A stretch of DNA of 64,000 nt from Deltaproteobacteria bacterium (GTDB lineage Bacteria > Myxococcota > B64-G9), in assembly GCA_016935365.1 (NCBI GenBank), contig JAFGRB010000178.1, positions 389 through 64,388 of the forward strand, written 5' to 3'. A model generated the notes under the pieces. That model saw nothing but the letters and a program-made list of their open reading frames with translations. It was not told the origin of the DNA and searched no databases. How positions within the stretch are numbered: position 1 is the first letter of the stretch; every line of letters starts with the position of its first letter. Position numbers and translations under genes: made by a program. This document shows, piece by piece, positions 1 through 64,000 of the stretch.

Positions 1-32
1 ATACACCGCCGCTATGACGCGGTCGATGACGA

Positions 33-338
33 ATGACAGCCAAGACAGGAAGGCCCGGTCGGCCCCTGATCATCCTGTGGACCGACCGAGCACGTCGCGA
101 CCTCGCGGCGATTGGAGACCACATCGCCGCGGACAATCCCTCCGAAGCCAGGCGCTGGGTCGACCTTCTCATCGCCGATGTCGAGCGGGCTGCCGAGATG
201 CCCCTTGCCGGTAGAGTGGTGCCCGAAGTGGACGACCGAAAGGACATCCGCGAGCTGATCCGACGCACTTTTCGGACCCGTCCTCGTCAGCTGCCGAACT
301 CGCACCGGCGGTGGTGCTTCTGCATCAGCGCGTCGTAG
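33..338 (+). CDS. ParE/RelE-family toxin-like ORF, C-terminus degenerate; its 3' end overlaps the convergent response-regulator gene
   Basis: N-terminal ILWTDRARRDLAAIGDHIA...ARRW motif is typical of ParE toxins. The C-terminus diverges from the family and may be a remnant. The antitoxin would lie upstream of the window. Confidence 0.4.
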   Translation: MTAKTGRPGRPLIILWTDRARRDLAAIGDHIAADNPSEARRWVDLLIADVERAAEMPLAGRVVPEVDDRKDIRELIRRTFRTRPRQLPNSHRRWCFCISAS

Positions 339-1000
339 TGCTCGTAGGGGGTCGTGCCGTCCTTGCGCCTGGGCAGGCCGATGCCCAGCAGCTTGGCGGT
401 CAGCAGGCCGCACAGGGCGGCCACCCGATCGCGCTCGTTGTAGCGGGCCGGGCTGGCCAGCTCGTTCAGGCAGGCGGTCAGCCGCCGCCGGATGCCGTCC
501 GCGATCCGCTCGGGCACGCCGGGCAGGTCGTACAGCGGCGCCAGCTCGTCCGCGTAAGGCGCGAAGCGCGGATGGAAGTCCGGGTCGTCCCGGGCTGCGC
601 GCTGCTGCTCGCGCTCCTGGGCAGACTCCAGGTAGGCGTCCACCACCGCCTGGAGCCGGTCGAAGACGAAGGGCTTGATGATGTAGCGCAAGCCCAGCTC
701 GGCGCTCTCCTGCTCGAGCCTGTCCTCGGGCTCGCCGGTCACCAGGGCCACCTGCATGTGGGGGTTGTTGCGCCGCAGGTAGCCGCCCAGCACCAGGCCC
801 TCCATGCCCGGCAGGTGGTGATCGATGAAGGCCACCTGGAAGGTCTGGTAGGGCAGGAGCTCCAGGCCCTCCTCGGCCGAGCCGGCCGTGGCCACCATGT
901 GGCCCTGCTTGAGAAAGGCCTCGGCGATCACCCGCGTGACCTCCTCCTCGTCGTCGATCACCAGGATGTTGAGCTGATCGTCGTCTCCCGTGTGCTCCAT
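287..1000 (-). CDS. Response regulator: CheY-like receiver domain with an uncharacterised C-terminal domain
   Basis: [10 protein letters not shown]...D...KPF receiver motifs; no DNA-binding output domain recognised. Confidence 0.7.
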
Positions 1001-1111
1001 GGCCGCTGCCTCCCGTTTCGCATCCGATCAATCCCCTAGAAGGTTACTCGAAATCCGCCACTTGTCGAGCGGGCCGGATGCGGATACCATCGACATCGAG
1101 GAGGATCGAAC

Positions 1112-2140
1112 ATGCGACCGCTCCGATATCTTCTGTCCGGACTGTGCTCCTGTTGCCTGCTCGTCGCCTGCGGCGACTCCAGCGGCGACTCCGGAAAGCC
1201 CATGGAGATCACCGCCACGGTCGACCTCTCACAGCACGGGATCCTGTATGCCCTTCTCGCCGATGGCGATCACTGCTACATCGGCACGACCGAAGGCGAG
1301 CTGCTGATATACGACATCGGAGACGAGACCGCTCCCTCCCGGGTGGGGATCTACGAGCACGCCAGCGGCTCTGCCCTGACCGGCCTGTGCAAGGAAGGCG
1401 ACCTCGTCTACGCCACCTTCCGGACCGGGATCCTGGCCGTCATCGACGTCTCCAACCCGGCTGCCCCGACCCTGCGGGGAAGCGACGAGCCGCAGGGCGC
1501 CAGCGGGTGGGAGCCGGTCAAGGACGGCGACCGCGTCTTCTGGGTGGGCGGCGGAAGCCCGAACGGCGCTTACTTGCAGGTGACCGAGGTCGGCAACCCG
1601 GACGCGCCGCAGCACGTCTCGACCTTCTGCGCTGCGGACCAGACCCAGGACTCGGACGCCATCGCCAAGGACGGCGACCACGTCTACATGGGAGACCTCC
1701 GGGGGGATTTCTACGCGGTGGACGTCTCCGACCCGGCCGCGCCCCATCTCGACGGCTCGCTCACCTTCACGTACATGCGGGGCGTGGACGACGCCGAGAT
1801 CCACGGCAGCCACGTGTTCTTCGCCAAGCGCCTGGACGGCCTGTTCGTGATCGACGTCTCGAACCCCGCCGAGCCGAGCCAGGTGGGGACCTTCGCCCTG
1901 TCCGACGGCTGGGCGGCCGACAGCCAGTACGACGGCGAGCACCTGTACGTCGCATACGGCGATGCGGGTCTCGTCAGGGTCGACGTCAGCGATCCATCGA
2001 ATCCCGTCCAGGTGGGAGCCGCCCTGCGGCCGGACGGCGACTTCCAGCTCGAGCGGGTCTCGCTGACCGGAGACCTCGCCTGTCTGCTCGACACGGGCCT
2101 CAGCTCGACCCACCGCTTGATGGTCGCCAGGATCAAGTAG
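1112..2140 (+). CDS. LVIVD-repeat (beta-propeller) lipoprotein
   Basis: Signal peptide with lipobox LLVAC; repeated G(D/E)xxY(V/I)..(L/V)xV(I/V)DVSxPxxP units; GGAGG SD. Confidence 0.7.
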   Translation: MRPLRYLLSGLCSCCLLVACGDSSGDSGKPMEITATVDLSQHGILYALLADGDHCYIGTTEGELLIYDIGDETAPSRVGIYEHASGSALTGLCKEGDLVYATFRTGILAVIDVSNPAAPTLRGSDEPQGASGWEPVKDGDRVFWVGGGSPNGAYLQVTEVGNPDAPQHVSTFCAADQTQDSDAIAKDGDHVYMGDLRGDFYAVDVSDPAAPHLDGSLTFTYMRGVDDAEIHGSHVFFAKRLDGLFVIDVSNPAEPSQVGTFALSDGWAADSQYDGEHLYVAYGDAGLVRVDVSDPSNPVQVGAALRPDGDFQLERVSLTGDLACLLDTGLSSTHRLMVARIK

Positions 2141-2149
2141 CCGCCGCGC

Positions 2150-2671
2150 TCAGCGGCCGTAGAGCTCCAGGACGAGACGCGTTCGCGCCCCCCGGGCGCC
2201 GGGCTCGGGCCGCTGGAGGGCGCTGACGTGGACGAGCAGGGCATCGTCCAGCTTGGCGATCTGCGCCTCGCCCGACAGCGGATCGCCATCGATCTCGATC
2301 TCGGCGACGTGGAGCCCGAAGGCCCCGGCCCGGCTCGGCTCGCGCAGGGTGATCGAGGCCGGCTCGACGCGAAGCTCGGAGAGCACGGCCCGCAGCTCGC
2401 GCTCCACGCCGGCTCGATCGATACGCGCCGGCAGCAGCCGGGCCTCGAGCTCGGCGACCTTCTTCTCGATCATCTCGCCCCGCTTCTTGATGACGGACAG
2501 GTTGCCGGCGATCTCCTGGGCGCGGTAGAGCTCCTGCTCGACCGCGCGCAGCCGCTCCTTCAGCCGGGCCAGCTCGACGACCCGCGGCTGGTGGGCGAGC
2601 AGGAAGTACGCCCCGATCACGCCTGCCCAGACCAGCGCGTAGGCCAGCCAGCGGATGCGCGCCGCGCTCAT
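2150..2671 (-). CDS. Membrane-anchored coiled-coil protein, PilO/GspM-like
   Basis: N-terminal TM helix then a coiled coil. ATG overlaps the upstream stop (ATGA). A longer antisense-overlapping N-terminal extension was rejected. Confidence 0.5.
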   Translation of the reverse strand: MSAARIRWLAYALVWAGVIGAYFLLAHQPRVVELARLKERLRAVEQELYRAQEIAGNLSVIKKRGEMIEKKVAELEARLLPARIDRAGVERELRAVLSELRVEPASITLREPSRAGAFGLHVAEIEIDGDPLSGEAQIAKLDDALLVHVSALQRPEPGARGARTRLVLELYGR

Positions 2672-3141
2672 GGCCGCACCTCCGGCGCCAGCGCGCAGCG
2701 AAGCTCCGCCCGGCCGGCCTCGGCAGCGGGCATCCCCGTGCAGGAGGCGTAGACCGGGCTCGTGCCGAGGGCGGTCGCGAGCTTCAGCACCTGCTCGTCC
2801 GCGCCCCGGAGCCCAATCTGGATCTCCTGGCCGTACTGCTCGAAGCGGAGCAGCGCGACCCCTTCGGTCAGCCGCAGGGCATCTCCGAGCGCCGTGTTGT
2901 CGGCCCGGCGCGCGAGCCGCTCCAGCTCTCCCAGCCGGGCCTCGGCCCGCGAGCTGCCGTCCGCGTACTGCCTGACCGCGCCCATGGCCTTGTCGTACTG
3001 CTGGAGCTGCTGCAGGGTCGCGGTGATATCCCGGCGCAGATCGGTCACGGGCTGCTCGGCGAAGTGATCCCAGACGACCAGCCCGGCGACGAGCAGCGCG
3101 CTCAGCAGCCCCGCGATCAGACACTCTTTCCAGCTCGGCAT
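2668..3141 (-). CDS. Membrane-anchored coiled-coil protein, PilN-like
   Basis: TM helix LIAGLLSALLVAGLVV; GGAGG SD 5 nt upstream; translationally coupled to the next gene. Confidence 0.5.
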   Translation of the reverse strand: MPSWKECLIAGLLSALLVAGLVVWDHFAEQPVTDLRRDITATLQQLQQYDKAMGAVRQYADGSSRAEARLGELERLARRADNTALGDALRLTEGVALLRFEQYGQEIQIGLRGADEQVLKLATALGTSPVYASCTGMPAAEAGRAELRCALAPEVRP

Positions 3142-3151
3142 ATCGCCTCCC

Positions 3152-4510
3152 TCAACGCGCCGCCCGGCCGACATTCCATAGCGAGGCGGCCAGCAGCATC
3201 GAAAGAACCGAGCTGCCGATCCAGAAAACGACCGGCAGGCTGAAGTCGTAATGCCGGATCCCACCCGTGAACGTGGTGCCGCTGCCGACCAGGTAGCCCG
3301 AGACCAGCTCCTGGATACCAGCGCCCAGGTAGGAGAAGACCCCGATCATGCCCATGGCCGCCCCGGTGACATGCTTGGGGGTGATGTCGACCGCGAACAG
3401 GCCGCCGAGCACCGCTAAAAGACCGCTCAGGGTGAAGCCGTAGAGCACGAAGCCCAGAGCCATCGCGTAGAAGCTCCTGGCCGGCCCGAAGAAGATGATG
3501 AACAGGGCCGCGATCTCGACCAGGCCGAAGATCAGGGTCAGCGGCGGGCGGCGGGCATCGAAGAAGCGGTCGGAGAGGTAGCCGTATGCTATACAGCCCA
3601 TCGCTCCGGTGACCGTGTTGAGCCCGATCAGCGTACCCGCCTCGATCAGGGTGAACTTGTGGACCTCCTGGAGGTAGAGGATGCCCCAGTTGTTGATGGC
3701 GTAGCGGGTGACGTACATCAGAGAAGAGGAGATTCCGATCACCCAGATGGCGGGCATCTTCAAGATGGACAGCTGGGCCGAGATGGTCGACCTGGACATG
3801 GGCTCGGGCGGTTGGCCGCTCCACTCGGCAACCGGCGGCAGGCCGAGGGTCTCCGGGCGATCCCGGAGACCCAGGTACACGCCCACGGCCACCAGCAGGC
3901 AGGTGATGCCCGGGCCGATGAAGGCCGCGTTCCAGATCGAGATGGCCACCAGGGTCGAGGTCCCGAAGTAGGTCAGGCCTTCCCCGATCGAGTGGGCCGA
4001 CGACCACAGGCCGTACATGGTGCCGCGCTTCTTGCCCGAGAACCACTGGGTGATCGAGACCACCGAGGCCGGCGCCCCGAAGCCCTGGAACCAGCCGTTG
4101 ACCCCCCACAGGACCACCGCCACGAAGACCAGCGTGTTGAGTCCCATGATCAGGTTCAGGCAGGCCGAGACGGCCAGGCCCGCCGGAATGAAGCGGCGCA
4201 CGTTGACCCGGTCGGCCAGAAAGCCGTTGAAGACCTTGCCGGCCCCGTAGCCCCACAGGTAGGCGGCTCCGATCCAGCCCAGCTGCTCGGCGCTGAATAC
4301 CCCGCCGTCGATCAGCGGCTTCTTGACCACCGACAGCCCCAGCCGGCAGGTGTAGGCGAAGCCGTAGCCCAGGGTCAGCGTGATGATCACCGACAGTCGC
4401 GTTCGCCGGTACAGCCTGTCGACCTTCGCGGGATCCTGGATCCGCGGCGCGGCCTGGCCGCGCGCGAAGAATCCCAGCAGTCTCCTGATCGGCGAGCTCG
4501 GCTGAATCAC
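3152..4510 (-). CDS. MFS transporter, organophosphate:Pi antiporter family (GlpT/UhpT-like)
   Basis: 12-TM MFS protein with GlpT-like motifs (LGYGFAY..R, GW.GA.Y..YG.GK...G...DR). Confidence 0.8.
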   Translation of the reverse strand: MIQPSSPIRRLLGFFARGQAAPRIQDPAKVDRLYRRTRLSVIITLTLGYGFAYTCRLGLSVVKKPLIDGGVFSAEQLGWIGAAYLWGYGAGKVFNGFLADRVNVRRFIPAGLAVSACLNLIMGLNTLVFVAVVLWGVNGWFQGFGAPASVVSITQWFSGKKRGTMYGLWSSAHSIGEGLTYFGTSTLVAISIWNAAFIGPGITCLLVAVGVYLGLRDRPETLGLPPVAEWSGQPPEPMSRSTISAQLSILKMPAIWVIGISSSLMYVTRYAINNWGILYLQEVHKFTLIEAGTLIGLNTVTGAMGCIAYGYLSDRFFDARRPPLTLIFGLVEIAALFIIFFGPARSFYAMALGFVLYGFTLSGLLAVLGGLFAVDITPKHVTGAAMGMIGVFSYLGAGIQELVSGYLVGSGTTFTGGIRHYDFSLPVVFWIGSSVLSMLLAASLWNVGRAAR

Positions 4511-4643
4511 GCGGCTACTCTACCCTCGATGGCAGCCAGCCGACAGGAAAAATCCAGATTTCCCACGTCCAGCGTACAGCGCGGATGCCTCGAAAACGGG
4601 GCCAGCTTGCCGAGCACCGTTGCCGCGTGCTAAATTCAGCTCC

Positions 4644-5621
4644 ATGATCCCGCGCATCTGCTGCATGGCCATGGCGATCTGCCTGGCCGCACCCCAGGCC
4701 GCCCCGGCCGAAGAAGCGCCGGCCCGCCCCCGGGTGGCCGTGCTGGACCTGCAGGGCGAGAGCTTCCCGTCCGAGACCCTGGCCACCCTGACCGGCGTGC
4801 TGCTGAGCGGCCTGAGCCAGGGCGGCGGCCTCGACGTCCTGGGCAAGGCCGACCTGGGCCGGATCCTGAGCGTGGACCAGATCAACCAGCTGCTGGGCTG
4901 CGACGCGAACGACGCGCGCTGCACGCTCGAGCGCGGCCGCTTCCTCGGCAACGCCATCCTGGTCTGGGGCTCGGTGGGCCGGGTGGCCGACAAGGCGGTC
5001 GTGACCGTCTCGGCGGTCGACATGCAGGCCGGGCTCGCCATCGGCCGGGCCAGCCGGACCGTGGACGCCGACGACGGCGACGATCTGATCGAGGCCACCG
5101 GCGAGCTGGCGGCCGAGATCCGGGCGCTGCTGGGCCTGGAGTCCGAGGCCACCTGGACGCCCATCATGGCCGTCAGCCTTCGCTACGGCGGCTTCATATC
5201 CGGCTACGTGGGCGGCGAGGACGCCGATCCGGCCACCTACCTGCACGGGATCGAGCTCGAGTTCAACGCCTTCATCATCCCCGAGGTCCCGGTCTACCTC
5301 AAGGTGGGCCTGACCATCGGCGGCGGCGAGACCGGCGTGGTCTTCGTGCCGGCCACAATAGGCGCCAAGTACCGCTTCATCCGCGACTGGCTCACGCCGT
5401 ACATCGGGCTCGGCCTGGGGCTCGAGTTCCTCGACTTCGACAAGGAGAGCGGCAACGCCTTCAGCCTGCACGTCATCGGCGGCCTCGAGATCAACCCCTG
5501 GAAGCGCCTGGGCTTCTGCGTCGACGGCGGCTTCAACTTCAGCCAGTACTTCAACACCGACACCAAGGATCTGAGCCAGATCGGCGGCAAGATCCATGTG
5601 GGCGTCATCTACCGCTTCTGA
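4644..5621 (+). CDS. Outer-membrane beta-barrel protein with an N-terminal CsgG/LpoB-like periplasmic domain
   Basis: Signal peptide; C-terminal amphipathic beta-strands ending ...VIYRF; an alternative ATG lies at 4620. Confidence 0.6.
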   Translation: MIPRICCMAMAICLAAPQAAPAEEAPARPRVAVLDLQGESFPSETLATLTGVLLSGLSQGGGLDVLGKADLGRILSVDQINQLLGCDANDARCTLERGRFLGNAILVWGSVGRVADKAVVTVSAVDMQAGLAIGRASRTVDADDGDDLIEATGELAAEIRALLGLESEATWTPIMAVSLRYGGFISGYVGGEDADPATYLHGIELEFNAFIIPEVPVYLKVGLTIGGGETGVVFVPATIGAKYRFIRDWLTPYIGLGLGLEFLDFDKESGNAFSLHVIGGLEINPWKRLGFCVDGGFNFSQYFNTDTKDLSQIGGKIHVGVIYRF

Positions 5622-5624
5622 GCC

Positions 5625-6662
5625 ATGGCCGGATCCGCCTGGAGACGGGAGATCGCCGCCTGCGTGAGCGATCCGGAGGCGCTGCCCTTGAGCGCTGCCG
5701 TCAAGAGTCGCGTCCGCCGGGTCGCGGCGCGCTTTCCGATGCGCATCCCGCCCGCCCTGCTCGAGCGCGCGGCGCTCTCCGATCCGCGCTGCCCGATCCG
5801 CCGCCAGGTGCTGCCGGACCCCCGCGAGCTCGCGCCGGGCGGTGCGCTCGATCCGCTCGACGAGGAGTCCTTCCTGCTCGCCCCGGGCATCATCCGCCGC
5901 TTCGAAGACCGGCTCGTAGCCCGGGTCAGCGACCGCTGCCCGGTGCTCTGCCGGCACTGCAACCGCAAGCGCTTCTGGAACACCGACGACGATCTCGCCA
6001 CCCGCGAGGGCCTGGCCCGCGCGCTCTCCTGCGCGCCCGAGGTGCGCGAGGTGATCCTGAGCGGCGGCGAGCCCCTGATGCTCGCAGACCGCAGCCTGGA
6101 CGCGTGGCTCGAGGCGGCCCGCAGCCGCGCAGGCGTCGAGGTGCTGCGCGTCCACACCCGCGCCCCGGCCGCCCTGCCGGCCCGCCTGACCCCGGGCCTG
6201 GCCCGCACCCTGGCCCGCCACCGCCCCCTGTGGGTCGTGACCCAGTTCAACCACGCCCTGGAGATCACGGACAGCGCCCGCCGCGGCATCGCCCGCCTGC
6301 TGGCTGCCGGCATCCCGGTGCTCAACCAGGCCGTGCTGCTCCGCGGGGTGAACGACTCGGTATCCGCCCAAGCGCAGCTCGGACGCGGCCTGGTCGCTGC
6401 CGGGATCAAGCCCCACTATCTCTTCCAGCTCGACCGGGTCACGGGTGCGCTGCACTTCCAGGTGCCGGTGCGGCGCAGCCTGGCCATCGCGGCCGGCCTG
6501 CGCGCGCGCTGCTCCGGGCTCGTCGTGCCCCACCTGCTGGCCGACCTGCCCAGCACCGGCGGCAAGGTGCCGCTCAACCCGGACGCGGTACTGGGCTTCG
6601 TCGAAGGCGGCGTGATGCTCCGCGGCGCGGACGGCAGAGACTACCTCTACCCCGGCCCGTGA
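5625..6662 (+). CDS. KamA-family radical SAM protein (lysine 2,3-aminomutase / EpmB-like)
   Basis: CPVLCRHCNRKRF CxxxCxxC motif and KamA-family conserved blocks. Confidence 0.75.
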   Translation: MAGSAWRREIAACVSDPEALPLSAAVKSRVRRVAARFPMRIPPALLERAALSDPRCPIRRQVLPDPRELAPGGALDPLDEESFLLAPGIIRRFEDRLVARVSDRCPVLCRHCNRKRFWNTDDDLATREGLARALSCAPEVREVILSGGEPLMLADRSLDAWLEAARSRAGVEVLRVHTRAPAALPARLTPGLARTLARHRPLWVVTQFNHALEITDSARRGIARLLAAGIPVLNQAVLLRGVNDSVSAQAQLGRGLVAAGIKPHYLFQLDRVTGALHFQVPVRRSLAIAAGLRARCSGLVVPHLLADLPSTGGKVPLNPDAVLGFVEGGVMLRGADGRDYLYPGP

Positions 6663-6675
6663 GCGCCGCCGCGTC

Positions 6676-7419
6676 TCACTTCGGCGCGATCAGCCCGCGG
6701 AACATCTCCAGCGGCACGGGGAAGATCACCGTGGACGAGTTCTCGGTCGAGATCTCAGCCAAGGTCTGCAGGTAGCGAAGCTGCAGCGCGCTGGGCTCCT
6801 TCTGCAGGGCGGTGGCCGCCTCGGCCAGCTTCTTGGACGCCTGCATCTCGCCCTCGGCGTGGATGACCTTGGCCCGCCGCTCGCGCTCGGCCTCGGCCTG
6901 CTTGGCCATGGCCCGCTGCATCTCCTGGGGCAGGTCGACGTGCTTGATCTCGACCTTGCTCACCTTGACACCCCAGGGATCGGTGTCCGAATCCAGGATG
7001 CTCTGTAGCTGCTCATTGAGGTGCTCTCGCCTGGTCAGCAGGTCGTCCAGGTCCACCTGCCCGAGCACCGAGCGCAGGGTGGTCTGGGCGAGCTGGCTGG
7101 TGTTGTAGAGGTAGTTGTCCACCTCGAGCACGGCCTTGTCCGGGTTGAGAACCCGCATGAAGACGACCGCGTTGACCTGGACCGTGACGTTGTCCTTGGT
7201 GATGATGTCCTGGGGTGGCACGTCCCGGGCGATGGTCCTGAGGTCGACCTTGACCAGCTGGTCGATGAAAGGGATGATGAAGCGCAGGCCTGGCCCCTTC
7301 ATCCCGGCGTACTTGCCCAGCCTGAAGATCACGCCCCGCTGGTACTCCAGGATGGTGCGCAAACCCATGAGGATGAACAGCACCACGATTCCTACCGGCA
7401 CTCCGATCGCATAGCCCAT
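6676..7419 (-). CDS. SPFH/band-7 (stomatin-like) membrane protein
   Basis: N-terminal TM then an SPFH domain ([10 protein letters not shown]..., coiled-coil tail); SD GGAGGG; sits downstream of NfeD. Confidence 0.85.
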
Positions 7420-7448
7420 TGGATCCCTCCGTCGCTTTGACTTCGCGT

Positions 7449-9101
7449 TTATGGCGTTCCGCTCTTCGCCTTGACTATCATCTTCAGCCCGTCCGTGCGG
7501 ACCACCTCCACCGATGCACCCTCCGGGATGCTGCCCTCCTCGCAGACGGCGTTCCAGTACTCGCCGTGCACGAAGACCTTGCCGCCCGCGGGCGTGACCT
7601 CGCTGCGGGCCGTGCCCAGCTCGCCCTCGATCCCGTGCGCCCCGGTTCGCACCTTGGATCGCTGGGTTCGCACCACGTAGTAACCTATGCCCAGAAAGAG
7701 GATCCCCAGCACGATCACGGTGGGGATCAGGACGGTCCATTCGACTTTCATGGTCGGATCCATGTAATGCGGTTGTTGGCTTGGATCGACGAGCAGGATG
7801 CCGCCGATCACCATGAGGATGGCGCCGCCGATGCCCAGCATGCCGTAGCTCGTCACGTAGATCTCGCCGATCATCAGGCCCAGCCCGGCGAGCACCAGCA
7901 GCAGGCCGCCCAGGTCCACCGGCAGGATCTGCATGGAGATGAAGGCCAGCAGCAGGCACAGCGCGCCCACCGCGCCGGGCACGATCATGCCTGGGTGGTA
8001 GAACTCCATGGCGATGCCGGCCAGCCCGATCAGGAAGAGGATGATGAGCAGGTTGGGGTTGGCGAGCCCGCCCAGCAGCCGCTGCTTGAGGGTCTTGTCC
8101 CAGCGCCGGACGGCCGCGCCTTTTGTCTCGAGCACGACCGCGGTCTTGTCGTCCAGGCGGATCTTGCGGCCGTCGAGCTTTGCGAGCAGGTCGTCCGTGT
8201 CGTCTGCGATCAGGTCGATGACGTTCTTCTTCAGCGCCTCGTCGGCCGGAATGGAGACCGACTCGAGGACCGCCTTGCGGGCCCAGTCCACGTTGCGGCC
8301 GCGCTCCTTGGCGATGCTCTCGATCAGGGACACGGCGTTGTTGGTGACCTTCTCGTTCATGATGGCCTGCTGGTCCTGGCGCTTCTTCTTCTCCTCGTCG
8401 TCCTTGTCGCCGCCCATGTCCGGTATGAAGCTGATCATGACCGGGTGGGCCGCGCCGATGTGCGAGCCGGGCGCCATGGCCGCCACGTGGCCGGCCAGGG
8501 TGACGAAGGTGCCCGCCGAGGCCGCCTGGGCGCCCTTGGGCGAGACGAAGACCACGACCGGCACCGGGCTGCCGAGGATGTGCTTGACGATCTCCTTGGT
8601 CTCCTCGAGGTCGCCGCCCGGGGTGTCGAGCTCGATGACCAGGCAGGCCAGGTCCTGACTCTGCGTGCGCTCTATCGCGTCGTCGATGTAGTCGGCCGTG
8701 CCGGCGAAGATGCCGCCCTCGACCCGGATCAGGCCCACGGCGCCCTTGCGGTGCTGCGTCTCTGTGGGCTCGGCCTTCGCATCGGCCTTGGCCTTGGCAT
8801 CGACCTTGGCGTCGGCCGCGGCCGCGTCGCCGCCAGCCTTCTCGAGCGCTTCCCGGGTCCGATCGAGCTCGGCCTTGGCCTTGGCCTTGGCGTACTCGGC
8901 CTCGGCCCGGACCAGGTCCAGGGCGGCCTTGGCCTTGGCCTCCTCGTAGGCCTTGCGGGCCTGCTCGTAGTCCTGCCGGGCCCGCGCCTGCTCCTCGTCG
9001 CCGGCCTGGGCGCCGCTCGCGGCCAGCACCGCCGCAGCCCCGAGCAGCGCGAGGAAGGCGAGGCGCTGGACGCGGCGTCCCCATCTGCGCATGCGGATCA
9101 T
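7449..9101 (-). CDS. NfeD-family membrane-bound ClpP-class serine protease
   Basis: Signal peptide, ClpP-like domain, multi-TM region and C-terminal OB-fold; the classic NfeD-SPFH pairing. Confidence 0.8.
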
Positions 9102-9105
9102 GATC

Positions 9106-9966
9106 TCACGTCTCCTCCTCCGCCGCTCTCGCCATCTCGGCCATGACCAGCTGCACGTCCTGCCAGACCGGTTTCTTGGCGGCCTCGTTGCGCAGCAGGT
9201 AGGCGGGGTGGTAGGTCGGCAGCAATCGCGATCCGTCCGGCATGTCGTAGAGCCGGCCGCGCAGCCGCCCCAGGGAGCGCTCGGTGCCCAGCAGGTACTG
9301 GGCCGCCGTGGCGCCCAGGCAGATGATGTAGCGCGGGCGGATGATCTCGAGCTGCCGGGCCAGAAAGACGCCGCAGGTGCGCATCTCGTCCGGCTCGGGC
9401 GTGCGGTTGCCGGGCGGGCGGCACTTGACCACGTTGCAGATGTAGACCTCGGAGCGCTGCACGCCCATGGCGGCCAGGATACGGTCGAGCAGCTGGCCGG
9501 CCGGGCCCACGAAGGGCCGGCCGCAGCGATCCTCCTCGCCGCCCGGGCCCTCGCCCACCAGCACCAGCCGCGCCGTGGGGTGGCCCTCGCCGAAGACGAT
9601 GTGCTGCCTGCGCTCGTGCAGGCGGCAGCGGGTGCAGCCGCCCAGCCGCTGCCGGAGGAGGTCGAGCTCGGCCCCGGCCTGCTCGGCCGACAGCGGGTTG
9701 GGCCGCCATCTCTGCGGGGCGCTCCTGGGCGCGGCCGGCCTGCCGGGGGCGAAGAGCCCCGCCTGCGCCTGCTCGCGGCTCGGCCCGGCTGCGGGTCGAT
9801 CAGAACTGTGCACCAGCTCGACCGGCCCCGGGCTGCGCCGGGGCAGCTGCTGGATGCCGAAGCTCCGCAGCAGGCCCAGGTGGACCTCCAGGTCGCGGAC
9901 GAGGTGAGCGAGCTCGGCGTGCAGGTCCAAGAACACCTCCCGGATTGACCCGCGGGTCCGTCCCAT
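9106..9966 (-). CDS. Uracil-DNA glycosylase, family 4 (Fe-S type)
   Basis: GEGPGGEED...RPFVG.AGQLL motif and Cys residues; stop 4 nt before the NfeD start. Confidence 0.8.
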   Translation of the reverse strand: MGRTRGSIREVFLDLHAELAHLVRDLEVHLGLLRSFGIQQLPRRSPGPVELVHSSDRPAAGPSREQAQAGLFAPGRPAAPRSAPQRWRPNPLSAEQAGAELDLLRQRLGGCTRCRLHERRQHIVFGEGHPTARLVLVGEGPGGEEDRCGRPFVGPAGQLLDRILAAMGVQRSEVYICNVVKCRPPGNRTPEPDEMRTCGVFLARQLEIIRPRYIICLGATAAQYLLGTERSLGRLRGRLYDMPDGSRLLPTYHPAYLLRNEAAKKPVWQDVQLVMAEMARAAEEET

Positions 9967-10038
9967 ATAGCATTTCACCTGGCGGACAACAAGCCTTGCC
10001 GCCGGTCCAGCTCTTTTGTGCACCAGCGAGGTGGCCGC

Positions 10039-11127
10039 ATGCGGCCGGTCCGGATCGTACTCGTCGCCTGTGTGCTGCTGCTCGTCCCGTCCGAGGCGCT
10101 GGCCTGGGGTCCGGCCGCGCACATCGAGTTCGGCCTGGCCATGCTTCGCGATCTGGCCCTGCTGGCCCCGGCCCTGGCCGCCCTGCTGGGCCGTTTCTCC
10201 GACGACTTCCTCTACGGCTCCATCGCCGCCGACATCACCGTCGCCAAGAACCTGTCCCCCTACCACCTGCACTGCCACAACTGGCAGGTCGGCTTCTCGG
10301 TGCTCGACTTGGCCGAGAGCGACGCCACCCGCGCCTTCGCCTGGGGCTACCTGTCCCACCTGGCCGCCGACACCGTGGCGCACAACTACTTCGTGCCCAT
10401 CAAGACCATCGAGACCTGGCAGCGGCGCGCCACCTCGCACGCCTACTGGGAGATCCGCTTCGACACCCGGGTGGAGCGAGAGGTATGGGGGGTGATCAGG
10501 AAGCTCTCCACCCGGGCCTACAAGGAGCACGACCGCCACCTGCGCCACATCCTGACCGGGCCCCTGTTCCCGTTCCGCTTCAACAAGCAGATCTTCAACA
10601 ACATGGTTCTCTTCTCCCGGGTGCTGCAGTGGCAGCGTATGGTCGAGGCCCACGCCCGGCGGAGCCGCAGGGTCCTCTCGGCCGAGGAAGTCGAGGAGAG
10701 CCGCTGCATGTCGCTCGCGCGCATCGCCGACCTGCTCGCCCGCGGCCCGCAGGCCCGCTGCGTCCTGGCCGATCCGACCGGCCACCGCAACCTGCTCATC
10801 GCCCGCGACCTGCGCAAGCGCCTGCGGGCCCTGGACCGGCACGGGCGCCTGCGCGACCCGGCCGAGCTCGGCGCGCTCTTCCGCCCCCTGTTCCGCGAGG
10901 CCATCGAGGACAAGCTCGACCTGCCCTCCCTGCTCGACCTCGCCCTGCCCGGCAGCGGCGTGGTCCCCGAGAGGGCGTCCAGGCGCCGCCGCGGGCTGCT
11001 GGCCGAGCCCGGCGAGCTCAGCCGGCGCCTGCGCGCCGCGAGCATGCGGATCCGCAGGCGCATGCGCAGAAACCGCCTGGCCCGCAGCTCCGAAAGCCGC
11101 GCCCCTTGGCCCCCCGAAGACTCGTGA
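10039..11127 (+). CDS. Secreted zinc-dependent phospholipase C / S1-P1 nuclease-fold protein
   Basis: Signal peptide; mature N-terminus WGPAAHIEFG and His-rich Zn ligands. Confidence 0.65.
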   Translation: MRPVRIVLVACVLLLVPSEALAWGPAAHIEFGLAMLRDLALLAPALAALLGRFSDDFLYGSIAADITVAKNLSPYHLHCHNWQVGFSVLDLAESDATRAFAWGYLSHLAADTVAHNYFVPIKTIETWQRRATSHAYWEIRFDTRVEREVWGVIRKLSTRAYKEHDRHLRHILTGPLFPFRFNKQIFNNMVLFSRVLQWQRMVEAHARRSRRVLSAEEVEESRCMSLARIADLLARGPQARCVLADPTGHRNLLIARDLRKRLRALDRHGRLRDPAELGALFRPLFREAIEDKLDLPSLLDLALPGSGVVPERASRRRRGLLAEPGELSRRLRAASMRIRRRMRRNRLARSSESRAPWPPEDS

Positions 11128-11459
11128 GCGGCCTGGCCGCCCGGCTCGGACGGCTGCTTTCGGGCCGCCCGGCCCCGCTCAAGCTGCACGTCGTCGGCGT
11201 GATCCGCTCACGCGCGACCGCCACCCCGCGCACCCGGCTCGGGCCCCGGCCAGCGCCCGCCGAGTCGGTCTTCGACCTGGCGGTGGAGGAGGCCTGGCTC
11301 GACGACGGGCGGCGGCGCTCCGCCCAGGCCATCGACGAGGCGGTCTTTGCGGGGGACCTGGCGCTCGCGGAGCGCTTCTCCGAGGGCCAGCGCGTCCACA
11401 TCGTCTGCACGACCGCCACGGGCAGGCTGATCGAGTCGATGGAGCCAGCGGAGCCGTGA
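11126..11459 (+). CDS. Hypothetical small protein (GTG start)
   Basis: Open frame with GC3 bias following the PLC gene; no recognisable domain. Confidence 0.3.
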
Positions 11460-11499
11460 CGGGTGGTCTCTCGATGTCCTGGCGAATATCGACGGTCTC

Positions 11500-12531
11500 T
11501 CAGCCGAGGGGCAGGACCCGCCGGGCGATCGTGTAGCCGGCCAGGACCGGCGCGCCGGGCTCCCGGCGGCAGGCGTGCTCCTCGAAGTAGGATGTCGCCA
11601 GGGTCAGCCAGCCGAGGAAGAAGCCGACACCCCCGCAGATCATCCCCCCGCCGTCGCCGCCGCGCGTCGTGCCCGGCTCCGCGACCAGCTCGCACTTGTA
11701 CGGATCCGAGGCGATGAAGAGCCCGAATGCGTTGGGCTGGCGATGGAGGTCCCAGTCGGATTCGAAGCCCTCGGGCGGGCGCTCGAGCTTGCCGCCGGAC
11801 AGGACCCACTGCCTGCGCCAGGCGGCCTCCTCGGGGCTGATGTCGGTCGGGTAACGGTCGCAGGGCGCGTGATCGCCCCAGCGGAACAGGGTCCTGGCCC
11901 CCGCCCCGCAGGCGTGCTCCCACTCTTCGCCCGTGGGAAGCCTGAAGCCCAGCGAGGCGAGCCGGGCCACGACCTCCTCATGCGTGATCGGCTCCTCGGT
12001 CCGCACCGTCACGCCGCCTTCGTCGTCGTAGTCGATGTCGAGGCTCTCGCCTCCCCGGTAGATCCGGACGTGCTGGCCCCGCATGTCGCCCCGCTCATCG
12101 AGCAGCTCGCGCACGCGAGGATCGTCGGAGTCGAGGGTCCTCCATCCCAGCTCGCCGGCCGTCGTCTCCATCAGGAGGGCGGGCAGGACCGCGGTCCTCG
12201 GTCCGAGCGTGACCCTGGCGATGTGCTCTCGGATGTCGAGCTCGATGCCGTACTCCTCTGCGGAGGCCTTCCAGCTGGCCAGCTCCTCGGCCGTGGGCTC
12301 CCACGGCCGGGCTGGATCGAGGCCGAGCTCGACCTCTCCGCCCGGGACCAGCATGAAGCAGGAGTCCCGCCAGTCGAACTCGGCCACCCGGTGCTCCCGT
12401 TCGCCCAGGGAGCAGGTGCGTATCCGCCGGAAGGCGAAGCCGGCAGGCAGCCGGGCAGCCAGGCGCTCTGCCCAGCGTGTGCAGTCCGAAAGCGACATCG
12501 AGCTCCACTCTTCCAGGCTGAGATCGTTCAT
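11500..12531 (-). CDS. FGE-sulfatase (SUMF1)-like domain protein
   Basis: TGEEWEHACGAG...RWGDH resembles the FGE family core; weak match. Confidence 0.5.
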   Translation of the reverse strand: MNDLSLEEWSSMSLSDCTRWAERLAARLPAGFAFRRIRTCSLGEREHRVAEFDWRDSCFMLVPGGEVELGLDPARPWEPTAEELASWKASAEEYGIELDIREHIARVTLGPRTAVLPALLMETTAGELGWRTLDSDDPRVRELLDERGDMRGQHVRIYRGGESLDIDYDDEGGVTVRTEEPITHEEVVARLASLGFRLPTGEEWEHACGAGARTLFRWGDHAPCDRYPTDISPEEAAWRRQWVLSGGKLERPPEGFESDWDLHRQPNAFGLFIASDPYKCELVAEPGTTRGGDGGGMICGGVGFFLGWLTLATSYFEEHACRREPGAPVLAGYTIARRVLPLG

Positions 12532-12594
12532 GGGATAGAAGGTAACCCTCTCCGCAGGAAAAAAGCCACACGAAACCCATCGGGCAGCTGACCC

Positions 12595-12623
12595 TTGAGG
12601 CTGTCAGAGCCTGCGGCTATAAT
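12595..12623 (+). promoter_or_regulatory. Near-consensus sigma70-type promoter (TTGAGG-17-TATAAT) giving a leaderless dam transcript
   Basis: The -10 hexamer ends 8 nt before the ATG at 12632. Confidence 0.45.
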
Positions 12624-12631
12624 AGCGGCGC

Positions 12632-13507
12632 ATGAGCCCGGCAGCCCACAAGGCCCCCGAGCGCGAGGCCAGGCCCTTTCTCAAGTGGGCCGGCGGCAAG
12701 CGCCAGCTCGTACCCAAGCTGCGTAAGCTCGCCCCGGCGCGCTTCGGCACCTACTTCGAGCCCTTCCTGGGCGGCGGGGCGCTGTTCTTCGCCCTGGTCG
12801 GCGACGGCCGCATCCAGAAGCACAAGGCAGTGCTTTCGGACATCAACGCCGAGCTCGTCAAGACCTACGAGGCCATCCGAGACGACGTCGAGGCCGTCAT
12901 CGCCCGGCTGCACGAGCACGACCGCCAGTTCAAGATGCCGGCCGAAGGTCTCGACGCCGACTACTACTACAAGGTCCGCGCCAGCTCGCCGAGATTGGTC
13001 GCCACCAGGGCCGCCCGGATGATCTTCCTCAACCGCACCTGCTTCAACGGGCTCTACCGGGTCAACGCCAGGGGCCAGTTCAACGTGCCGCTCGGCCGCT
13101 ACAAGAACCCGACCATCTGCGACCCGGACAACCTGAAGGCCGTGGCCCGGGCGCTCGAGAAGGCCCAGCTCAGAGAGCAGGGCTATGAGTCGGTCCTCGA
13201 GCGCGCCGCGCGGGGCGATCTGGTCTACTTCGATCCGCCCTACGTGCCCGTGTCGGCCACGGCCAAGTTCGTCTCCTACGGCAAGGACGGCTTCGACATG
13301 CAGGACCAGGAGCGCCTGGCCGGGGTCTTCAGGGCCCTGGCCGAGAAGGGCGTCCAGGTCATGCTGTCGAACTCGGACACCCCCGCCGTCCGGAGGATGT
13401 ACCGCGGCTTCAGGCTGGAGCGGGTCGAGGCGCGCCGCTCGGTCAACTCGCGCAAGGACCGCCGCGGCCCGGTGGGCGAGCTGGTCGTGATGAGCTGGGA
13501 GGGCTGA
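12632..13507 (+). CDS. D12-class N6-adenine DNA methyltransferase (Dam family)
   Basis: FLKWAGGKR and FDPPY motifs. Confidence 0.9.
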   Translation: MSPAAHKAPEREARPFLKWAGGKRQLVPKLRKLAPARFGTYFEPFLGGGALFFALVGDGRIQKHKAVLSDINAELVKTYEAIRDDVEAVIARLHEHDRQFKMPAEGLDADYYYKVRASSPRLVATRAARMIFLNRTCFNGLYRVNARGQFNVPLGRYKNPTICDPDNLKAVARALEKAQLREQGYESVLERAARGDLVYFDPPYVPVSATAKFVSYGKDGFDMQDQERLAGVFRALAEKGVQVMLSNSDTPAVRRMYRGFRLERVEARRSVNSRKDRRGPVGELVVMSWEG

Positions 13508-13902
13508 TGGCCGGACGAGAGACCGCCCCCGCATCCGGCAAGGCGCTCGAGCAGGCCGTGCAGCGGGTGGCCGAGGGGCTCGGGCTGGACTGCGCGTCCC
13601 AGGTCCGCGTGGGGCGCCGGATCTGGGGCGCCGAGCGGCGGATCGACCTGGTGCTGCGCGATCGGCAGAGCGGGCGCCGCCTGGGCCTGGAGTGCAAGTT
13701 CCAGGGCACGGTCGGCTCGGCCGAGGAGAAGATCCCGGCCCTGATCGACGACATCGCCGCCTGGCCGATCGACGGCCTGGTGGTCATCAGCGGGGAGGGC
13801 TTCTCGGCCAACATGAAGGCCTTCCTGCTCTCGACCGGCAAGGTCGTCTACCTCGAGGACCTCGAGATCTGGCTCAGGCTCTACTTCGGAATGGACCTGT
13901 AG
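13507..13902 (+). CDS. Small PD-(D/E)xK-fold nuclease (Hjc/YraN-like); candidate cognate restriction endonuclease
   Basis: IDLVLRD...GLECKF matches the D...(D/E)xK catalytic motif; start overlaps the dam stop (TGATG). Confidence 0.5.
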   Translation: MAGRETAPASGKALEQAVQRVAEGLGLDCASQVRVGRRIWGAERRIDLVLRDRQSGRRLGLECKFQGTVGSAEEKIPALIDDIAAWPIDGLVVISGEGFSANMKAFLLSTGKVVYLEDLEIWLRLYFGMDL

Positions 13903-13959
13903 GTTTTTCCCCGGAAATCGTTCAGGGCAGTGCATCCCCCGTTGTTGCTCGCGATGCGA

Positions 13960-15102
13960 TCAGAGAATCCGATGCGACCAGAGATCGGAAAGGAAATCCT
14001 GGTAAGGGACGATCTCGATACCGCTCGTCCGCCTGCGGCGCGGCTCCCTGCAGACCACGATACGCCGTTGGATCGCATGATCGTCCTGCTGCGTGATGGC
14101 GACCAGACCTCTCAGCTGCCGGTCGTGGACCAGCGTCGAGGACTTCACCTCGATGGCCACCTTTTTCCCGAGGACGAAGTCGACCTCGGCGCCGGTTACA
14201 TCACGCCAGAAATGCAGTCCGTGTCGTCTGGCGAAGTACTGGTGGTAGGCGAAGAGTTCCTGCCATATGAAGTGCTCGAAGGCCTTGCCGAGCATCGGAG
14301 TCTCGGCTGGCACGGAGAAGCTGCCGCTCAGCGCATGAACGACGCCGATGTCGAAGAAGTAGAACTTGCCGCGAGAGATGGCCTTGCGCTTGCCGGTCGT
14401 GCTCAGCGGTGTGAGCATCGTGCCGATGAGCGTATCCTCGAGCACGGAGTAGTACTCGCGGATGGTCCGCGCAGGCACCTGGGCATCGCGCCCCACTCCC
14501 TCGAAGTTCAGGACCTCGCCGTTCCACAGGGCCGCGTGCACGAGAAAGCGTGAAAAGCCCTCGATATTACGGCTGAGCGCTTCCGCCTGGATCTCCTCTT
14601 GCAAGTAGGTCCCGGCATAGCCATGCAACTCCTCCTCCGGTTCGTCGGACAGGTAGACCGGCGGCAGGGAGCCGAACTGGAGCACGCGTTGGAGATCGAA
14701 GTCCTCGATCTCCGGATACACGAACGGCTGCAGGCGGCGTGTCCTGGCCCGCCCCGCCATCAGCGAGGTGTGGGTGCGCTTCAGTTTGCGCGCGCTGCTG
14801 CCGGTGAGCAGGAAGCGGACCCCGGTCTCCTCGATCATGACATGCACCTCGTCCATCAGGACGGGCAGCTTCTGGATCTCGTCGATGACGATCAGCCGAT
14901 CATCGGCCTCAAGCGACTCCCTGATCAGGGCCGGTCGCCTGGAGAGCCTCAGAAAGACATCCGATTTCATGAGATCGTAGACCCTGTGAGGCGGTGCCTG
15001 CTCGCGGATGTAGGCGCTCTTGCCGGTGCGTCGGGGCCCCAGCAAGAGAATGCTGTGCTGCTCGAGTTCCCTCTCGAGGGGGATGATCCTGCGAACGTAC
15101 AT
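13960..15102 (-). CDS. AAA+ ATPase with a DUF4143 C-terminal domain (COG1373)
   Basis: Walker A GPRRTGKS, Walker B LIVIDEIQ; lower GC and weaker GC3 bias than its neighbours. Confidence 0.8.
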   Translation of the reverse strand: MYVRRIIPLERELEQHSILLLGPRRTGKSAYIREQAPPHRVYDLMKSDVFLRLSRRPALIRESLEADDRLIVIDEIQKLPVLMDEVHVMIEETGVRFLLTGSSARKLKRTHTSLMAGRARTRRLQPFVYPEIEDFDLQRVLQFGSLPPVYLSDEPEEELHGYAGTYLQEEIQAEALSRNIEGFSRFLVHAALWNGEVLNFEGVGRDAQVPARTIREYYSVLEDTLIGTMLTPLSTTGKRKAISRGKFYFFDIGVVHALSGSFSVPAETPMLGKAFEHFIWQELFAYHQYFARRHGLHFWRDVTGAEVDFVLGKKVAIEVKSSTLVHDRQLRGLVAITQQDDHAIQRRIVVCREPRRRRTSGIEIVPYQDFLSDLWSHRIL

Positions 15103-15105
15103 GGA

Positions 15106-15166
15106 GCGAGTCTAGTAGAATACCGAATTTTCCGCAACTATGCTGCGGAAAAACCGACTTTTCCCG
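15106..15166. promoter_or_regulatory. Two tandem palindromes TTTTCC(C)GCA-N7-TGCGGAAAA upstream of the AAA+ ATPase gene
   Basis: 15108-15132 and 15139-15164; the second contains the perfect 8-bp-arm palindrome CCGCAGCAgTGCTGCGG; no flanking U-tract. Confidence 0.45.
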
Positions 15167-15242
15167 CAGCAGTGCTGCGGAAAATTGGGATTCCGGGATG
15201 GAACCGAAGCGCTGATAGTATTATAATACGCAAGGATGCCGG

Positions 15243-15563
15243 CTACTTGAGCATCTCCTCGATGGCCTGGACGCGCTTTTTGAGCTTGCGCTTCGGGATG
15301 ACCGCAAAGGCCCCGTCGATACCCATCTCGCCCAGGTAGACGCCGGGCAGCAGGGCGAACTTGATCCAGGCCTCCAGGTGCACCCCGTCCTGGCGCGGCT
15401 CGACCTGGAGGAACTGGGGTCCGAGCATGAGCCCGAGGCCCTTCTTCCACACGCCGGTCTGCTCGTTCTTCTTGAAGCCCTCGGAGACGAGGTACTGCTC
15501 CACTTCCGAGACCGCCTCGTCGACCTTCTTCGACACCTGGATGTCGTTCTGATAGCGGGCCAC
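15243..15563 (-). CDS. Hypothetical 106-aa protein (GTG start)
   Basis: Strong GC3 bias; GGAGG SD 5 nt upstream of the GTG. Confidence 0.55.
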   Translation of the reverse strand: MARYQNDIQVSKKVDEAVSEVEQYLVSEGFKKNEQTGVWKKGLGLMLGPQFLQVEPRQDGVHLEAWIKFALLPGVYLGEMGIDGAFAVIPKRKLKKRVQAIEEMLK

Positions 15564-15710
15564 CGTCCACCTCCTGGGTTTGAGTTCAGGCTGAGCGGAG
15601 CATAGCAGACAGCGCCCGGCCAGAAAAGCCCCTCGAGCGCCCCCTCAGCTCGCCCTCCCTCTGTCGACCTGTCCCGCGGGCATGTCCAGTGTCAGACCGA
15701 CGCTCGACGT

Positions 15711-17357
15711 CTATCTCCGGCGCGCCAGAGCGGCGAGCAGCCCCAGCAGGGCGAGCGCGAGGTCCGCGTGGGCTCCGCTGCTCGCGCAGCCGCAGCCGTC
15801 GCCGTCTTCCGGGCGATCCCCGTCGGCTTGCGATCCGGCGTCGGTCGTGCCGGCGTCGGTCGTGCCGGCGTCGGTCTCGACGCCCTGATCCGCGCCGCCC
15901 GCGTCCGGAGCGCTGTCCCCGCCGCCGTCCTCGACACCGCCGTCCTCGCCGCCATCCGGGCCGCCGTCCGGCTCGACGCTCACGCTCTCGACCGCGAGCG
16001 TGTAGCTGGCCGCAGCCCCCTGGTCGGCCAGCAGCACCACGTAGCCCTCGGGCGCATCGGGGATCTCCGCGAAGGGCAGCTGTAAAGGCACGCCGTCTTC
16101 GCAGTCCGCATACCAGACCCGGGCCTCGCCCGCGAGCAGGGCCCGCGCCTGGACGCGCGCGCCGTCCACCTGCAGCTGCACGTCGGCGCCGGGATCGGGC
16201 CGGGCCAGGCGCGCGTAGGCCGCGCCCGTGCCGGTCAGGCTGGCCTGCAGCTCCGACGGGTAGGCGTCGATGCGGTGCGCGAAGCGCGGTGCGCCCACCT
16301 CCAGCAGCGGATGGGCGAGCTCGCCCTCCAGGCCCAGGTGATCTCCGAGCGTGGCCGTGGCCCAGTCGAGAAGCAGAGAGTCCATGGTCTCCTGGCCCGC
16401 CCGGGCGAGCGGGCCCGCGAAGCCCGCCCGGCCGTGGGCCGGGTCGGCCACCAGCTCGCCCATGAACCCCGCCCCGAAGCGCTCGTAGAGGTAGGAGCCG
16501 AAGAGCAGGCAGGCGCCGTAGTGCACGTGGGCGGTCTCCTCGAGCGCCGCCGAGGGATCGGCCAGGTAGTCGTCCAGCCAGGCCTGGTCGGTCTGCGGGT
16601 AGCCGCACAGCACCATGGCCGCCTCGGCGCAGGACTCGTCCACCCAGGACGCCTCCTCGGGATCGCCGCCCCAGTGGATCAAGTGCTGGAGCTCGTGCGC
16701 CAGGATCGAGAGCGTCATCGCCGAGCCCACCGGCCGGATGGCCGAGTTGACGGTGATCATCTCGATCTCGTTGGAGTGGTAGCCCTGCTGGGCCATGGTC
16801 TCCTCGTCCGGGTACTGGTTGAAGGGGTTGAAGAAGCCGTCGAACTGCGTGCCGCCGTACTGGTCGAGCTCCATCAGCAGGATGAAGACGTGCACGTCGC
16901 CGTCCAGCGCGTCCGGCACGGGCCCGAAGACGCCGATCTCGTTGGGCACGATGCCCTGCTCCGGATCGATCGATCCCGCGGGCGTGGCCAGCTCCAGGGC
17001 GGCGAAGACCGCATCCACACCAGCCTGGTCCACGTTCGCGCCCCACTGGTCGTCGGCCACGAAGACGTAGACGTGGTCGCCTACGGCCCGGCAGGTGGCC
17101 GGCACCTGCACGTCCCGGGGCGGCATCTGGCCCAGGTCCCAGGACCAGAACGAGCGCGTATCGCCCAGCTCGTGATCCGGCGCGCGCCGCCCGGGCCGCT
17201 CGCCCTGCCACTGCACGCGGAAGTCCACGTAGCCGCCCTGACGGATGAAGTCGTAGGCCGATCGCACCGCTGGCTCTGCGTGCGCCGCGCCCGCGAGCGC
17301 AGCGACGCACGCGATCGCCAGGCTCGCCGCCGTCTTCTTGCCTGTCCTCACATCCAC
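15711..17357 (-). CDS. Secreted HExxH zinc metallopeptidase with a MYXO-CTERM sorting tail
   Basis: Signal peptide; HELQHLIH...E; C-terminal GCGCASSG + hydrophobic stretch + RRR. Confidence 0.75.
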   Translation of the reverse strand: MDVRTGKKTAASLAIACVAALAGAAHAEPAVRSAYDFIRQGGYVDFRVQWQGERPGRRAPDHELGDTRSFWSWDLGQMPPRDVQVPATCRAVGDHVYVFVADDQWGANVDQAGVDAVFAALELATPAGSIDPEQGIVPNEIGVFGPVPDALDGDVHVFILLMELDQYGGTQFDGFFNPFNQYPDEETMAQQGYHSNEIEMITVNSAIRPVGSAMTLSILAHELQHLIHWGGDPEEASWVDESCAEAAMVLCGYPQTDQAWLDDYLADPSAALEETAHVHYGACLLFGSYLYERFGAGFMGELVADPAHGRAGFAGPLARAGQETMDSLLLDWATATLGDHLGLEGELAHPLLEVGAPRFAHRIDAYPSELQASLTGTGAAYARLARPDPGADVQLQVDGARVQARALLAGEARVWYADCEDGVPLQLPFAEIPDAPEGYVVLLADQGAAASYTLAVESVSVEPDGGPDGGEDGGVEDGGGDSAPDAGGADQGVETDAGTTDAGTTDAGSQADGDRPEDGDGCGCASSGAHADLALALLGLLAALARRR

Positions 17358-17486
17358 CTCCTCGGAAAGCGCTTCAAGCCGTCTCGACCACTTCGAGCCT
17401 CATCGCCTCCTGGCCAGAAGCGACAATCCGCGATGCGGGGCGATTCATTGCCGCCGGTGGCCTAACGGTCGACCTCCTCGCCGACT

Positions 17487-19244
17487 TCAGATCCCCTGCT
17501 GCCGGGACTCCAGATCCTGCGCCTGCCCGGCCCGTCTCTGCAAGTCGCGCTCGGCCTCGATCGCCACGAGCAGCGCCTGCACCTGCTCGTCGACTCGCGC
17601 GTGCAGCGCGCGGGCCTCGGCCGCGATGCGCGGATCGGCTGCGCGAAGGGCCGCGGCGAGACAGGTGCGGGCCTTCCGAAGCCGCGCCAGATCCCCCTCG
17701 GCCGTATGCCTGGCCCTCGATCGGCGCAGCCCGTCCCACAGGATCAGGCCGAGATCGAAGCGGGCCAGGGCCCAGCTCGCATCCGAGGGCGCGACGCGCT
17801 CGAGAAGCGCCTGCGCCCGCTCCTCCTGCCCCAGCCCGTAGAGCGCCGCGGCCGTGGGCAGGAGCAGCCGCGCATCGCCTTTGGCGTCGGCCCGCAGCTC
17901 GTCCAGGGCGCGCCGCGCGCAGACGAGGTCGCCGAAGACGAAGCACGAGTCCGCCATCTGGCGCCAGGCCGCAAGCAGCCGGGGCGAGCGCGCGAGCAGG
18001 TCTCGCAGGAGCTCGTACGCCTCGGCATGCCGGCCCAGGGCGGCGAGGGCGCGGGCCTGGACGAGCGCGCGCTGCGGCGAGGCGGCCGCGTGGCGCTGCA
18101 GGAAGTACAGCGCCAGGCCGGGCGCGCTCTGCGCGAGCGCCTCGGCCGCGCCCAGCCGGGCCTGCGGATCGCCCGGGTCCGCGATGAGCCGCTCCCGCGC
18201 CGCGCTCAGGGCCGGCGAGCCGCCTTCGGCCGCGAGCGCGGGCCAGCGCAGGCGGTACCAGGCCGGTGGCGTATCGACCCACGCGCGGATCGCCCACAGC
18301 GCCTCCCGCGCCCGGTGCCCGAAGCGGGCCCCGCGGTGCGCCGCCGCCACCCTGGCGACAAGCGCGCCGTCGATCGCAGCCGCCTGCTCGAAGAAGTCCA
18401 GGGCCCGGGACTCGATCTCGGCCTCGTAGAGCTCCTGCATCTCCCCGGAGAGCGCGTGCGGCCTGGGGTGCCCGATCAGCCAGCGGCCGAAGCGGGCATG
18501 CAGCTCGCCCAGCGCCAGCGCGGCCTCGCAGCGGGCCTCGAAGGCATCCCGGTCGTCGGGCTCCTCCGCACCGACCGCCTCGCCGAGCTCCTCCATCGAG
18601 CGCTGGAATGCGCGCAGCCTGGCCGCGATCCGCTCCTGCTCGAGCCCGGCGTAGCCCCAGTCGAGCCCCGCGGCCCGAATCCTGGCCCGCAGGCAGCGGG
18701 CCTCGACCGCGCGCGGGCCGGAAAGGGAGGCCGGGTCTTCGAGCAGCGCCAGCGCCTCGCGGATCCGGCCCTGCGAGAAGCGGACCCGGATGAGGCCGAG
18801 CCGGGCGGCCGCCCGCTCGTCGCGCGTCGCCCGCGGGGCCTGCTGCCGGTGGAGCACGCCCGCGAAGCTCTGTGCTGCCCGGTCCAGCCTTCCGGCCTCC
18901 TCGTCGCAGCGCCCCGCCCGCAGGCGAAAGCCGGCCGCCCTGGCGTCGGCGGGCGCCAGCGCGGCCAGCCGCTCCCAGATGGCCGCGGCGCGCGATCCGG
19001 CCGCGCAGCCGTCGAGCGCCTCGGCCAGCTCCGCCGCCCCGAGCAGCGAGCGCGCGCCGTCCGGGTGCCCGCGCAGCCGCTCCGCCCGCTGGAGCGAGGC
19101 CGCCAGCGCGCCCTCGAAGTCCAGCCGCAGCTCGAAGAGCTCGGGTGCTTCCATCGACGACGCGGCTTGCGAAGACGGAGCCACCAAGGCGAGAAAGACC
19201 ACCGGGGCGAGATGGCAACAGGTCTTTGGCTTACGCGCTCTCAT
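17487..19244 (-). CDS. Secreted Ala/Arg-rich TPR-like repeat protein
   Basis: Signal peptide and helical repeat composition; no catalytic motif. Confidence 0.55.
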   Translation of the reverse strand: MRARKPKTCCHLAPVVFLALVAPSSQAASSMEAPELFELRLDFEGALAASLQRAERLRGHPDGARSLLGAAELAEALDGCAAGSRAAAIWERLAALAPADARAAGFRLRAGRCDEEAGRLDRAAQSFAGVLHRQQAPRATRDERAAARLGLIRVRFSQGRIREALALLEDPASLSGPRAVEARCLRARIRAAGLDWGYAGLEQERIAARLRAFQRSMEELGEAVGAEEPDDRDAFEARCEAALALGELHARFGRWLIGHPRPHALSGEMQELYEAEIESRALDFFEQAAAIDGALVARVAAAHRGARFGHRAREALWAIRAWVDTPPAWYRLRWPALAAEGGSPALSAARERLIADPGDPQARLGAAEALAQSAPGLALYFLQRHAAASPQRALVQARALAALGRHAEAYELLRDLLARSPRLLAAWRQMADSCFVFGDLVCARRALDELRADAKGDARLLLPTAAALYGLGQEERAQALLERVAPSDASWALARFDLGLILWDGLRRSRARHTAEGDLARLRKARTCLAAALRAADPRIAAEARALHARVDEQVQALLVAIEAERDLQRRAGQAQDLESRQQGI

Positions 19245-19816
19245 TTCCCGGTCAGCTTCCAGTCGTCGAGGGCCACCAGGTAGGCCGGATCTCTCTGGAT
19301 ATCCTCGGAGAGAAAGACGATCTCCGCGGTGTGAAACAGTGCGCTCTTGATCTTGTCAGCCATCCGCTGGCCGATCTCCTCTTCCGAGGCACCCCGCTTC
19401 CGCCCGGCCCGCTGCAGCTGCTCGATCTGCTTCTGGAGCGCCTCCTGATCCACCCCGTCCACCATCTGCTCCAGGCTGAGCTTGATGTCCTTCTTGCTCA
19501 AGCGAGCCACCGACGCCATGGCGATCCGCACCCCGCCGATGAAGAACTCCTTGGACTCGGCCCCCTGTACGCTGAGCCCCACATACTCCAGCGCCCCCTC
19601 CACCCGGTACACCGGCGCCCCGGAGGCCGGACGCTTCTTGTAGAGCCTCTCGAATGCGTCCTGCTCGTCCGCGTTAAGGTGGCGAGCCGGCTCGAGCTCG
19701 GCCATGACGCGGGCGTGACGTTTCTTTAACGAGCCCCGACTGGAGAAGTAGGAGATCAGGCTGAAGATGCTGAACGCCAGGACGAGCAGCATCAATACGA
19801 TGTAGAGCACTTCCAA
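19241..19816 (-). CDS. Membrane-anchored hypothetical protein
   Basis: N-terminal TM helix; ATGA overlap with the downstream TPR gene. Confidence 0.55.
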   Translation of the reverse strand: MEVLYIVLMLLVLAFSIFSLISYFSSRGSLKKRHARVMAELEPARHLNADEQDAFERLYKKRPASGAPVYRVEGALEYVGLSVQGAESKEFFIGGVRIAMASVARLSKKDIKLSLEQMVDGVDQEALQKQIEQLQRAGRKRGASEEEIGQRMADKIKSALFHTAEIVFLSEDIQRDPAYLVALDDWKLTGK

Positions 19817-19839
19817 GGCCGTCTCCTCACTCAGCGCTC

Positions 19840-22800
19840 TTGCATGTCACGGCCGCATGGTACCATATTCCCAACGTGGAACCGACCGTCGTCCACACGC
19901 CGGCCGAGTTGGGCGTGCGCCTGATCGAGTTCCTGCGGGAGCTGGAGAGCCGGCTCGGCCGCCGGGCCGCGGTGCTCGTGCCGCGCGAGGCGCTGGCGCA
20001 CGCGCTCCGGCGCCGGGTGCTGGAGGAGACCGACGGCGCGGCCTTGCTCGCCGGGGTGGCCTTCCTCAAGCCGGATGCCTTCGCGGCCGAGATCTGCGCC
20101 CGGGCGGGCCGGCCCCTGGGCGCCGGCATCGAGAGCGCCTGGCCCGCCGTGCTCGCCCAGCTGATCGAGGACGGCGCCCTGGACGGCGAGCTGCGCACCC
20201 TCGACGCGGATCACCTCCGCGCCCACGAGGCCTACCCGCGGGCCATCCAGTCCTGCCTGCTGGAGCTGGACGCGGCCGGCCTGGGGGCCGAGCAGCTCTT
20301 CTCGCTCAAGGGCGAGCTGCCGGGTGCGAGCCGCGACCGGCTCCACGATCTGGCGGTCTTCCGGCACGCCCTGGACGCCCGGCTCGGCGGCCAGACCCGC
20401 ACCCGGGCCGACCTGCGGCGCGAGGCCGTCAGGTGCCTGCGCGCCTCGCCGGCGCTGGCCCGCGCCTTCGGCCCGGTCTGCATCGTCAGCCTGGAGCGCC
20501 ACGAGCGCTCGCTCTGGCCGCTCCAGCAGGCGCTGGGCCCGGTGCCCGTTCTGCGGCTCGATCCTGGCGAGGGAGACGAGCCGGCGCCCCGCCTGGACCG
20601 GCTCGACTTCGAGCTCAGCCTCCACGGCGGCTGCCAGGACGAGATCGACGCCGCGGCTTGCTGGGTCGAGCGCCAGGTGCTCGAGCGGGGCGTGCCCCTG
20701 GGCGAGCTGGCCCTGGTGGGCACCGACCGTCAGCTCATGGCCTGCCTGGCCCAGGAGCTCGAGGTGCTCGTCGGCGAGCAGGGCCTGATCGCCGAGCAGC
20801 CCGCGCTGGCCACCTCCGAGGGCGCGCTGGTCGAGCTCGGCCTGGATGCCGTCCTGGCGGGCCTGCCCCGGGAGATGCTGCTCGACTTCCTGGCGGGCGT
20901 GGATCCCGACTTCTCGCCGGGCACCGCCCTCCGCGCGCTCGACTCCGCAGCGATGCTGGGCGGGCGAGCCGGGGCCTGCAGTGCCTGGCGCCAGCGGCTG
21001 GGCGCGCTGCAGCCCGACCTGCTACAGCGCATCGCGCCGCTTCTCGATCTGGCCGAGCTCGTCGAGCGGGACGCCCCCCTGCCGCAGACCATCCAGGCCT
21101 TCCTGGGCCTCTTGGATCTCTTCCCGGACCGGAGCGCCGACGCACGCTACGGCCAAGCCGATGAGGCCCACGGGCCCATCGAGCTGATCCGCCAGGAGAG
21201 CGAGGCGCTGCTTCGGGTGCTCCGGCCTGCGAGCTCGCTGCTTCGCGGCCGGAGCGGCCTGCGGACCTTGGCGGATGCGGTCGGGCAGATGCGCGTGCGC
21301 AGCGGGCGCTACGGCCAGGCCCGGATCTGGCTGGACACGCCCGAGCGCACGGCGGGCCTGCCTTTCGAGGCCCTGCGCTTCGTCGGCCTGTGCGAGGGCA
21401 GCATCCCGCCCAGCCCCAGCGAGGATCCGCTGCTGTCCGACATCGACCGGGGGCGGCTGCTGGCCGTGCTGCCCGAGCTTCAGCGCCCGCAGCTGGTCCT
21501 GAAGGCCGACCTGGCCAGGGAGAGCAAGCGGGCCGCCATCGCCTGCGCGCTGGCCACACGTCGGAGCCTGTCCGCCAGCGCGGCCCGGCAGCAGATCGGC
21601 GGCGAGCAGCGCGAGCCGAGCACCTTCCTGCTGGAGCTGGCCGCCTGGACCGGTCAGCGCTTCGGCGAGGGCTCACCGCTGCCGAGCCTGTCCGAGCTGC
21701 GCCGGCACTTCGCCACCCCCGCCAAGCGGCGGCTCGCCGACTGGAAGCAGCGCCACCCGCACGGCTTCGCGCGCAAGGCGAGCTGCCTGGGCCAACGCGG
21801 TGACGCGGTCTGCGTGCCCGCCGGCTGGCTGCAGGACGGCGCGCTCCAGGCCACGGCCGCGCTCATGCGGGCCGCCGCGGACGAGGCCAGCTCGAGCCAG
21901 GCCGACGGCCTGGCCGGCGAGGCGCCCGATCGCCCCGGGCTGCCGGACGGCGCCAGCCTGAGCGTCCGGGAGCTCACGCTCCTGCTCGCCTGCCCGCTGC
22001 GCTTCGCCCGGGAGGTCCTGCTCGGCCTGCAGCCGCCCGCCGCCTTCGGCTCGGCCTGGGAGCTGGATGCGCGCATCCGCGGCAGCCTCCTGCACCGCGT
22101 GGTGCAGCGGATCTTCAACGCCTTCGGCCAGCAGGTGCTCGACCGGAGCGACGCGATCGCGGACCGCGCCAGCGCCATCCTCGACGAGGAGCTCGAGCGC
22201 CAGCTCGGCCGCTACCCGCTCGACGGCCCGGCCATCGAGGCCGCGGAGCGGAAGCGGCTCCGGCAGCTCGTGTCCAACGTCATCGACACCTACCGCCACG
22301 CGGGGCTGAGCCGCTTCTGCAGGGCCGAGCAGCCGATCGGCCCCCTGCTGCTCGCCACGCCCGCGGGCGCGCTACACCTGTCGGGCAGGATCGACCTCGT
22401 CTTCGAGCGGCCCGGCGGTGCGCTGGCCGTTCACGACCTGAAGACCGGCCGCGCCAGGCTCCTGGATGCGCGCAAGGCCGCCGAGGACGAACTCGACCTG
22501 GCCGACCTCCAGGTCCTGGTCTACGAGGCCGCCCTGCGGCAGCAGCTCGAGCAAGACGGCGATCCGCTCCTCGGCGCATCCAGCGTGGGCGAGGCCGGGC
22601 TCGTCTTCGCGAGCGCCGGCCGGGCGCTGCGCCAGCGGGTGCTCGCGGGCAGCGCCCTGGATGCCGGCCGGAGCTGGGCGCAGCGCTGCCTGGCCCTGGC
22701 CCGGGAGCTGCTGCAGCGAGGCGCCTTCGTGGCCACGCCGAATCCCGACGATTGCAGCTACTGCCCCTTCTCGTCCGTCTGCGGCGATCGGGCGCCCGAG

Positions 22801-22905
22801 GCCAGCCAGGCGAAGCTCGAGGCCCAGCAGGGCCGCGCAGATCCTCCCGTGCCGCCGGATCTGCTGGCGCTGCGCGCCGGGGCAGCGAGGCGACGAGATG
22901 GCTGA
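19840..22905 (+). CDS. AddB-like PD-(D/E)xK nuclease subunit (no Walker A) with C-terminal Fe-S Cys cluster
   Basis: C-terminal RecB-type nuclease motif GRIDLVFER...HDLKTG and CSYCPFSSVC; 8-nt overlap with addA; an alternative GTG start lies at 19876. Confidence 0.7.
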   Translation: MHVTAAWYHIPNVEPTVVHTPAELGVRLIEFLRELESRLGRRAAVLVPREALAHALRRRVLEETDGAALLAGVAFLKPDAFAAEICARAGRPLGAGIESAWPAVLAQLIEDGALDGELRTLDADHLRAHEAYPRAIQSCLLELDAAGLGAEQLFSLKGELPGASRDRLHDLAVFRHALDARLGGQTRTRADLRREAVRCLRASPALARAFGPVCIVSLERHERSLWPLQQALGPVPVLRLDPGEGDEPAPRLDRLDFELSLHGGCQDEIDAAACWVERQVLERGVPLGELALVGTDRQLMACLAQELEVLVGEQGLIAEQPALATSEGALVELGLDAVLAGLPREMLLDFLAGVDPDFSPGTALRALDSAAMLGGRAGACSAWRQRLGALQPDLLQRIAPLLDLAELVERDAPLPQTIQAFLGLLDLFPDRSADARYGQADEAHGPIELIRQESEALLRVLRPASSLLRGRSGLRTLADAVGQMRVRSGRYGQARIWLDTPERTAGLPFEALRFVGLCEGSIPPSPSEDPLLSDIDRGRLLAVLPELQRPQLVLKADLARESKRAAIACALATRRSLSASAARQQIGGEQREPSTFLLELAAWTGQRFGEGSPLPSLSELRRHFATPAKRRLADWKQRHPHGFARKASCLGQRGDAVCVPAGWLQDGALQATAALMRAAADEASSSQADGLAGEAPDRPGLPDGASLSVRELTLLLACPLRFAREVLLGLQPPAAFGSAWELDARIRGSLLHRVVQRIFNAFGQQVLDRSDAIADRASAILDEELERQLGRYPLDGPAIEAAERKRLRQLVSNVIDTYRHAGLSRFCRAEQPIGPLLLATPAGALHLSGRIDLVFERPGGALAVHDLKTGRARLLDARKAAEDELDLADLQVLVYEAALRQQLEQDGDPLLGASSVGEAGLVFASAGRALRQRVLAGSALDAGRSWAQRCLALARELLQRGAFVATPNPDDCSYCPFSSVCGDRAPEASQAKLEAQQGRADPPVPPDLLALRAGAARRRDG

Positions 22906-25900
22906 GCGCCTCGGAGATCAGGACGCCCGGGATCGGATCGTGCTCGAGCACGGGCGCAACGTGGTGGTCAAGGCCGGCGCGGGCAGCGGAAAGACCCACA
23001 CTCTGATCACCCGCCTGGTCGAGCTGGTCGCCCCGTCGCGTGAGGGCGTCGATCCCATCCCGCTCCGGCGCATCGCGGCCATCTCCTTCACCCGGCGCTC
23101 AGCCGGCGATCTCAAGCTGCAGGCCCGCCGGCGATTGCTGATGGCCCTGGAGACCGCGCGCGAGGCGCCGGTCCGCCGCGAGCTTTTGCGGCGGGCGATC
23201 GGCGAGATGGACGGCGCCTTCTTCGGCACCATCCACTCCTTCGCGCTGCGAATCCTGCAGTCCCGACCGATCGAGTCCGGCCTGGGCCCGGGCCGGGAGC
23301 TCCTGGAGGATACCGCCGACCTGGCGGAGGAGACCTTCGAGGAGCTGCTGCGCTCGGCCCAGCTCGAACGGCTGTCCGAGGTCCTGGACGAAGAGCTCGA
23401 TCCCGCCAGGGTCCAGGAGGTCGAGAAGACCCTGGAGCTCGCGCTCGACGCCGGGCTCCCCCGTCGGACGGCCGGCACCGGCTATGGCCGCAGGTTCGGT
23501 CTCGACGCGCTCATCGCCGAGCTGATCGACAAGCGGGACATCGAGCTGGACCCGCCCCTGCCCCGGGCGCCGAGGCTTTCCGACCTGCGCCCGGAGATCC
23601 GCTCGATCCTGGAGGAGGCCGCCCGGCTCCGGGGCGCGAGCCGGGCCGTGGCCCTGATGCAGGGCTTCGCGCTCGAGCTCGGGCAGCTCGACGAAGGCCT
23701 GCAGGGCGGGGATCTGGTGATTGAGCTCCAGCGCCTCTTCGAGCCCCTGGCCGATCTCGACAAGCTCTACGCCCAGAACCCCCAGGACTTTCCCCAGGAC
23801 GACCACAGGCGCGCCCGCGGTCTGGCGGTGGCGCTTCTGGACAAGCCGCTGCAGAGCGGTCGCTTCGCCTCGCGCAGGCTCCGCAGCGAGCTGCTCGGAC
23901 CAGGCCATGCCTACCTGGCCTGCCGTCTGATGCGCATCGCGCCCGTCGTGCGCTGCCTGTACGATCGGGTCAAGCGCCGGCGGGCCGTGCTCGACTACAC
24001 CGACGTGCTGCTGCTGCTGGCGCGCGCGCTGCGAGACGAGACCGGATTCAGGACCGAGGTCCAGGCGCTCTTCGATCACATCCTGCTCGACGAATGCCAG
24101 GACAACGACCCCCTGCAGGTCGAGATCATCTCCTTCCTGGCGGAGCAAGGAGCCCGGGCGCGGCACTGGCGGGAGGTGCGCTTCAGGCCCGGAGCGCTGA
24201 CCGTGGTGGGGGATCCCAAGCAGAGCATCTACCGCTTCCGCCGGGCCGACATCGCCATCTACGAGGACTTCACCCGAGCGCTCGAGGAGCAGGGCGCGCT
24301 GTGCGAGATCTTGACCTGCAACTTCCGCTCCCGGCCCGAGCTCATCTGCGAGGTCTTCAACAAGCAGGGCCCCGTCCTGCTGCGACGGGTCGACCGGCCA
24401 GCCGGCCAGGCCGAATTCCAGGATCTCACGCCGGCGGGCAACGTCCAGCCGGCCGGCGATGCCGTGGTGCACCGGATCGACTTCGCGGCCCCGGCCCACA
24501 TCCGGCGCCGCGAGGCGCGCCGCTTCGAGGCCGAGGCCATCGCCGCCTACCTGGACGAGCTGCTCCGGGGCGGGCTGGACGTCGAGATCCGCGATCCCGA
24601 CTGCCCGGACGAGCAGCGCGCGCCCCGGCCAGGCGACGTGGTCATCCTGTGCCGCAGCACCTTCGATCTGGATCTCCTCTCGGCGTCTTTGGATCGCCGG
24701 GGCATCGCGCACCTCAAGCGCGGCGGCAAGACCTCCATGCAGGACCCCGCCCTGCGGGCTCTGCTGCTGGCCCTGCGGGCGGTGTCCGATCCGGACGACG
24801 GCGTCGCCCACGCGGCGCTGCTCGCCCCGCCTTTCTTCCCGCTCAGCCTGGCAGACGAGCTGGCCGCGCGCAGCGGCGAGGCCTGCGAGGCGCACCGGGC
24901 TGCGATCCGGCTGCTCGAGGCCCTGCGCCGCCGACGCCACGAGCGGCCCCTGCTGCGCACGGCCAGCCTGCTCATGGAGCAGAGCCAGTTCGCCAGGCTG
25001 GTCTCGGTCCTGCCCAACGGCAGGCAGAGGCTGGCCCTGATCCGCCAGGCCCTCGCCCTGCTGCAGTCCGAGGCGGCCCGCCGAGGTCTGGACTTCGATC
25101 GGGCCACCGCGCTGGGACGATGCTGGGTGGAGCGGCCGCCGCGCTTCGATCCGGCCGAGCCGGACACGGTCGACGCGGTCCGCATCTTCACGACCCACCA
25201 GTCCAAGGGCCTGGAGTTTCCGATCGTCGTGCTCTGGGACGCGCAGGCCGGACGGCCCAGCGGTCCGAGGAGCGCGAGCGCGCTCGAGCTCGCGCGGGAC
25301 GGGAGCCAGTGGAGCCTGAAGATCGGCTGGGTGCACCACGACAGCTCAGACGGCGGTCTGGCTGAGCTGGACGGCGCCCTGGACCGGCTCGAGCGGGATC
25401 GGCTCTACTACGTGGCCACGACGCGCACCCGAGACCTGCTCGCGATCCCCTTTCTGCGCAGCCCGGGCGCGGGCGGCTCGTACCACGCGCTCCTCGTCCA
25501 CCAGATCGCCGCACCCGGCGTGGTCCGGATCATCGATCTCACCGAGATCGAGCGGGCCGCGCCGAGCATGCCGCTGCCCGAGCTGGTGCCCGACGAGCCG
25601 ATCCAGCAGGCCAGCTTCGAGAGCCAGGAGGCCTGGACGGCCGCCCTCGCGGAGAGCGCCCGGCCCAGGATGCGGCCCCGGGCGCCGAGCAGCCGAGCGG
25701 GCGCCGAGCCGGATCCGGCCCCGCCCCGCTACGGTCCGGACTTCGGGACCCTGGTCCACCGGGCCCTCGAGCTGCTGCTCTCGGGAGCGCGCGAGCGGGT
25801 CGAGGACGCCTTCGAGGTGGCCTTCGCGGAGCAGCCCGCGGGCCCGCGCGAGGAAGCGCTGGCCGACGTGCGCCGGGCGATCGCGGCGCTGGACGGCCTG

Positions 25901-26224
25901 CAGCTCCGCCGGGAAGGCATGCTGCTGCTGCCCGAGTATCGCCTGGCCGCGCCCCGGCCCGTCGAGGACGGCAGCGAGCTCGTGGCCGGGCAGATGGACC
26001 TGCTGGCGCTCAGCGGCCGGGAGGCGTGGATCATCGACTTCAAGACCGACCAGGACCTGGGTCCGCACGCCCACGCCCACTACGAGCAGCAGCTCGAGCA
26101 GTACGCCTACATGCTGCGCCGCACCGGCCTGATCGGCAGCCGCGAGATCAAGCAGGCCCTGCTCTTCACCCAGACCGGGCGGGTGCACGTGCTAGGCGGG
26201 CAGCTCAGCCTCCCTTTCGAGTAG
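22898..26224 (+). CDS. addA: AddA/UvrD-family helicase-nuclease
   Basis: Walker A AGAGSGKT, FGTIHSF, helicase motifs, and C-terminal IIDFKTD RecB-like nuclease. Confidence 0.8.
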   Translation: MAERLGDQDARDRIVLEHGRNVVVKAGAGSGKTHTLITRLVELVAPSREGVDPIPLRRIAAISFTRRSAGDLKLQARRRLLMALETAREAPVRRELLRRAIGEMDGAFFGTIHSFALRILQSRPIESGLGPGRELLEDTADLAEETFEELLRSAQLERLSEVLDEELDPARVQEVEKTLELALDAGLPRRTAGTGYGRRFGLDALIAELIDKRDIELDPPLPRAPRLSDLRPEIRSILEEAARLRGASRAVALMQGFALELGQLDEGLQGGDLVIELQRLFEPLADLDKLYAQNPQDFPQDDHRRARGLAVALLDKPLQSGRFASRRLRSELLGPGHAYLACRLMRIAPVVRCLYDRVKRRRAVLDYTDVLLLLARALRDETGFRTEVQALFDHILLDECQDNDPLQVEIISFLAEQGARARHWREVRFRPGALTVVGDPKQSIYRFRRADIAIYEDFTRALEEQGALCEILTCNFRSRPELICEVFNKQGPVLLRRVDRPAGQAEFQDLTPAGNVQPAGDAVVHRIDFAAPAHIRRREARRFEAEAIAAYLDELLRGGLDVEIRDPDCPDEQRAPRPGDVVILCRSTFDLDLLSASLDRRGIAHLKRGGKTSMQDPALRALLLALRAVSDPDDGVAHAALLAPPFFPLSLADELAARSGEACEAHRAAIRLLEALRRRRHERPLLRTASLLMEQSQFARLVSVLPNGRQRLALIRQALALLQSEAARRGLDFDRATALGRCWVERPPRFDPAEPDTVDAVRIFTTHQSKGLEFPIVVLWDAQAGRPSGPRSASALELARDGSQWSLKIGWVHHDSSDGGLAELDGALDRLERDRLYYVATTRTRDLLAIPFLRSPGAGGSYHALLVHQIAAPGVVRIIDLTEIERAAPSMPLPELVPDEPIQQASFESQEAWTAALAESARPRMRPRAPSSRAGAEPDPAPPRYGPDFGTLVHRALELLLSGARERVEDAFEVAFAEQPAGPREEALADVRRAIAALDGLQLRREGMLLLPEYRLAAPRPVEDGSELVAGQMDLLALSGREAWIIDFKTDQDLGPHAHAHYEQQLEQYAYMLRRTGLIGSREIKQALLFTQTGRVHVLGGQLSLPFE

Positions 26225-26322
26225 CGTTGGCGTATTTGCGCGGCGCATCGCGACTCGGCTCTCCCCGCCGGCGTCGGCTCCTCGGGCCGATCCGCGATGC
26301 GGGGTTCGAGGTGCGGCGCGGC

Positions 26323-26646
26323 TCAGGGCAGGCCCGGGAAGGCGTCCACGTACTGGATCTTGATGTCGGGAAAGGCGTCCACGATCTGGACCTTGATGTC
26401 CGGGAAGGCGTCGACGATCTGCCACTTGCCGCACTTGTCCGGGAACGCGTTGACCTTCTTGACCTTGAGGTCCGGGAAGGCCTTGACCACCTGGATCTTG
26501 ATGTCCGGAAAGGCCTTGACGAACTTCACCTTGCCGTAGAGCTTCTTGCCCTTGAAATGGCAGTCCGGTCCCACCTTGCCGGCCAGGGCCGTCGAGCTCG
26601 AGAGCAGGACGGCGAGCCAGACGAGCGCCATGCGCAATCCCCGCAT
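26323..26646 (-). CDS. Secreted 107-aa protein built from ~6 decapeptide repeats (x-V-x-AFPDIK-I/V-Q)
   Basis: Signal peptide MRGLRMALVWLAVLLSSSTALA; encoded by 30-bp tandem DNA repeats. Confidence 0.6.
   Translation of the reverse strand: MRGLRMALVWLAVLLSSSTALAGKVGPDCHFKGKKLYGKVKFVKAFPDIKIQVVKAFPDLKVKKVNAFPDKCGKWQIVDAFPDIKVQIVDAFPDIKIQYVDAFPGLP
26330..26550. repeat. ~30-bp tandem repeat (x6-7), in-frame within the small secreted protein gene
   Basis: Repeated ggcgtccacgatctggaccttgatgtccgggaa-like units. Confidence 0.7.
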
Positions 26647-26687
26647 GCGATATCCTCACTCTGTCTTCGGCGTGTACGGATCGAGGC

Positions 26688-27179
26688 TCAGTTGAAGATC
26701 TTCTCCAGCTCCCGCTCGACCACCTTCTCCTTGACGTTGCGCGCGATGCTGATCTCCTTGATGAGGAGATTGCGCGCCGTATCGAGCATCTTGCGCTCGC
26801 CGAAGCTGAGATCCTTGTCGAACTTGAGCAGGCACAGGTCCCTGAGCACCTCGGCGATGTCGAAGATGGATCCGGTCTTGATCTTCTCCATGTACTCCCG
26901 GTAGCGTCGATTCCAGGTCTGGCTCTTGCCCGAGTTGCCGTTCTTCTGCTTGAGAATCTTGTAGACTTCCTTGACCTTGCTCTTCGGGATGACCTCCCGC
27001 AGGCCCACCGAGTCAACCTTGTCCGTCGGGATCATGATCTTCATGCCGTTATCGAGAATGCGGAGCACATAGACATGCTGCTTGAAGCCCATGATCTCCC
27101 GCTTCTCGATGCCCATCACCTCGCCCACTCCGTGAGCTGGGTACACAGCCTTGTCACCTACCTTGAAGTTGGACTCCAT
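26688..27179 (-). CDS. CarD/CdnL-family RNAP-binding transcription regulator
   Basis: FKVGDKAVYPAHGVGEV N-terminal Tudor-like domain; 163 aa. Confidence 0.85.
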   Translation of the reverse strand: MESNFKVGDKAVYPAHGVGEVMGIEKREIMGFKQHVYVLRILDNGMKIMIPTDKVDSVGLREVIPKSKVKEVYKILKQKNGNSGKSQTWNRRYREYMEKIKTGSIFDIAEVLRDLCLLKFDKDLSFGERKMLDTARNLLIKEISIARNVKEKVVERELEKIFN

Positions 27180-27525
27180 AGACGCTCCTTCTAAAAAAGG
27201 AAAGTCTAGACCAAGAAACTACCCACACCCCCAGGGGTCCAGGGAGGCTAGCATACATACCCGCTTCGGGTCAAGACAAATCCTCCCGGCCGCTCTGTTG
27301 CATACAAAACTGGCATGGATCTGGCTGTATTCCCGCCCGGAGCTCGCCTCGCTGCTCGGAAGCTGCGCGGCCAGGTCAGAGAGAGAAGAAAAAACGACGA
27401 CTTGCAGCCAGACCCGGGACCGCTCTGACAGCCTGCCGTCAGGAAAGCCGACAGGTCTGTCGACATCCATCCGCACAGGAGATACACTTGGCTGCCCGTT
27501 TTCCACGCCTCCCAGGAGGTCGACC

Positions 27526-29007
27526 ATGCTCGGATCGGGTAGATGGCCCGTGCTCGCGGCACTGGCGCTGCTCTGCATCGCGAGGCCCTGCACGGCCCGC
27601 GAGCTCACGCTCGACCAGGCCCGCGAACGGGCCCGGACGCACAACCTCGGCCTCCAGGCCGCCCGGGAGAGGCTTCACCAGGTCGGGCTGACGGTGGACA
27701 AGGCCTGGGTCATGGTCAAGCCCCAGCTCACCGCCACGGGCACTTACACCCACCACGGCACCGAGGCGGGCATCGAGTTCCCCGACATCACCACCATCCA
27801 GTACTCGCTGGATCCGGCCGAGTGCGACGGCGATCCCTTCTGCATCACCGGCTTCGAGCGCTATAACCGCTTCACTATCCAGAAGCAGGACAGCTTCGGC
27901 TTCTCGGCCGTGCTGAGTCAGCCCCTCTTTCTCGCCCGGGCCTACACGACGATCTCGAACGCCTACCACGCCCGCGACCTGGCGGAGCTCAACCACGAGA
28001 ACCTGGAGGACTTCCTGCTCCACAGCGTGGAGATGGCCTACTACGGTGCCCTGGGCGCGGAGAAGCTGCTGGCCATCGCGCGCAACTCGGCCGAGATCCG
28101 GCGCGAGCACCTCCGGGTGGCCCGCGCCAAGTTCGAGGTCGGCGATGCGCCCAAGATCACGGCGCTTCGGGCCGAGATCGACGTGAACCGCTGCGAGCAG
28201 GACGTCAAGCGGGCGGAGAACGCCCTCGAGCTATCCAAGGAGGCCCTGGGCCTGCTGACCGATCTGCCGGCGGAGGAGATCGACCTGGTGCCCCCGGAGC
28301 CAGCCCGCCGGCCGGCCCGCAGCATGCAGGCCTTCATCGACGAGGCGCTCGGCCATCGCCGCGACCTGCAGACGGCCCGCACCGAGCACGCCATGGCCGA
28401 GAAGCTCGAGCAGGACGCCTGGGCGCGCTTCCTGCCCAGCCTGGCCCTGACCGGCATGTTCCGCGTCTCGGACGTCAAGGGCTTCACCGACGAGTACTAC
28501 AGCTGGAACGTGGGGCTGGCGCTGTCCATCCCGCTCTACGACGGGGGCATGCGCTACGCGGCCCTCGAGGAGGCCCGCTCGAAGATCCGCCAGGCCGAGA
28601 TCGAGATCGAGGAGACCCGCCGCAAGATCGCAAGCGAGATCCGCCAGCTGTGGCTCAAGGTGGAGATGGCGGAAGCCAACCTGGAAAAGGCCCGCCGCTC
28701 GGTCGAGCTGGCCCGGGAGCAGGTGGAGCTGTCGCGCGTCTCGTTCGAGGCTGGCGCCGTGACCAACCTCGAGGTACTGGACGCCAACTCCATGCTCTTC
28801 GTGGCCGAGACCACGGTCGTCCAGGAGGAGCTCAACCTCCAGCTGGCCATCGTGCGCCTGAGCAAGTCGGTCACGATGTTCAATCCCGCAGGCAGCCTGG
28901 GGGCCGCGGGCGTGAGCGTCGAGCCGGGCCCGGCCGCGGCCGAGGCCTCCCTGCCCGCCTCCGGCATGTCCCTGCCCGCAGCCCTCTCCGGGCTGGGCGG
29001 GATGTGA
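27526..29007 (+). CDS. TolC-family outer membrane efflux protein
   Basis: Signal peptide and duplicated coiled-coil/beta repeats of the OEP family; GGAGG SD. Confidence 0.75.
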   Translation: MLGSGRWPVLAALALLCIARPCTARELTLDQARERARTHNLGLQAARERLHQVGLTVDKAWVMVKPQLTATGTYTHHGTEAGIEFPDITTIQYSLDPAECDGDPFCITGFERYNRFTIQKQDSFGFSAVLSQPLFLARAYTTISNAYHARDLAELNHENLEDFLLHSVEMAYYGALGAEKLLAIARNSAEIRREHLRVARAKFEVGDAPKITALRAEIDVNRCEQDVKRAENALELSKEALGLLTDLPAEEIDLVPPEPARRPARSMQAFIDEALGHRRDLQTARTEHAMAEKLEQDAWARFLPSLALTGMFRVSDVKGFTDEYYSWNVGLALSIPLYDGGMRYAALEEARSKIRQAEIEIEETRRKIASEIRQLWLKVEMAEANLEKARRSVELAREQVELSRVSFEAGAVTNLEVLDANSMLFVAETTVVQEELNLQLAIVRLSKSVTMFNPAGSLGAAGVSVEPGPAAAEASLPASGMSLPAALSGLGGM

Positions 29008-29412
29008 TCAGCGATCTCGCTCGCGCTGCAGCTCCAGCAGGTCCTGCCTGAGCGCCTTCTGCAGGTCCTTGGCCCCAGCGTCCGGCGCGCCCCTGGTCGG
29101 CAGCGCCTCCGCCTCGTAGCCCTCGCCCCTGGGGCGGGCCACCGCCCGCTTGAATCCGTCGACGACGATCACCGCCGCGCGCCGCGCCGGGGGGATGTCC
29201 TCGTAGCGCGCGGTCCGGATCACGTTGCCGAAATCGTCCAGGTAGAGAAATTCCCGCCCGCGCTTCGGGCGCTTGTCTATCTCGCCCAAGTCCAGCGCCT
29301 CGTCGCTGATGCGGACCTTGACGGCCGCACCGGGGTCGGGGTCGTCCTCGCAGCCCCCGAGCGGGCCGATCAGCACACAGACCGCGCAGGCGATAAGCAC
29401 ACAGCCCCTCAA
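29008..29412 (-). CDS. Hypothetical lipoprotein
   Basis: Signal peptide with lipobox LGGC. Confidence 0.5.
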   Translation of the reverse strand: MRGCVLIACAVCVLIGPLGGCEDDPDPGAAVKVRISDEALDLGEIDKRPKRGREFLYLDDFGNVIRTARYEDIPPARRAAVIVVDGFKRAVARPRGEGYEAEALPTRGAPDAGAKDLQKALRQDLLELQRERDR

Positions 29413-29442
29413 GACCGTCCTCCTCTCCGCTCGGCGCGCACC

Positions 29443-30513
29443 TCAGAGCACGTCGTCCCGCCCCTGGCGCTCGAGCTTCTCCACGATGCGCCTGACCGCC
29501 TGCGCCTGGTCGATCGGACAGACGAGCACGGCGTCAGCGGTCTCCACCACGATCAGATCCCGCAGGCCCACGCAGGACACCAGACGCTCGCTCGAGCGGA
29601 TCACGCAGCCCCGGCAGTCGACCGCCAGGGTGTCTCCTTCGAGGGTATTTCCGGATCGGTCGCAAGACAGCACACCGGGCAGCGCAGCCCAGCTGCCCAC
29701 GTCGGACCAGTCGTGCTCCCACGGTAGCATCACGATCTCGCTGGACTTCTCCATCACGCCGTAGTCGATCGAGATCGACTCGGTCTGCTCGAAGACCCGC
29801 TCCATGACCTGGCGGCGCGCGCGCCGGGGCGCGTGGCGGATCTCCTCCAGGCCCGCGTGCAAGCCCGGCATGAACGCGGCCACCGCGCCGAGGATGGCAT
29901 CCGCCCGGAAGATGAACATGCCCGAGTTCCAGTAGTAGTCGCCAGACCGCAGGTACTGGGCCGCGCGGCGCCGGTCGGGCTTCTCGGTGAAGCCGCGCAC
30001 ATCGAAGACCGGCTTGCGATGGACCTCGGACAGGCGCGTTCCGACCCGGATGTACCCGTAACCCGTCTCGGCCCGCGTGGGCCGGACGCCCAGGGTCACG
30101 AGCGCCCCCGAGCGCGCAGCCCGAAACGCAGCCCGCAGCAGGCCGCGGAAGCTGCCCGCGGGCCGGATGATGTGGTCCGAGGGCAGGACGGCCAGGTAGC
30201 CGTCCGGATCCCGCATGTGGACCGCCAGGGAGGCCAGGCCCACGGCCGGCGCGGTGTTTCGCGGGCAGGGCTCGATGAGCAGATTGCCGGCCGGAAGCTC
30301 GGGCAGGATGCGCCGGATGGGGCGCGCGTGCGAGCGCGAGGCGACCACCAGGAGCCGCTCCCAGCCGCACAGCGGCAGCACCCTCTCGGCGGTGGCCCGC
30401 AGCATGCTCCGAGCCTCCCCGCCGATGGCCAGGAACTGCTTGGGGCACGACTTGCGGCTCAGGGGCCAGAAGCGCGTGCCCGAACCGCCGGCCATGATCA
30501 CCGCATATCTCAA
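29443..30513 (-). CDS. Mannose-1-phosphate guanylyltransferase
   Basis: YAVIMAGGSGTRFWPLSR...PKQF N-terminus; probable TTG start at 30513 (first ATG at 30495). Confidence 0.75.
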   Translation of the reverse strand: MRYAVIMAGGSGTRFWPLSRKSCPKQFLAIGGEARSMLRATAERVLPLCGWERLLVVASRSHARPIRRILPELPAGNLLIEPCPRNTAPAVGLASLAVHMRDPDGYLAVLPSDHIIRPAGSFRGLLRAAFRAARSGALVTLGVRPTRAETGYGYIRVGTRLSEVHRKPVFDVRGFTEKPDRRRAAQYLRSGDYYWNSGMFIFRADAILGAVAAFMPGLHAGLEEIRHAPRRARRQVMERVFEQTESISIDYGVMEKSSEIVMLPWEHDWSDVGSWAALPGVLSCDRSGNTLEGDTLAVDCRGCVIRSSERLVSCVGLRDLIVVETADAVLVCPIDQAQAVRRIVEKLERQGRDDVL

Positions 30514-31085
30514 CCGCGACCCGCCATCTGCTGCGCCTCGATGAGATCCACCAGGCCGCGGATGATCCTCGCCGTCGCGCCCCAGATATGGGTCCCTTCG
30601 AAGGGATAGGTGTCCACCTCGAGACGCTGCCCGTCGAAGTCCAGCACCTCCCGCTGCAGCCCCTGCCGCTGCATGAACATCTCCCACGGGGCGAAGAGGA
30701 GCCTGGCCACCTCCCGCTCGCTGAGCCGGAAAGGGTAGGCATCGCGCACCTGGCCGACCACCGGCGTGATCCGATAGCCGGTGACCGTCCGGGTGTCATC
30801 CAGCAGGCCGAGCACCTCGACGTCCTCGGGCCGCAGGCCGACCTCCTCCCAGCTCTCCCGCAGCGCCGTGGCCACGGCATCCGCGTCGCCCTCGTCGACC
30901 ACCCCGCCGGGAAAGGAAACCTGCCCCTTGTGCTCGTCGACCGACTGCGTGCGCTGCTCCATCAGCAGGCGCAAGCCGTCTCGCCTCTCGACGAAGGGCA
31001 CCAGCACGGCGGCCGGCACCAGGCCTTCGAGGGGAAGCGTGCGCCTCTGGCGATCGGCGAGGATCTGGCGCACCCGCTCCAGCAT
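30510..31085 (-). CDS. NUDIX hydrolase (CoA pyrophosphatase-like)
   Basis: Nudix box GGVVDEGDADAVATALRESWEEVG. Confidence 0.75.
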   Translation of the reverse strand: MLERVRQILADRQRRTLPLEGLVPAAVLVPFVERRDGLRLLMEQRTQSVDEHKGQVSFPGGVVDEGDADAVATALRESWEEVGLRPEDVEVLGLLDDTRTVTGYRITPVVGQVRDAYPFRLSEREVARLLFAPWEMFMQRQGLQREVLDFDGQRLEVDTYPFEGTHIWGATARIIRGLVDLIEAQQMAGRG

Positions 31086-31172
31086 GCTGCACCTATACCA
31101 CACACGAGCGCCGGAAGGCCAGGCCGGCTTGATCAGTGGCACACGGCGCGCAGAACGGATAGACTCGCCTGC

Positions 31173-32882
31173 ATGAAAATGATCCACATCCGGCTGGAAG
31201 GCCGACCGCTCAAGATCCCCGACTCCACCACGATCCTGGCACTGGTCGCGGGCGAGTCCGATCCCGGCCTGGGCTTGCGGCGGCCCATCGGTGCGCTGAT
31301 CAACAACCGCCTCGTCCCCCTCGACAGCAACCTGCACGACCAGGCCGAGGTGCGCTTGCTGGACGCCCTCTCGCCCCAGGCCCGGAGCATCTACCGCCGG
31401 GGCTGCACCTTGATGCTGATCGAGGCCACGCGCCGCCTGTACGAGGGAGTCCGGCTCGTGGTCGGCCAGTCTCTCGGAGACGGCGACTTCTTCGACTGGC
31501 AAGGCAGCCCGGCCTTCGATCCCTCCTACCCGAAGCGCATCCAGGCGGAGATGGAGAAGATGGTGGCGGAGGATCTCACCTTCGAGCAGGAGCGCTGCGG
31601 GGTGCAGGAAGCGCTGCGCAGGTTCACCCAGCTCGGGATGCAGGACCGCGTCGAGCTCCTCAACACGTTCTGGCACGAGACCATCCGCCTGGTCCATCTC
31701 GGCCATACGATCGACATCCATCACGGCCCGGTCCCGCCGTCGACCGGATACCTGCCCCTGTTCGGGCTGTCCGCCTACCCCCCGGAGAATCCGGAGCCGG
31801 GCCGCAACAGCAGCCGCCTGCAGGGCCTCGTGCTGCGCTTCCCGGACAGCGAGCACCCCCCGGCCCTGGACACGCCGCCGGCGGGCACCACGAAGCTGTT
31901 CACCATCCACCGCGAGTCCCGCGCCTGGAACCGCTCTCTGGGTGTGGAGAACGTCGGCACGCTCAACCACCACGTGCTCGACGGTCGGATCGACGAGATG
32001 ATCCGGGTCGCCGAGGGCTTCCACGAGAAGCGCATCACGGAGATCGCCGACACGATCGTCCGCGACAAGGACCGGGTCCGCATCGCCTTGATCGCCGGCC
32101 CGTCCTCGTCGGGCAAGACGACCTTCCTCAAGCGCCTGTCGGTCCAGCTGCGGGTCAACGGCCTGAGGCCGATCGGTCTGTCGATCGACAACTACTACGT
32201 CGACCGGGAGGACTCCCCTCGCGATGAGAACGGGGAGTTCGACTTCGAGTCCATCGAGGCCATCGATCTGCCCCTGTTCAACGAGCAGCTCGTCGATCTG
32301 CTGTCCGGCAAGGAGGTTCGCACGCCACGCTTCAGCTTCGAGTCGGGCACCCGCATGCCGGAGCCCCGCTGGCGGACCATGCAGCTCAGCCCCGGAGAGA
32401 TCCTGATCGTCGAGGGTATCCACGGGCTCAACGACCGCCTCACGAGCCAGGTGCCGGCCGAGGCGAAGTTCAAGATCTACGTCAGCGCGCTCACCCAGCT
32501 CTGCCTGGACGACGCCAACCGGATCCACACGACCGACCTGCGGCTGCTGCGCCGCCTGGTGCGGGACAAGCTCTTCCGGGGCTACTCGGCCAGCTCCACG
32601 CTCCACTGCTGGCCGTCGGTCCGGCGCGGAGAGGTGCGGCACATCTTCCCTTTCCAAGAGTCGACCGACGAGATGTTCAACACGGCGCTTCCTTACGAGA
32701 TGGCGGTGCTCAAGATCTACGCCGAGCGCTTCCTGCTCGAGGTCCCGCAGGAGGACTCGAGCTACAGCGAGGTGCACCGGCTGATGAAGTTCCTCAGCCT
32801 CTTCGTGGGCATCTTCCCCAACCGGGTGCCGCAGAACTCCATCCTGCGCGAGTTCATCGGCGGCAGCACGTTCCAGTACTGA
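31173..32882 (+). CDS. Uridine kinase/PRK-family P-loop kinase with an N-terminal TGS/ThrRS-like domain
   Basis: P-loop IAGPSSSGKTT plus the PRK fold; N-terminal beta-grasp-like region. Confidence 0.65.
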   Translation: MKMIHIRLEGRPLKIPDSTTILALVAGESDPGLGLRRPIGALINNRLVPLDSNLHDQAEVRLLDALSPQARSIYRRGCTLMLIEATRRLYEGVRLVVGQSLGDGDFFDWQGSPAFDPSYPKRIQAEMEKMVAEDLTFEQERCGVQEALRRFTQLGMQDRVELLNTFWHETIRLVHLGHTIDIHHGPVPPSTGYLPLFGLSAYPPENPEPGRNSSRLQGLVLRFPDSEHPPALDTPPAGTTKLFTIHRESRAWNRSLGVENVGTLNHHVLDGRIDEMIRVAEGFHEKRITEIADTIVRDKDRVRIALIAGPSSSGKTTFLKRLSVQLRVNGLRPIGLSIDNYYVDREDSPRDENGEFDFESIEAIDLPLFNEQLVDLLSGKEVRTPRFSFESGTRMPEPRWRTMQLSPGEILIVEGIHGLNDRLTSQVPAEAKFKIYVSALTQLCLDDANRIHTTDLRLLRRLVRDKLFRGYSASSTLHCWPSVRRGEVRHIFPFQESTDEMFNTALPYEMAVLKIYAERFLLEVPQEDSSYSEVHRLMKFLSLFVGIFPNRVPQNSILREFIGGSTFQY

Positions 32883-32954
32883 CGCGGCAAGATGGAGCAG
32901 CCGAGATGCTGGAGTAGCAGCGCTCCTTCAGAGCGCATAGCTGTTTCTTGCCTT

Positions 32955-33010
32955 CTTGAACCTGGGTCTGAAGACCCAGGCTATATCCCCCGCTGCTCCG
33001 CAGCGGAAGA
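32955..33010 (+). repeat. Twin-hairpin intergenic repeat, copy A
   Basis: CCTGGGTCTgaAGACCCAGG and CCGCTGCtcGCAGCGG palindromes; its reverse complement recurs at 63851-63900. Confidence 0.6.
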
Positions 33011-33131
33011 TCCGAATCTCGGAGACCTGTCAAGCCGGTTCTTTCCTTGCAATCCGAGATGGATATGACTCAGGGCGAAGCCCTGGGAGAGCAGTCGACG
33101 GTTGCGGAGATCGAGAGGCGCCCGGAGAGGC

Positions 33132-34940
33132 TCACCGCCAGCACGGGTTGGTCGTGCAGTCCATGCTGAGCACGAGCTGCCGGTCCGCGTCGAAGAACAG
33201 GTTGGTGTCCACCCGGCCGTTGGGGGTCCGGACCACACGCACGGCGTGCCACGGCCTCTCCGGGCAGCGCGCCCCCGTGAAGCAGCCCGTGTAGCGCGCG
33301 GGTGCGTCATCCTTGTCGTAGAGCAGGACCGCGAAGAGCCTGTGTCCCGGATCGTAGAGCCGCCGCTGGATCGACATGCCCAGCGAGTCCGCGAGCGTGC
33401 CGTCGGCCGCGTGGTTGAGGCTCTCGACTTGGTGGTCGTAGTTGTCGTAGCGAAAGCGCCGCACCATCGTGCCCAGGTTAGAGGCCGGTTGGCCCTGGGT
33501 GCCGAGGAAGCGCGCCTCGGTCACCCGGCCTGCGCTGTCGTAGGACTTGACGATGGCGTGGAAGCCCGTCCCCCCGCAAGCGATCGCCTGCCCCGAGGCG
33601 TCGAAGCAGGCCTCGCGCACGAGCCGCCCGAGATCGTCCCACGCCAGGCGCAGCTCGAACACGCCGTAGTCGCCGTCGACGCCCGGGCTGCCGTCGGCCG
33701 CGAAATGGGACACCGAGACGTGCCGGCCTCTGTCGTCCCGCTTGAAGCGCATCTCCGCCGGCTGTCCTGGACCGCAGGCCACCGGCTGGCCGAACGAGTC
33801 CAGACAGACGCGGCGCAGCAGCTGGCAGTGCGCGTCCCGCTCGGCCTTCTCCGCAGAGAGGCTGAAGCGGTTGGAGGTCGGCTTGCCATCCGGCCCCAGA
33901 AAGAGCCTTTCCACGGCGCAGCCCCGCACGTCGATCGTCAGGTGCTCCGTGCTCACGCCGTCGACATCCGGCGCCGGCTCGCCGTCCGCCCCCAGGCAGG
34001 TCCGGGCATGCACGATCCCCCCCATGCAGTACTCGAAGCGGCGCCCGTAACAGCCCGAGCGGCTGGACAGGACCGGCACGCCGTCCGGCGTGAAGTAGCG
34101 CTCCGTACTAATCCGCCCCTGCTCGTCGCGCTCGAAGCGGATCCGGCTGACGCCGTCGTGGGCGGCGACGGGCTGGCCGCCGAGATCCAGCCGGACCTCC
34201 TCCAGCACGAAGCCCCGGTCATCCCGGCTGAAACGCACGCACGCGATCCCATCCGTATCGAGCATCGGCTGACCGCCGTATTGCAGGCAGCGCAGCTCGC
34301 GGGCAAAGCCCTTCCCATCGACCTCGATCGCCATGCGCCCGCAGCCATCCAGGGCATTGGAGCCGTCCAGCAGGCGCTCCTGGAACTGCTCGCCCCGCTC
34401 CCCGAACACGCGGGCCCACTCGACCTGGCCGTGGCTGTCGAGGCCGACCAGCTGCAGCAGCCCACCTCGCGCCCCGTGCACGAAGACGCAGCGGTTGAGA
34501 AGGAGCCCCATGGGACCGCGGTGCTCGGCCAGGACGACCTCGCCCTGACGCCGTCCCAGCGCCCAGCAGGTGGCGGACTGCGGCGGCTTGTCGAGCTTTC
34601 GGCTGCAGGCCATGGTGCGCAGAGCGAGCTCGCAGTGGACGTGAAAGCTCCAGCTCAGCCCGCGGCTGTCCGGAATCTCCACCTCGGTCACGTGCGGCCC
34701 GCGCGACGGCTCCTCCAGCAAGAAGATGCCGGCCGTGCCGGCCAGCTCCGCAGTCGGGAACTGGGGGTGCGGGCCCCTCTCGGGGGGAAGACCCTCGGCC
34801 GCAGCTTGCAGCTCGCCGTCGGCGGGCCTGCCGCCGTCGGCCTGGCCCTGCTCCGCGGGCTTCAAGAAGAGCCAGATCATCAAGCCGACGACCAGCATGA
34901 AGATCACCACGCCCATGCCGCTCTGTTTCTTCTCACTCAT
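33132..34940 (-). CDS. Membrane-anchored protein with degenerate YD/RHS-like repeats
   Basis: N-terminal TM; recurring GQPxAxxDGxxxxRFxRDxxGR units. Confidence 0.5.
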   Translation of the reverse strand: MSEKKQSGMGVVIFMLVVGLMIWLFLKPAEQGQADGGRPADGELQAAAEGLPPERGPHPQFPTAELAGTAGIFLLEEPSRGPHVTEVEIPDSRGLSWSFHVHCELALRTMACSRKLDKPPQSATCWALGRRQGEVVLAEHRGPMGLLLNRCVFVHGARGGLLQLVGLDSHGQVEWARVFGERGEQFQERLLDGSNALDGCGRMAIEVDGKGFARELRCLQYGGQPMLDTDGIACVRFSRDDRGFVLEEVRLDLGGQPVAAHDGVSRIRFERDEQGRISTERYFTPDGVPVLSSRSGCYGRRFEYCMGGIVHARTCLGADGEPAPDVDGVSTEHLTIDVRGCAVERLFLGPDGKPTSNRFSLSAEKAERDAHCQLLRRVCLDSFGQPVACGPGQPAEMRFKRDDRGRHVSVSHFAADGSPGVDGDYGVFELRLAWDDLGRLVREACFDASGQAIACGGTGFHAIVKSYDSAGRVTEARFLGTQGQPASNLGTMVRRFRYDNYDHQVESLNHAADGTLADSLGMSIQRRLYDPGHRLFAVLLYDKDDAPARYTGCFTGARCPERPWHAVRVVRTPNGRVDTNLFFDADRQLVLSMDCTTNPCWR

Positions 34941-35057
34941 GGGCAGTCATCTAAGCACATCTCTGCCCGCCGGCACAATCGCTTGCGCCCGGGTCTCCAG
35001 TCCTGATATGGATACATGTACGCTGTGCGAGCCCACGCGCAATGCGGGAGATGATGG

Positions 35058-35765
35058 ATGGTGCGTAGAACGGCAGTCGTGTGTGGAATCCTCCTGTGGC
35101 TCGCCTCCGCTTCGACGGCCAGCGCCCAGCAGTCGGCCTCCCAGCTATCGCGCGCGGCGAAAAAACTCTACAAGCAGAAGAAGTACGACAAGGCCGCCGA
35201 GACGCTCCACAAGGCGATCGAGCTGGACCCCAACAACGCGGGCGCCCACTTCCAGCTGGCCTGCACGCTGGGCATGCTCCGCAAGCAGGGCAAGATCTGC
35301 GAGCACCGCGCCTTCCGCTCGACCATCCTGCGCCATCTGGTGCGCGCCAAGCTGAGCCGCAGAGAAAAGCGGCGCATCCGCCGCAACGCCGCCCTCCAGC
35401 CCGTGCTGGACACCGTCGGCTACTACCGGCTCATGGGCCTGTCGGTGCGCAAGACCGCGGACGTGGAGACTATCCTGCGAAAGGTATCCTGGTACGGCGC
35501 GCCGGGTCCCGACGGCAAGCCGGCCAGCAAGCTGCGCTTCATGCCCAAGGGCAAGCTCGAGCTTGAGATCGGCTCCGGCGCGGAGCGCGCGACGCACACG
35601 GGCAGCTACTTCGTGCGCAGCAACCTGGTCGAGGTCAAGCTCGCCAAGCCCGTCGGTGATGTCGGCACCCTGCAGGGCGCGCTGAAGGAGACCGGCGAGC
35701 TCGTCCTGCCCGGCCTGCCGGGTCCCTTCACCGACGGCTCCCACGACGCCCACCTCTGCGACTGA
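35058..35765 (+). CDS. Secreted TPR-like hypothetical protein
   Basis: Signal peptide; TPR-like helix pair AETLHKAIELDPNNAGAHFQLA. Confidence 0.5.
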   Translation: MVRRTAVVCGILLWLASASTASAQQSASQLSRAAKKLYKQKKYDKAAETLHKAIELDPNNAGAHFQLACTLGMLRKQGKICEHRAFRSTILRHLVRAKLSRREKRRIRRNAALQPVLDTVGYYRLMGLSVRKTADVETILRKVSWYGAPGPDGKPASKLRFMPKGKLELEIGSGAERATHTGSYFVRSNLVEVKLAKPVGDVGTLQGALKETGELVLPGLPGPFTDGSHDAHLCD

Positions 35766-35861
35766 CGAGCTCGACGAGCCCAATTTGCCTTCTCGCCGGG
35801 TCCGGGCGAGAATGATTTATATGGCGATCCGCCGGCGGATCGAATCGATGGAGGGTCCGTC

Positions 35862-37235
35862 ATGAAAAGGTGTTTAATCGTCTGTATCCTGTCCGCTCTC
35901 GCGTGCGCCGCGGGCTGCAGCTCCTCATCGGCGCCCGAGTGCAGCGCAGCCTCGGACTGCACCGGCGACCCCGGCGAGGGCTGCGTCTGGCTATGCGTCG
36001 ATCACGCCTGCGAGAAGAGCTGCGATACGCACGAGTGCGAGGAAGCCGCGGACTGCACCGGCGATCCCGGGCAGGGCTGCGTCTGGCTGTGCGTCGATCA
36101 GCACTGCCAGAGGAGCTGCGGCGAGCCGGAGTGCGAGGTAGCTTCTGACTGCACCGGCGATCCAGGCGAGAGCTGCGTCTGGCTGTGCGTCGATCAGCAC
36201 TGCCAGGCGAGCTGCGGCGAGCCGGAGTGCGAGGTGGCCGAGGACTGCCAGGACGAGCCCTGGCTCGAGGACTGCATCGGTCACTTCGAGTGCATCGACG
36301 GGGAGTGCTTCGCGGTCTGCGACGACGAGTGCAGCGTGCCCGAGGACTGCGCGGGCCTCGAGTTCCCGCTGGACTGCCAGGGGCACTGGATCTGCGATCA
36401 GAACCACTGCAAGCCGGTCTGCGACCAGGGCTGTGAGGGCCCTTCGGACTGCGAGGGCCTGCCGTGGCCGGTGGGCTGCCGCGGGCACTGGGAGTGCAAC
36501 GCGGACCACGTCTGCGTGCCGGTCTGCGATCCGAGCTGCACCCACCCGCGCGACTGCTGGGGCCTGGAGTTCCCGATCGACTGCATCGGCTTCTGGGACT
36601 GCGTGGACGGTTACTGCCAGCCGTACTGCGGCGAGTGCGGCGGAGAGGGCGAGACGATCGCGCCCGGCGATCCGATCTGCTGCCCGGGGCTGGTATCCGG
36701 CATGATCGCCGAGATCGACACCACGGGCGACTGTACGCCGATACCCGGGGGCATGGTGTGCATCGACTGCCCGAGCGGCGCGTGCGGGCCCGGCGAGAAC
36801 TTCTGCAACTGCCCCGACGACTGCCCCTTCGAGCCGAACTGCGTGCCCGAGGGCGAGTGGCAATACGGGGACGGGCCGCTTTGCTGCGCGGGGCTGATCT
36901 CGAGGCCCTGGGGCGAGCCCGAGGACGACTGCACGACCAGCAACACGCTCTCGGTCTGTGTGCGCTGCCCGAACGGGGAGTGCGGCCTCGGCGAGAACGT
37001 CTGCACCTGCCCCGAGGACTGCTCGGCGACCGGCTGCACGCCCGAGGGAGAGTACACCAGCCCGGTCGAGCCGAACTGCTGCCCGGGCCTCGAGGCCATC
37101 GTGATCGCCGAGTACGAGCAGGGCGCCTGCAGCTACATCGACGGCGCGCTGGTCTGCGCCGCCTGCCCGAACGGGGAGTGCGGACTCGGCGAGAACTTCT
37201 GCAACTGCCCCGATGACTGCCCGGGCCACAACTGA
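35862..37235 (+). CDS. Cys-rich repeat lipoprotein (Myxococcus-type cysteine-rich repeats)
   Basis: Lipobox LACAAGC; 3x ~37-aa EC..A.DCTGDPG.GCVWLCVD..C..SCGEP and 3x CPNGECGLGENxCxCPxDC repeats. Confidence 0.7.
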   Translation: MKRCLIVCILSALACAAGCSSSSAPECSAASDCTGDPGEGCVWLCVDHACEKSCDTHECEEAADCTGDPGQGCVWLCVDQHCQRSCGEPECEVASDCTGDPGESCVWLCVDQHCQASCGEPECEVAEDCQDEPWLEDCIGHFECIDGECFAVCDDECSVPEDCAGLEFPLDCQGHWICDQNHCKPVCDQGCEGPSDCEGLPWPVGCRGHWECNADHVCVPVCDPSCTHPRDCWGLEFPIDCIGFWDCVDGYCQPYCGECGGEGETIAPGDPICCPGLVSGMIAEIDTTGDCTPIPGGMVCIDCPSGACGPGENFCNCPDDCPFEPNCVPEGEWQYGDGPLCCAGLISRPWGEPEDDCTTSNTLSVCVRCPNGECGLGENVCTCPEDCSATGCTPEGEYTSPVEPNCCPGLEAIVIAEYEQGACSYIDGALVCAACPNGECGLGENFCNCPDDCPGHN

Positions 37236-37240
37236 CAACA

Positions 37241-37318
37241 AGGGGGGTCAGACCCCGACACTTGACACTTGTCTCACACGAAAACTCACAAGTGTCAAGT
37301 GTCGGGGTCTGACCCCCC
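37241..37318. repeat. Long perfect palindromic element (31-bp arms, 15-nt loop) with GGGGGGTCAGAC termini
   Basis: Occupies the entire gap between the convergent stop codons of the Cys-rich gene and uppP. Confidence 0.7.
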
Positions 37319-38139
37319 TAGCCGAGCACACCGAAGCCGAGCAGGGTGGCGATGGCGCCGCCGAGCAGGAGGCGGTAGGCGATGAAGACGGCCGTGGAGC
37401 GCTTCTGGAGGAAGCGCAGCAAGAAGGCGATGGCCGCATAGCCGCTGGCGGCCGCGGCGGCCGTGCCCAGTGCGACGGCCAGCCAGGGCACGCCGGCCGG
37501 GCTCGAGCGGGCCAGGCTGCTGAGTTCGTACAGGCCGCTGGCCGCCACGGCCGGGACGCTGAGCAGGAAGCTGAAGCGGGCCGCGTCGGCGCGCTTCAGC
37601 CCCACGAAGAGCCCGGCGGTGATCGTGACTCCGGAGCGCGAGGCGCCGGGGATGAGCGCCAGCGCCTGGGCGAGGCCGATGAGCAGCCCGCCGAGCCAGC
37701 CGAGCTGCTGCATGTCGAGGCCCCGCTTGCCCCGCCACTCGGCCAGTCCGAGGAGCAGCGCCAGGCCTCCCAGGGCGGCCGAGACGACCCACAGCGAGCG
37801 CAGGCTGGTCTCGATCGCCTCCTGGAAGACAAGCCCGCAGACCCCGACCGGCACGGTACCGATGGCGATCAGCCAGGCGAGCCGGGCCTCGGTCTCGGCG
37901 AAGGGCTTCCTACGCCACAGGCAGCGGAAAAACGAGGCGGCCATGGCGACCAGGTCCCGGAAGAAGTAGACCACGACCGCCAGCAGGGTGCCGAGCTGCA
38001 CCACGGCCGAGTAGGCCGCGCCGGGGTCTGGCCAGCCCACGAGCGCGGGCACCACGCGCAGGTGGGCCGTGGACGAGATGGGCAGGTACTCGGTCAAGCC
38101 CTGGATGAGCCCCAGGATGATGGCCTGGAAGGGATCCAT
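37318..38139 (-). CDS. uppP: Undecaprenyl-diphosphate phosphatase
   Basis: BacA/UppP motifs (GLIQGLTEYLPISSTAHL, PGASRSG). Confidence 0.9.
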   Translation of the reverse strand: MDPFQAIILGLIQGLTEYLPISSTAHLRVVPALVGWPDPGAAYSAVVQLGTLLAVVVYFFRDLVAMAASFFRCLWRRKPFAETEARLAWLIAIGTVPVGVCGLVFQEAIETSLRSLWVVSAALGGLALLLGLAEWRGKRGLDMQQLGWLGGLLIGLAQALALIPGASRSGVTITAGLFVGLKRADAARFSFLLSVPAVAASGLYELSSLARSSPAGVPWLAVALGTAAAAASGYAAIAFLLRFLQKRSTAVFIAYRLLLGGAIATLLGFGVLG

Positions 38140-38170
38140 GCGAGAGGCACGCGGCGCGCCGGGCGCGCGC

Positions 38171-42509
<4,339 letters not shown>

Positions 42510-42514
42510 GGCTC

Positions 42515-42787
42515 CTACTCGTCCTCCCCGAAGAACTCCTCGATCAGCTTGCCCAGCGCTTCGAGCGCCGCCTCGCAGTCCTCACCCTCGGTCTCCACCT
42601 CGATGGTGGAGCCCTGGCAGGCCGCGAGCTGCAGGACCCCCATGATGCTCTTGCCGTTGACCTCCAGGTTGTCCTTCCGCACCCGGACCTCGCTCTGGTA
42701 CCGGTGCGCGAGCTGGACGAAAACCGTCGCCGCCCGGGCGTGCATCCCGAGCTTGTTCCGGATCTCGAAGCTTGCGACGGCCGTCAA
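42515..42787 (-). CDS. ptsH: Phosphocarrier protein HPr
   Basis: GMHARAA His15 motif; 90 aa. Confidence 0.9.
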   Translation of the reverse strand: MTAVASFEIRNKLGMHARAATVFVQLAHRYQSEVRVRKDNLEVNGKSIMGVLQLAACQGSTIEVETEGEDCEAALEALGKLIEEFFGEDE

Positions 42788-43236
42788 CCGGCACCTCCTG
42801 CAGCGCGACTGCTCTTGCCATCACCACCCGAGCGTTTGGCGAGGATATCGGATGCCAGGGAGATGTTCTCCTGGCCCTCGCGCACCATGGCCCGCGCCAT
42901 GACGATCGGATCCTCGAGCTTGCGCATCCTGAGGTCGATGGCCTTGAGCAGCATGGCCAGGTTGAGCCCCGATACGATCTCCACCTTGCCGGGCACGAGC
43001 CTGGCCAGAGCCAGGTTGGCCGGCGAGCCGCCGAAGAGATCGGTCACCACGATGACGCCACAGCCGGCATCCGTTGCGCGGATGGCCTCATCGAGCCTCG
43101 ACTTCACGTCATCGGCCTTCTCGCCGGCCGACACGCCCACCGAAGCCACGTGCTCCTGCTCGCCGGCCACCATCTTCAACACATCCATGAAGGCGTCAGA
43201 CAAGCCCGCGTGAGAAAAGAGGACCAAGCCGACCAT
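42784..43236 (-). CDS. PTS EIIA component, mannose/fructose class
   Basis: EIIA-Man fold with N-terminal LVLFSHAGL; AGGAGG SD. Confidence 0.75.
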   Translation of the reverse strand: MVGLVLFSHAGLSDAFMDVLKMVAGEQEHVASVGVSAGEKADDVKSRLDEAIRATDAGCGVIVVTDLFGGSPANLALARLVPGKVEIVSGLNLAMLLKAIDLRMRKLEDPIVMARAMVREGQENISLASDILAKRSGGDGKSSRAAGGAG

Positions 43237-43244
43237 GCCGCCTC

Positions 43245-45092
43245 CTATCCAGACCGCTCGCTGTCCCGGTGCTGGATGATGACCGGTAGCTCGTTGGCCC
43301 GCAGGCGCTGGCCGAGCTCCTCGGCGATCGCCACGGATCGATGCCGGCCACCGGTGCAGCCGATTCCGACCGTCAAGTAGCTCTTGCCCTCCAGGTCGTA
43401 CAGGGGCCGGAAGGTGGTCAGGAAACACATGACGTGCTCGAGGAAGAGACTCGCATAGGAGTTGCCGAGCACGAAGTCCCGGACCTCCTTGTGGCGCCCG
43501 TCGAGATCCCGCAACTCGGCAGAGAAGTACGGGTTGGGCAGAAACCGCACATCGAAGACGAGATCGACCTGGGGCGGGATGCCGTGCTTGAACCCGAACG
43601 ACACCAGCGCCAGGTTCATTCCCGTGCCCGGCCGGCAGAGGGTGTAGCGCTGCTGGACGAGCTCCCGGAGCTGGTGGGGCGTCAGATCGGTCGTGTCGAT
43701 GACGCGATCGGCACGCTCCCGGAGCCGGGCCAGCAGCTGCCGCTCGTTGCGGATCCCCTCCTCGATGGAGCCCTCCGGGGATAGCGGATGGCGCCTGCGC
43801 GTCTCCGAGTAACGGCGTATCAACACGCGGTCCGCGCAGTCGAGAAACAGGACCTCGACCCGGCCGGCCCCGGCTCGGATCCGGTCGATGTTCTCCTGGA
43901 ACTCGGGCAGAAAGCGGGACTCCCGGGCATCCACCACGAGCGCGATCTGCTCTATCTCACCCGCTTGGCTCGGGAAGAGCTCGACGACCTTGGGCAGCAG
44001 CACGACCGGCAGGTTGTCGATACAGAAAAAGCCGATGTCCTCGAGCGCGTGCACGGCCGTGCTCTTGCCGGAGCCCGACAGGCCGCTCAGCACCACGACG
44101 CGAATGGGATTGCCGGTCGAGTCCAGGGGCAGGTGGTTCATTCCACGATCTCCCCCGGAGTGCCTGGCCGAGCCCTTGTCCTCCAGCGCTTGATCGAGGC
44201 GAGCCCGGAACTCGCGCGCAGAATGGTGCCCTTGCCGCTTGAGCAAGTGATTGCGCGCCGCGACCTCGACCAGCGTGGCGGTGTTGCGGCCGGGAGAGAC
44301 CGGTATCTCCAGATAGGGCAGCTCCACACCGAGCAGGTTGTGGGTCCGATCCTCCACCCCGAGCCGATCCGGGATTTCCTGGGCGTGCCACTCGACGAGC
44401 TCCACGACGAGCTCGACTTTCTTCTGCTCGCGAACGGCGGAAACACCGTAGAGATCCTTGATGTTGATGATGCCCAGACCGCGGATCTCCATGTTGTGCT
44501 GGAGCAATGGCGAGCACCCTCCGAGCAGAGCCAGTGGCGGGCGCTTCCTGAGCATCACGATGTCGTCGGCGACGAGGCGATGGCCGCGCATGACGAGATC
44601 CAGGGCGCATTCGCTCTTGCCGATCCCGCTCTTGCCGAGCATCAGCACGCCGACGCCCAGCACGTCCACCAGCACCGCGTGTACGCCCTTGGACTCCGTC
44701 ATGTGCTCCTGCAGGAACTCGGACAGCCGATCGAAGAGTGTCTCGGCCAGGTGCGAGGAGCTCAGCAGGCAGATGCCGAGACGCTCCGCTTCCTCGTCCA
44801 GCTCCCTTGGGATCGCTTGCCCTGCGGCGACCACGATGCAGGCCGGCCTGTTCATCACCAGGCGCTCGATGACCTGCTCGCGCTCTTCGGGTGTCAGGGC
44901 GTTCAAGTACGCGATCTCGTCATCCAGCATCAGGATGCGATCCGCATCGATCCGCCCGGCCTTGCCCGTCATGGACAGGCCGGGACGCTGGACGCGCGGA
45001 TGATCCACGGAGCGCTCCAGCCCGTTCGAGCCCGAGATCAGGCGCAGGCGCAAATCGAAATCCCGGCTCTCGAGCAACTGGCGGACTTCCAA
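43245..45092 (-). CDS. HprK/P kinase-phosphorylase fused in frame to RapZ (YvcJ) P-loop ATPase
   Basis: N-terminal half carries the HprK Walker A GKSGIGKSE; the C-terminal half starts MNHLPLD...VVVLSGLSGSGKST (RapZ); no intervening stop. Confidence 0.75.
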   Translation of the reverse strand: MEVRQLLESRDFDLRLRLISGSNGLERSVDHPRVQRPGLSMTGKAGRIDADRILMLDDEIAYLNALTPEEREQVIERLVMNRPACIVVAAGQAIPRELDEEAERLGICLLSSSHLAETLFDRLSEFLQEHMTESKGVHAVLVDVLGVGVLMLGKSGIGKSECALDLVMRGHRLVADDIVMLRKRPPLALLGGCSPLLQHNMEIRGLGIINIKDLYGVSAVREQKKVELVVELVEWHAQEIPDRLGVEDRTHNLLGVELPYLEIPVSPGRNTATLVEVAARNHLLKRQGHHSAREFRARLDQALEDKGSARHSGGDRGMNHLPLDSTGNPIRVVVLSGLSGSGKSTAVHALEDIGFFCIDNLPVVLLPKVVELFPSQAGEIEQIALVVDARESRFLPEFQENIDRIRAGAGRVEVLFLDCADRVLIRRYSETRRRHPLSPEGSIEEGIRNERQLLARLRERADRVIDTTDLTPHQLRELVQQRYTLCRPGTGMNLALVSFGFKHGIPPQVDLVFDVRFLPNPYFSAELRDLDGRHKEVRDFVLGNSYASLFLEHVMCFLTTFRPLYDLEGKSYLTVGIGCTGGRHRSVAIAEELGQRLRANELPVIIQHRDSERSG

Positions 45093-45104
45093 GCGAATGC
45101 CCCC

Positions 45105-45575
45105 TCAGCAGCTCGCGTCCTGGGCCAGGATCGCATCGAAGACGGAGTCCGCGTCCTCGGCCTCCAGGAGGGTATGTCGGAAATGCTCGTCCTGAAACAA
45201 GCGATTCAGCCTCGCGAGCGCCTTCAGGTGAGTGCCCTCGGCGTTCTCGGGGATCAAGAGAACGAAAAAGAAGCGGGTCGGCTTCCCGTCGAACGAATCG
45301 AAGTCCACACCCTTGCGGCAACGGCCGAAGCAGGAGATCAGCTTCGGCAGTCCCGGAACGCGGCCGTGGGGAAAGGCGACGCCTTCTTCGATGGCCGTCG
45401 AGCGCAGCTGCTCGCGCTTGAGAAGCACCTGCAACAAGAGATCTCGCTTGAGCTCCTGGTGGTTGCTCACCAGGAGGTCCACGAGAGAGGACAGGATCTC
45501 CTCCTTGCTACCGATGGGTACGGCTGCGGTGACATCCGCCCGCTCGAGGAATGAATTGATCTTCATGGTCGGCAT
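45105..45575 (-). CDS. ptsN: PTS IIA-Ntr nitrogen regulatory protein
   Basis: EIIA-2 fold with the GVAFPHGR phosphorylatable His. Confidence 0.85.
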   Translation of the reverse strand: MPTMKINSFLERADVTAAVPIGSKEEILSSLVDLLVSNHQELKRDLLLQVLLKREQLRSTAIEEGVAFPHGRVPGLPKLISCFGRCRKGVDFDSFDGKPTRFFFVLLIPENAEGTHLKALARLNRLFQDEHFRHTLLEAEDADSVFDAILAQDASC

Positions 45576-45615
45576 TCCACCCGGAGCGTAGAGCTCGATC
45601 CGCGGCTCCGCAGGT

Positions 45616-46167
45616 CTAGTCCCTTCCGGGTGTCTTCGCCTCGATCAAACCCATGTTGCCGTCGTTGCGGCGATAGACGACGTTGATGTCCCTGGTGTTG
45701 GCGTTCATGAAGACGAGGAAGTCGTTGTTCATCAAGTCCATCTGCATGACCGCCTCATCGACCGACATCGGCTTGGCCTGGAACTCCTCGCTGCGGATGA
45801 TCCGGGGCTTGTCCGACTCGACCGTCTCCTGGTCGATCACGTTGTGTCTGACCATGATCTCCTCGCCGATCGAGATGGGTGCGTACTGCCGGATCTTGTC
45901 CTTGTACTTCCGCGCCTGGCGCTCGATCTTGTCGACGGCCGAGTCGATGCTCGAGTACATGTCCTCGGTGTCCTCCTCTCCCCGCATGACGATCCCTCGG
46001 GACATGAGCTTGATATCCGCCTGGTTCCGGTACTTGCTCTTCGCGAGCACGATGTGCACGTCGGCGGGCATGGATACGTACTTCTTGAGCCGGGTGATCT
46101 TCTCCTCGGCATAGCTCTTGAGCGCCTCGGAGGGCTTCATGTTGCGAAACGTCACCGATATCTGCAT
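45616..46167 (-). CDS. hpf: Ribosome hibernation promoting factor (long form)
   Basis: Sigma-54 modulation protein/S30EA family, lying downstream of rpoN. Confidence 0.9.
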   Translation of the reverse strand: MQISVTFRNMKPSEALKSYAEEKITRLKKYVSMPADVHIVLAKSKYRNQADIKLMSRGIVMRGEEDTEDMYSSIDSAVDKIERQARKYKDKIRQYAPISIGEEIMVRHNVIDQETVESDKPRIIRSEEFQAKPMSVDEAVMQMDLMNNDFLVFMNANTRDINVVYRRNDGNMGLIEAKTPGRD

Positions 46168-46207
46168 GGACCACCTCCTCGAAAGACGGACGATGCAAGG
46201 GGGGCGT

Positions 46208-47701
46208 TCAATAAACCCTCTTCCTCTTGCTAGAGGGTAGGATGCCCAAGATATCTCGATACTTGGCGACCGTCCGGCGCGCGATCTTGATGTTCTGCTC
46301 TCCGAGGAGATCGACGATCCTGCGGTCGGACAGCGGCCTGGCCGGGTCCTCCTCCGCCACGATCTGGCGGATCCTCTCCTTGACCGACTCGGACGCCACG
46401 TCCTCGCCCACGGTCCGACGGATGCTCGAGTTGAAGAAGTACTTCAGCTCGTAGATGCCCTGTGGCGTGTGCACGTACTTGTTGGTCGTCACGCGGCTGA
46501 CCGTCGACTCGTGCAAGCTGACGTCCTCGGCCACGTCGCGCAGCACCATGGGCCTCAGAAACGCGATGCCCTTGTCCAGAAACTCCCGCTGATACTTGAC
46601 GATGCTCTCGGTCACCCGGTAGATGGTCCGCTGGCGCTGGTGGATGGAACGGATCAGCCAGACCGCCGAACGCAGCTTGTCCTGGATGTACGAACGGGTC
46701 TCGCCGCCGCGTTTGGCCTCGGCCAGAGCCCTGCGGTAGTAGGGGCTGACGCGCAGCTTGGGCAGGCCGTCCTCGTTGAGCACGATGGTGTACTCGTCGC
46801 CCACCTTGTATACGTAGATGTCCGGCGTGATGTACTGGGGCTCCTCTTCCGAGTAGAAGCGCCCCGGCTTGGGCTCGAGCTGGGAGATCAAGCGCACCGC
46901 CTCGATGATCTCTTCCTTGGGCACTTTCAGCGCCCGGGCGATGGCCTGGAAGTTCTTCCTCTCCACGAGCGACAGGTGGGACTCGATGATCGCGTAGACC
47001 AAGCCGTTCTCGATCTTCAGGTGGCGAGCCTGGACGAGCAGCGACTCCCGCAGGTCGCGGGCTGCCACGCCCACGGGATCGAAGTTCTGGATCGCCTTGA
47101 GCACCTGCTCCACCTCGTCGACGGGCACGTCGAGCTGCTCGGCCAGGCTGTCGGTGATCGTCTTGCCGGCGAGCCGGTCCTCGTCGTCGGCGACCAGGTA
47201 GCCGGCCGGATCGAGGCTGAGGATGATCCGCCCGCCGATGGCCTGCTGCTTCTCGTCGAGAGCGGAGAGCCGCAGCTGCCACAGGAGGTGATCGGCGAGC
47301 GAGGTCTTCTTGGTCAGGACGTTCTCGTAGGAAGGCAGGTCGTCCTTGGACGGTCTCACCCCGGCCCCGGTCGGCACGTAGGAGCCGTAGTTCTCCAGGT
47401 ACTTCTCCCAGTCGATGTCGTTGGCGCCCTCGTCCCCCTTGACCTCCTCGACCCGCTCGGAGCGCTCGAGCCTCTCCTCGACCCGCTCGGCTTTCTCCTC
47501 AGCCTTGCTGCCCGAGTCGCTCGGCTCCTTGGCGTCCGTCTCCTGCTCGTCGAGGATCGGGTTCTCGAGCATCTCCTGGCCGACGAGATCGTTCAGCTCG
47601 AGCCTGGAGAGCTGCAGCAGCTTGATCGCCTGCTGGAGCTGGGGCGTCATCACCAGCTGCAGCGTCTGTTTGAGTGAGAGGACCTGCCTGAGTTCGGTCA
47701 T
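46208..47701 (-). CDS. rpoN: RNA polymerase sigma-54 factor
   Basis: N-terminal activator-interacting region, core-binding region and C-terminal RpoN box. Confidence 0.95.
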   Translation of the reverse strand: MTELRQVLSLKQTLQLVMTPQLQQAIKLLQLSRLELNDLVGQEMLENPILDEQETDAKEPSDSGSKAEEKAERVEERLERSERVEEVKGDEGANDIDWEKYLENYGSYVPTGAGVRPSKDDLPSYENVLTKKTSLADHLLWQLRLSALDEKQQAIGGRIILSLDPAGYLVADDEDRLAGKTITDSLAEQLDVPVDEVEQVLKAIQNFDPVGVAARDLRESLLVQARHLKIENGLVYAIIESHLSLVERKNFQAIARALKVPKEEIIEAVRLISQLEPKPGRFYSEEEPQYITPDIYVYKVGDEYTIVLNEDGLPKLRVSPYYRRALAEAKRGGETRSYIQDKLRSAVWLIRSIHQRQRTIYRVTESIVKYQREFLDKGIAFLRPMVLRDVAEDVSLHESTVSRVTTNKYVHTPQGIYELKYFFNSSIRRTVGEDVASESVKERIRQIVAEEDPARPLSDRRIVDLLGEQNIKIARRTVAKYRDILGILPSSKRKRVY

Positions 47702-47716
47702 CTGGCCCGTGCTTCC

Positions 47717-48469
47717 TCAGTCCATCTGGAACCGCTCACCGAGGTACATCGCTCGCGCCCGCTCGCTGCGGGCGATCTCGGCCGGCGTCCCTTCCTCCAG
47801 CAGCCTGCCATCTTTGACAATATACGCTCTGTCGCAGGATGACAAGGTTTCCCTGACCGCGTGATCGGTCACCAGAAGGCCGATCCCCGCCTCGGCGAGC
47901 CGTCGGATCTGGCCTCGGATCTCCTCGACGGTCAGCGGATCGACGCCCGAGAAAGGCTCGTCGAGCAGCACGAAGCTCGGGCTCTGGATCATGGCCCGGC
48001 CGATCTCCAGCCGCCGCCTCTCCCCGCCCGAGAGCATCGAGGCCAGCGAGTCGGCCACCCGGCCCAGGTCGTACTCCTCGATCACCTCGTCCGCCCGGCG
48101 CGCAGCCTCGGGGCCCTTGACCCCTGCGGCCTCGAGGTAGAGCCGCAGGTTGTCCCGCACCGACAGGCGCTGGAAGACGGACGGCTCCTGGGAGAGATAG
48201 CCGATCCCGGCCCGCGCCCGCCGGTGCATGGGCCAGCCCGAGATGTCGATGCCCTTGAGCAAGACCCGGCCGGCGTCCGCGGGCAGGAGCCCGATCAGCA
48301 TGTGGAAGCTGGTCGTCTTGCCGGCCCCGTTGGGGCCCAGCAGCCCGACCACCTCGCCCGGCCCCACCCGCAGGTCCAGCCCGTCGACCACCCTGCGGCC
48401 CCGGAAGGACTTCTGCAAGCCCTGCGCGAGCAGGGCGTCGGTCTCGCCGCGCTTCTCTTCCGCGCTCAA
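47717..48469 (-). CDS. lptB: LPS export ABC transporter ATP-binding protein
   Basis: ABC ATPase motifs (GPNGAGKTT, LSGGERRRL) in the conserved position 5' of rpoN. Confidence 0.9.
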   Translation of the reverse strand: MSAEEKRGETDALLAQGLQKSFRGRRVVDGLDLRVGPGEVVGLLGPNGAGKTTSFHMLIGLLPADAGRVLLKGIDISGWPMHRRARAGIGYLSQEPSVFQRLSVRDNLRLYLEAAGVKGPEAARRADEVIEEYDLGRVADSLASMLSGGERRRLEIGRAMIQSPSFVLLDEPFSGVDPLTVEEIRGQIRRLAEAGIGLLVTDHAVRETLSSCDRAYIVKDGRLLEEGTPAEIARSERARAMYLGERFQMD

Positions 48470-49002
48470 GGCGCACGCTCCCGCTCGGATTCCGGCTCCT
48501 GCTCGCGGGCCGGCACGCGGATCTGCGCCCGGGGGCGCGTCACGTGCACCTCGTCCCTGTCGAGCAAGTACAGGATGCGCTCGCCCCGGATCCGGTTCTC
48601 GCCCTCGTGCACCCAGGGCTTGCCGGTGCAGACGATCCGCCCGGCTGTCCGGTCGTACTCCGCCCGCTGGCAGTGGCCGCGCCTGGCCTTCTGGACTATT
48701 TGGACGTCGCCGGAGAAGACCATCCGCCGGATCGCCCGGTCCGACCCGCCTCGCCCGTCCTCGGCGCCCTCCTCAGCGGGAGCGTATTGCACCTCGAGTC
48801 GCTGGCAGCGGATGCTGAGGTCGCCCTGGGTGGCCTCCACGCTGCCCTCGAAGACCGCCCGGTTCTTCTTCTGGAAGACCCGCAGGCGATCGGAGCGGAT
48901 CTGGACCGGCGGCTCTTCCGCCCGGGCCGGCTCCTCCGCGGCCATCGCCGCCCCTGCCGCGGCCAGCGACAGGGCCAGCAGCGCGCAGCCGAGCCTCATC
49001 GC
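48466..49002 (-). CDS. lptA: LptA-like periplasmic LPS transport protein (OstA N-terminal domain)
   Basis: Signal peptide and OstA-like beta-jellyroll; stop overlaps the lptB start. Confidence 0.65.
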   Translation of the reverse strand, partial: AMRLGCALLALSLAAAGAAMAAEEPARAEEPPVQIRSDRLRVFQKKNRAVFEGSVEATQGDLSIRCQRLEVQYAPAEEGAEDGRGGSDRAIRRMVFSGDVQIVQKARRGHCQRAEYDRTAGRIVCTGKPWVHEGENRIRGERILYLLDRDEVHVTRPRAQIRVPAREQEPESERERAP

Positions 49003-49268
49003 TGACCTCGCCCGTCCCAAAGCACCGCCTCCAGCTCTCCCGACACCCCGCACGCCTCGAGCTGCCCGCCCTCCTCGTCGAGCCGCAGCGACTCGGCCCG
49101 GAGCTCGAAGCGCCGCTCGGCGCCCCGGTACTGCCTCACCACGACCCCCTCGAGCCGCACGTCCACGCTCCGCCCGTCCGCAGCGGGAGCCGATCCGCCC
49201 CCCCCACCGCAGCCGAGCAGGCAGAGTGCAAGCCAGAAGATGCGCCAGAAAGCGCCCATCGCAAGCAC
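48996..49268 (-). CDS. Short LptC-like lipoprotein
   Basis: Lipobox LLGCGGG; 90 aa, in the conserved position upstream of lptA. Confidence 0.45.
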   Translation of the reverse strand: MLAMGAFWRIFWLALCLLGCGGGGGSAPAADGRSVDVRLEGVVVRQYRGAERRFELRAESLRLDEEGGQLEACGVSGELEAVLWDGRGQR

Positions 49269-49287
49269 CAGTCTACCACCTCGAGAA

Positions 49288-49349
49288 GGGGGTCAGACAC
49301 CTTTATTTAGCACTTGCAAGCCAAGTGCTAAGTAAAGGTGTCTGACCCC
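49288..49349. repeat. Palindromic element (28-bp arms) sharing GGGGTCAGAC termini with the 37241-37318 element
   Basis: Its right arm encodes the last codons and the stop (…GSDTFT*) of lpxL. Confidence 0.65.
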
Positions 49350-50239
49350 TCCTTCGTCTTCCAGCGGCGGTGCATCCAGATCCACTCGTCCGGGTGGGCG
49401 CGCACGAAGCGCTCGATCCTCGCGGTCAGCGCCCGGGTGTCCTCGGCCACGGCCCGTTTGAAATCCTGCTCGTCGCAGAGCGGGAAGGGCTCGATCTCGA
49501 TCACCAGCCCGCCCTCGCGCTGGCGGTGGTTGAAGCCGGTGACGACCGCGGCCCGGCACTTGCGCGCCAGGACGGCCGCGGCGGTGGGGGTGGAGGCCGG
49601 GCGGCCGAAGAAGTCGACGAAGACGCTCGGCACCCGCGTGTCCTGGTCGATGAGCAGGCCCATGACGGCCTTGTCTCGGAGCACTCGGGCCATCCGCTCG
49701 AAGATATCCGGCTCCCCGCGCCAGACGGTGTGCACCCCGCCCGAGAGCCGGAATCGATCGAGCAGGCGGGTGAAGCGCGGGTCGTAGGACTTCTGGCCGA
49801 TGGTGTGGATCGGGTAACCGCAGGCCGCCAGGCCGCGGGCCATCAGCTCCCAGTTGCCGCAGTGGCCGGTGACGAAGACCACGCCGCGGCCCTGCCCGAG
49901 CGCGGTATCGAGCACCTGGCGCGACGCGTCCGTCAGCGCGACGTAGCGGGCGAGCTCCGGGATCTTGCCCCGGGCCGCGCAGACCACCTCGGCCACGCCC
50001 TGGCCGAGGTTCTCGAAGACCCGGCGCGCCAGGTCTCGCCGGGCCTGCTCGTCGAGCGCGGGCAGGGCCAGGGCGATGTGCTCGTCGCAGCGCCGGCGCT
50101 CCGTGCGGGCGAAGCGGTATGCGATCCGGCCCAGGCGCCGCCCCCAGCGCAGCGCCCGAGGCAGGCGCAGCCAGCCCAGCAGGCCCAGCCCCAAGCGCAC
50201 GCCGGCGTAGATCAGGAAGTTCTTGATCCGCTTGCCCAT
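49328..50239 (-). CDS. Lipid A biosynthesis lauroyl/myristoyl acyltransferase (LpxL/HtrB family)
   Basis: HCGNWE acyltransferase motif and N-terminal membrane anchor. Confidence 0.8.
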   Translation of the reverse strand: MGKRIKNFLIYAGVRLGLGLLGWLRLPRALRWGRRLGRIAYRFARTERRRCDEHIALALPALDEQARRDLARRVFENLGQGVAEVVCAARGKIPELARYVALTDASRQVLDTALGQGRGVVFVTGHCGNWELMARGLAACGYPIHTIGQKSYDPRFTRLLDRFRLSGGVHTVWRGEPDIFERMARVLRDKAVMGLLIDQDTRVPSVFVDFFGRPASTPTAAAVLARKCRAAVVTGFNHRQREGGLVIEIEPFPLCDEQDFKRAVAEDTRALTARIERFVRAHPDEWIWMHRRWKTKEGSDTFT

Positions 50240-50245
50240 CGACGA

Positions 50246-51862
50246 TCAGCCGCCCCGCGCTCTCGCCCGCGCCATGGCGGCGGCCACGAAGGAAGCGAAG
50301 AGCGGGTGGGGTGCGAGCGGTTTGGACTTGAACTCGGGGTGGAACTGGCAGCCGACGAACCAGGGGTGGCCGGGAAGCTCGCACATCTCCACGAGCTGCC
50401 CGTCGGGAGACAGGCCGGAGAAGACGAGGCCGCCTTTCTCGAGCTGCTCGCGGTAGGCGTTGTTGACCTCGAAGCGATGGCGGTGGCGCTCCGAGATCCG
50501 CTCGACCCCGTACGCCGCCCGGGCCCGGGTGCCGGGCTCGAGCAGGCACGGATAGGCGCCCAGCCGCATCGTGCCACCCTTGTCCTCGACTCCCTGCTGG
50601 CTCGCCATCAGCGCGATGACCGGGTGGGCGGTCTCGGGCGCGAACTCGGCCGAGTTGGCTCCCTCGAGCCCGACGACGTTCCGGGCGTACTCGGCGACCA
50701 TCATCTGCATGCCCAGGCAGATGCCGAAGACCGGCACGCCCTGCTCCCGCGCCCAGCGGACGGCCCGGATCTTGCCCTCGCTGCCGCGGTCGCCGAAGCC
50801 GCCCGGCACGAGCACGCCGTCGACGTCGTCGAGATCCTCCAGCTCGCCCCGCTCGAGCTTCTCCGCGCTGACGTACCTGAGATCCACACAGCCGTCGTTG
50901 GCCAGCCCGCCGTGGAGCAGGGCCTCGTGCAAGCTCTTGTACGAGTCGATCAAGTGGACGTACTTGCCCACGACGCCGATGCACGCCGAGTGCCCCGGCT
51001 GGCGCAAGGTCCGGACCACCTTGCTCCAGCGATCCAGGGAGGTGGCCCGGGACCAGATGTTCAGGCTGTCGCAGACCTTGTCGTCCAGCCCCTGCTGGTT
51101 GAGCTGCAAGGGCACGGCGTAGATCGTGTCCACGTCCGGGCAATCGAACACCGTGTCCCGGTCGGTGGAGCAGAAGAGCGCGATCTTGTCCTTGAGATCC
51201 TTGTCCACCGGGCGATCGCAGCGACAGACGATCAGGTCCGGCTGGATGCCGATCTCGCGCAGCGCCTTGACGCTGTGCTGGGTGGGCTTGGTCTTCATCT
51301 CGCCGACCGCCTGGATGAAGGGCACCAGCGTGAGATGGATGTACAGCGTGTGCTCGCGGCCGATGTCGGTGCGAAGCTGGCGAATGCTCTCCAGAAAGGG
51401 AAGGCCCTCGATGTCGCCCACGGTCCCGCCCACCTCGACGATGCACAGGTCCACGTCGCGCGAGGCCTTGTGGATGCGCGCCTTGATCTCGTCGGTGATG
51501 TGCGGGATGACCTGGACGGTCTTGCCCAGGTACTCGCCGCGCCGCTCCTTGGAGATGACCGTGTCGTAGACCTGGCCGGTGGTGAAGTTGTTGGCCTTGC
51601 CCACGGTGATCGAGGTGAAGCGTTCGTAGTGGCCGAGGTCCAGATCGGTTTCGGCCCCGTCGTCGGTGACGAAGACCTCGCCGTGCTGGTACGGGCTCAT
51701 CGTGCCCGGATCGACGTTGAGATAGGGGTCCATCTTGACCAGGGTGATCTTGAGACCGCGGTTCTCCATCAGGGCGCCGATGGATGCGGCCAGCACGCCC
51801 TTGCCGAGGCCGGAGACGACGCCGCCGGTCACGAAGATGTACTTGGTCTGCTTGGATGCCAC
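50246..51862 (-). CDS. pyrG: CTP synthase
   Basis: [17 protein letters not shown]-terminus and C-terminal glutamine amidotransferase domain; GTG start with GGAGG SD. Confidence 0.95.
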
Positions 51863-52089
51863 GGGCAACCTCCGCTCATCGCGTCCAACCCCACCACATC
51901 GATGCGCGTACGCGGTACGGACAGGCCGGCTGGGAAGAAAACGAGTCGTCTCGCGTGCCCACTTCGGCGTGCACCCTTGAGGAAAAACGCAAAGCAGGGT
52001 GTGTGTCAATGCCTTTCTTCGGGCGGCCCGACCGCAGCGATGCCGATTTTCGGTTTTTCTATTGCGGGCAGTCGTAGTATCATCACCCC

Positions 52090-52560
52090 ATGAGAGCATG
52101 GCTGATCTGCATCCTGGCAATCGTATCGATCGGCTGCCGAGAAGAGCCATCGCCTGCCGTGCCACCGGACGGAGGCGACTCCGATCAGGCGATCCGCACG
52201 GCCAAGCTCGTCTTCGTCGAGGGCGAGGTCCGCGTCAAGCGCTCGGGCGAGTCCGAATGGCTCTCGGCCAGCACGGGCATGCAGCTCTCGATCAACGACA
52301 AGGTCCGCACCCAGCGCAGCAGCTTCGCCACCATCGAGTTCGAGCGCGGCGGCGTGCTGCGCATGGAGCCCGAGAGCCTGGTGGCGGTGACCGATCTCTA
52401 CCACGAGCTGCGCAGCCGGATCCGGCGCTCCACCTTCACCATCGAGCAGGGACGGGTGGAGGCGGAGATGGATGCGATCGAGCGGGAGGGCTCCGAGTTC
52501 AAGATCCGCACGCCAACTGCCGAGGCCCGCGTGGTCCGGCGAGAGGTGGTGTTCCAGTGA
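52090..52560 (+). CDS. FecR-domain lipoprotein
   Basis: Lipobox VSIGC; FecR-like beta domain. Confidence 0.55.
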
Positions 52561-53528
52561 CCGCCCGAGGCGCACTCTCGGCGGGCCTCGTGCTCCTGCT
52601 GGCGGCGCCGGCCATGGCCGACGCCCCGGACGGCGGCCCGGCCGGCACCGTCGTCCTGGAGAAGGACCAGATCCTGGAAGATCTCGCCCAGCAGCTCTTC
52701 GAGAGCCGCGAAGCCGCGGACGAGCTGCGCGCCATCAACGGCATCGAGCAGGGCGCCCAGCCCGCGCCCGGCCAGGCACTGAAGCTGCCCGGCCCGGAGA
52801 GACGCCCGGCCGTGAGCGCCTTGCATGTCTGCGAGCAGGCGGTCCGCAAGGCCCGGCAGGCCGATGCGGAGGAGTACGCCATGGAACGGCTCGAGCAAGC
52901 GCTCGCGTCCCTGGCGAAGGCCCGGTCCGCGTGCCAGCGAGCGCAGTATGCCCGCTGCCAGACCCTGGCCGACGAGACCTGGGCCCTGGCCAGGATGGCG
53001 CGCCAGGAAAGCGAGACCAAGCGATCGCGCAGAAATCGCTTTGCGGTCTCGGTCCACGACGGCGACACCCGGGTCGAGGTCAGCGAGGGCGACGGCATCG
53101 AGGTCAGCGCCCAGAAGCGATCCACCACCGTGCCCCGCGGGCACAGCACCCGCGTCAAGGCGGGCAAGGCACCCGACAAGCCGCAACCGCTGCCGGATCC
53201 GCCGGAGCAGGTCCTGCCCTTTCCCGACTCCGTGCTGACGACCCCGTCGATCCACTTCCACTGGCGAGCCGCCGACCGGGCCGCGCGCTATGTCCTGCTC
53301 ATCGCCCGCGATCCGGGCGGCCGCAAGCCCGTGCGCCAGCTGACCACCGGCGAGACGACCTACCTCTTCCGCTCCAGCCTTTCGGACGGAGAGTACTACT
53401 GGTTCCTGCGCTCGGTGGACTCCGAGGGCGCGGTGGGCAGCGCCTCGCCGCCGCGCCGATTCCAGCTCCAGAGCCAGGGGACCGGTGTGACCGTGGAGGA
53501 TGCCGACGTGGTCAAGGACAAGCCATGA
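52556..53528 (+). CDS. Secreted LysM-domain protein with a C-terminal FN3-like domain
   Basis: GTG start overlapping the upstream stop (GTGA); signal peptide; LysM ILEDLAQQLF...LRAINGI. Confidence 0.55.
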
Positions 53529-53920
53529 GCGGCCTGCGCGCACTGGTGTGTGACGATGACACGCCCTTTCGGACCATCGTCCGCGAGCTGCTCGAGCAGC
53601 GCGGCGTCGAGGTGATCGAGGCAGCCGACGGCCACGAGGCGCTGGCGGTCTTCATGAAGCAGGCGATCGATCTCGTGGTGACCGATTTCTTGATGCCCAA
53701 GCTGGACGGCATGCAGGTCATCCGCGACATCCGCATGACCGGCGAGCGAGGCCGGATCCCGATCGTGCTGATGTCGGCCATCTCCAGGGGCAACATCGTG
53801 GGCAAGGAGGAGCTCGGGCCCGACTACTACATGAGCAAACCCTTCAAGCCTAAAAAGATGGCCCGCTTGCTGGACAGGATCTTGGACAACATCGCGCAGG
53901 CGTCCTCGAAGTCGGGATGA
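53525..53920 (+). CDS. Single-domain CheY-like response regulator
   Basis: LVCDDD..D..MPKLDG..K receiver motifs; ATGA overlap upstream. Confidence 0.8.
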   Translation: MSGLRALVCDDDTPFRTIVRELLEQRGVEVIEAADGHEALAVFMKQAIDLVVTDFLMPKLDGMQVIRDIRMTGERGRIPIVLMSAISRGNIVGKEELGPDYYMSKPFKPKKMARLLDRILDNIAQASSKSG

Positions 53921-55689
53921 AGCTCTTTCGCGTGATATCCTTCATGCTCGCCTTCCTGACGGCCGTGCCGGTGGTCGTGGTCGGCATCATCCTGATCGAC
54001 AGCACGGTGGACATCTCCAAGACCTTGACCTGGGAGCTCCAGCAGGAGCGCGCCGACCACGCCAGCCGGCAGATGCGGGCCTTCTTCGAGAACTTCGCCG
54101 ACGACCTCGACCTGCTGGTCTCCAACCTGAGCGTGCGCAGCATGAACCTCCGGGAGCGCCAAGAGCTGCTGTCCTTCATCATGCAGAAGCGGCCCGAGAT
54201 CAACATCATCGCCTTCTACGACGAGCGGTTGCGCCCCTTGCGCAACCTCCTGGCCCTCGACTCCAACCGCATCCTGCCGAGCGAGCTGGCGCTGCACCAG
54301 AAGCGCATCGCGGAGGTGGATCTGGACCAACTCGATCAGTTCGTCTTGGCTTTCTCGGCGCCCTACGCCATCGATCGACAGCCCCGACCCGAGCTGTCCA
54401 TCGAGCGCCGTCAGGAGCGGGTGGTGGCCCTGCTGATGCGCATCTCCGGAGAAGACGCCACCTTCCTGGGCATGGAGCTGCAGCTGACCTCCCTGCAGCA
54501 CATGCTCGATCGCATGCGGATCGGGCTGCGCGGTCAGATGCTCCTGGTCGACGAGCGTTCCCATCCGATCGCCAGGAGCGCTGGCCGGGGCGTGTCCGCC
54601 GAGGACGCCGGGGCGCTGGAAGCCCAGCTCCCGGTCCTGCTGTACGGGCTGGGCGACTCGGCCTCCGCAGCCTCCGTCTCGGGCGCGCGGCCGGCACGGC
54701 TCACGAGCGGCCGGGACGTGCTGGTGGCCTACTCGGCGCTCTCCTGCCCCGACTGGCGCATCCTGTCGGTCGAGCTGCTGGACGACGCCTACCTCGCCTC
54801 TCGCCGGATGACCTGGCACGTGGTCTGGGTGGTCGTCATCAGCCTGGCCGCGGCGCTCGGCCTCGGCGTGCTGTTCGCCTTCGGACTCACCCGGCCGATC
54901 GGAAAGCTCGTGCACGGCTCGCTGGCCATCGCCCGGGGCCGCTTCGGAACCGAGCTCGACATCGAGTCCAGCAACGAGATCGGCGAGCTGGCCCACACCT
55001 TCAACTACATGTCGCGCCAGCTGCTGTACTACGACGACGAGAACAAGAAGCTGGTCGAGTCCTTGCAGCAGGGCTACCTGGAGACCATCCGGGCGCTGGC
55101 CAACTCGATCGACGCCAAGGACCCGTACACCCGCGGCCACTCCGGGCGGGTCACGCGCGTGGCGATCGAGATCGGCAAGGCCCTGGGGCTCCGCGAGGAA
55201 GAGCTGCTGGTGCTGCGCTACGGCGGGATCCTCCACGACATCGGCAAGATCGGCATCCGGGAGGAGATCCTCGGCAAGCGCTCGCAGCTGGATGACGACG
55301 AGCGCACCGTGATGCAGCAGCATCCCGTGATGGGCGAGAAGATCATCGCCCCGATCGACTTCCTGCAACCGGTCCGCCCTCTGGTCCGGCATCACCACGA
55401 GTGGCTGGATGGGAGCGGATACCCGGACGGGCTGGCGGGCGAGGACATCCCCCTCGGGGCCCGGATCCTCGCCGCCGCCGACACCTACGACGCGGTCACC
55501 TCCGAACGCCCCTACCAGAAGGCGGTGGACAACGCCGAGGCCATCCGGATCGTGGAGCGTCTGCGCGGGCGCCAGCTCGACCCGCAGGTCTGCGACGCGC
55601 TCATCGCATACATCCAAAACGAGATCGCCTCCGGCCGCCTGCGCCCCGAGCAGGAGATGGCTGGCTTCGGCGACCCGACCAGAGACTGA
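53917..55689 (+). CDS. Membrane sensor with HAMP and HD-GYP domains (c-di-GMP phosphodiesterase)
   Basis: Two TM helices and periplasmic region, HAMP, HD (HDIGK) ... HHEWLDGSGYP. Confidence 0.8.
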   Translation: MKLFRVISFMLAFLTAVPVVVVGIILIDSTVDISKTLTWELQQERADHASRQMRAFFENFADDLDLLVSNLSVRSMNLRERQELLSFIMQKRPEINIIAFYDERLRPLRNLLALDSNRILPSELALHQKRIAEVDLDQLDQFVLAFSAPYAIDRQPRPELSIERRQERVVALLMRISGEDATFLGMELQLTSLQHMLDRMRIGLRGQMLLVDERSHPIARSAGRGVSAEDAGALEAQLPVLLYGLGDSASAASVSGARPARLTSGRDVLVAYSALSCPDWRILSVELLDDAYLASRRMTWHVVWVVVISLAAALGLGVLFAFGLTRPIGKLVHGSLAIARGRFGTELDIESSNEIGELAHTFNYMSRQLLYYDDENKKLVESLQQGYLETIRALANSIDAKDPYTRGHSGRVTRVAIEIGKALGLREEELLVLRYGGILHDIGKIGIREEILGKRSQLDDDERTVMQQHPVMGEKIIAPIDFLQPVRPLVRHHHEWLDGSGYPDGLAGEDIPLGARILAAADTYDAVTSERPYQKAVDNAEAIRIVERLRGRQLDPQVCDALIAYIQNEIASGRLRPEQEMAGFGDPTRD

Positions 55690-56122
55690 GCCCTAGTGCC
55701 CGAGCCCGCTCGTCACGGGCCAGAGCCAGCCCGCCGAATGGGGCTTCGCGCCGCGCTCTCGGGCGTCTTGGAACCAGGAACTGGGAACCGGGAACCGATT
55801 CGGGTGCAAATCCCAGTTTCCGACCATCGATGGACAACCCGTACAGCAGGCCTTCAATTCAATGGACCGTAGGGCTGGGGTTTATCCCCAGCCGGACGGC
55901 GCCCCGGTCAGCTGCACGGCGGCGGATGAACCGCCGCCCTGATATGGAGGGGGGCGCCTCGCGCCCCCCTCGCCGCCCGGCACAGGTCAGGGCGGCTGTA
56001 CCCCCCGCGGATGGATGGCTTACGCCCTCCATCTGACCTTATGGAGCGCCCCGCTCCATACGGTCTACATTCCTTGCTCAATCGAAGGACCTGAGCAAAC
56101 AGGGATATGCACCCAACCGATT

Positions 56123-56518
56123 CTACCGCTTGCTGTACTGGAAGCGCTTGCGCGCGCCGGGCTGGCCGTACTTCTTGCGCTCCTTGACGCGCGAGTCGCG
56201 GGTGAGCATGCCGGCCTTCTTGAGCACGGAGCGCAGCTGCGGGTTGGCCTCGATCAGCGCCTTGGCGATGCCGTGCCGGATCGCGCCGGCCTGCCCGGCC
56301 AGCCCGCCGCCCGTCACCCGGACCTTGGCGTCGAAACGCCCGGCCGTCTCGGTGAGCGAAAAGGGCTCCTGCATGATCATCTCGAGGGTCGGCCGGCCGA
56401 AGTACTCGTCCACCTCCCGCCGGTTGACCACGATGCGGCCCGTCCCCGGGCGCAGCCAGACCCGGGCGATGGCCGTCTTGCGCTTGCCTGTCGCGTAAAA
56501 TCCCAGCTTCTCGATCAT
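56123..56518 (-). CDS. rpsI: 30S ribosomal protein S9
   Basis: C-terminal ...[17 protein letters not shown]. Confidence 0.95.
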
Positions 56519-56540
56519 CTCCTGCCTCCGCGCTGCTCTG

Positions 56541-56969
56541 CTAGAGCTCCAGCTTCTCCGGCTTCTGGGCCTGGTGGGGATGCTCCGCCGCGGCGTAGAT
56601 CTTCAGCTTGCGGATCATCTGGTTGCCCAGCGTCCCCTTGGGCAGCATGCCGCGCACCGCCCGGCGCACGATCTCGGTCGGCTTGCGCTCGCGCATGACC
56701 GTCGCGCTGCGAACCCGCAGGCCGCCCGGGTAGCCGGAGTAGTCGTAGTAGTTCTTCTGCTCCCACTTCTTGCCGGTCAGCTTCACCTCGGAAGCGTTGA
56801 CCACGATGACGAAGTCGCCGGTGTCCACGTGCGGCGTGTAGTCCGGCTTGCGCTTGCCGCGCAGGATCAAGGCCACCTCGGACGCCATGCGTCCCAGCGG
56901 CTTGTCGCTCGCGTCCACGAGCAGCCAGCGGCGCTTGACCGTCTTCTTGTTGGCGTGGATCGTCTTCAT
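56541..56969 (-). CDS. rplM: 50S ribosomal protein L13
   Basis: [21 protein letters not shown]-terminus. Confidence 0.95.
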
Positions 56970-57060
56970 CGCCTGCCGTCCTTCCTCGGGGGAGCCGAAA
57001 AGCCACACTCCGGCCCCAGAGCGGCGAATTTTGGTCCAATCCCGCCGGGATGTCAAGGAT

Positions 57061-57095
57061 AACCTCACCGCGTCACCGCGCCACCGCGCCACCGC
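57061..57095. repeat. 8-bp tandem repeat (T/C)CACCGCG x4
   Basis: tcaccgcg tcaccgcg ccaccgcg ccaccgcg, lying between the truA 3' end and the rplM promoter region. Confidence 0.5.
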
Positions 57096-57105
57096 GCGGC
57101 CCCCG

Positions 57106-57918
57106 TCAGAGCGAGAAGAGATCGCCCCCGGCGGGCCCGGCCTCGCCCTCCACGGCCCGCCGGTAAGCGTCCGGCTCGTAGAAGACCCGCACCAGGCAGA
57201 GGCCCTTGGCCGGCGCGCAGCGCCCGGCCCGGGTCCGGTCCCGGCCGAGCAGCAGCCCGCGCAGGCCCTCCGGCGAGAGCCGCCCCCGGCCCACGTCCAC
57301 GAGCGTGCCGGCCAGGTTGCGGACCATCTGCTTGAGAAAGGCCCGCCCGAGCACATCCAGGGCGAGCAGCGAGCCGTCGCGCACGAGGCCGATCCGGTCG
57401 ATGCGCCGCACAGGGCTCTTCGCCTCGCAGCCCGCGGCCCGAAAGGCCGAGAAGTCGTGCTCGCCCTGGAGATGGGCGCAGGCCCGCTGCATGGACTCCA
57501 GATCGAGCGGAGCGCGGATGTGCCAGCGCTGGCCGCGCCGGAACAGCGGCGGCACCCGGTCGTTGTGGAAGCTGTAGCGGTAGTGCTTGCCGCAGGCGCT
57601 GTGGCGGGGATCGAAGCCCGGCGGCGCGAGCTCGGCCTCGCGCACGACGATGTCGTCGGGCAGCAGGGCATTGAGCCCCTTGCGCACCACCTCCGGGCCG
57701 TGGCGGCCCGGCTCGTCCAGGACCACGACCTGGCCCAGCGCGTGCACGCCGGCGTCGGTCCTGGAGGCGGCCCGCGCCCGCCCGGCCGAGCCGGTGAGGC
57801 GCTCGAAGGCCGCCTCGATCGCCGCCTGGACGCTCGGCCCGTTGGGCTGGACCTGCCAGCCGACGTAGGCGCTGCCGTCGTAGGCGACGAGCAGGCGGAT
57901 GCGTCCGTTGCCTTCCAA
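57106..57918 (-). CDS. truA: tRNA pseudouridine(38-40) synthase
   Basis: [17 protein letters not shown]...RTDAGVHA catalytic Asp region; no ATG present, TTG start inferred. Confidence 0.8.
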
Positions 57919-57926
57919 GGCCGCGG

Positions 57927-59873
57927 TCAGAACTCCATCATCAGGCCGAACATGAAGGTCTCGTCGCCCACGTCGAAGTGGCTGCCGCCGAAGCCGTCCA
58001 CCCAGGACAGGGCGAACTCGGCGAAGAGATAGGTGTTGATGATGCCGACGCTCGTCTCGAGGTGCATGGCGGCCTCGTCGTCGAGCCAGTCCAGCAGCAG
58101 CTTCAGGCCGGCCGAGAAGTGCAGGCCAAAGATCCCGCCCTGGGCGCTCGAGGTATTGCCCTGGTCGTCGGTGTACTCGGCCACGTCGCCCACCCCGTCG
58201 AGCACCCACCAGAAGTAGTACGACAGCCCGCCCGTGACGTAGGGCACCAGGGGGATGCTCCAGCGCTCGGCCAGCAGGTCGAAGTGGTAGCCCGCGGTCA
58301 GGCGCACGGGGATGAGGTTGAAGACCGTGGTGTCGCTCGACCGGGCGCCCGACTCGGTCCGGCCCTTGCCCACGTACTGGACGAAGCCGATTGTCCCACC
58401 GGCGGTCACGGTCCCGAAGCCGCGCCAGATCTCGTAGTCCAGGCCCAGCTCGAAGAGCATCTGCGAGCTGCCGCCGAAGATGGTCTGGAAGGGCGTCTCG
58501 TCGTTGCCCTCGTCGAAGCCCTCGCTGTCGACGTTGGGATAATATGGGCCGAAGCGGATCTGGAGCTGGAAAGTCGGCTCGGCGCTCGAGGACGCGCGTA
58601 TGGCGCCCGGCATCGGGGGCTCGTCGGCCCGGGCCGCTGGCGGGAAGGCCAGGCCGGCGAGCGCGAAGATCGCGATCAGCGCGCAGGCCCGCCCGCGGAT
58701 CAGCCGGCCGAGCGCGCGCCGCAGCCCGTATGCGAGCAGCCCGAGCAGGCCGAGGGCCAGGCCGAAGAGGAGCCAGCCGCCCGCGCCCAGCCGGTCGAGC
58801 TCGGCCAGGGCCACGGCCGGTACGAGGCCCGCTCGCGCCAGGCTCCGGCACGGCTCGCAGTGCCGGATGGCCCGGGCCCAGCGGGGCCCGAAGCGGTAGT
58901 AGGAAGCCACCAGGCTGCGGCCGCCCTCGGTCTGCGAGAGGGTCTGGTCCCGAAAGCGCCGGAGCGCGCGCACGCTGAGATCGCCGTAGGAGCCGTAGGC
59001 GGCCGTGGCCACGAAGCAGAACCCGCCCGACTCATCGCCGCCCCCGCCGCGGTAGTACTCCCAGAAGTCGTCGACCGGCAGCGGGGTGGCGATCTTGCTG
59101 GCCGAGGGCTCGCTCTCGTTGTAGGCCTCGTCGTAGGCCGCGACCACGAACTCGTAGGCGGTGCCGATGGTCAGGCCGGAGATCTGGGCGTCGGTCGCCT
59201 CGGGGTCGGCCTTCTCCACGAACTGCCAGGCGTCGTCCGAGGCGTCCTCCTCGCGGTAGTAGACGAGGAAGCCGGCCAGGTCCTCGTCGGCCGGCTTCTC
59301 CCAGTACACCTTGATGTTCATGTCCCCCGGCGCGAGCTCGGTCAGCGTGGGCGCGCCCGGGGCCAGGGTGTCGTAGCGCAGCTTCGCCTTGGCGTAATAT
59401 GTATAGTTGTCGGTATTGTAAGGATAAACAATCTGGTCGATCTCGAACTCCCAGCGCGCACAGAAGTAGTAGTCCTGCTGGTTGCCGGCGGCGCAGTCGA
59501 GGCCCGCGATGTCGCTGAGGAAGAAATCCTCTCCGCTCTCGGGGTACTGGCCCTGGCTGAAGCTCAGCCCGATCTCGAGGTCCTCGCCGTTCTCCTCGGT
59601 CTGGCCGATCTCGATCGAGACCGAGGAACAGGTCTCCGAGGTGGACAGGAAGACGTCCGCGCTCTGGGTCTCGACCCAGGTGACCGACTGGCCCTCGGCC
59701 AGGCTGAAGTCGAAGCCGATGGCGAGCTCGTCCGGCGCGGCGCAGTCCGCGATGTTGATGTAGGCCCGGCCCGGGCTGGTCAGATTGCCTTCCATCTCGA
59801 AGGTGTAGTTGGTGGCACGGGCGGGCAGGCCCGCGAGCAGCAGGACCGGGAGCAGGATGCGTGTGGCTCTCAT
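57927..59873 (-). CDS. Secreted modular protein: FN3 domain, conserved GGFCFVATAAYGS...LRRFRD motif, internal hydrophobic/signal-like segment, C-terminal OM beta-barrel
   Basis: Signal peptide MRATRILLPVLLLAGLPARA; ends in the ...FGLMMEF terminal Phe typical of OMPs. Confidence 0.55.
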   Translation of the reverse strand: MRATRILLPVLLLAGLPARATNYTFEMEGNLTSPGRAYINIADCAAPDELAIGFDFSLAEGQSVTWVETQSADVFLSTSETCSSVSIEIGQTEENGEDLEIGLSFSQGQYPESGEDFFLSDIAGLDCAAGNQQDYYFCARWEFEIDQIVYPYNTDNYTYYAKAKLRYDTLAPGAPTLTELAPGDMNIKVYWEKPADEDLAGFLVYYREEDASDDAWQFVEKADPEATDAQISGLTIGTAYEFVVAAYDEAYNESEPSASKIATPLPVDDFWEYYRGGGGDESGGFCFVATAAYGSYGDLSVRALRRFRDQTLSQTEGGRSLVASYYRFGPRWARAIRHCEPCRSLARAGLVPAVALAELDRLGAGGWLLFGLALGLLGLLAYGLRRALGRLIRGRACALIAIFALAGLAFPPAARADEPPMPGAIRASSSAEPTFQLQIRFGPYYPNVDSEGFDEGNDETPFQTIFGGSSQMLFELGLDYEIWRGFGTVTAGGTIGFVQYVGKGRTESGARSSDTTVFNLIPVRLTAGYHFDLLAERWSIPLVPYVTGGLSYYFWWVLDGVGDVAEYTDDQGNTSSAQGGIFGLHFSAGLKLLLDWLDDEAAMHLETSVGIINTYLFAEFALSWVDGFGGSHFDVGDETFMFGLMMEF

Positions 59874-60256
59874 TCTTGCAACGCCTCTCTCTCTTCTGGC
59901 ATTGACTAGCACGCCAGGAGGCGAATACGCAAGCTTTGTGCCAGCCTGCCGCCGCCCGCGATCGACAAAAAGAGCCACACAATCAAATTGTTCCGCGCAA
60001 GAGAGCACGGCCCTGAAAGCGGCCGGCTTGCATTTCTGTCACAAGCTAGCCCCCCGCGCGCAGCCCGGCTGCCAAAATGTCAGGAGCGCTCCGCGCCGCC
60101 GGCGCAGCGCATCGCCTCGCATCGCGGATCGGCCCGTCTGGCAAGGAGGCGACGAGTGCCGCAGCGGAGCAACCTTCCGGTTGTGAGCATCGGCATGATG
60201 GAGCCGACGCGGTCCAGACGGGCCGAGGCGCGATGCGCCCGAGACGCCAGAAGCGT

Positions 60257-61285
60257 CTAAAGGTACTCGCAGATCAAGCTCTCGGCGATCTGGACCGAGT
60301 TCAGCGCCGCGCCCTTGCGCACGTTGTCGGCCACCACCCACAGCGCGAGCCCGGCCGGCACCGAGCCGTCGGCCCGGATGCGGCCCACCAGGACCTCGTC
60401 GCCCGCGGCCGCGTCGATCGGCGTGGGGTAGAGCTCCTGGGCCGCGTCGTCCATCACCTGCACACCTGGGGCGCGCTCGAGCAGCTCGCGGGCGTCCTCG
60501 GCACCGAGCGGCCGCTCGAGCTCGGCGAAGACCGCTTCGGCGTGGCCGTAGAAGACCGGCACGCGCACTGCGGTGGCGCAGACCGCGAGGTCCGGCAGGT
60601 GCAGGATCTTGCGGGTCTCGTCGACCATCTTGCGCTCCTCCCGGGTGTCGCCCTCGGGCAGGAAGACGTCGATGTGCGGCAGGCAGTTGAAGGCGATCTG
60701 GCGGGGGAAACGCTCGGAGACCAGCGCACGCAGGTTGAACAGGTCGATCGACTGCTTCTCGAGCTCGCGGATGCCGCTGCGGCCGGCGCCGCTGACCGAC
60801 TGGTAGGTGGCCACCACGACCCGGCGCAGGCCGGCCGCGTCGTGCAGGGGCTTGAGGGCGACCACCAGCTGGATGGTTGCACAGTTGGGGTTGGCGACGA
60901 TGCCCCGCTCGCTGTAGCCGGCCAGGTCCTCGGGGTTGACCTCGGGCACGACCAGCGGCACGTCGTCCTGCATGCGGAAGGCGCTGGTGTTGTCCACCAC
61001 CACGCAGCCGGCGTCGGCCGCGCAGGGGGCGAAGCGCTCGCTGACCGCGCCGCCCGCGGAGAACAGCGCCAGGTCGAGCCCCTTGAGCGAGCTCTCCTCG
61101 AGGGTCTCGACGGCGATCTCCTCGTCGCAGAACTCGATCCGCTCGCCGCAGGAGCGCTCGGAGGCCAGCAGCCGGAGATCGCGCAGCGGGAAGTCGCGCT
61201 CCTGGAGGATGCGGATCATCTCCCGGCCCACCGCGCCGGTGGCGCCGCAGACGGCGACGCGGTACTTGCGATCCGATCCGCTCAT
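60257..61285 (-). CDS. asd: Aspartate-semialdehyde dehydrogenase
   Basis: VAVCGATGAVG NAD-binding motif and the Cys active-site region. Confidence 0.9.
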   Translation of the reverse strand: MSGSDRKYRVAVCGATGAVGREMIRILQERDFPLRDLRLLASERSCGERIEFCDEEIAVETLEESSLKGLDLALFSAGGAVSERFAPCAADAGCVVVDNTSAFRMQDDVPLVVPEVNPEDLAGYSERGIVANPNCATIQLVVALKPLHDAAGLRRVVVATYQSVSGAGRSGIRELEKQSIDLFNLRALVSERFPRQIAFNCLPHIDVFLPEGDTREERKMVDETRKILHLPDLAVCATAVRVPVFYGHAEAVFAELERPLGAEDARELLERAPGVQVMDDAAQELYPTPIDAAAGDEVLVGRIRADGSVPAGLALWVVADNVRKGAALNSVQIAESLICEYL

Positions 61286-61298
61286 CGCGCTCCCGATC

Positions 61299-61688
61299 TC
61301 AGTCGCTCACCCGAAACGACCAGCGCGCGCCCTGCGGCATGCGGTTGCCGGCCCGGTCCCGCACGCCCGGCTCCAGCACGGCCGCGTAGCTCGCCCCGGC
61401 CTCCAGGGGCGTCAGCACCGTCATGTGGATCATGGCCTGGGCCTTGTCGCAACTCACGTTGCCGAAGAGGCTGTCCACGCCCGAGACGAGGTGGAGGATC
61501 TCGCCGTGGGACGAGCTGCAGTCGATCGGCTCGTCGAACCAGACCCGCACGGCCGGCTCGCGCGCGACACCCTCGGCGCCATCGGCCGGCTCGGTGCGCG
61601 CGACGGCCGGCGGGGCCGTATCCGGCCCCTCGGAGGCCTGCCCGCAGGCGAGGAGCAGGCAGCCGAGCGAGATCCAGGCAAAGCGCAT
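61299..61688 (-). CDS. Ig-like (SbsA/Big) domain lipoprotein
   Basis: Lipobox LLLACG; Ig-like beta domain. Confidence 0.5.
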   Translation of the reverse strand: MRFAWISLGCLLLACGQASEGPDTAPPAVARTEPADGAEGVAREPAVRVWFDEPIDCSSSHGEILHLVSGVDSLFGNVSCDKAQAMIHMTVLTPLEAGASYAAVLEPGVRDRAGNRMPQGARWSFRVSD

Positions 61689-61696
61689 GCGAACGC

Positions 61697-62497
61697 CTAC
61701 TGGACGCCGCCCAGGATGATGGGCAGGCCGTCCTTGCCCGAGCCGACGATGACCACCTTGGCGTTCTGGCTCTTGGCGAGCTTCTCGGTGGCCTCGATGC
61801 CCATGTAGCGCAGCCAGATGTCGTTGATGCTCTCGGTGATGATCCGGTTGCGCCTGGCGATGCCCTCGGCCTCGATGCGCTTGCGCTCGGCCTCCTGGCG
61901 CTCCTTGTTGAGGGTGAACTCCATCTTGAGCGCCTTCTGCTCCTCCTCGAGCTTCTCGTTGATGGCCACCTTGAGCTTCTGGGGCAGGTCGACGTTGCGC
62001 ACCAGGATGGCCTCCAGCAGGACCGGGCGGCCCTTGATGCGCGCGGTGACCTCCTTGAAGATGTCCTGCTCGACCTCCAGGCGCTTGGTGGAGTAGATCT
62101 CCTCCGGCGCGTACTGGCCGCCCACCTCCCGGGCGACCGAGCGGATCGAGGGCGCCATCAGCACGTCGTAGTAGTCGGGCCCCAGGGTCGTGTGGAGCTT
62201 GTACAGGTCGTCGGCCAGGGCCCGGTAGCGCACCGAGGTCTCCAGCTTGATGCTCAGGCCGTTCTTGGCCAGCACGTGCAGGTCCTCGTTGCGGTCCTGC
62301 GTGCGCACGTCGTAGGTGTACATCTTGTTCCACGGCGCGACGAAGTACCAGCCCTCTCCATAGGAATCCTCCTGGGTCCCGCTCCAGGCAGTCCACAGCA
62401 CCCCGCTCTGGCCCGACTCCACCTTGGCGCAGCCGGCCAGGCCCGAGACGGCCAGCAGCGCGAGGCAAGCGATGGCGGCCGATGTCCCGTGTCGCAT
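61697..62497 (-). CDS. SPFH/band-7 (prohibitin/HflC-like) lipoprotein
   Basis: Lipobox LAGC; SPFH domain with a coiled-coil tail. Confidence 0.7.
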   Translation of the reverse strand: MRHGTSAAIACLALLAVSGLAGCAKVESGQSGVLWTAWSGTQEDSYGEGWYFVAPWNKMYTYDVRTQDRNEDLHVLAKNGLSIKLETSVRYRALADDLYKLHTTLGPDYYDVLMAPSIRSVAREVGGQYAPEEIYSTKRLEVEQDIFKEVTARIKGRPVLLEAILVRNVDLPQKLKVAINEKLEEEQKALKMEFTLNKERQEAERKRIEAEGIARRNRIITESINDIWLRYMGIEATEKLAKSQNAKVVIVGSGKDGLPIILGGVQ

Positions 62498-62616
62498 GGA
62501 TCCGTCCTCCCTTCCGGGCGCCCCAGAGCGCCCTGTCTGAGCAGGGGCGACCATAGCACCGCCGGACGGGTCTTGTAAACGTGGAAGCCGCGGGGCGGAC
62601 GTGCGAGCATGGGCGC

Positions 62617-63804
62617 ATGCGATACCTCGACGATCGAAGGCCCGCCGCGCTCCTCGTCCCGCTCGCCCTGCTCGCCGCCCTGGCCTGCAGCCGGCAGGCC
62701 GCCGAGCGCCCGGATGTGGACGAGGCCATGGCGGCCCGCAAGCTGATGCTCGAGCTTTCCGATCCCGGCCCCTTCGATCTCGACGCGGCCGGGGCGAGCC
62801 GCTTCGCCGCCCTGTCGCTCGCGTGCACCGAGCGGGCCTGGCCCAACAAGCCCTCCCACGTCTACGAGGCGGAGGCCGAGCTGCGCCCGCCGGCCGAGCT
62901 CACCCCGGCCTTCTTCGGCTGCTTCGACTGGCACTCGGCGGTCCACGGCCACTGGGCCATGGCCCGGCTGCTCGGCCGGGTCGAGGGCCTGCGCGAGGCG
63001 GACGCGATCCGCGCGCGGCTCGACGCCCACCTGACGCCCGAGCGCCTGGCGCGCGAGCGGGACTTCCTCGCCCTCGAGCGCAGCCTTACCTTCGAGCGGC
63101 CCTACGGCTGGGGCTGGCTCTTCCGCCTGCACGCCGAGCTCGCGTCACACCCCGATCCGGACTTCAAGCGCTGGGCTGCCGCCGCGCGGCCGCTCTACGA
63201 CCTGCTGGCGGCGCGCTTTCGAGACTACCTTTCACGGCTGAGCGCGCCGGTGCGCGCGGGCACCCACCCCAACACCGCCTTCGCCATGAGCCACGCCCTG
63301 GACGCGGCCCGCAGCACGGGCGACGAGGAGCTCGCGCGCGCGGTCGCGCAGCGGGCCCGGGACTTCTTCCTGGCGGACCGGAGCTGCCCGCTCGGCTACG
63401 AGCCGAGCGGCGAGGACTTCATCTCGCCCTGCCTGGCCGAGGCGGATCTCATGCGCCGGGTGCTCGCGGGCGAGGACTTCGCCCGCTGGCTGTCCGGCTT
63501 TCTGCCGGCCGTGTCCTCGCCGGCCTTCGGCTCGCTCACCCGGCCGCCCGAGGTGCGCGACCGGACAGACCCGCGCATCGGGCACCTGATCGGCCTGGAC
63601 TTCCATCGAGCCTGGTGCCTGCGGGGCATCGCCCGGGCGTTGCCTGCGAGCGACCCGCGCCGGCCGGTCTTCGAGCGCCTGGCCCGCATCCACGCTGCCG
63701 CGGGCCTGGAGCAGATGGAGGGCTCGGGCTACGGCGGCGAGCACTGGTTGGCGAGCTTCGCCATCTACCTGCTGACCGACGCCGGCCTCCGCCCAGCGCT
63801 TTGA
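62617..63804 (+). CDS. DUF2891-family lipoprotein
   Basis: Signal peptide with LAALACS; conserved DUF2891 blocks (FGCFDWHSAVHGHW). Confidence 0.6.
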   Translation: MRYLDDRRPAALLVPLALLAALACSRQAAERPDVDEAMAARKLMLELSDPGPFDLDAAGASRFAALSLACTERAWPNKPSHVYEAEAELRPPAELTPAFFGCFDWHSAVHGHWAMARLLGRVEGLREADAIRARLDAHLTPERLARERDFLALERSLTFERPYGWGWLFRLHAELASHPDPDFKRWAAAARPLYDLLAARFRDYLSRLSAPVRAGTHPNTAFAMSHALDAARSTGDEELARAVAQRARDFFLADRSCPLGYEPSGEDFISPCLAEADLMRRVLAGEDFARWLSGFLPAVSSPAFGSLTRPPEVRDRTDPRIGHLIGLDFHRAWCLRGIARALPASDPRRPVFERLARIHAAAGLEQMEGSGYGGEHWLASFAIYLLTDAGLRPAL

Positions 63805-63850
63805 GGCGTCCGCGCGGCTGCTCGACGCCGCGCTCTTGTACAAGGCGGCT

Positions 63851-63900
63851 CCCACTTCTCCGCTGCGAAGCAGCGGGGGGATATAGCCTGGGTCTTCAGC
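63851..63900 (-). repeat. Twin-hairpin intergenic repeat, copy B (reverse complement of copy A)
   Basis: CCGCTGCgaaGCAGCGG and CCTGGGTCTTCAG...; ~40/45 nt identical to 32965-33010 in the opposite orientation. Confidence 0.6.
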
Positions 63901-64000
63901 GTGACATCCATTCAAGCGCCCTGTAAGGGCGCAGCAAGATGGAGCGCGCCCCTTGGAACCCGATCCGCCCCCGGCGTGTCCAAGCCTCCGTCACCGGCCG

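Follow-up and report, generated by a model that had tools for sequence, protein, structure and literature searches.

RAYT-like genes of species without GTAG REPs are flanked by inverted repeats that bear the motif GGGGWSAS, and these arrangements have been named TIRtrons or TIRYTs (Di Nocera et al. 2013, PMC3733652). The TIR families described in that study are a few and moderately abundant (PMC3733652). Most TIRYTs correspond to subclass 2.1 of TnpA-REP, present in 14.9% of strains, and no REP-like repeats were found near the genes of this subclass (Quentin et al. 2018, PMC6006769). As for REPs proper, some lie inside ORFs, about 10% sit at the end of a coding region, and their termini often give the flanking ORF its stop codon (Di Nocera et al. 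2013, PMC3733652).

The 64-kb stretch of DNA analysed here as a whole (the window) carries two palindromes that can be set beside these systems: W49 (61 nt, 49289-49349), at the 3' end of an lpxL/htrB-family gene, and W37 (Table 1). Like the TIRs of TIRtrons, these repeats carry the GGGGWSAS motif, come as inverted pairs and as dimers or clusters, and are without target-site duplication (PMC3733652; PMC6006769). The lack of a duplication is in keeping with single-strand transposition of the HUH/Y1 type. TIRs of TIRYTs flank a Y1 gene, however, whereas no Y1 transposase gene was found in the window (by regular expression and tblastn) or in the loci of the subfamily with an inner CACTTG; and whereas the published TIR families are few and of moderate size, gene-less hairpins with such termini occur here in many phyla. 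With REPs and REPINs the repeats share the build, two inverted short palindromic units forming a longer hairpin (Bertels and Rainey 2011, PMC3116915), as well as the non-autonomous state and the preference for positions downstream of genes and in convergent gaps; the donation of a stop to the flanking ORF, occasional among REPs (PMC3733652), is what we see at lpxL. In contrast to REPs, the flanks of W49 and W37 have no GTAG or CGTC tag, and unlike in RAYT REPINs, the Y1 protein tied to these termini matches the NCBIfam RAYT model below its cut-off. A further likeness is to Rickettsia palindromic elements (RPEs) and intragenic REPs, which are tolerated in frame in the same way, at variable loops or termini of proteins, and to which one copy described below (in contig L088) is a parallel; W49 differs in being terminal, not internal. 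RPEs are also longer, about 100-150 bp, and a sequence relation to the W49 family is not expected.

Table 1. Positions in the window of the features discussed in the text (columns: feature, position, strand, description).
lpxL/htrB-family lipid A acyltransferase CDS	49328..50239	-	303 aa, complete PF03279, HX4E motif
Element-encoded lpxL end	49328..49349	-	third base of the E297 codon, codons GSDTFT, TAG (49328-49330)
W49 left arm	49289..49316	.	GGGGTCAGACACCTTTATTTAGCACTTG; inverted-repeat search and terminus search
W49 loop	49317..49321	.	5 nt, CAAGC
W49 right arm	49322..49349	.	pairs with the left arm at 27/28 positions
W37, second family copy	37241..37319	.	32-nt arms, 100% complementary, 15-nt loop
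Candidate displaced native lpxL end	49273..49288	-	DFSRW-TAG (TAG = 49275-49273) would be read after removal of W49
Shine-Dalgarno-like GAGGTGG	49276..49282	-	directly past the hairpin on its 3' side, with 7 nt to the GTG at 49268
Small conserved ORF in the LptC position	48996..49268	-	90 aa, lipoprotein-like N-terminus; followed by lptA, lptB, rpoN

That a palindrome overlaps the lpxL end is confirmed. The inverted-repeat search gives W49 two arms of 28 nt that are 96% complementary, with one mismatch; base 49288 is a fifth G, unpaired in the palindrome, base 49350 is T, and the flanks read AGAAG / TCCTT (cgagaag / tccttcg). The 17-nt terminus GGGGTCAGACACCTTTA has two sites in the window, which are the two ends of W49, against 0.04 expected by chance. 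An independent Logan assembly of a public read set (contig L001) is identical through the right arm up to the loop. The GC content of W49 is 0.49 compared to 0.69 for the window, and its folding energy is -50.2 kcal/mol for the 61 nt alone and -71.3 kcal/mol for a 131-nt minus-strand RNA that contains it (49250-49380; z = -6.97 vs dinucleotide shuffles). Searches for a known identity gave little: at W49 Rfam returned just sub-threshold miRNA-hairpin noise, no Rfam family reached its gathering score anywhere in the window, and no tRNAs were found there; a full-text literature search with the motif strings brought nothing bacterial. An unrelated inverted repeat, with 24-nt arms that are 92% complementary and 72 nt apart, lies at 60118-60237.

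The gene that W49 overlaps can be assigned to the LpxL/HtrB late acyltransferases by its full-length domain, its motif and its neighbourhood. The match to PF03279 (Lip_A_acyltrans) covers profile positions 12-295 of 295 (E = 3e-42) and ends at residue 295; the HX4E motif reads GHCGNWE; and the surrounding genes are those of lipid A and LPS (pyrG, lptA, lptB, rpoN), to which relatives add kdsA/kdsB. GC at the three codon positions is 0.70/0.50/0.95. The neighbouring pyrG ORF (50246-52165) is 639 aa long as listed; since its CTP_synth_N domain begins at residue 108, translation probably starts some 100 codons downstream of the listed start. On the minus strand, lpxL ends ...TGG AAG ACG AAG GAG GGG TCA GAC ACC TTT ACT TAG, and the right arm takes over with the last base of the Glu297 codon, giving the C-terminus WKTKE-GSDTFT-stop. 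An earlier note on this DNA had claimed that the palindrome provides the C-terminus and stop codon of lpxL, and this holds, GSDTFT and the TAG both lying in the right arm; its count of seven final codons within the arm has to be corrected to six full codons, plus the TAG and the third base of E297. It is beyond reasonable doubt that the GSDTFT tail represents element sequence, because the same frame of related copies reads GSDxxT-stop and unrelated genes end with GSDTGT-stop. The remodelling concerns at most 8 residues past a complete catalytic domain, and its effect on the enzyme is probably neutral, since the acyltransferase domain and HX4E are intact and orthologue tails are hypervariable.

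This variability was apparent when the best 119 non-self proteins (identity 41-62%) were taken from the 1764 LpxL homologues with E <= 1e-20 that a search of 5.8 billion proteins had returned. These 119 share WVWMHRRWKT(R/Q)P and then diverge fully, with tails of 0 to about 30 residues, many stopping at ...KTRP. None of them ends in GSDTFT, and one alone, P0013, has the first three residues. The comparison that the earlier note proposed thus came out in its favour: past WKT, orthologues carry different tails. At the DNA level, the palindrome is absent from the lpxL 3' end in all five orthologous loci examined (L122, L123, L124, L125 and L181), and none of these palindrome-free loci has the tail. 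As far as the contigs reach, L122-L124 have the gene order kdsB-pyrG-kdsA-lpxL-small ORF-lptA-lptB-rpoN-hpf-ptsN-hprK-rapZ, and the short contig L125 shows the same order over the part of the region it covers. The spacers 3' of lpxL in L122, L123, L124 and L125 measure 110, 111, 108 and 35 nt and contain no inverted repeat. A promoter-like sigma-70 sequence, TTTACA...TAAGAT/TAGTAT, is conserved in the spacer between lpxL and the small ORF of L122 (6907-7016), L123 (6907-7017) and L124 (6804-6911), which suggests that the lpt-rpoN genes of these relatives have a promoter of their own there; the window has no such promoter-carrying spacer and is also without kdsA between pyrG and lpxL.

These data support the proposal of the earlier note that the native 3' end was probably replaced on insertion. 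Of its broader statement, that a repeat has remodelled the end of a lipid A gene, the element-written tail stands; the replacement itself is reached indirectly, and the native end may have been displaced rather than lost. No empty-site allele was found, the best non-self LpxL homologue among the 5.8 billion proteins being 62% identical, and we therefore infer the insertion rather than observe it. Exact deletion of 49289-49349 would give a 301-aa protein, ...WKTK-DFSRW-TAG, with its stop five codons on; among six deletions tried, the exact removal of 61 nt was alone in giving an early stop. The restored TAG falls just after GAGGTGG, 4 nt before the GTG of the downstream ORF. It is this in-frame stop that suggests a displaced native end, but a stop could well turn up by chance in one of the three frames, and it counts for little by itself. 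Moreover, the window protein (WKTKE) lacks the Pro that is conserved after WKT(R/Q), and this difference lies upstream of the palindrome core, so that it is uncertain where the boundary of the element truly lies or what the earlier history of the site was.

The built-in stop of W49 recurs in the family. G-S-D-x-x-T-stop is what frame 1 spells in each of the five copies examined: GSDTFT-stop in W49, GSDPDT-stop in W37, GSDVDT-stop in L088 and GSDTGT-stop in both L128 and L134, the stop being supplied by the conserved inner CACTTGA or by ACTTAG. Translation entering this frame thus stops once six residues of the element have been added. In frame 0 the stop is the TGA within the far-end GTCTGACCCC, and frame 2 is often open. 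Two unrelated genes end with this tail: a glutathione synthetase (gshB-like) fragment as ...ERIRGR-GSDTGT-stop (L128) and a metallophosphoesterase as ...NWTHWW-GSDTGT-stop (L134). A PduO-type adenosyltransferase ends in a different frame, as ...LTDR-GQT-stop (L135). When 131 copies in GC-rich loci were considered, the stop of a GC3-credible gene lay within -15 to +25 nt of the gene-entry side for 27% of the copies, compared to 5.6% of random sites; the stop was inside the element in eight of the 131, and six filled a convergent gap. The palindrome often runs on into A-rich and T-rich flanks. An internal case is provided by L088 (CAZXHG010000153.1, 3092-3149), where a conserved membrane-protein gene (PF10131) contains a family copy that is read in frame 2 and encodes 19 residues, QTLTLDTSRSVKCQRLTP, in place of a loop of about 8-11 residues in eleven homologues (52-61% identity) that align on both sides. 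That the family enters coding sequence is thus demonstrated. The 'Rickettsiales' label of the contig looks mis-assigned, as its GC content is 70%.

The second copy of the window, W37, shares its termini with W49 and has CACTTG in its inner part. A Cys-rich ORF (stop 37233-37235) lies on one side and uppP/BacA (37318-38139, minus strand) on the other, and W37 takes up exactly the gap between them; the uppP TAG (37318-37320) overlaps the outer AGGGGGG of W37, and the flanks are caacaagg / cctagcc. The Cys-rich ORF (35862-37235, 457 aa) has a signal-peptide-like start, no Pfam match and many repeated modules of the types ...CTGDPGxGCVWLCVDxxC... and ...CPNGECGLGENxCxCPxDC.... The two window copies are divergent and, because their inner arms differ, are not recent siblings. 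Each of their arms starts with its own 13-nt near-palindrome, GGGGTCAGAC(A/C)CC, and the arms pair over 28-32 nt. Beyond the window, a metagenome scan for GGGGTCAGAC-N-CACTTG-N-CAAGTG gave 38 loci, with over a dozen complete family palindromes; arms of the CACTTG subfamily read GGGGTCAGACACC...CACTTG. Multi-copy subfamilies exist inside single metagenome samples (SDBV01, Ga0193752). Among the subfamilies, GGGGTCAGACACCGGCACTTGACACTT-loop-AAGTGTCAAGTGCCGGTGTCTGACCCC was found on seven contigs of one metagenome project, and a second project has five contigs with GGGGTCAGACACCTTCACTTGCA.... Family hairpins have energies of -50 to -73 kcal/mol.

When about 185,000 species-representative genomes were scanned for the more generic pattern GGGGTCAGAC-N(20-50)-GTCTGACCCC, at least 120 loci matched, and by their record titles the matches listed come from roughly ten phyla: Pseudomonadota, Actinomycetota, Acidobacteriota, Planctomycetota, Gemmatimonadota, Verrucomicrobiota, Bacillota, Bacteroidota, Omnitrophota and Elusimicrobiota. 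The 13-mer GGGGTC(A/T)GACCCC, which the search pattern did not demand in full, is present at both ends of 66 of the 129 generic copies, while composition would predict 0.12%. A comparison with control palindromes in virus contigs (5 elements vs 1 and 0) is weakly supportive, the numbers being too small to decide. Two contigs, L141 (218-340) and L162 (1864-2000), carry versions of the palindrome of about 120 nt, after which comes another conserved repeat, some 130 nt long; considered as a possible autonomous parent, these composite repeats were discarded, as they have no coding capacity and no transposase. Dense clusters of GGGGTC(A/T)GACCCC occupy convergent gaps in Halomonas and Marinobacter contigs (L053, 2071-2284 and 4228-4367; L049; L091), with up to 14 in 8 kb.

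The connection to TIRYTs comes from the termini. Both ends of W49 and of W37, read from the outside in, are GGGGTCAG and fit GGGG[AT][CG]A[CG], i.e. GGGGWSAS (PMC3733652, PMC6006769), and Y1_Tnp genes bracketed by termini of the type GGGG(T/A)CAGA...TCTG(A/T)CCCC were found at six independent loci (L070; L169; L171/L173; L174/L177; L178, with one end; L179/L180). In L070, a contig fetched for its repeat, the encoded Y1_Tnp protein matches PF01797 with E = 3e-13 and scores 58.7 bits with the NCBIfam RAYT model, under the 80-bit cut-off; its gene is bracketed by GGGGTCAGACCACCTTTT and GTGGTCTGACCCC, and the W49 arm GGGGTCAGAC-ACCTTTAT resembles the inverted repeat GGGGTCAGACCACCTTTT. The brackets are GGGGTCAGACCAC.../...GTGGTCTGACCCC in L169, GGGGTCAGAGCCC.../...GGGCTCTGACCCC in L174 and L177, and GGGGACAGACCCC.../...GGGGTCTGTCCCC in L171, L173, L179 and L180; the second Y1 genes of L169 and L179 have variants of AGGGACAGACCC, GTGGTCTGTCCCC stands at the one end of L178 that is visible, and in L091 (Marinobacter) a Y1 gene adjoins an element. 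In the Burkholderiales-like contigs L169, L171 and L179, the Y1 gene occupies the same slot (Vut_1, CMD, [p450], Y1, DAHP synthase); the proteins of this slot are 64-87% identical, and two of the contigs have another Y1 gene just beyond the DAHP synthase gene. The Y1/TIRYT gene looks vertically inherited, as has been described for RAYTs. Since neither the window nor the CACTTG-subfamily loci hold a Y1 gene, the one tie between this subfamily and TIRYTs is the shared termini of 10-13 nt, and the mobilising enzyme of this genome is, for the same reason, something that we infer. Taken with these limits, W49 is probably a gene-less, REPIN-like copy of a family with TIRYT-type termini (GGGGTCAGAC...GTCTGACCCC), lodged in the lpxL end without target-site duplication. 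We may go further and speculate that the GGGGTC(A/T)GAC(C/A)CC hairpins at large are the missing, abundant REPIN-equivalents of TIRYT/subclass 2.1 genes, distributed over about ten phyla and carrying stops in two of three frames on either strand, which would allow insertion at the last codons of a gene, or in frame in a loop, at small cost; this is a tentative idea, which we would sooner doubt than assert.

Other origins of the palindrome have to be considered. A hairpin at a gene 3' end could be a locally evolved terminator or attenuator of lpxL, never mobile and with the stop always within it. Family copies are often placed in convergent gaps, about 27% of the generic copies have at least four T in the 8 nt after the stem, and a conserved TTTTTCCTT tail follows some subfamily copies. 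W49, however, has no U-tract, its 3' flank in the lpxL direction being CUUCUCGA, with only 3 T among the 10 nt that follow the stem; a consensus scan of 48900-49700 found neither an intrinsic terminator nor a sigma-70 promoter. The recurrence of the same arm sequences at unrelated loci on unrelated contigs, one of them inside a CDS, and the palindrome-free state of the five orthologous loci also make a local origin unlikely; a terminator-like role may have been acquired after insertion. Another possibility is that GGGTCAGAC, and the GSD it specifies, is an old feature or a hotspot of the lpxL lineage, the palindrome having arisen by fold-back duplication or repeated insertion. It is P0013 that raises this question: in L181 (Logan SRR19843167, 2826-2850) this protein ends WKTTP-GSDK-stop (CCT GGG TCA GAC AAG TAG), with GSD as many codons past WKT as in the window protein, on a 9-nt match to the W49 terminus, so that GGGTCAGAC might predate the palindrome at the lpxL end. 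But this is one of the 119 best homologues, no inverted counterpart follows it, the conserved gene order breaks off after lpxL, where an AAA_14/DUF4143 gene comes next, and it is the whole W49 arm, not 9 nt alone, that matches the dispersed family. The P0013 end may be a relic, a hotspot or chance (for a 9-nt match we roughly estimate about 0.01), and we regard this alternative, old feature or hotspot, as quite unlikely.

A MITE derived from a DDE transposon, for example a Tn3-family TIME, would likewise consist of two inverted arms and a short loop, and the first 10 nt of W49 resemble the Tn3-family inverted repeat, which we take to begin GGGGTCTGAC. Such an origin is very unlikely: no target-site duplications were detected, direct flank repeats being at chance level (0/148 at k >= 6), the arms are 28-32 nt and not 38 nt long, plasmid and phage collections contain no sequence similar to W49, and the genes found bracketed by the termini are Y1_Tnp, not DDE. 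Palindromes are also known to break de Bruijn assemblies, and L001 does end in the loop, so one might suspect a fold-back or chimeric join in this metagenome-assembled genome. We give this very little credence, as the order lpxL-small ORF-lptA-lptB-rpoN across W49 is that of four relatives, the arm mismatch is one that an artefactual fold-back would not leave, L001 agrees through the right arm, and similar elements occur in many unrelated assemblies. Finally, the CIRCE operator of HrcA has the consensus TTAGCACTC-N9-GAGTGCTAA, and positions 49306-49330, in the inner part of W49, read TTAGCACTT-N7-AAGTGCTAA, agreeing at 8/9 positions per half-site. Here the spacing is N7 and not N9, the N9 consensus is unmatched within 3 mismatches anywhere in the window, no chaperone gene lies downstream, and TTAGCAC is absent from other family copies; such an operator can be given practically no probability.

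If W49 is, as we think probable, a lodged gene-less copy, its history could have been as follows. A hairpin of this kind would have inserted, without target-site duplication, into a compact lpxL-lptC junction, at the last codons of lpxL and right before the ribosome-binding site from which the next gene is translated. This next gene is the small ORF, which shows 35-43% identity to its positional counterparts in L122-L125. After insertion, translation would have entered W49 in frame 1 and ended at the built-in TAG, yielding ...WKTKE-GSDTFT-stop, and the transcript would carry a 28-bp hairpin between lpxL and the lptC-like, lptA, lptB and rpoN genes. By analogy, such a hairpin could stabilise the 3' end of lpxL mRNA, attenuate read-through, slow termination or alter coupling. 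Liang, Rudd and Deutscher are said to have found in 2015 that, in E. coli, REP hairpins located within 15 nt of a stop lower translation of the upstream gene. There the repeat is downstream of the stop, whereas in W49 the stop is inside the stem. Regulatory effects of a stop-containing stem that abuts the next ribosome-binding site are plausible by analogy with REPs.

The lpxL case is of a known kind, in which a palindromic repeat reaches into the end of a gene and lends it a stop codon, and it provides a clean, checkable example in which such a repeat writes the last residues and the stop of a housekeeping gene. What it adds is the stereotyped GSDxxT-stop tail found on unrelated proteins, together with hairpins that occur across phyla and are tied to TIRYT-type Y1 termini. 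When proteins that are otherwise unrelated share such a tail, both their annotation and the alignment of orthologues can be misled. If the hairpins (GGGGTCAGACCCC) are indeed the REPIN-equivalents of TIRYTs, they would systematically write such tails, GSDxxT-stop and GQT-stop, onto unrelated proteins. For the organism itself, a very stable hairpin now stands between lpxL and the lpt/rpoN genes, where relatives have an ordinary promoter-like spacer, and it may therefore alter the coupling between lipid A acylation and the expression of LPS export and sigma-54 genes.

Follow-up and report, generated by a model that had tools for sequence, protein, structure and literature searches.

Gene order and flanking regions

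Signalling by 3',3'-cGAMP outside phage defence is poorly understood, and PmxA is one of the few dedicated cGAMP phosphodiesterases known. Four overlapping genes in a 64,000-nucleotide stretch of Myxococcota DNA (the window) raise the question of which messenger their membrane-bound HD-GYP enzyme degrades, and how the products of the three preceding genes might govern it. The reading that we favour, with a probability of roughly 0.6, is that an uncultured Myxococcota lineage has here its version of the pmxA operon, with a receiver gene added. All four genes lie on the forward strand. The first, g1 (52090-52560, 156 aa), encodes a FecR-domain lipoprotein homologous to MXAN_2063 of M. xanthus, and g2 (52557-53528, 323 aa, GTG start) encodes a secreted protein homologous to MXAN_2062. 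They are followed by g3 (53525-53920, 131 aa), a single-domain response regulator or receiver, and by g4 (53917-55689, 590 aa), a predicted PmxA-type phosphodiesterase of the organization TM-dCache-TM-HAMP-HD-GYP. The g1/g2, g2/g3 and g3/g4 junctions overlap in the sequences GTGA, ATGA and ATGA, and both coordinates and junctions match exactly those of the initial annotation, which had described four ORFs coupled in this way. Across g1-g4, GC3 ranges from 0.88 to 0.93, indicating native codon usage. A local dip in G+C (0.62) had made recent horizontal acquisition of g3 a candidate, which was rejected because the GC3 of g3 is 0.90, like that of its neighbours. The NCBI protein names given here are ‘HD domain-containing protein’, ‘DUF4398 domain-containing protein’ and ‘response regulator’.

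Upstream of g1, the gene pyrG lies on the reverse strand (50246-51868; Pfam CTP_synth_N and GATase). The intergenic region between these two divergent genes (51869-52089) is the presumed promoter region of the operon; a search for a sigma-70 consensus found none, and the promoter is one that we infer only. Downstream, a spacer (55690-56122) separates g4 from the convergent genes rpsI and rplM on the reverse strand, both assigned by Pfam. The spacer contains G+C-rich hairpins, with inverted repeats at 55947-55971 (perfect, 11 nt) and 56035-56065, and is the probable end of the operon transcript. No convincing T-tract terminator was found for the operon, and an Rfam scan returned chance miRNA matches only and no RNA element, with none in this spacer. 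As had been stated before, no histidine kinase is encoded among g1-g4. A search of the entire 64 kb window found neither an H-box nor a GGDEF motif, and with them no kinase in cis and no cGAMP synthase (Hypr GGDEF). A GAF-HisKA kinase gene adjoins rplM in two of the related loci (L021 and L022), and is missing from the window and from every other locus of the family.

Architecture and catalytic site of the enzyme

Two hydrophobic segments are present in g4, TM1 (residues 6-28) and TM2 (302-324), and between them lies a periplasmic dCache domain (approximately 29-292). TM2 is followed by a HAMP domain (324-369; Pfam E = 6e-12) and the HD-GYP domain (393-558; HD_5/HD E = 2e-40, HD_5 1.9e-40). 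The dCache_1 profile scores 21 bits in g4 itself, below the Pfam cut-off of 45, and a precomputed match to this profile (PF02743) is carried by most of the g4 homologues listed. The AF2 model of g4 (pLDDT 82.5) has the dCache topology, with a long N-terminal helix and two PAS-like α/β modules between the TM helices. A Foldseek search with g4 returned TlpC, PscC, Mlp24 and other dCache ligand-binding domains (TMt 0.55-0.71), and the HD-GYP domain of PA4781 with a TMt of 0.77. The dCache domain had been overlooked in the initial annotation; the envelope-facing part of the enzyme is this domain, and not FecR or LysM alone.

The codons of the catalytic core (55234-55425, forward strand) specify H440-D441, H469, H493-H494 and G501-Y502-P503, with H408 and D522 just outside. 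All of the metal ligands (H408, H440, D441, H469, H493, H494 and D522), and likewise G501-Y502-P503, are invariant in our alignment (A3), and the core aligns with residues H189, H221/D222, H250, H276/H277, Y285 and D305 of PmGH (4MCW). The metal-binding residues had been named beforehand as a point on which the HD-GYP assignment might fail, and all ligands of the binuclear site are intact in the alignment with PmGH. The position of PmGH E185, the ligand of the third metal, is occupied by Tyr404 in g4 and by Tyr in 107 of 120 relatives. Because of this replacement, g4 is placed by its sequence in the binuclear, not the trinuclear, HD-GYP subgroup, whose members are expected to stop at the linear dinucleotide. 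In the reading that we favour, the g4 product is a phosphodiesterase of the PmxA family, dimeric in type and seated in the inner membrane, with a dCache-HAMP-HD-GYP architecture.

Comparison with the pmxA operon of M. xanthus

A BLASTP comparison aligned g4 with PmxA of M. xanthus (P0102) at 39% identity over 95% of its length (E = 4e-119). H424D, G485YP, R515 and Q518, the residues published for PmxA, are all found at these positions in the M. xanthus protein, and its gene is preceded by a FecR gene and a gene for a 298-aa protein, homologous to g1 and g2. By BLASTP, g1 shares 30% identity with the FecR gene product (E = 3e-15) and g2 shares 31% with the 298-aa protein (E = 1e-17). The M. xanthus genes form the set MXAN_2063-MXAN_2062-pmxA, in which RT-PCR has shown the genes of the FecR lipoprotein and the LysM/FN3 protein to be co-transcribed with pmxA (PMC8844925). 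The latter also has internal promoters of its own, so that expression is partly uncoupled (PMC8844925). The module had been thought uncharacterised; this description no longer holds, as g1, g2 and g4 are homologues of a known operon. Both operons have the three homologous products in the same order, a 4-nt overlap of the g1/g2 pair, an RxxQ motif and a Tyr at the position of PmGH E185. They differ in sequence (the three identities being 30%, 31% and 39%), in genomic context and in the receiver gene, which the M. xanthus operon does not have. An internal promoter of pmxA is MrpC-dependent in M. xanthus, a feature that cannot be assumed for the locus described here.

Substrate preference

PmxA prefers 3',3'-cGAMP in vitro, and the substitution Q518R switches it from cGAMP to c-di-GMP (PMC8844925; PMC4877007; bioRxiv 10.1101/600031). 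Deletion of pmxA in vivo increases cGAMP and does not raise c-di-GMP, and the cytoplasmic fragment of PmxA cuts c-di-GMP to pGpG in vitro, more slowly than it cuts cGAMP (PMC8844925; PMC4877007; bioRxiv 10.1101/600031). In such cGAMP-preferring HD-GYP enzymes of the PmxA type (GAP), the base-reading motif Rxx(K/R) is replaced with Rxx(Q/N); the preference itself has been demonstrated only in PmxA of M. xanthus and in a small number of further RxxQ/N enzymes. The g4 product has the Rxx(Q/N) signature of this type. Its R531-P-Y-Q534 (codons 55507-55518, forward strand, within the HD-GYP domain) aligns with R314-x-x-K317 of PmGH (4MCW) and is equivalent to R515/Q518 of PmxA. The RxYQ form is found in all 34 parsable members of the clade (33 RPYQ, one RSYQ), in 76 of 83 PmxA-like proteins, and in 2 of 52 background loci with other HD-GYP proteins, where RxxR dominates (47/52). 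This background set came, together with loci L023, L024 and L025, from a metagenome scan with the g4 alignment, in which one of the two patterns used (HDIGKIGI) is generic to HD-GYP, so that 75 of the 80 loci contained unrelated HD-GYP genes.

Since g4 is predicted to be a binuclear enzyme of the PmxA family with an RxxQ motif, its main substrate is most likely 3',3'-cGAMP, which it would open to the linear dinucleotide, and c-di-GMP would be used less well. This choice is drawn from one signature residue and from the 39% identity to PmxA. The initial annotation had seen here a module leading from the envelope to c-di-GMP, with the HD-GYP domain as a c-di-GMP phosphodiesterase in vivo. HD-GYP proteins are generally a family of c-di-GMP hydrolases, the PmxA fragment does produce pGpG, and the Foldseek matches of g4 include HD-GYP structures with bound c-di-GMP. 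However, g4 has RxxQ where a guanine-reading RxxK/R would be expected, and the motif is kept across the clade; in PmxA, it is the Gln that gives the preference for cGAMP, with c-di-GMP activity restored by Q518R, and loss of the gene alters cGAMP and not c-di-GMP. We therefore regard c-di-GMP as an unlikely messenger for this locus, and cGAMP as the better candidate. This corrects a default annotation in which the NCBI names are generic and the enzyme was earlier called a c-di-GMP phosphodiesterase.

The two exported proteins

The description of g1 as a FecR-domain lipoprotein is borne out by a Pfam FecR score of 30.7 bits (cut-off 24) and by the lipobox Cys16, which is invariant across orthologues, as is the sequence R-E-x-x-F-Q at the C-terminus. 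Weak NCBIfam matches were obtained to the Leptospira FecR lipoproteins Lsa33 and LipL45. The FecR match covers only positions 1-74 of the 97 in the profile. A split FecR domain, completed by a small β domain of g2, was considered and rejected, as profile-profile alignments of g1 against g2 gave a probability of 0.6%. The features of a FecR-type anti-sigma or cell-surface signalling regulator were not found either: g1 shares with these the FecR domain alone, is a lipoprotein without a cytoplasmic part, and has pyrG and g2 as neighbours, with no sigma factor gene and no transducer gene adjoining.

The g2 product consists of a signal peptide, a LysM-like segment (30-77), a three-helix DUF4398 region (82-158), a small β domain (161-200) and an FN3 domain (217-304). 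Its AF2 model (pLDDT 86.4), a confident one like that of g4, shows a β-α-α-β unit, then helices and then a β-sandwich; the LysM-like segment is formed by strands 31-33 and 74-76 and helices 40-48 and 53-60. The FN3 fold of residues 217-304 was matched by Foldseek to many FN3 structures with a probability of 1.0 (TMt up to 0.73), and repeat proteins match the profile of this region in their thousands. The FN3 half of the earlier label, a LysM/FN3 secreted protein, thus stands. The LysM half does not stand by Pfam in g2 itself, where PF01476 gave no match at E<=1, and finds its backing in eight of the 17 orthologues, which this profile does match (best E 1.2e-4), in the modelled topology and in the LysM annotation of the M. 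xanthus homologue (PMC8844925). That label was also incomplete, with the DUF4398 region, matched by Pfam in 15 of 17 orthologues, and the small β domain left unmentioned. Whether the LysM-like part, as modelled, binds peptidoglycan is uncertain because LysM in g2 falls below every Pfam threshold.

The stand-alone receiver

The g3 product matches Response_reg with E = 3e-21 (76 bits, Pfam). Residues D10, D11, D54, S84 and K105 are invariant among its orthologues and Y102 is nearly so; the acidic pocket, the acceptor Asp and the Ser/Lys switch residues are all kept. This agrees with the earlier call of a CheY-like receiver and suggests that g3 may be phosphorylatable. Orthologues are 54-70% identical, the next relatives fall to 39%, and at most loci g3 is at least as conserved as the other three operon products. 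The gene is missing from the pmxA locus of M. xanthus and from loci L018 and L019 and, relative to the M. xanthus operon, is a clade-specific insertion between g2 and the enzyme gene. Derivation of g3 from a fused REC-HD-GYP protein found no support, as the homologue search gave stand-alone receivers only, of about 107-152 aa. No close relative is fused to HD-GYP, and fusions therefore offer no evidence for a contact between g3 and g4.

Co-conservation and proposed mechanism

Related loci display three architectures. All four genes are present in 16 loci; five have the FecR and LysM/FN3 genes with a dCache enzyme and are without the receiver; and three combine the receiver with an enzyme that has an in-frame deletion of dCache, both periplasmic genes being missing. 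The deletions in these short-form loci, which number only three and come from two or three lineages, have two different boundaries. Twenty-one loci have g1, g2 and dCache together and 3 have none of these, and no locus of the family is discordant. One further locus (L026), encoding dCache-HAMP-HD-GYP with RPYQ and without g1/g2, was left out at 31-40% identity and from an organism of 61% G+C, and is not counted as discordant.

The order g1-g4, with tight junctions, recurs in 15 further loci, far beyond chance. Co-conservation had been named as a check on the operon, and its result supports the initial picture of a tightly coupled four-gene operon that pairs two exported envelope proteins with a lone receiver and a membrane HAMP-HD-GYP protein. 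The 4-nt g1/g2 overlap is kept in 15 of 19 measurable loci, including M. xanthus, with a 1-nt overlap in two more, and the g1-g2-enzyme core is retained in at least three different genomic contexts. The receiver gene lies directly upstream of the enzyme gene in 16 of 16 four-gene loci and 3 of 3 short-form loci (gap -4 to +58 nt), one of the latter in an unrelated genomic context. Most four-gene loci share a wider synteny, with lpxL-pyrG upstream and rpsI-rplM downstream, so that the evidence from their gene order is only partly independent.

Three architectures without a discordant family locus suggest two input modules, one periplasmic (g1, g2 and dCache) and one cytoplasmic (the receiver, acting on HAMP-HD-GYP). 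Since g1 and g2 occur in the family where the dCache domain occurs and are missing where it is missing, they most likely function together with this domain. In the mechanism that we propose, the stop/start overlap of g1 and g2 would keep the amounts of their products in a constant ratio, and both products would be accessory sensors that act on the dCache domain or together with it. The LysM part of g2 may monitor the condition of the peptidoglycan or of the envelope, for instance under osmotic stress, and the signal would pass from dCache through TM2 and HAMP to HD-GYP. On the cytoplasmic side, g3 would be phosphorylated by a kinase encoded elsewhere and act in trans on the HAMP-HD-GYP part of g4, like the fused receiver in RpfG-type enzymes.

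Alternatively, g3 might be a passenger that shares the transcript and exerts no control over the phosphodiesterase, serving instead as a phosphate sink or as the single-domain response regulator in a different pathway. The M. xanthus operon works without a receiver, close relatives include no REC-HD-GYP fusion and there is no kinase in cis, all of which would fit. Against it, the gene lies directly upstream of the enzyme gene in 19 loci, including short forms that have lost the periplasmic genes and one locus in another context, and at most loci the conservation of g3 equals or exceeds that of the other operon products; we consider this explanation improbable. Still less probable is an independent role of g1 and g2 in the envelope, such as a peptidoglycan-associated structure or adhesion, in which case they would be co-transcribed with the enzyme and not sense for it: their M. 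xanthus homologues have no assigned function either, the internal pmxA promoters partly uncouple expression, and Lsa33 and LipL45 have been described as surface proteins, but the pair follows dCache in presence (21 loci) and absence (3 loci) with no exceptions, the core is kept in several contexts, and elsewhere LysM/FecR proteins adjoin periplasmic CHASE2 sensor kinases.

The two-input reading can be taken further, to a natural domain swap in which g1 and g2 are obligatory co-sensors of dCache and the lone receiver controls HD-GYP in trans, as separable modules on one cGAMP phosphodiesterase. We put this forward tentatively, as a possibility with the odds against it. If it is true, MXAN_2063 and MXAN_2062 would receive their first assigned function, which could be extended to LysM/FecR proteins beside other periplasmic sensors, and 3',3'-cGAMP turnover would for the first time be tied directly to a two-component phosphorelay. 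The addition of a receiver in one uncultured Myxococcota clade, and its retention despite loss of the periplasmic input, points to phosphorelay control of cGAMP degradation, and the comparison gives leads on the control of PmxA and the role of its two operon partners.

Relation to other signalling systems

In the YfiBNR (TpbB) and WalK-YycHI systems, an inner-membrane enzyme of PAS/Cache-HAMP type is controlled by an outer lipoprotein, or a protein linked to peptidoglycan, together with a periplasmic partner. The control logic would be the same here, by analogy only: none of the components is a homologue, YfiN being a c-di-GMP synthase and WalK a kinase. OmpA, YfiR and GGDEF domains were looked for in the g1-g4 products and none was found, which sets the locus apart from YfiBNR; a WalK-YycH model was also among the fold matches returned by Foldseek for g4. 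REC-HD-GYP enzymes of the RpfG type likewise pair a receiver with an HD-GYP output, through which a phosphorelay could govern the hydrolysis of cyclic dinucleotides; one of them, V. cholerae VCA0210 (V-cGAP2), is also active on cGAMP. In these enzymes the receiver is fused, whereas here it is a separate polypeptide and the enzyme has a membrane dCache-HAMP input of its own. In the Burkholderia ‘BiofilmReg’ operon, periplasmic LysM and FecR modules are encoded beside a response regulator and a membrane sensor whose periplasmic domain is large, and the genes overlap, as they do here (PMC5192318). That operon differs in having LysM and FecR in one protein (COG4254), a CHASE2 histidine kinase and a DNA-binding regulator of the CreB/OmpR type (PMC5192318), in place of the two separate proteins, dCache sensor and HD-GYP output of the present locus, and the likeness is one at the level of domains.

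Relationship to the pmxA operon of Myxococcus xanthus

The four genes at 52090–55689 form a variant of the M. xanthus pmxA operon with one extra gene. All lie on the forward strand and encode a FecR-domain lipoprotein (g1, 52090–52560), a secreted LysM-like/FN3 protein with a GTG start (g2, 52557–53528), a receiver (g3, 53525–53920) and a dCache-HAMP-HD-GYP protein (g4, 53917–55689). Both the ORFs and the junctions bear out the overlaps described in the initial annotation, GTGA at g1/g2 and ATGA at g2/g3 and g3/g4, and codon usage is native (GC3 of 0.88–0.93).

Full-length g4 relatives in cultured Myxococcaceae share 39–41% identity across 95% of the length. The M. xanthus homologue (P0102) carries H424D, G485YP, R515 and Q518, the residues published for PmxA (MXAN_2061). 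Its gene is directly preceded by a FecR gene and one encoding 298 aa, the products of which are homologous to g1 (E = 3e-15) and g2 (E = 1e-17). According to Kuzmich et al. (PMC8844925), MXAN_2063 is a FecR-domain lipoprotein, and RT-PCR shows MXAN_2063 and MXAN_2062 to be co-transcribed with pmxA; the authors state the function of both as unknown. In the literature searched, these two genes are mentioned only in that paper. With g1, g2 and g4 homologous to MXAN_2063-MXAN_2062-pmxA, the description of the operon as uncharacterised has to be withdrawn. The M. xanthus operon is its closest known system, from which it differs by the extra gene.

Enzyme and substrate signature

Two transmembrane helices of g4 flank a periplasmic domain of ~265 residues and are followed by HAMP and HD-GYP domains. 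Among solved structures, the model of g4 (pLDDT 82.5) matches both double-Cache ligand-binding domains and HD-GYP proteins. The HAMP-HD-GYP assignment stands; the dCache domain had been missed. On alignment to the HD-GYP structure PmGH (4MCW) the metal site is intact, with all binuclear ligands present (H408, H440, D441, H469, H493, H494, D522). The GYP motif is retained, and Tyr404 replaces the third-metal ligand E185 of PmGH.

At the position of R314-x-x-K317 in PmGH, g4 has R531-P-Y-Q534. All 34 g4-clade members that could be parsed carry RxYQ (33 RPYQ, 1 RSYQ), as do 76 of 83 PmxA-like proteins; among unrelated HD-GYP loci taken as background, RxxR/K occurs in 49/52 and RxxQ in only 2/52. 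According to published work on the M. xanthus operon (PMC8844925, PMC4877007, bioRxiv 10.1101/600031), PmxA was first shown to cleave c-di-GMP in vitro, and deletion of pmxA leaves c-di-GMP levels unchanged; a strong preference for 3',3'-cGAMP was established later. The residue behind this preference is Gln518 in the RxxQ motif, which is RxxK/R in c-di-GMP enzymes; the preference is reversed in the Q518R mutant, and cGAMP accumulates in vivo in the deletion mutant. Given its metal ligands, its GYP motif and the RxxQ signature with its distribution, g4 is judged catalytically competent and most likely cGAMP-preferring, and the earlier c-di-GMP label is probably wrong. No cGAMP synthase was found within the window.

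A more distant dCache-HAMP-HD-GYP gene with RPYQ (31–40% identical) is present at 3277–5202 of locus L026, from an organism of 61% G+C. FecR and LysM/FN3 genes were not found upstream of it, and this architecture can therefore bear the cGAMP signature beyond the pmxA-operon family as well.

Periplasmic proteins

The g1 product is a lipoprotein of 156 aa with an invariant Cys16 and a FecR domain exceeding the Pfam cut-off. Its C-terminus, R-E-V/I-x-F-Q plus stop (52539–52560, and the matching position in the relatives' loci L001–L018), is invariant up to M. xanthus despite an overall identity of only 30% to the homologue there. These residues run into the 4-nt overlap with g2, and their invariance could reflect either a constraint on the protein or one imposed by the overlap with the start and ribosome-binding site of g2. 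A FecR-type anti-sigma regulator is ruled out for g1, as it has no cytoplasmic domain and neither a sigma factor nor a TonB-dependent transducer is encoded nearby.

The AlphaFold model of the secreted g2 protein (323 aa, pLDDT 86) has four parts: a β-α-α-β LysM-like unit (residues 30–77), a three-helix DUF4398 bundle (82–158), a small β domain (161–200) and an FN3 sandwich (217–304). Of the earlier LysM/FN3 assignment, FN3 holds directly; a Pfam search of g2 itself did not find LysM, though the model shows a LysM-like fold and Pfam detects LysM in 8/17 orthologues (DUF4398 in 15/17).

Conservation and three architectures

Scanning genomes with the g2 alignment turned up 13 loci in Myxococcota MAGs, every one with the order g1-g2-g3-g4 and with identities of 48–66% (g1), 42–58% (g2), 59–66% (g3) and 50–66% (g4). 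Other searches added two four-gene loci, L017 and L023 (g1 and g2 ~40%, g3 55%), so that the gene order recurs in 15 further loci. Junctions range from -4 to +46 nt, and the four-base g1/g2 overlap is retained in 15/19 measurable loci, including M. xanthus. The four-gene loci are not fully independent, because most share lpxL-pyrG upstream and rpsI-rplM downstream. Independent evidence for conservation comes from the receiver-less three-gene version, which is found in other contexts: with rimP-nusA on one side and a protein kinase gene on the other in M. xanthus, on a JGI contig that resembles M. xanthus, next to a cold-shock gene in L018, next to pyrG without rpsI-rplM downstream in L019, and in L024.

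A third architecture has lost the dCache domain. Short g4 relatives (328–352 aa, 66–68% identical across HAMP-HD-GYP) retain both transmembrane helices, HAMP, HD-GYP and RxYQ, and the loss is in-frame with two distinct deletion boundaries. They occur in L020, with the same lptB-lpxL … rpsI-rplM synteny, in L021/L022, adjoining rpsI-rplM, and in L025, where moaD/E-like genes lie upstream and the context is unrelated. In all three the receiver gene lies immediately upstream and g1 and g2 are absent. The family thus comprises 5 loci with g1, g2 and the dCache enzyme without receiver, 16 with all four genes, and 3 with the receiver and a dCache-less enzyme; no locus has g1/g2 without dCache or dCache without g1/g2. 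A neighbour-joining tree built on the cytoplasmic part, without support values and hence only suggestive, groups all receiver-bearing forms into a single clade, separate from PmxA proper, with the two short forms as distinct lineages near its base.

Proposed input modules

This co-variation, the new point of the analysis, is consistent with a single enzyme that has two separable input modules, and provides a first testable hypothesis for MXAN_2063 and MXAN_2062. The periplasmic module would bring together g1, g2 and the dCache domain. Judging by their conserved translational coupling, g1 and g2 may form a stoichiometric pair, and the LysM-like unit suggests a connection with peptidoglycan, which would fit the osmotic-stress phenotype reported for the pmxA mutant. 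In the cytoplasmic module, a phosphorylatable receiver would act in trans on HAMP-HD-GYP; D10, D11, D54, S84 and K105 of g3 (131 aa) are invariant across orthologues. The initial annotation was right to propose envelope and receiver inputs, and the co-variation suggests cGAMP degradation under phosphorelay control.

In RpfG-type enzymes the receiver is fused to HD-GYP, whereas g3, a separate protein, would act in a comparable way. A looser parallel is the Burkholderia 'BiofilmReg' operon, which encodes a CHASE2 kinase together with a response regulator and a LysM+FecR protein and shows that LysM/FecR periplasmic proteins recur beside membrane sensors whose periplasmic domain is large. The analogy to YfiBNR and WalK-YycHI is one of logic only.

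No conserved kinase was found near the operon in the window or the family loci. A gene for a membrane-bound GAF-HisKA-HATPase histidine kinase lies just past rplM in L021 (8347–10263; present too at the beginning of L022), adjoining the receiver and short HD-GYP pair. Neither the window nor any other family locus contains this kinase, and it is a candidate partner of the receiver in that lineage only.

Genomic surroundings

The operon is bordered by divergent pyrG upstream and by convergent rpsI-rplM downstream, beyond a 433-bp spacer (55690–56122) that is just 22 bp in L017. The spacer contains several G+C-rich inverted repeats, such as 55947–55971, with a perfect 11-nt stem, and 56035–56065, and has neither a T-tract nor an Rfam match. 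The wider window has housekeeping character, with ptsI-ptsH, hprK/rapZ, hpf, rpoN, lptB, lpxL and pyrG. Within its rpoN-hpf-...-ptsH-ptsI cluster, 43245–45104 (reverse strand) is an apparent HprK-RapZ fusion: one unbroken frame of 619 codons covers Hpr_kinase_N/_C (residues 7–302) and RapZ-like_N plus PapZ_C (334–615), with no stop codon between the HPr kinase/phosphorylase and RapZ parts. A 693-aa FN3-domain protein is encoded at 57927–60008 (reverse strand), between rplM/truA and asd; L017 has a similar fn3 gene at this position, and the gene is therefore syntenic.

Follow-up and report, generated by a model that had tools for sequence, protein, structure and literature searches.

The C-terminal sorting tags of surface proteins (LPXTG, PEP-CTERM, MYXO-CTERM and others) are defined by their position at the very end of the protein. 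The window, as the whole 64,000-nucleotide stretch of DNA analysed here is called, contains a gene of 648 codons plus stop (57927..59873, reverse strand) in which such a tag lies between an SgmI-like passenger and an MXAN_2562-type barrel. The question raised by this locus is whether the gene makes one protein or two. The likely answer is that the gene arose naturally when two neighboring envelope genes, already coupled in translation, became fused in frame, and that its precursor is cut into an SgmI-like passenger and a barrel of the MXAN_2562 family. Judged from sequence, one translation product would then probably yield two envelope proteins.

The longest open reading frame at this position (57927..60008) begins at an upstream GTG. 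The start was placed at the ATG at 59873, which gives the 648-residue protein beginning with MRATRILLPVLLLAGLPARA, and the homologues begin at the same site. All features described below, like the gene itself, are on the reverse strand. Pfam identified the conserved upstream neighbor as asd, encoding aspartate-semialdehyde dehydrogenase (60257..61285), and the conserved downstream neighbor as truA, encoding tRNA pseudouridine synthase (57106..57918). The TTG start codon of truA (57916-57918) lies 8 nt past the stop codon of the fused gene (57927-57929). Comparison of synteny showed asd upstream of the pair in loci L001-L005 and L007-L013, the exceptions being the Polyangia loci L014 and L015; the sequence of L006 begins at the passenger gene, has no upstream DNA and is outside this count. 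The truA gene is downstream in every locus compared, including both Polyangia loci. Because this housekeeping neighborhood is conserved, the setting hints at a core envelope role for the pair rather than that of an accessory adhesin.

The passenger half begins with a signal peptide (residues 1-20, MRATRILLPVLLLAGLPARA; 59814..59873), recognized from its sequence and aligned with the amino ends of the homologues. It is followed by a beta-sandwich domain (residues 21-168; 59370..59813), whose strands were taken from the AF2 model with a pLDDT of about 90 and in which Cys44, Cys82, Cys127 and Cys138 are nearly invariant in the homologue alignment. The FN3 domain (residues 172-262; 59088..59360) was identified both in the AF2 model and by a Pfam match (fn3, PF00041; residues 184-257, E 1.8e-7). 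The original prediction had the FN3 domain directly after the signal peptide; both are present, but the beta-sandwich domain of about 150 residues with its conserved cysteines had been missed between them. Foldseek comparison of the full-length model with the PDB returned only tandem-FN3 matches, which also support the beta-sandwich domain, and the barrel was therefore modelled by itself. The equivalog model NF045522 (MXAN_2561_fam) matched residues 5-290 (97.9 bits, E 7.6e-28; profile 2-283 of 304), and a score of 98 bits against the curated cutoff of 150 marks the passenger as homologous, short of the equivalog threshold. This match ends at profile position 283, before the tag. MYXO-CTERM (TIGR03901) was not found in the window protein; a CFI box stands where the MYXO-CTERM tag of NF045522 proteins would be.

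The CFI-box domain (residues 283-361; 58791..59027) is made up of the GGFCFVATAAYGS motif and, after it, three helices rich in Arg, with helical structure at residues 288-361 of the AF2 model. Residues 283-309 read GGFCFVATAAYGSYGDLSVRALRRFRD, and G284, C286, F287, A289, T290, A291, G294, R308 and D309 are among the positions that are invariant in the alignment. The NF041770 model (CFI_box_CTERM) matched over its full length (73.4 bits against a cutoff of 40; residues 286-354, profile 1-69 of 69). The box is followed by a transmembrane helix (residues 364-384) and a basic cluster, here RRALGRLIRGR, an arrangement shared with P0057 and P0060, two CFI-box proteins that are otherwise unrelated. 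The helix and the Arg cluster of the CFI-box-CTERM account for the internal sorting-like segment that had been noticed in the sequence beforehand. CFI-box-CTERM is by definition protein-terminal, whereas the box of the window protein is internal: it precedes a signal peptide and about 230 further residues, and 253 residues follow the Arg cluster. The box would become C-terminal only upon the cleavage proposed below. A search within the window for a second CFI box found none, a sequence search of the PDB with the CFI region gave no significant match, and a literature search on the CFI box found no relevant paper. To our knowledge, no enzyme that processes CFI-box-CTERM is known experimentally.

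The junction between the two halves has the properties of a signal peptide set directly against a sorting tag. TM helix 1 (residues 364-384; 58722..58784), with WLLFGLALGLLGLLAYGLRR at residues 367-386, is the predicted stop-transfer segment of the sorting domain by hydropathy, coincides with an AF2 helix at 364-389 and is kept in 122 fused homologues. The Arg-rich loop that follows (residues 385-395; 58689..58721) has a predicted cytoplasmic location and a predicted double function: it would form the basic tail of the sorting tag and, at the same time, supply the n-region for the signal peptide behind it. In the 122 fused proteins, this loop has a median length of 8-9 residues with 4-5 K/R; at least three K/R are present in 115/122, and D and E are absent in 107/122. 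The loop leads into a segment resembling an internal signal peptide (residues 396-416, ACALIAIFALAGLAFPPAARA; 58626..58688), which includes ALIAIFALAGLAFPPAARA at residues 398-416 and ends in A-R-A, with D as the next residue. Residues 385-416 were compared with the Sec/signal peptidase I layout of a basic n-region, an h-region of 10-15 residues and small residues at -3 and -1, and have all three: RRALGRLIRGR, then ALIAIFALAGLAF, then PPAARA before the D. An A-x-A motif closes this second hydrophobic segment, TM2, in 104 of the 122 fused homologues versus 83 of the 99 authentic signal peptides at the amino ends of barrels encoded by split genes. A short linker of low pLDDT (residues 417-433; 58575..58625), the predicted amino end of the mature barrel, completes the junction; in the fused homologues, no more than about 21 residues separate the barrel from the predicted cleavage site. 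The AF2 confidence is low for residues 390-430, and the hairpin is therefore without structural support. From their sequences, the two hydrophobic segments look like a membrane hairpin built for cutting.

The carboxyl half (residues 434-648; 57930..58574) is predicted to be an outer-membrane protein of the MXAN_2562 family. The NF040596 model of this family matched residues 435-648 with 202.9 bits against a cutoff of 100 (profile 2-208 of 208), and the model of the barrel alone showed a small transmembrane beta-barrel of eight strands resembling NspA, OmpA and OmpW. The chain ends in FGLMMEF, with the aromatic residue Phe at its terminus. The outer-membrane barrel of about 235 residues read from the sequence at the outset was right in fold and in its terminal Phe, but the barrel proper spans only about 215 residues. 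The other elements described there, namely the signal peptide, the FN3 domain, the Cys block, the hydrophobic and signal-like stretches and the FGLMMEF end, were all found in place. A sequence search of the PDB with the barrel profile gave no significant match; unlike NspA, the N-domains of OmpA and OprF, OmpW and PagL, the window barrel is without detectable sequence similarity to solved structures. Its family also differs from these eight-stranded barrels in the short conserved helices of two of its periplasmic turns, among them LLDxLDxxAA, and in being specific to Myxococcota-like lineages.

Homologues of the gene were found in both fused and split form. A single continuous frame is kept in about 50 full-length homologues (33-55% identity), and each of the features of the window protein is conserved in 33 aligned homologues (31-55% identity) and so is not a product of chance. 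Among the best 150 barrel cluster representatives, 84 are fused, with at least 300 residues upstream of the barrel; the tag is a CFI box in 45 of these and a MYXO-like Cys-TM-RR tag in 36. In more distant relatives, the place of the fused gene is taken by two genes, the order being asd, passenger, barrel, truA. At the split loci L001, L004, L014 and L015, the first gene ends in a transmembrane segment and RRRR, its stop codon overlaps the barrel start (ATGA or GTGA), and the barrel gene begins with a signal peptide of its own. This overlap falls exactly where the two hydrophobic segments of the window protein meet, so that the homologues are divided at the very site where the original prediction had suggested looking for a split. 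Together with the barrel assignment, this supports the original reading of a passenger and an anchor in one chain with an internal processing or sorting site, in which the barrel is a putative anchor and the internal cleavage a predicted step. A neighbor-joining tree of 223 barrel domains gave at least 24 changes between the fused and split states, compared with about 73 when the labels were shuffled, but the tree is crude and some of the split entries, such as P0211, are probably truncated gene calls, and for these reasons the absolute number is not trusted.

The SgmI family is characterized by a position directly upstream of an MXAN_2562-type barrel, and in the window gene the two are fused in frame. 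In M. xanthus, sgmI (MXAN_2561) is co-transcribed with MXAN_2562, mutants in the two genes have similar fitness profiles, and sgmI has been implicated in type-IV-pilus-dependent social motility (bioRxiv 10.64898/2026.08.28.747804). A scan for related loci with a single protein returned only seven MAG loci, with no cultured Myxococcus among them, and the M. xanthus arrangement is therefore taken from the NCBIfam models and the preprint, not from its DNA. The window protein resembles the SgmI/MXAN_2562 pair in having two Ig/FN3-like domains, then a Cys-containing sorting tag, then a small barrel of the same NCBIfam family. It differs from the pair in being a single open reading frame and in carrying CFI-box-CTERM instead of MYXO-CTERM.

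These features suggest a sequence of events in which the topology and both cleavages are inferred from sequence rules. The N-terminal signal peptide would begin Sec export of the passenger, the transmembrane helix of the sorting domain (residues 364-384) would halt transfer, and the Arg loop (residues 385-395) would remain in the cytoplasm. The segment at 396-416 would then restart export as an internal signal peptide, leaving a hairpin in the inner membrane. Signal peptidase I could cleave after A-R-A(416) and free the barrel domain into the periplasm for outer-membrane insertion by BAM; the last residue of the protein is Phe. The passenger would keep a normal tag of Cys motif, transmembrane helix and basic tail, to be processed by the tag's own enzyme; by analogy with MYXO-CTERM, the Cys may be lipidated, an intramembrane protease may cut the chain, and the product may be brought to the cell surface. 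The outcome would be the same two proteins that are made from split loci, in a fixed 1:1 ratio. Two points are difficult for this model. After cleavage by signal peptidase, the passenger would be left with two transmembrane segments, not one, and the model makes a strongly basic CFI domain periplasmic.

The possibility was considered that the single frame is an assembly or sequencing artefact of a two-gene locus, caused by a lost stop codon or a frameshift. Relatives with two genes do exist, and where a stop and a start overlap by 4 nt, one single-base indel is enough to fuse them. However, the same frame is kept in the approximately 50 diverged homologues, which come from independent samples and sources, and in the 84 of the best 150 representatives; the fusion is therefore real and not an error, contrary to the alternative that the original prediction had left standing. 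Moreover, the junction features are conserved and selected, and the 100% identical protein P0001 is recorded from both NCBI and a Logan assembly. The chance of an artefact is negligible. If the fusion is genuine, the barrel could still be made separately, by internal translation initiation or through the sorting-tag protease alone, with signal peptidase I uninvolved. In favor of this, translation of the ancestral genes was coupled, their stop and start codons overlapping, and some fused homologues retain a Met in the loop. The window gene, however, has no in-frame ATG, GTG or TTG between residues 385 and 421; its first Met there (Met421) follows the signal-like segment, and a product begun at that codon would therefore not be exportable. 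A fragment freed only at the Cys motif would stay fixed to the inner membrane through two helices. Separate production of the barrel is thus considered very unlikely.

An uncut polypeptide could instead bridge both membranes, with the hairpin in the inner and the barrel in the outer membrane, and so tether the envelope or hold the FN3 domain in the periplasm. The strong conservation of the fusion could mean that physical linkage matters. The stretch from TM2 to the first strand, at no more than about 21 residues, is nevertheless too short to span the periplasm if the chain is uncut, the split orthologues at this locus function as a pair of separate proteins, and A-x-A is as frequent at the end of TM2 as in true signal peptides. 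An uncut bridge is accordingly unlikely, if less readily dismissed than the other alternatives. Finally, the arrangement of a single polypeptide with the passenger at the front and the barrel at the end, together with the aromatic final residue, recalls a type V autotransporter, in which the C-terminal barrel would translocate the N-terminal FN3 passenger over the outer membrane. This class was rejected, and its probability is put at very little: the barrel has eight strands, like NspA, OmpA and OmpW, and not the 12 (or 16 with POTRA) of the translocators through whose pore the passenger linker is threaded, so that it cannot act as a translocator of this type, and a transmembrane hairpin, made of two hydrophobic segments with an Arg loop of cytoplasmic type, separates it from the passenger. 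The passenger also has a sorting tag of its own, and the orthologues are separate genes.

Cleavage of a fused precursor thus remains the preferred reading, and the sorting step was compared with that of MYXO-CTERM. In that system, the myxosortase MrtX cleaves the MYXO-CTERM tags and the type II secretion system is involved in surface delivery (PMC11980579). Like the proteins of this system, such as TraA with its partner TraB, the window protein has a Cys motif, a transmembrane helix and a cytoplasmic Arg cluster. It differs from them in that a stretch of about 75 residues, made up of Arg-rich helices, separates the Cys motif from the transmembrane helix, and in that its tag is internal rather than C-terminal. 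Orthologous passengers, fused or split, carry either MYXO-CTERM or CFI-box-CTERM, the canonical MYXO-CTERM being at the same position after the same lead-in, DF[WY]E.Y..GG...GG[FY]C. Since the two tags are interchangeable in orthologues, the unstudied CFI-box-CTERM becomes linked to the MYXO-CTERM pathway. The myxosortase in-silico paper mentions neither fusions nor the CFI box. The window's own genome also codes for a MYXO-CTERM protein.

A broader and more tentative reading, to which we give somewhat less than even credence, joins these points. A sorting tag regarded as C-terminal would work internally in an envelope polyprotein, with the Arg loop acting as both tag tail and n-region, and signal peptidase I and the sorting protease would divide the precursor, giving a surface protein and the outer-membrane protein that partners it. 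In this reading, CFI-box-CTERM may be a long-form Cys-lipidation/myxosortase-type signal, because orthologues carry either tag after the same GGFC lead-in, and SgmI and MXAN_2562 may form an obligate 1:1 complex. The recurrent fusion is strong genomic evidence for joint action of SgmI-type surface proteins with barrels of the MXAN_2562 type; that they are physical partners we infer.

One bacterial gene giving rise to two envelope proteins has a precedent in FbcH, in which membrane insertion is followed by cleavage of an internal signal sequence. This cytochrome b/c1 polyprotein of Bradyrhizobium japonicum was reportedly described by Thony-Meyer and colleagues in PNAS in 1991. The FbcH proteins are unrelated to the window protein, both products are located in the inner membrane, and a sorting tag and an outer-membrane barrel are lacking. 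Literature searches on bacterial polyproteins with internal signal peptides, and on FbcH, found no relevant paper. The window protein and at least 84 other cluster representatives carry a sorting tag in the middle of the precursor, directly against a signal peptide, and so offer a natural test of Sec, signal peptidase and sorting proteases sharing one substrate. In current annotation, such fused proteins are labelled only as "fibronectin type III domain-containing protein".

The ORF extends over 57927..60008 (-) when counted from an upstream GTG, and a 648-aa protein beginning MRATRILLPVLLLAGLPARA is encoded from the ATG at 59873 (57927..59873, -), a start point shared by the homologues. The G+C content of the window is approximately 68-70% throughout. 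All of the strings quoted in the original prediction were found in the protein, namely GGFCFVATAAYGS...LRRFRD (residues 283-309), WLLFGLALGLLGLLAYGLRR (residues 367-386), ALIAIFALAGLAFPPAARA (residues 398-416) and the C-terminal ...FGLMMEF. The FN3 domain that had been claimed was identified by Pfam at residues 184-257. NCBIfam models showed that the presumed internal sorting-like segment is a CFI-box-CTERM domain (residues 286-354, 73.4 bits vs. a cutoff of 40) and that the C-terminus is, as proposed, an outer-membrane beta-barrel, of the MXAN_2562 family (residues 435-648, 202.9 bits vs. a cutoff of 100). Residues 5-290 also match the MXAN_2561 family, whose members are MYXO-CTERM-anchored, with a score that is below threshold yet highly significant (97.9 bits, E 7.6e-28, cutoff 150). 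The barrel is therefore a family member by the curated MXAN_2562 model, while the passenger is an SgmI homologue that scores under the equivalog threshold and carries no MYXO-CTERM, the family's defining feature. The CFI-box domain fits its model and is internal rather than C-terminal.

An AlphaFold2 model, computed from a 33-sequence alignment (mean pLDDT 84.9), contained two beta-sandwich domains (residues 19-168 and 176-262), a helical CFI region (residues 288-361) that continues into a long helix (residues 364-389), a low-confidence stretch (residues 390-430) and eight long strands (residues 435-647). Conserved short helices occur in the predicted periplasmic turns of the barrel, in particular LLDxLDxxAAxxL (residues 594-609, ~58047-58094), in which L594, D595 and A602 show little or no variation among the aligned homologues. 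Such helices are unusual in barrels of eight strands and might serve to bind a partner.

A sequencing error as the source of the single frame was ruled out. About 50 diverged homologues of full length (600-720 aa), with 33-55% identity at ~100% coverage, were recovered in a database search from a wide range of independent metagenomes and MAGs, and a 100% identical protein is on record in both NCBI and Logan; the single ORF is real. The source labels of the relatives are MAGs of Myxococcales, Myxococcota or Deltaproteobacteria. All modules are retained across the alignment: the Cys-rich N-domain, FN3, the near-invariant CFI block (GGFCFVATAAYGS...LRxFRD...GR...YYxxGP), hydrophobic segment 1, the basic cluster, hydrophobic segment 2 and the barrel with its GLMMEF end. 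When 1.84 billion cluster representatives were searched with a barrel-only profile, 716 had E<=1e-30. Among the best 150 of these, a ranking that favours the query clade so that the class proportions are not to be generalised, 84 were fused, with at least 300 residues before the barrel (45 with a CFI box, 36 with a MYXO-CTERM-like Cys-TM-RR tag and 3 others), 42 were barrel only, and 24 had 81-299 residues before the barrel and are N-truncated fragments or other architectures.

Two-gene homologues divided at the internal signal, which the original prediction had suggested looking for, were found at the same chromosomal place in other loci. In L001-L003 and L004-L006, an upstream gene of 422-439 aa encodes FN3, the CFI box and a TM helix, followed by a tail like ...RRRSRARRAS*. 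Its stop codon and the start codon of the barrel gene (239-254 aa) overlap as ATGA, and the barrel protein is preceded by a separate signal peptide, MRTPAILAALLVLSAPAASLA|DD.... In two loci of Polyangia type (L014, L015), the first gene of the pair terminates with a canonical MYXO-CTERM (GGGFCAVGG...TM...RRRR) and likewise overlaps the barrel gene, as GTGA or ATGA. Because the ancestral genes share a 4-nt overlap, one single-base indel could fuse them in frame. This route fits the occurrence of fused forms under both tag types, scattered across a crude barrel tree that required at least 24 state changes vs. about 73 with shuffled labels, a soft figure. The truA gene lies directly downstream at all loci examined, fused and split, including the distant Polyangia ones. 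The asd gene is upstream in L001-L005 and in the loci L007-L013 (upstream DNA is absent from L006), and MoxR, DUF58 and transglutaminase genes take its place in L014 and L015. The window has the order of the related loci: SPFH gene (61697-62554, -), asd (60257-61285, -), fused gene, truA (57106-57918, -), rplM and rpsI. The SgmI-like/barrel unit, fused or not, thus sits within a conserved housekeeping block (56123-62554, -).

Hydropathy analysis gave exactly two internal hydrophobic segments, residues 362-386 and 387-416, with RRALGRLIRGR between them. Across 122 fused proteins, the median values for the loop that joins the hydrophobic cores are 8-9 residues and 4-5 Lys/Arg; at least three Lys/Arg are present in this loop in 115 proteins and acidic residues are absent from it in 107. 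A-x-A closes the second segment in 104/122 fused proteins and small-x-small does so in 121/122. The corresponding values for the genuine N-terminal signal peptides encoded by split barrel genes are 83/99 and 98/99, and the two sets of frequencies match. The residue ahead of the site is typically Pro or Gly (PPAARA, GAAPAMA, GAGPVRA). No in-frame ATG, GTG or TTG was found between codons 385 and 421 of the window gene, and the barrel is consequently not separately translatable with a signal peptide. In some fused homologues (P0053 and P0047), an Arg- and Ser-rich basic loop is much longer, at 40-50 residues, and the CFI box of P0053 is degenerate (GGVCLVTSTFG).

These features suggest that Sec export would be begun by the N-terminal signal peptide, halted by helix 364-384 and restarted by segment 396-416, the Arg loop being kept in the cytoplasm according to the positive-inside rule. 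Signal peptidase I would then cleave after Ala416, and the freed barrel (mature N-terminus DEPPMPG...) would proceed to BAM, leaving a passenger equivalent to an ordinary tagged protein that the tag's own enzyme would process. Alternatively, the uncut protein might span to the outer membrane as a tether, or the barrel might carry the passenger across that membrane as an autotransporter. Both are unlikely, since no more than ~21 residues separate the site from the barrel in the 122 fused proteins, too few for an uncut protein to reach the outer membrane, and an 8-strand barrel is unable to translocate a passenger. The observation behind the original prediction is confirmed, and its reading of an apparent passenger and anchor in one polypeptide with an internal processing site is supported in essentials, with cleavage predicted.

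For MYXO-CTERM, Cys-dependent tag cleavage by the myxosortase MrtX has been demonstrated, lipidation of the Cys is a prediction, and the type II secretion system is involved in surface delivery (PMC11980579). A literature search found no published biology of the CFI box. It probably belongs to the same functional class, because orthologous passengers bear either tag behind a common lead-in, DF[WY]E.Y..GG...GG[FY]C. A canonical MYXO-CTERM, ...DGDGCGCASSGAHADLALALLGLLAALARRR (TIGR03901, 21.6 bits vs. a cutoff of 20), terminates a 548-aa secreted protein of the window (15711-17357, -) that also resembles, weakly, the MXAN_6640 family of HExxH metalloproteases; one genome therefore uses both tags. 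The CFI box also occurs without a membrane anchor, as four DUF2271-type proteins (P0058, P0062, P0064, P0065) carry it at the extreme C-terminus, ending ...LAPIIxxVK, with neither a TM helix nor an Arg cluster past it.

The component families and the gene pair in M. xanthus are already known. According to a preprint (bioRxiv 10.64898/2026.08.28.747804, citing Youderian & Hartzell 2006), MXAN_2561 is SgmI, which came out of a screen of transposon insertions for social motility, the type-IV-pilus-dependent kind. It is co-transcribed with MXAN_2562, and the developmental fitness profiles produced by insertions in the two genes are similar (bioRxiv 10.64898/2026.08.28.747804). The window gene, from an uncultured representative of the Myxococcota, is the fused, CFI-tagged counterpart of this pair. 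What appears to be new is the fused, internally tagged architecture, no earlier description of which was found in the literature, and its apparent design for a predicted double processing.

Other genes lie nearby. A small lipoprotein-like Big_5 (bacterial Ig-like) protein is encoded between asd and the SPFH gene (61299-61685, -), and a DUF2891 protein past the latter (62581-63804, +). Immediately downstream of rpsI but encoded in the other direction (53917-55689, +) is a membrane protein that combines dCache, HAMP and HD-GYP (HD_5) domains and is likely a c-di-GMP phosphodiesterase-type sensor.
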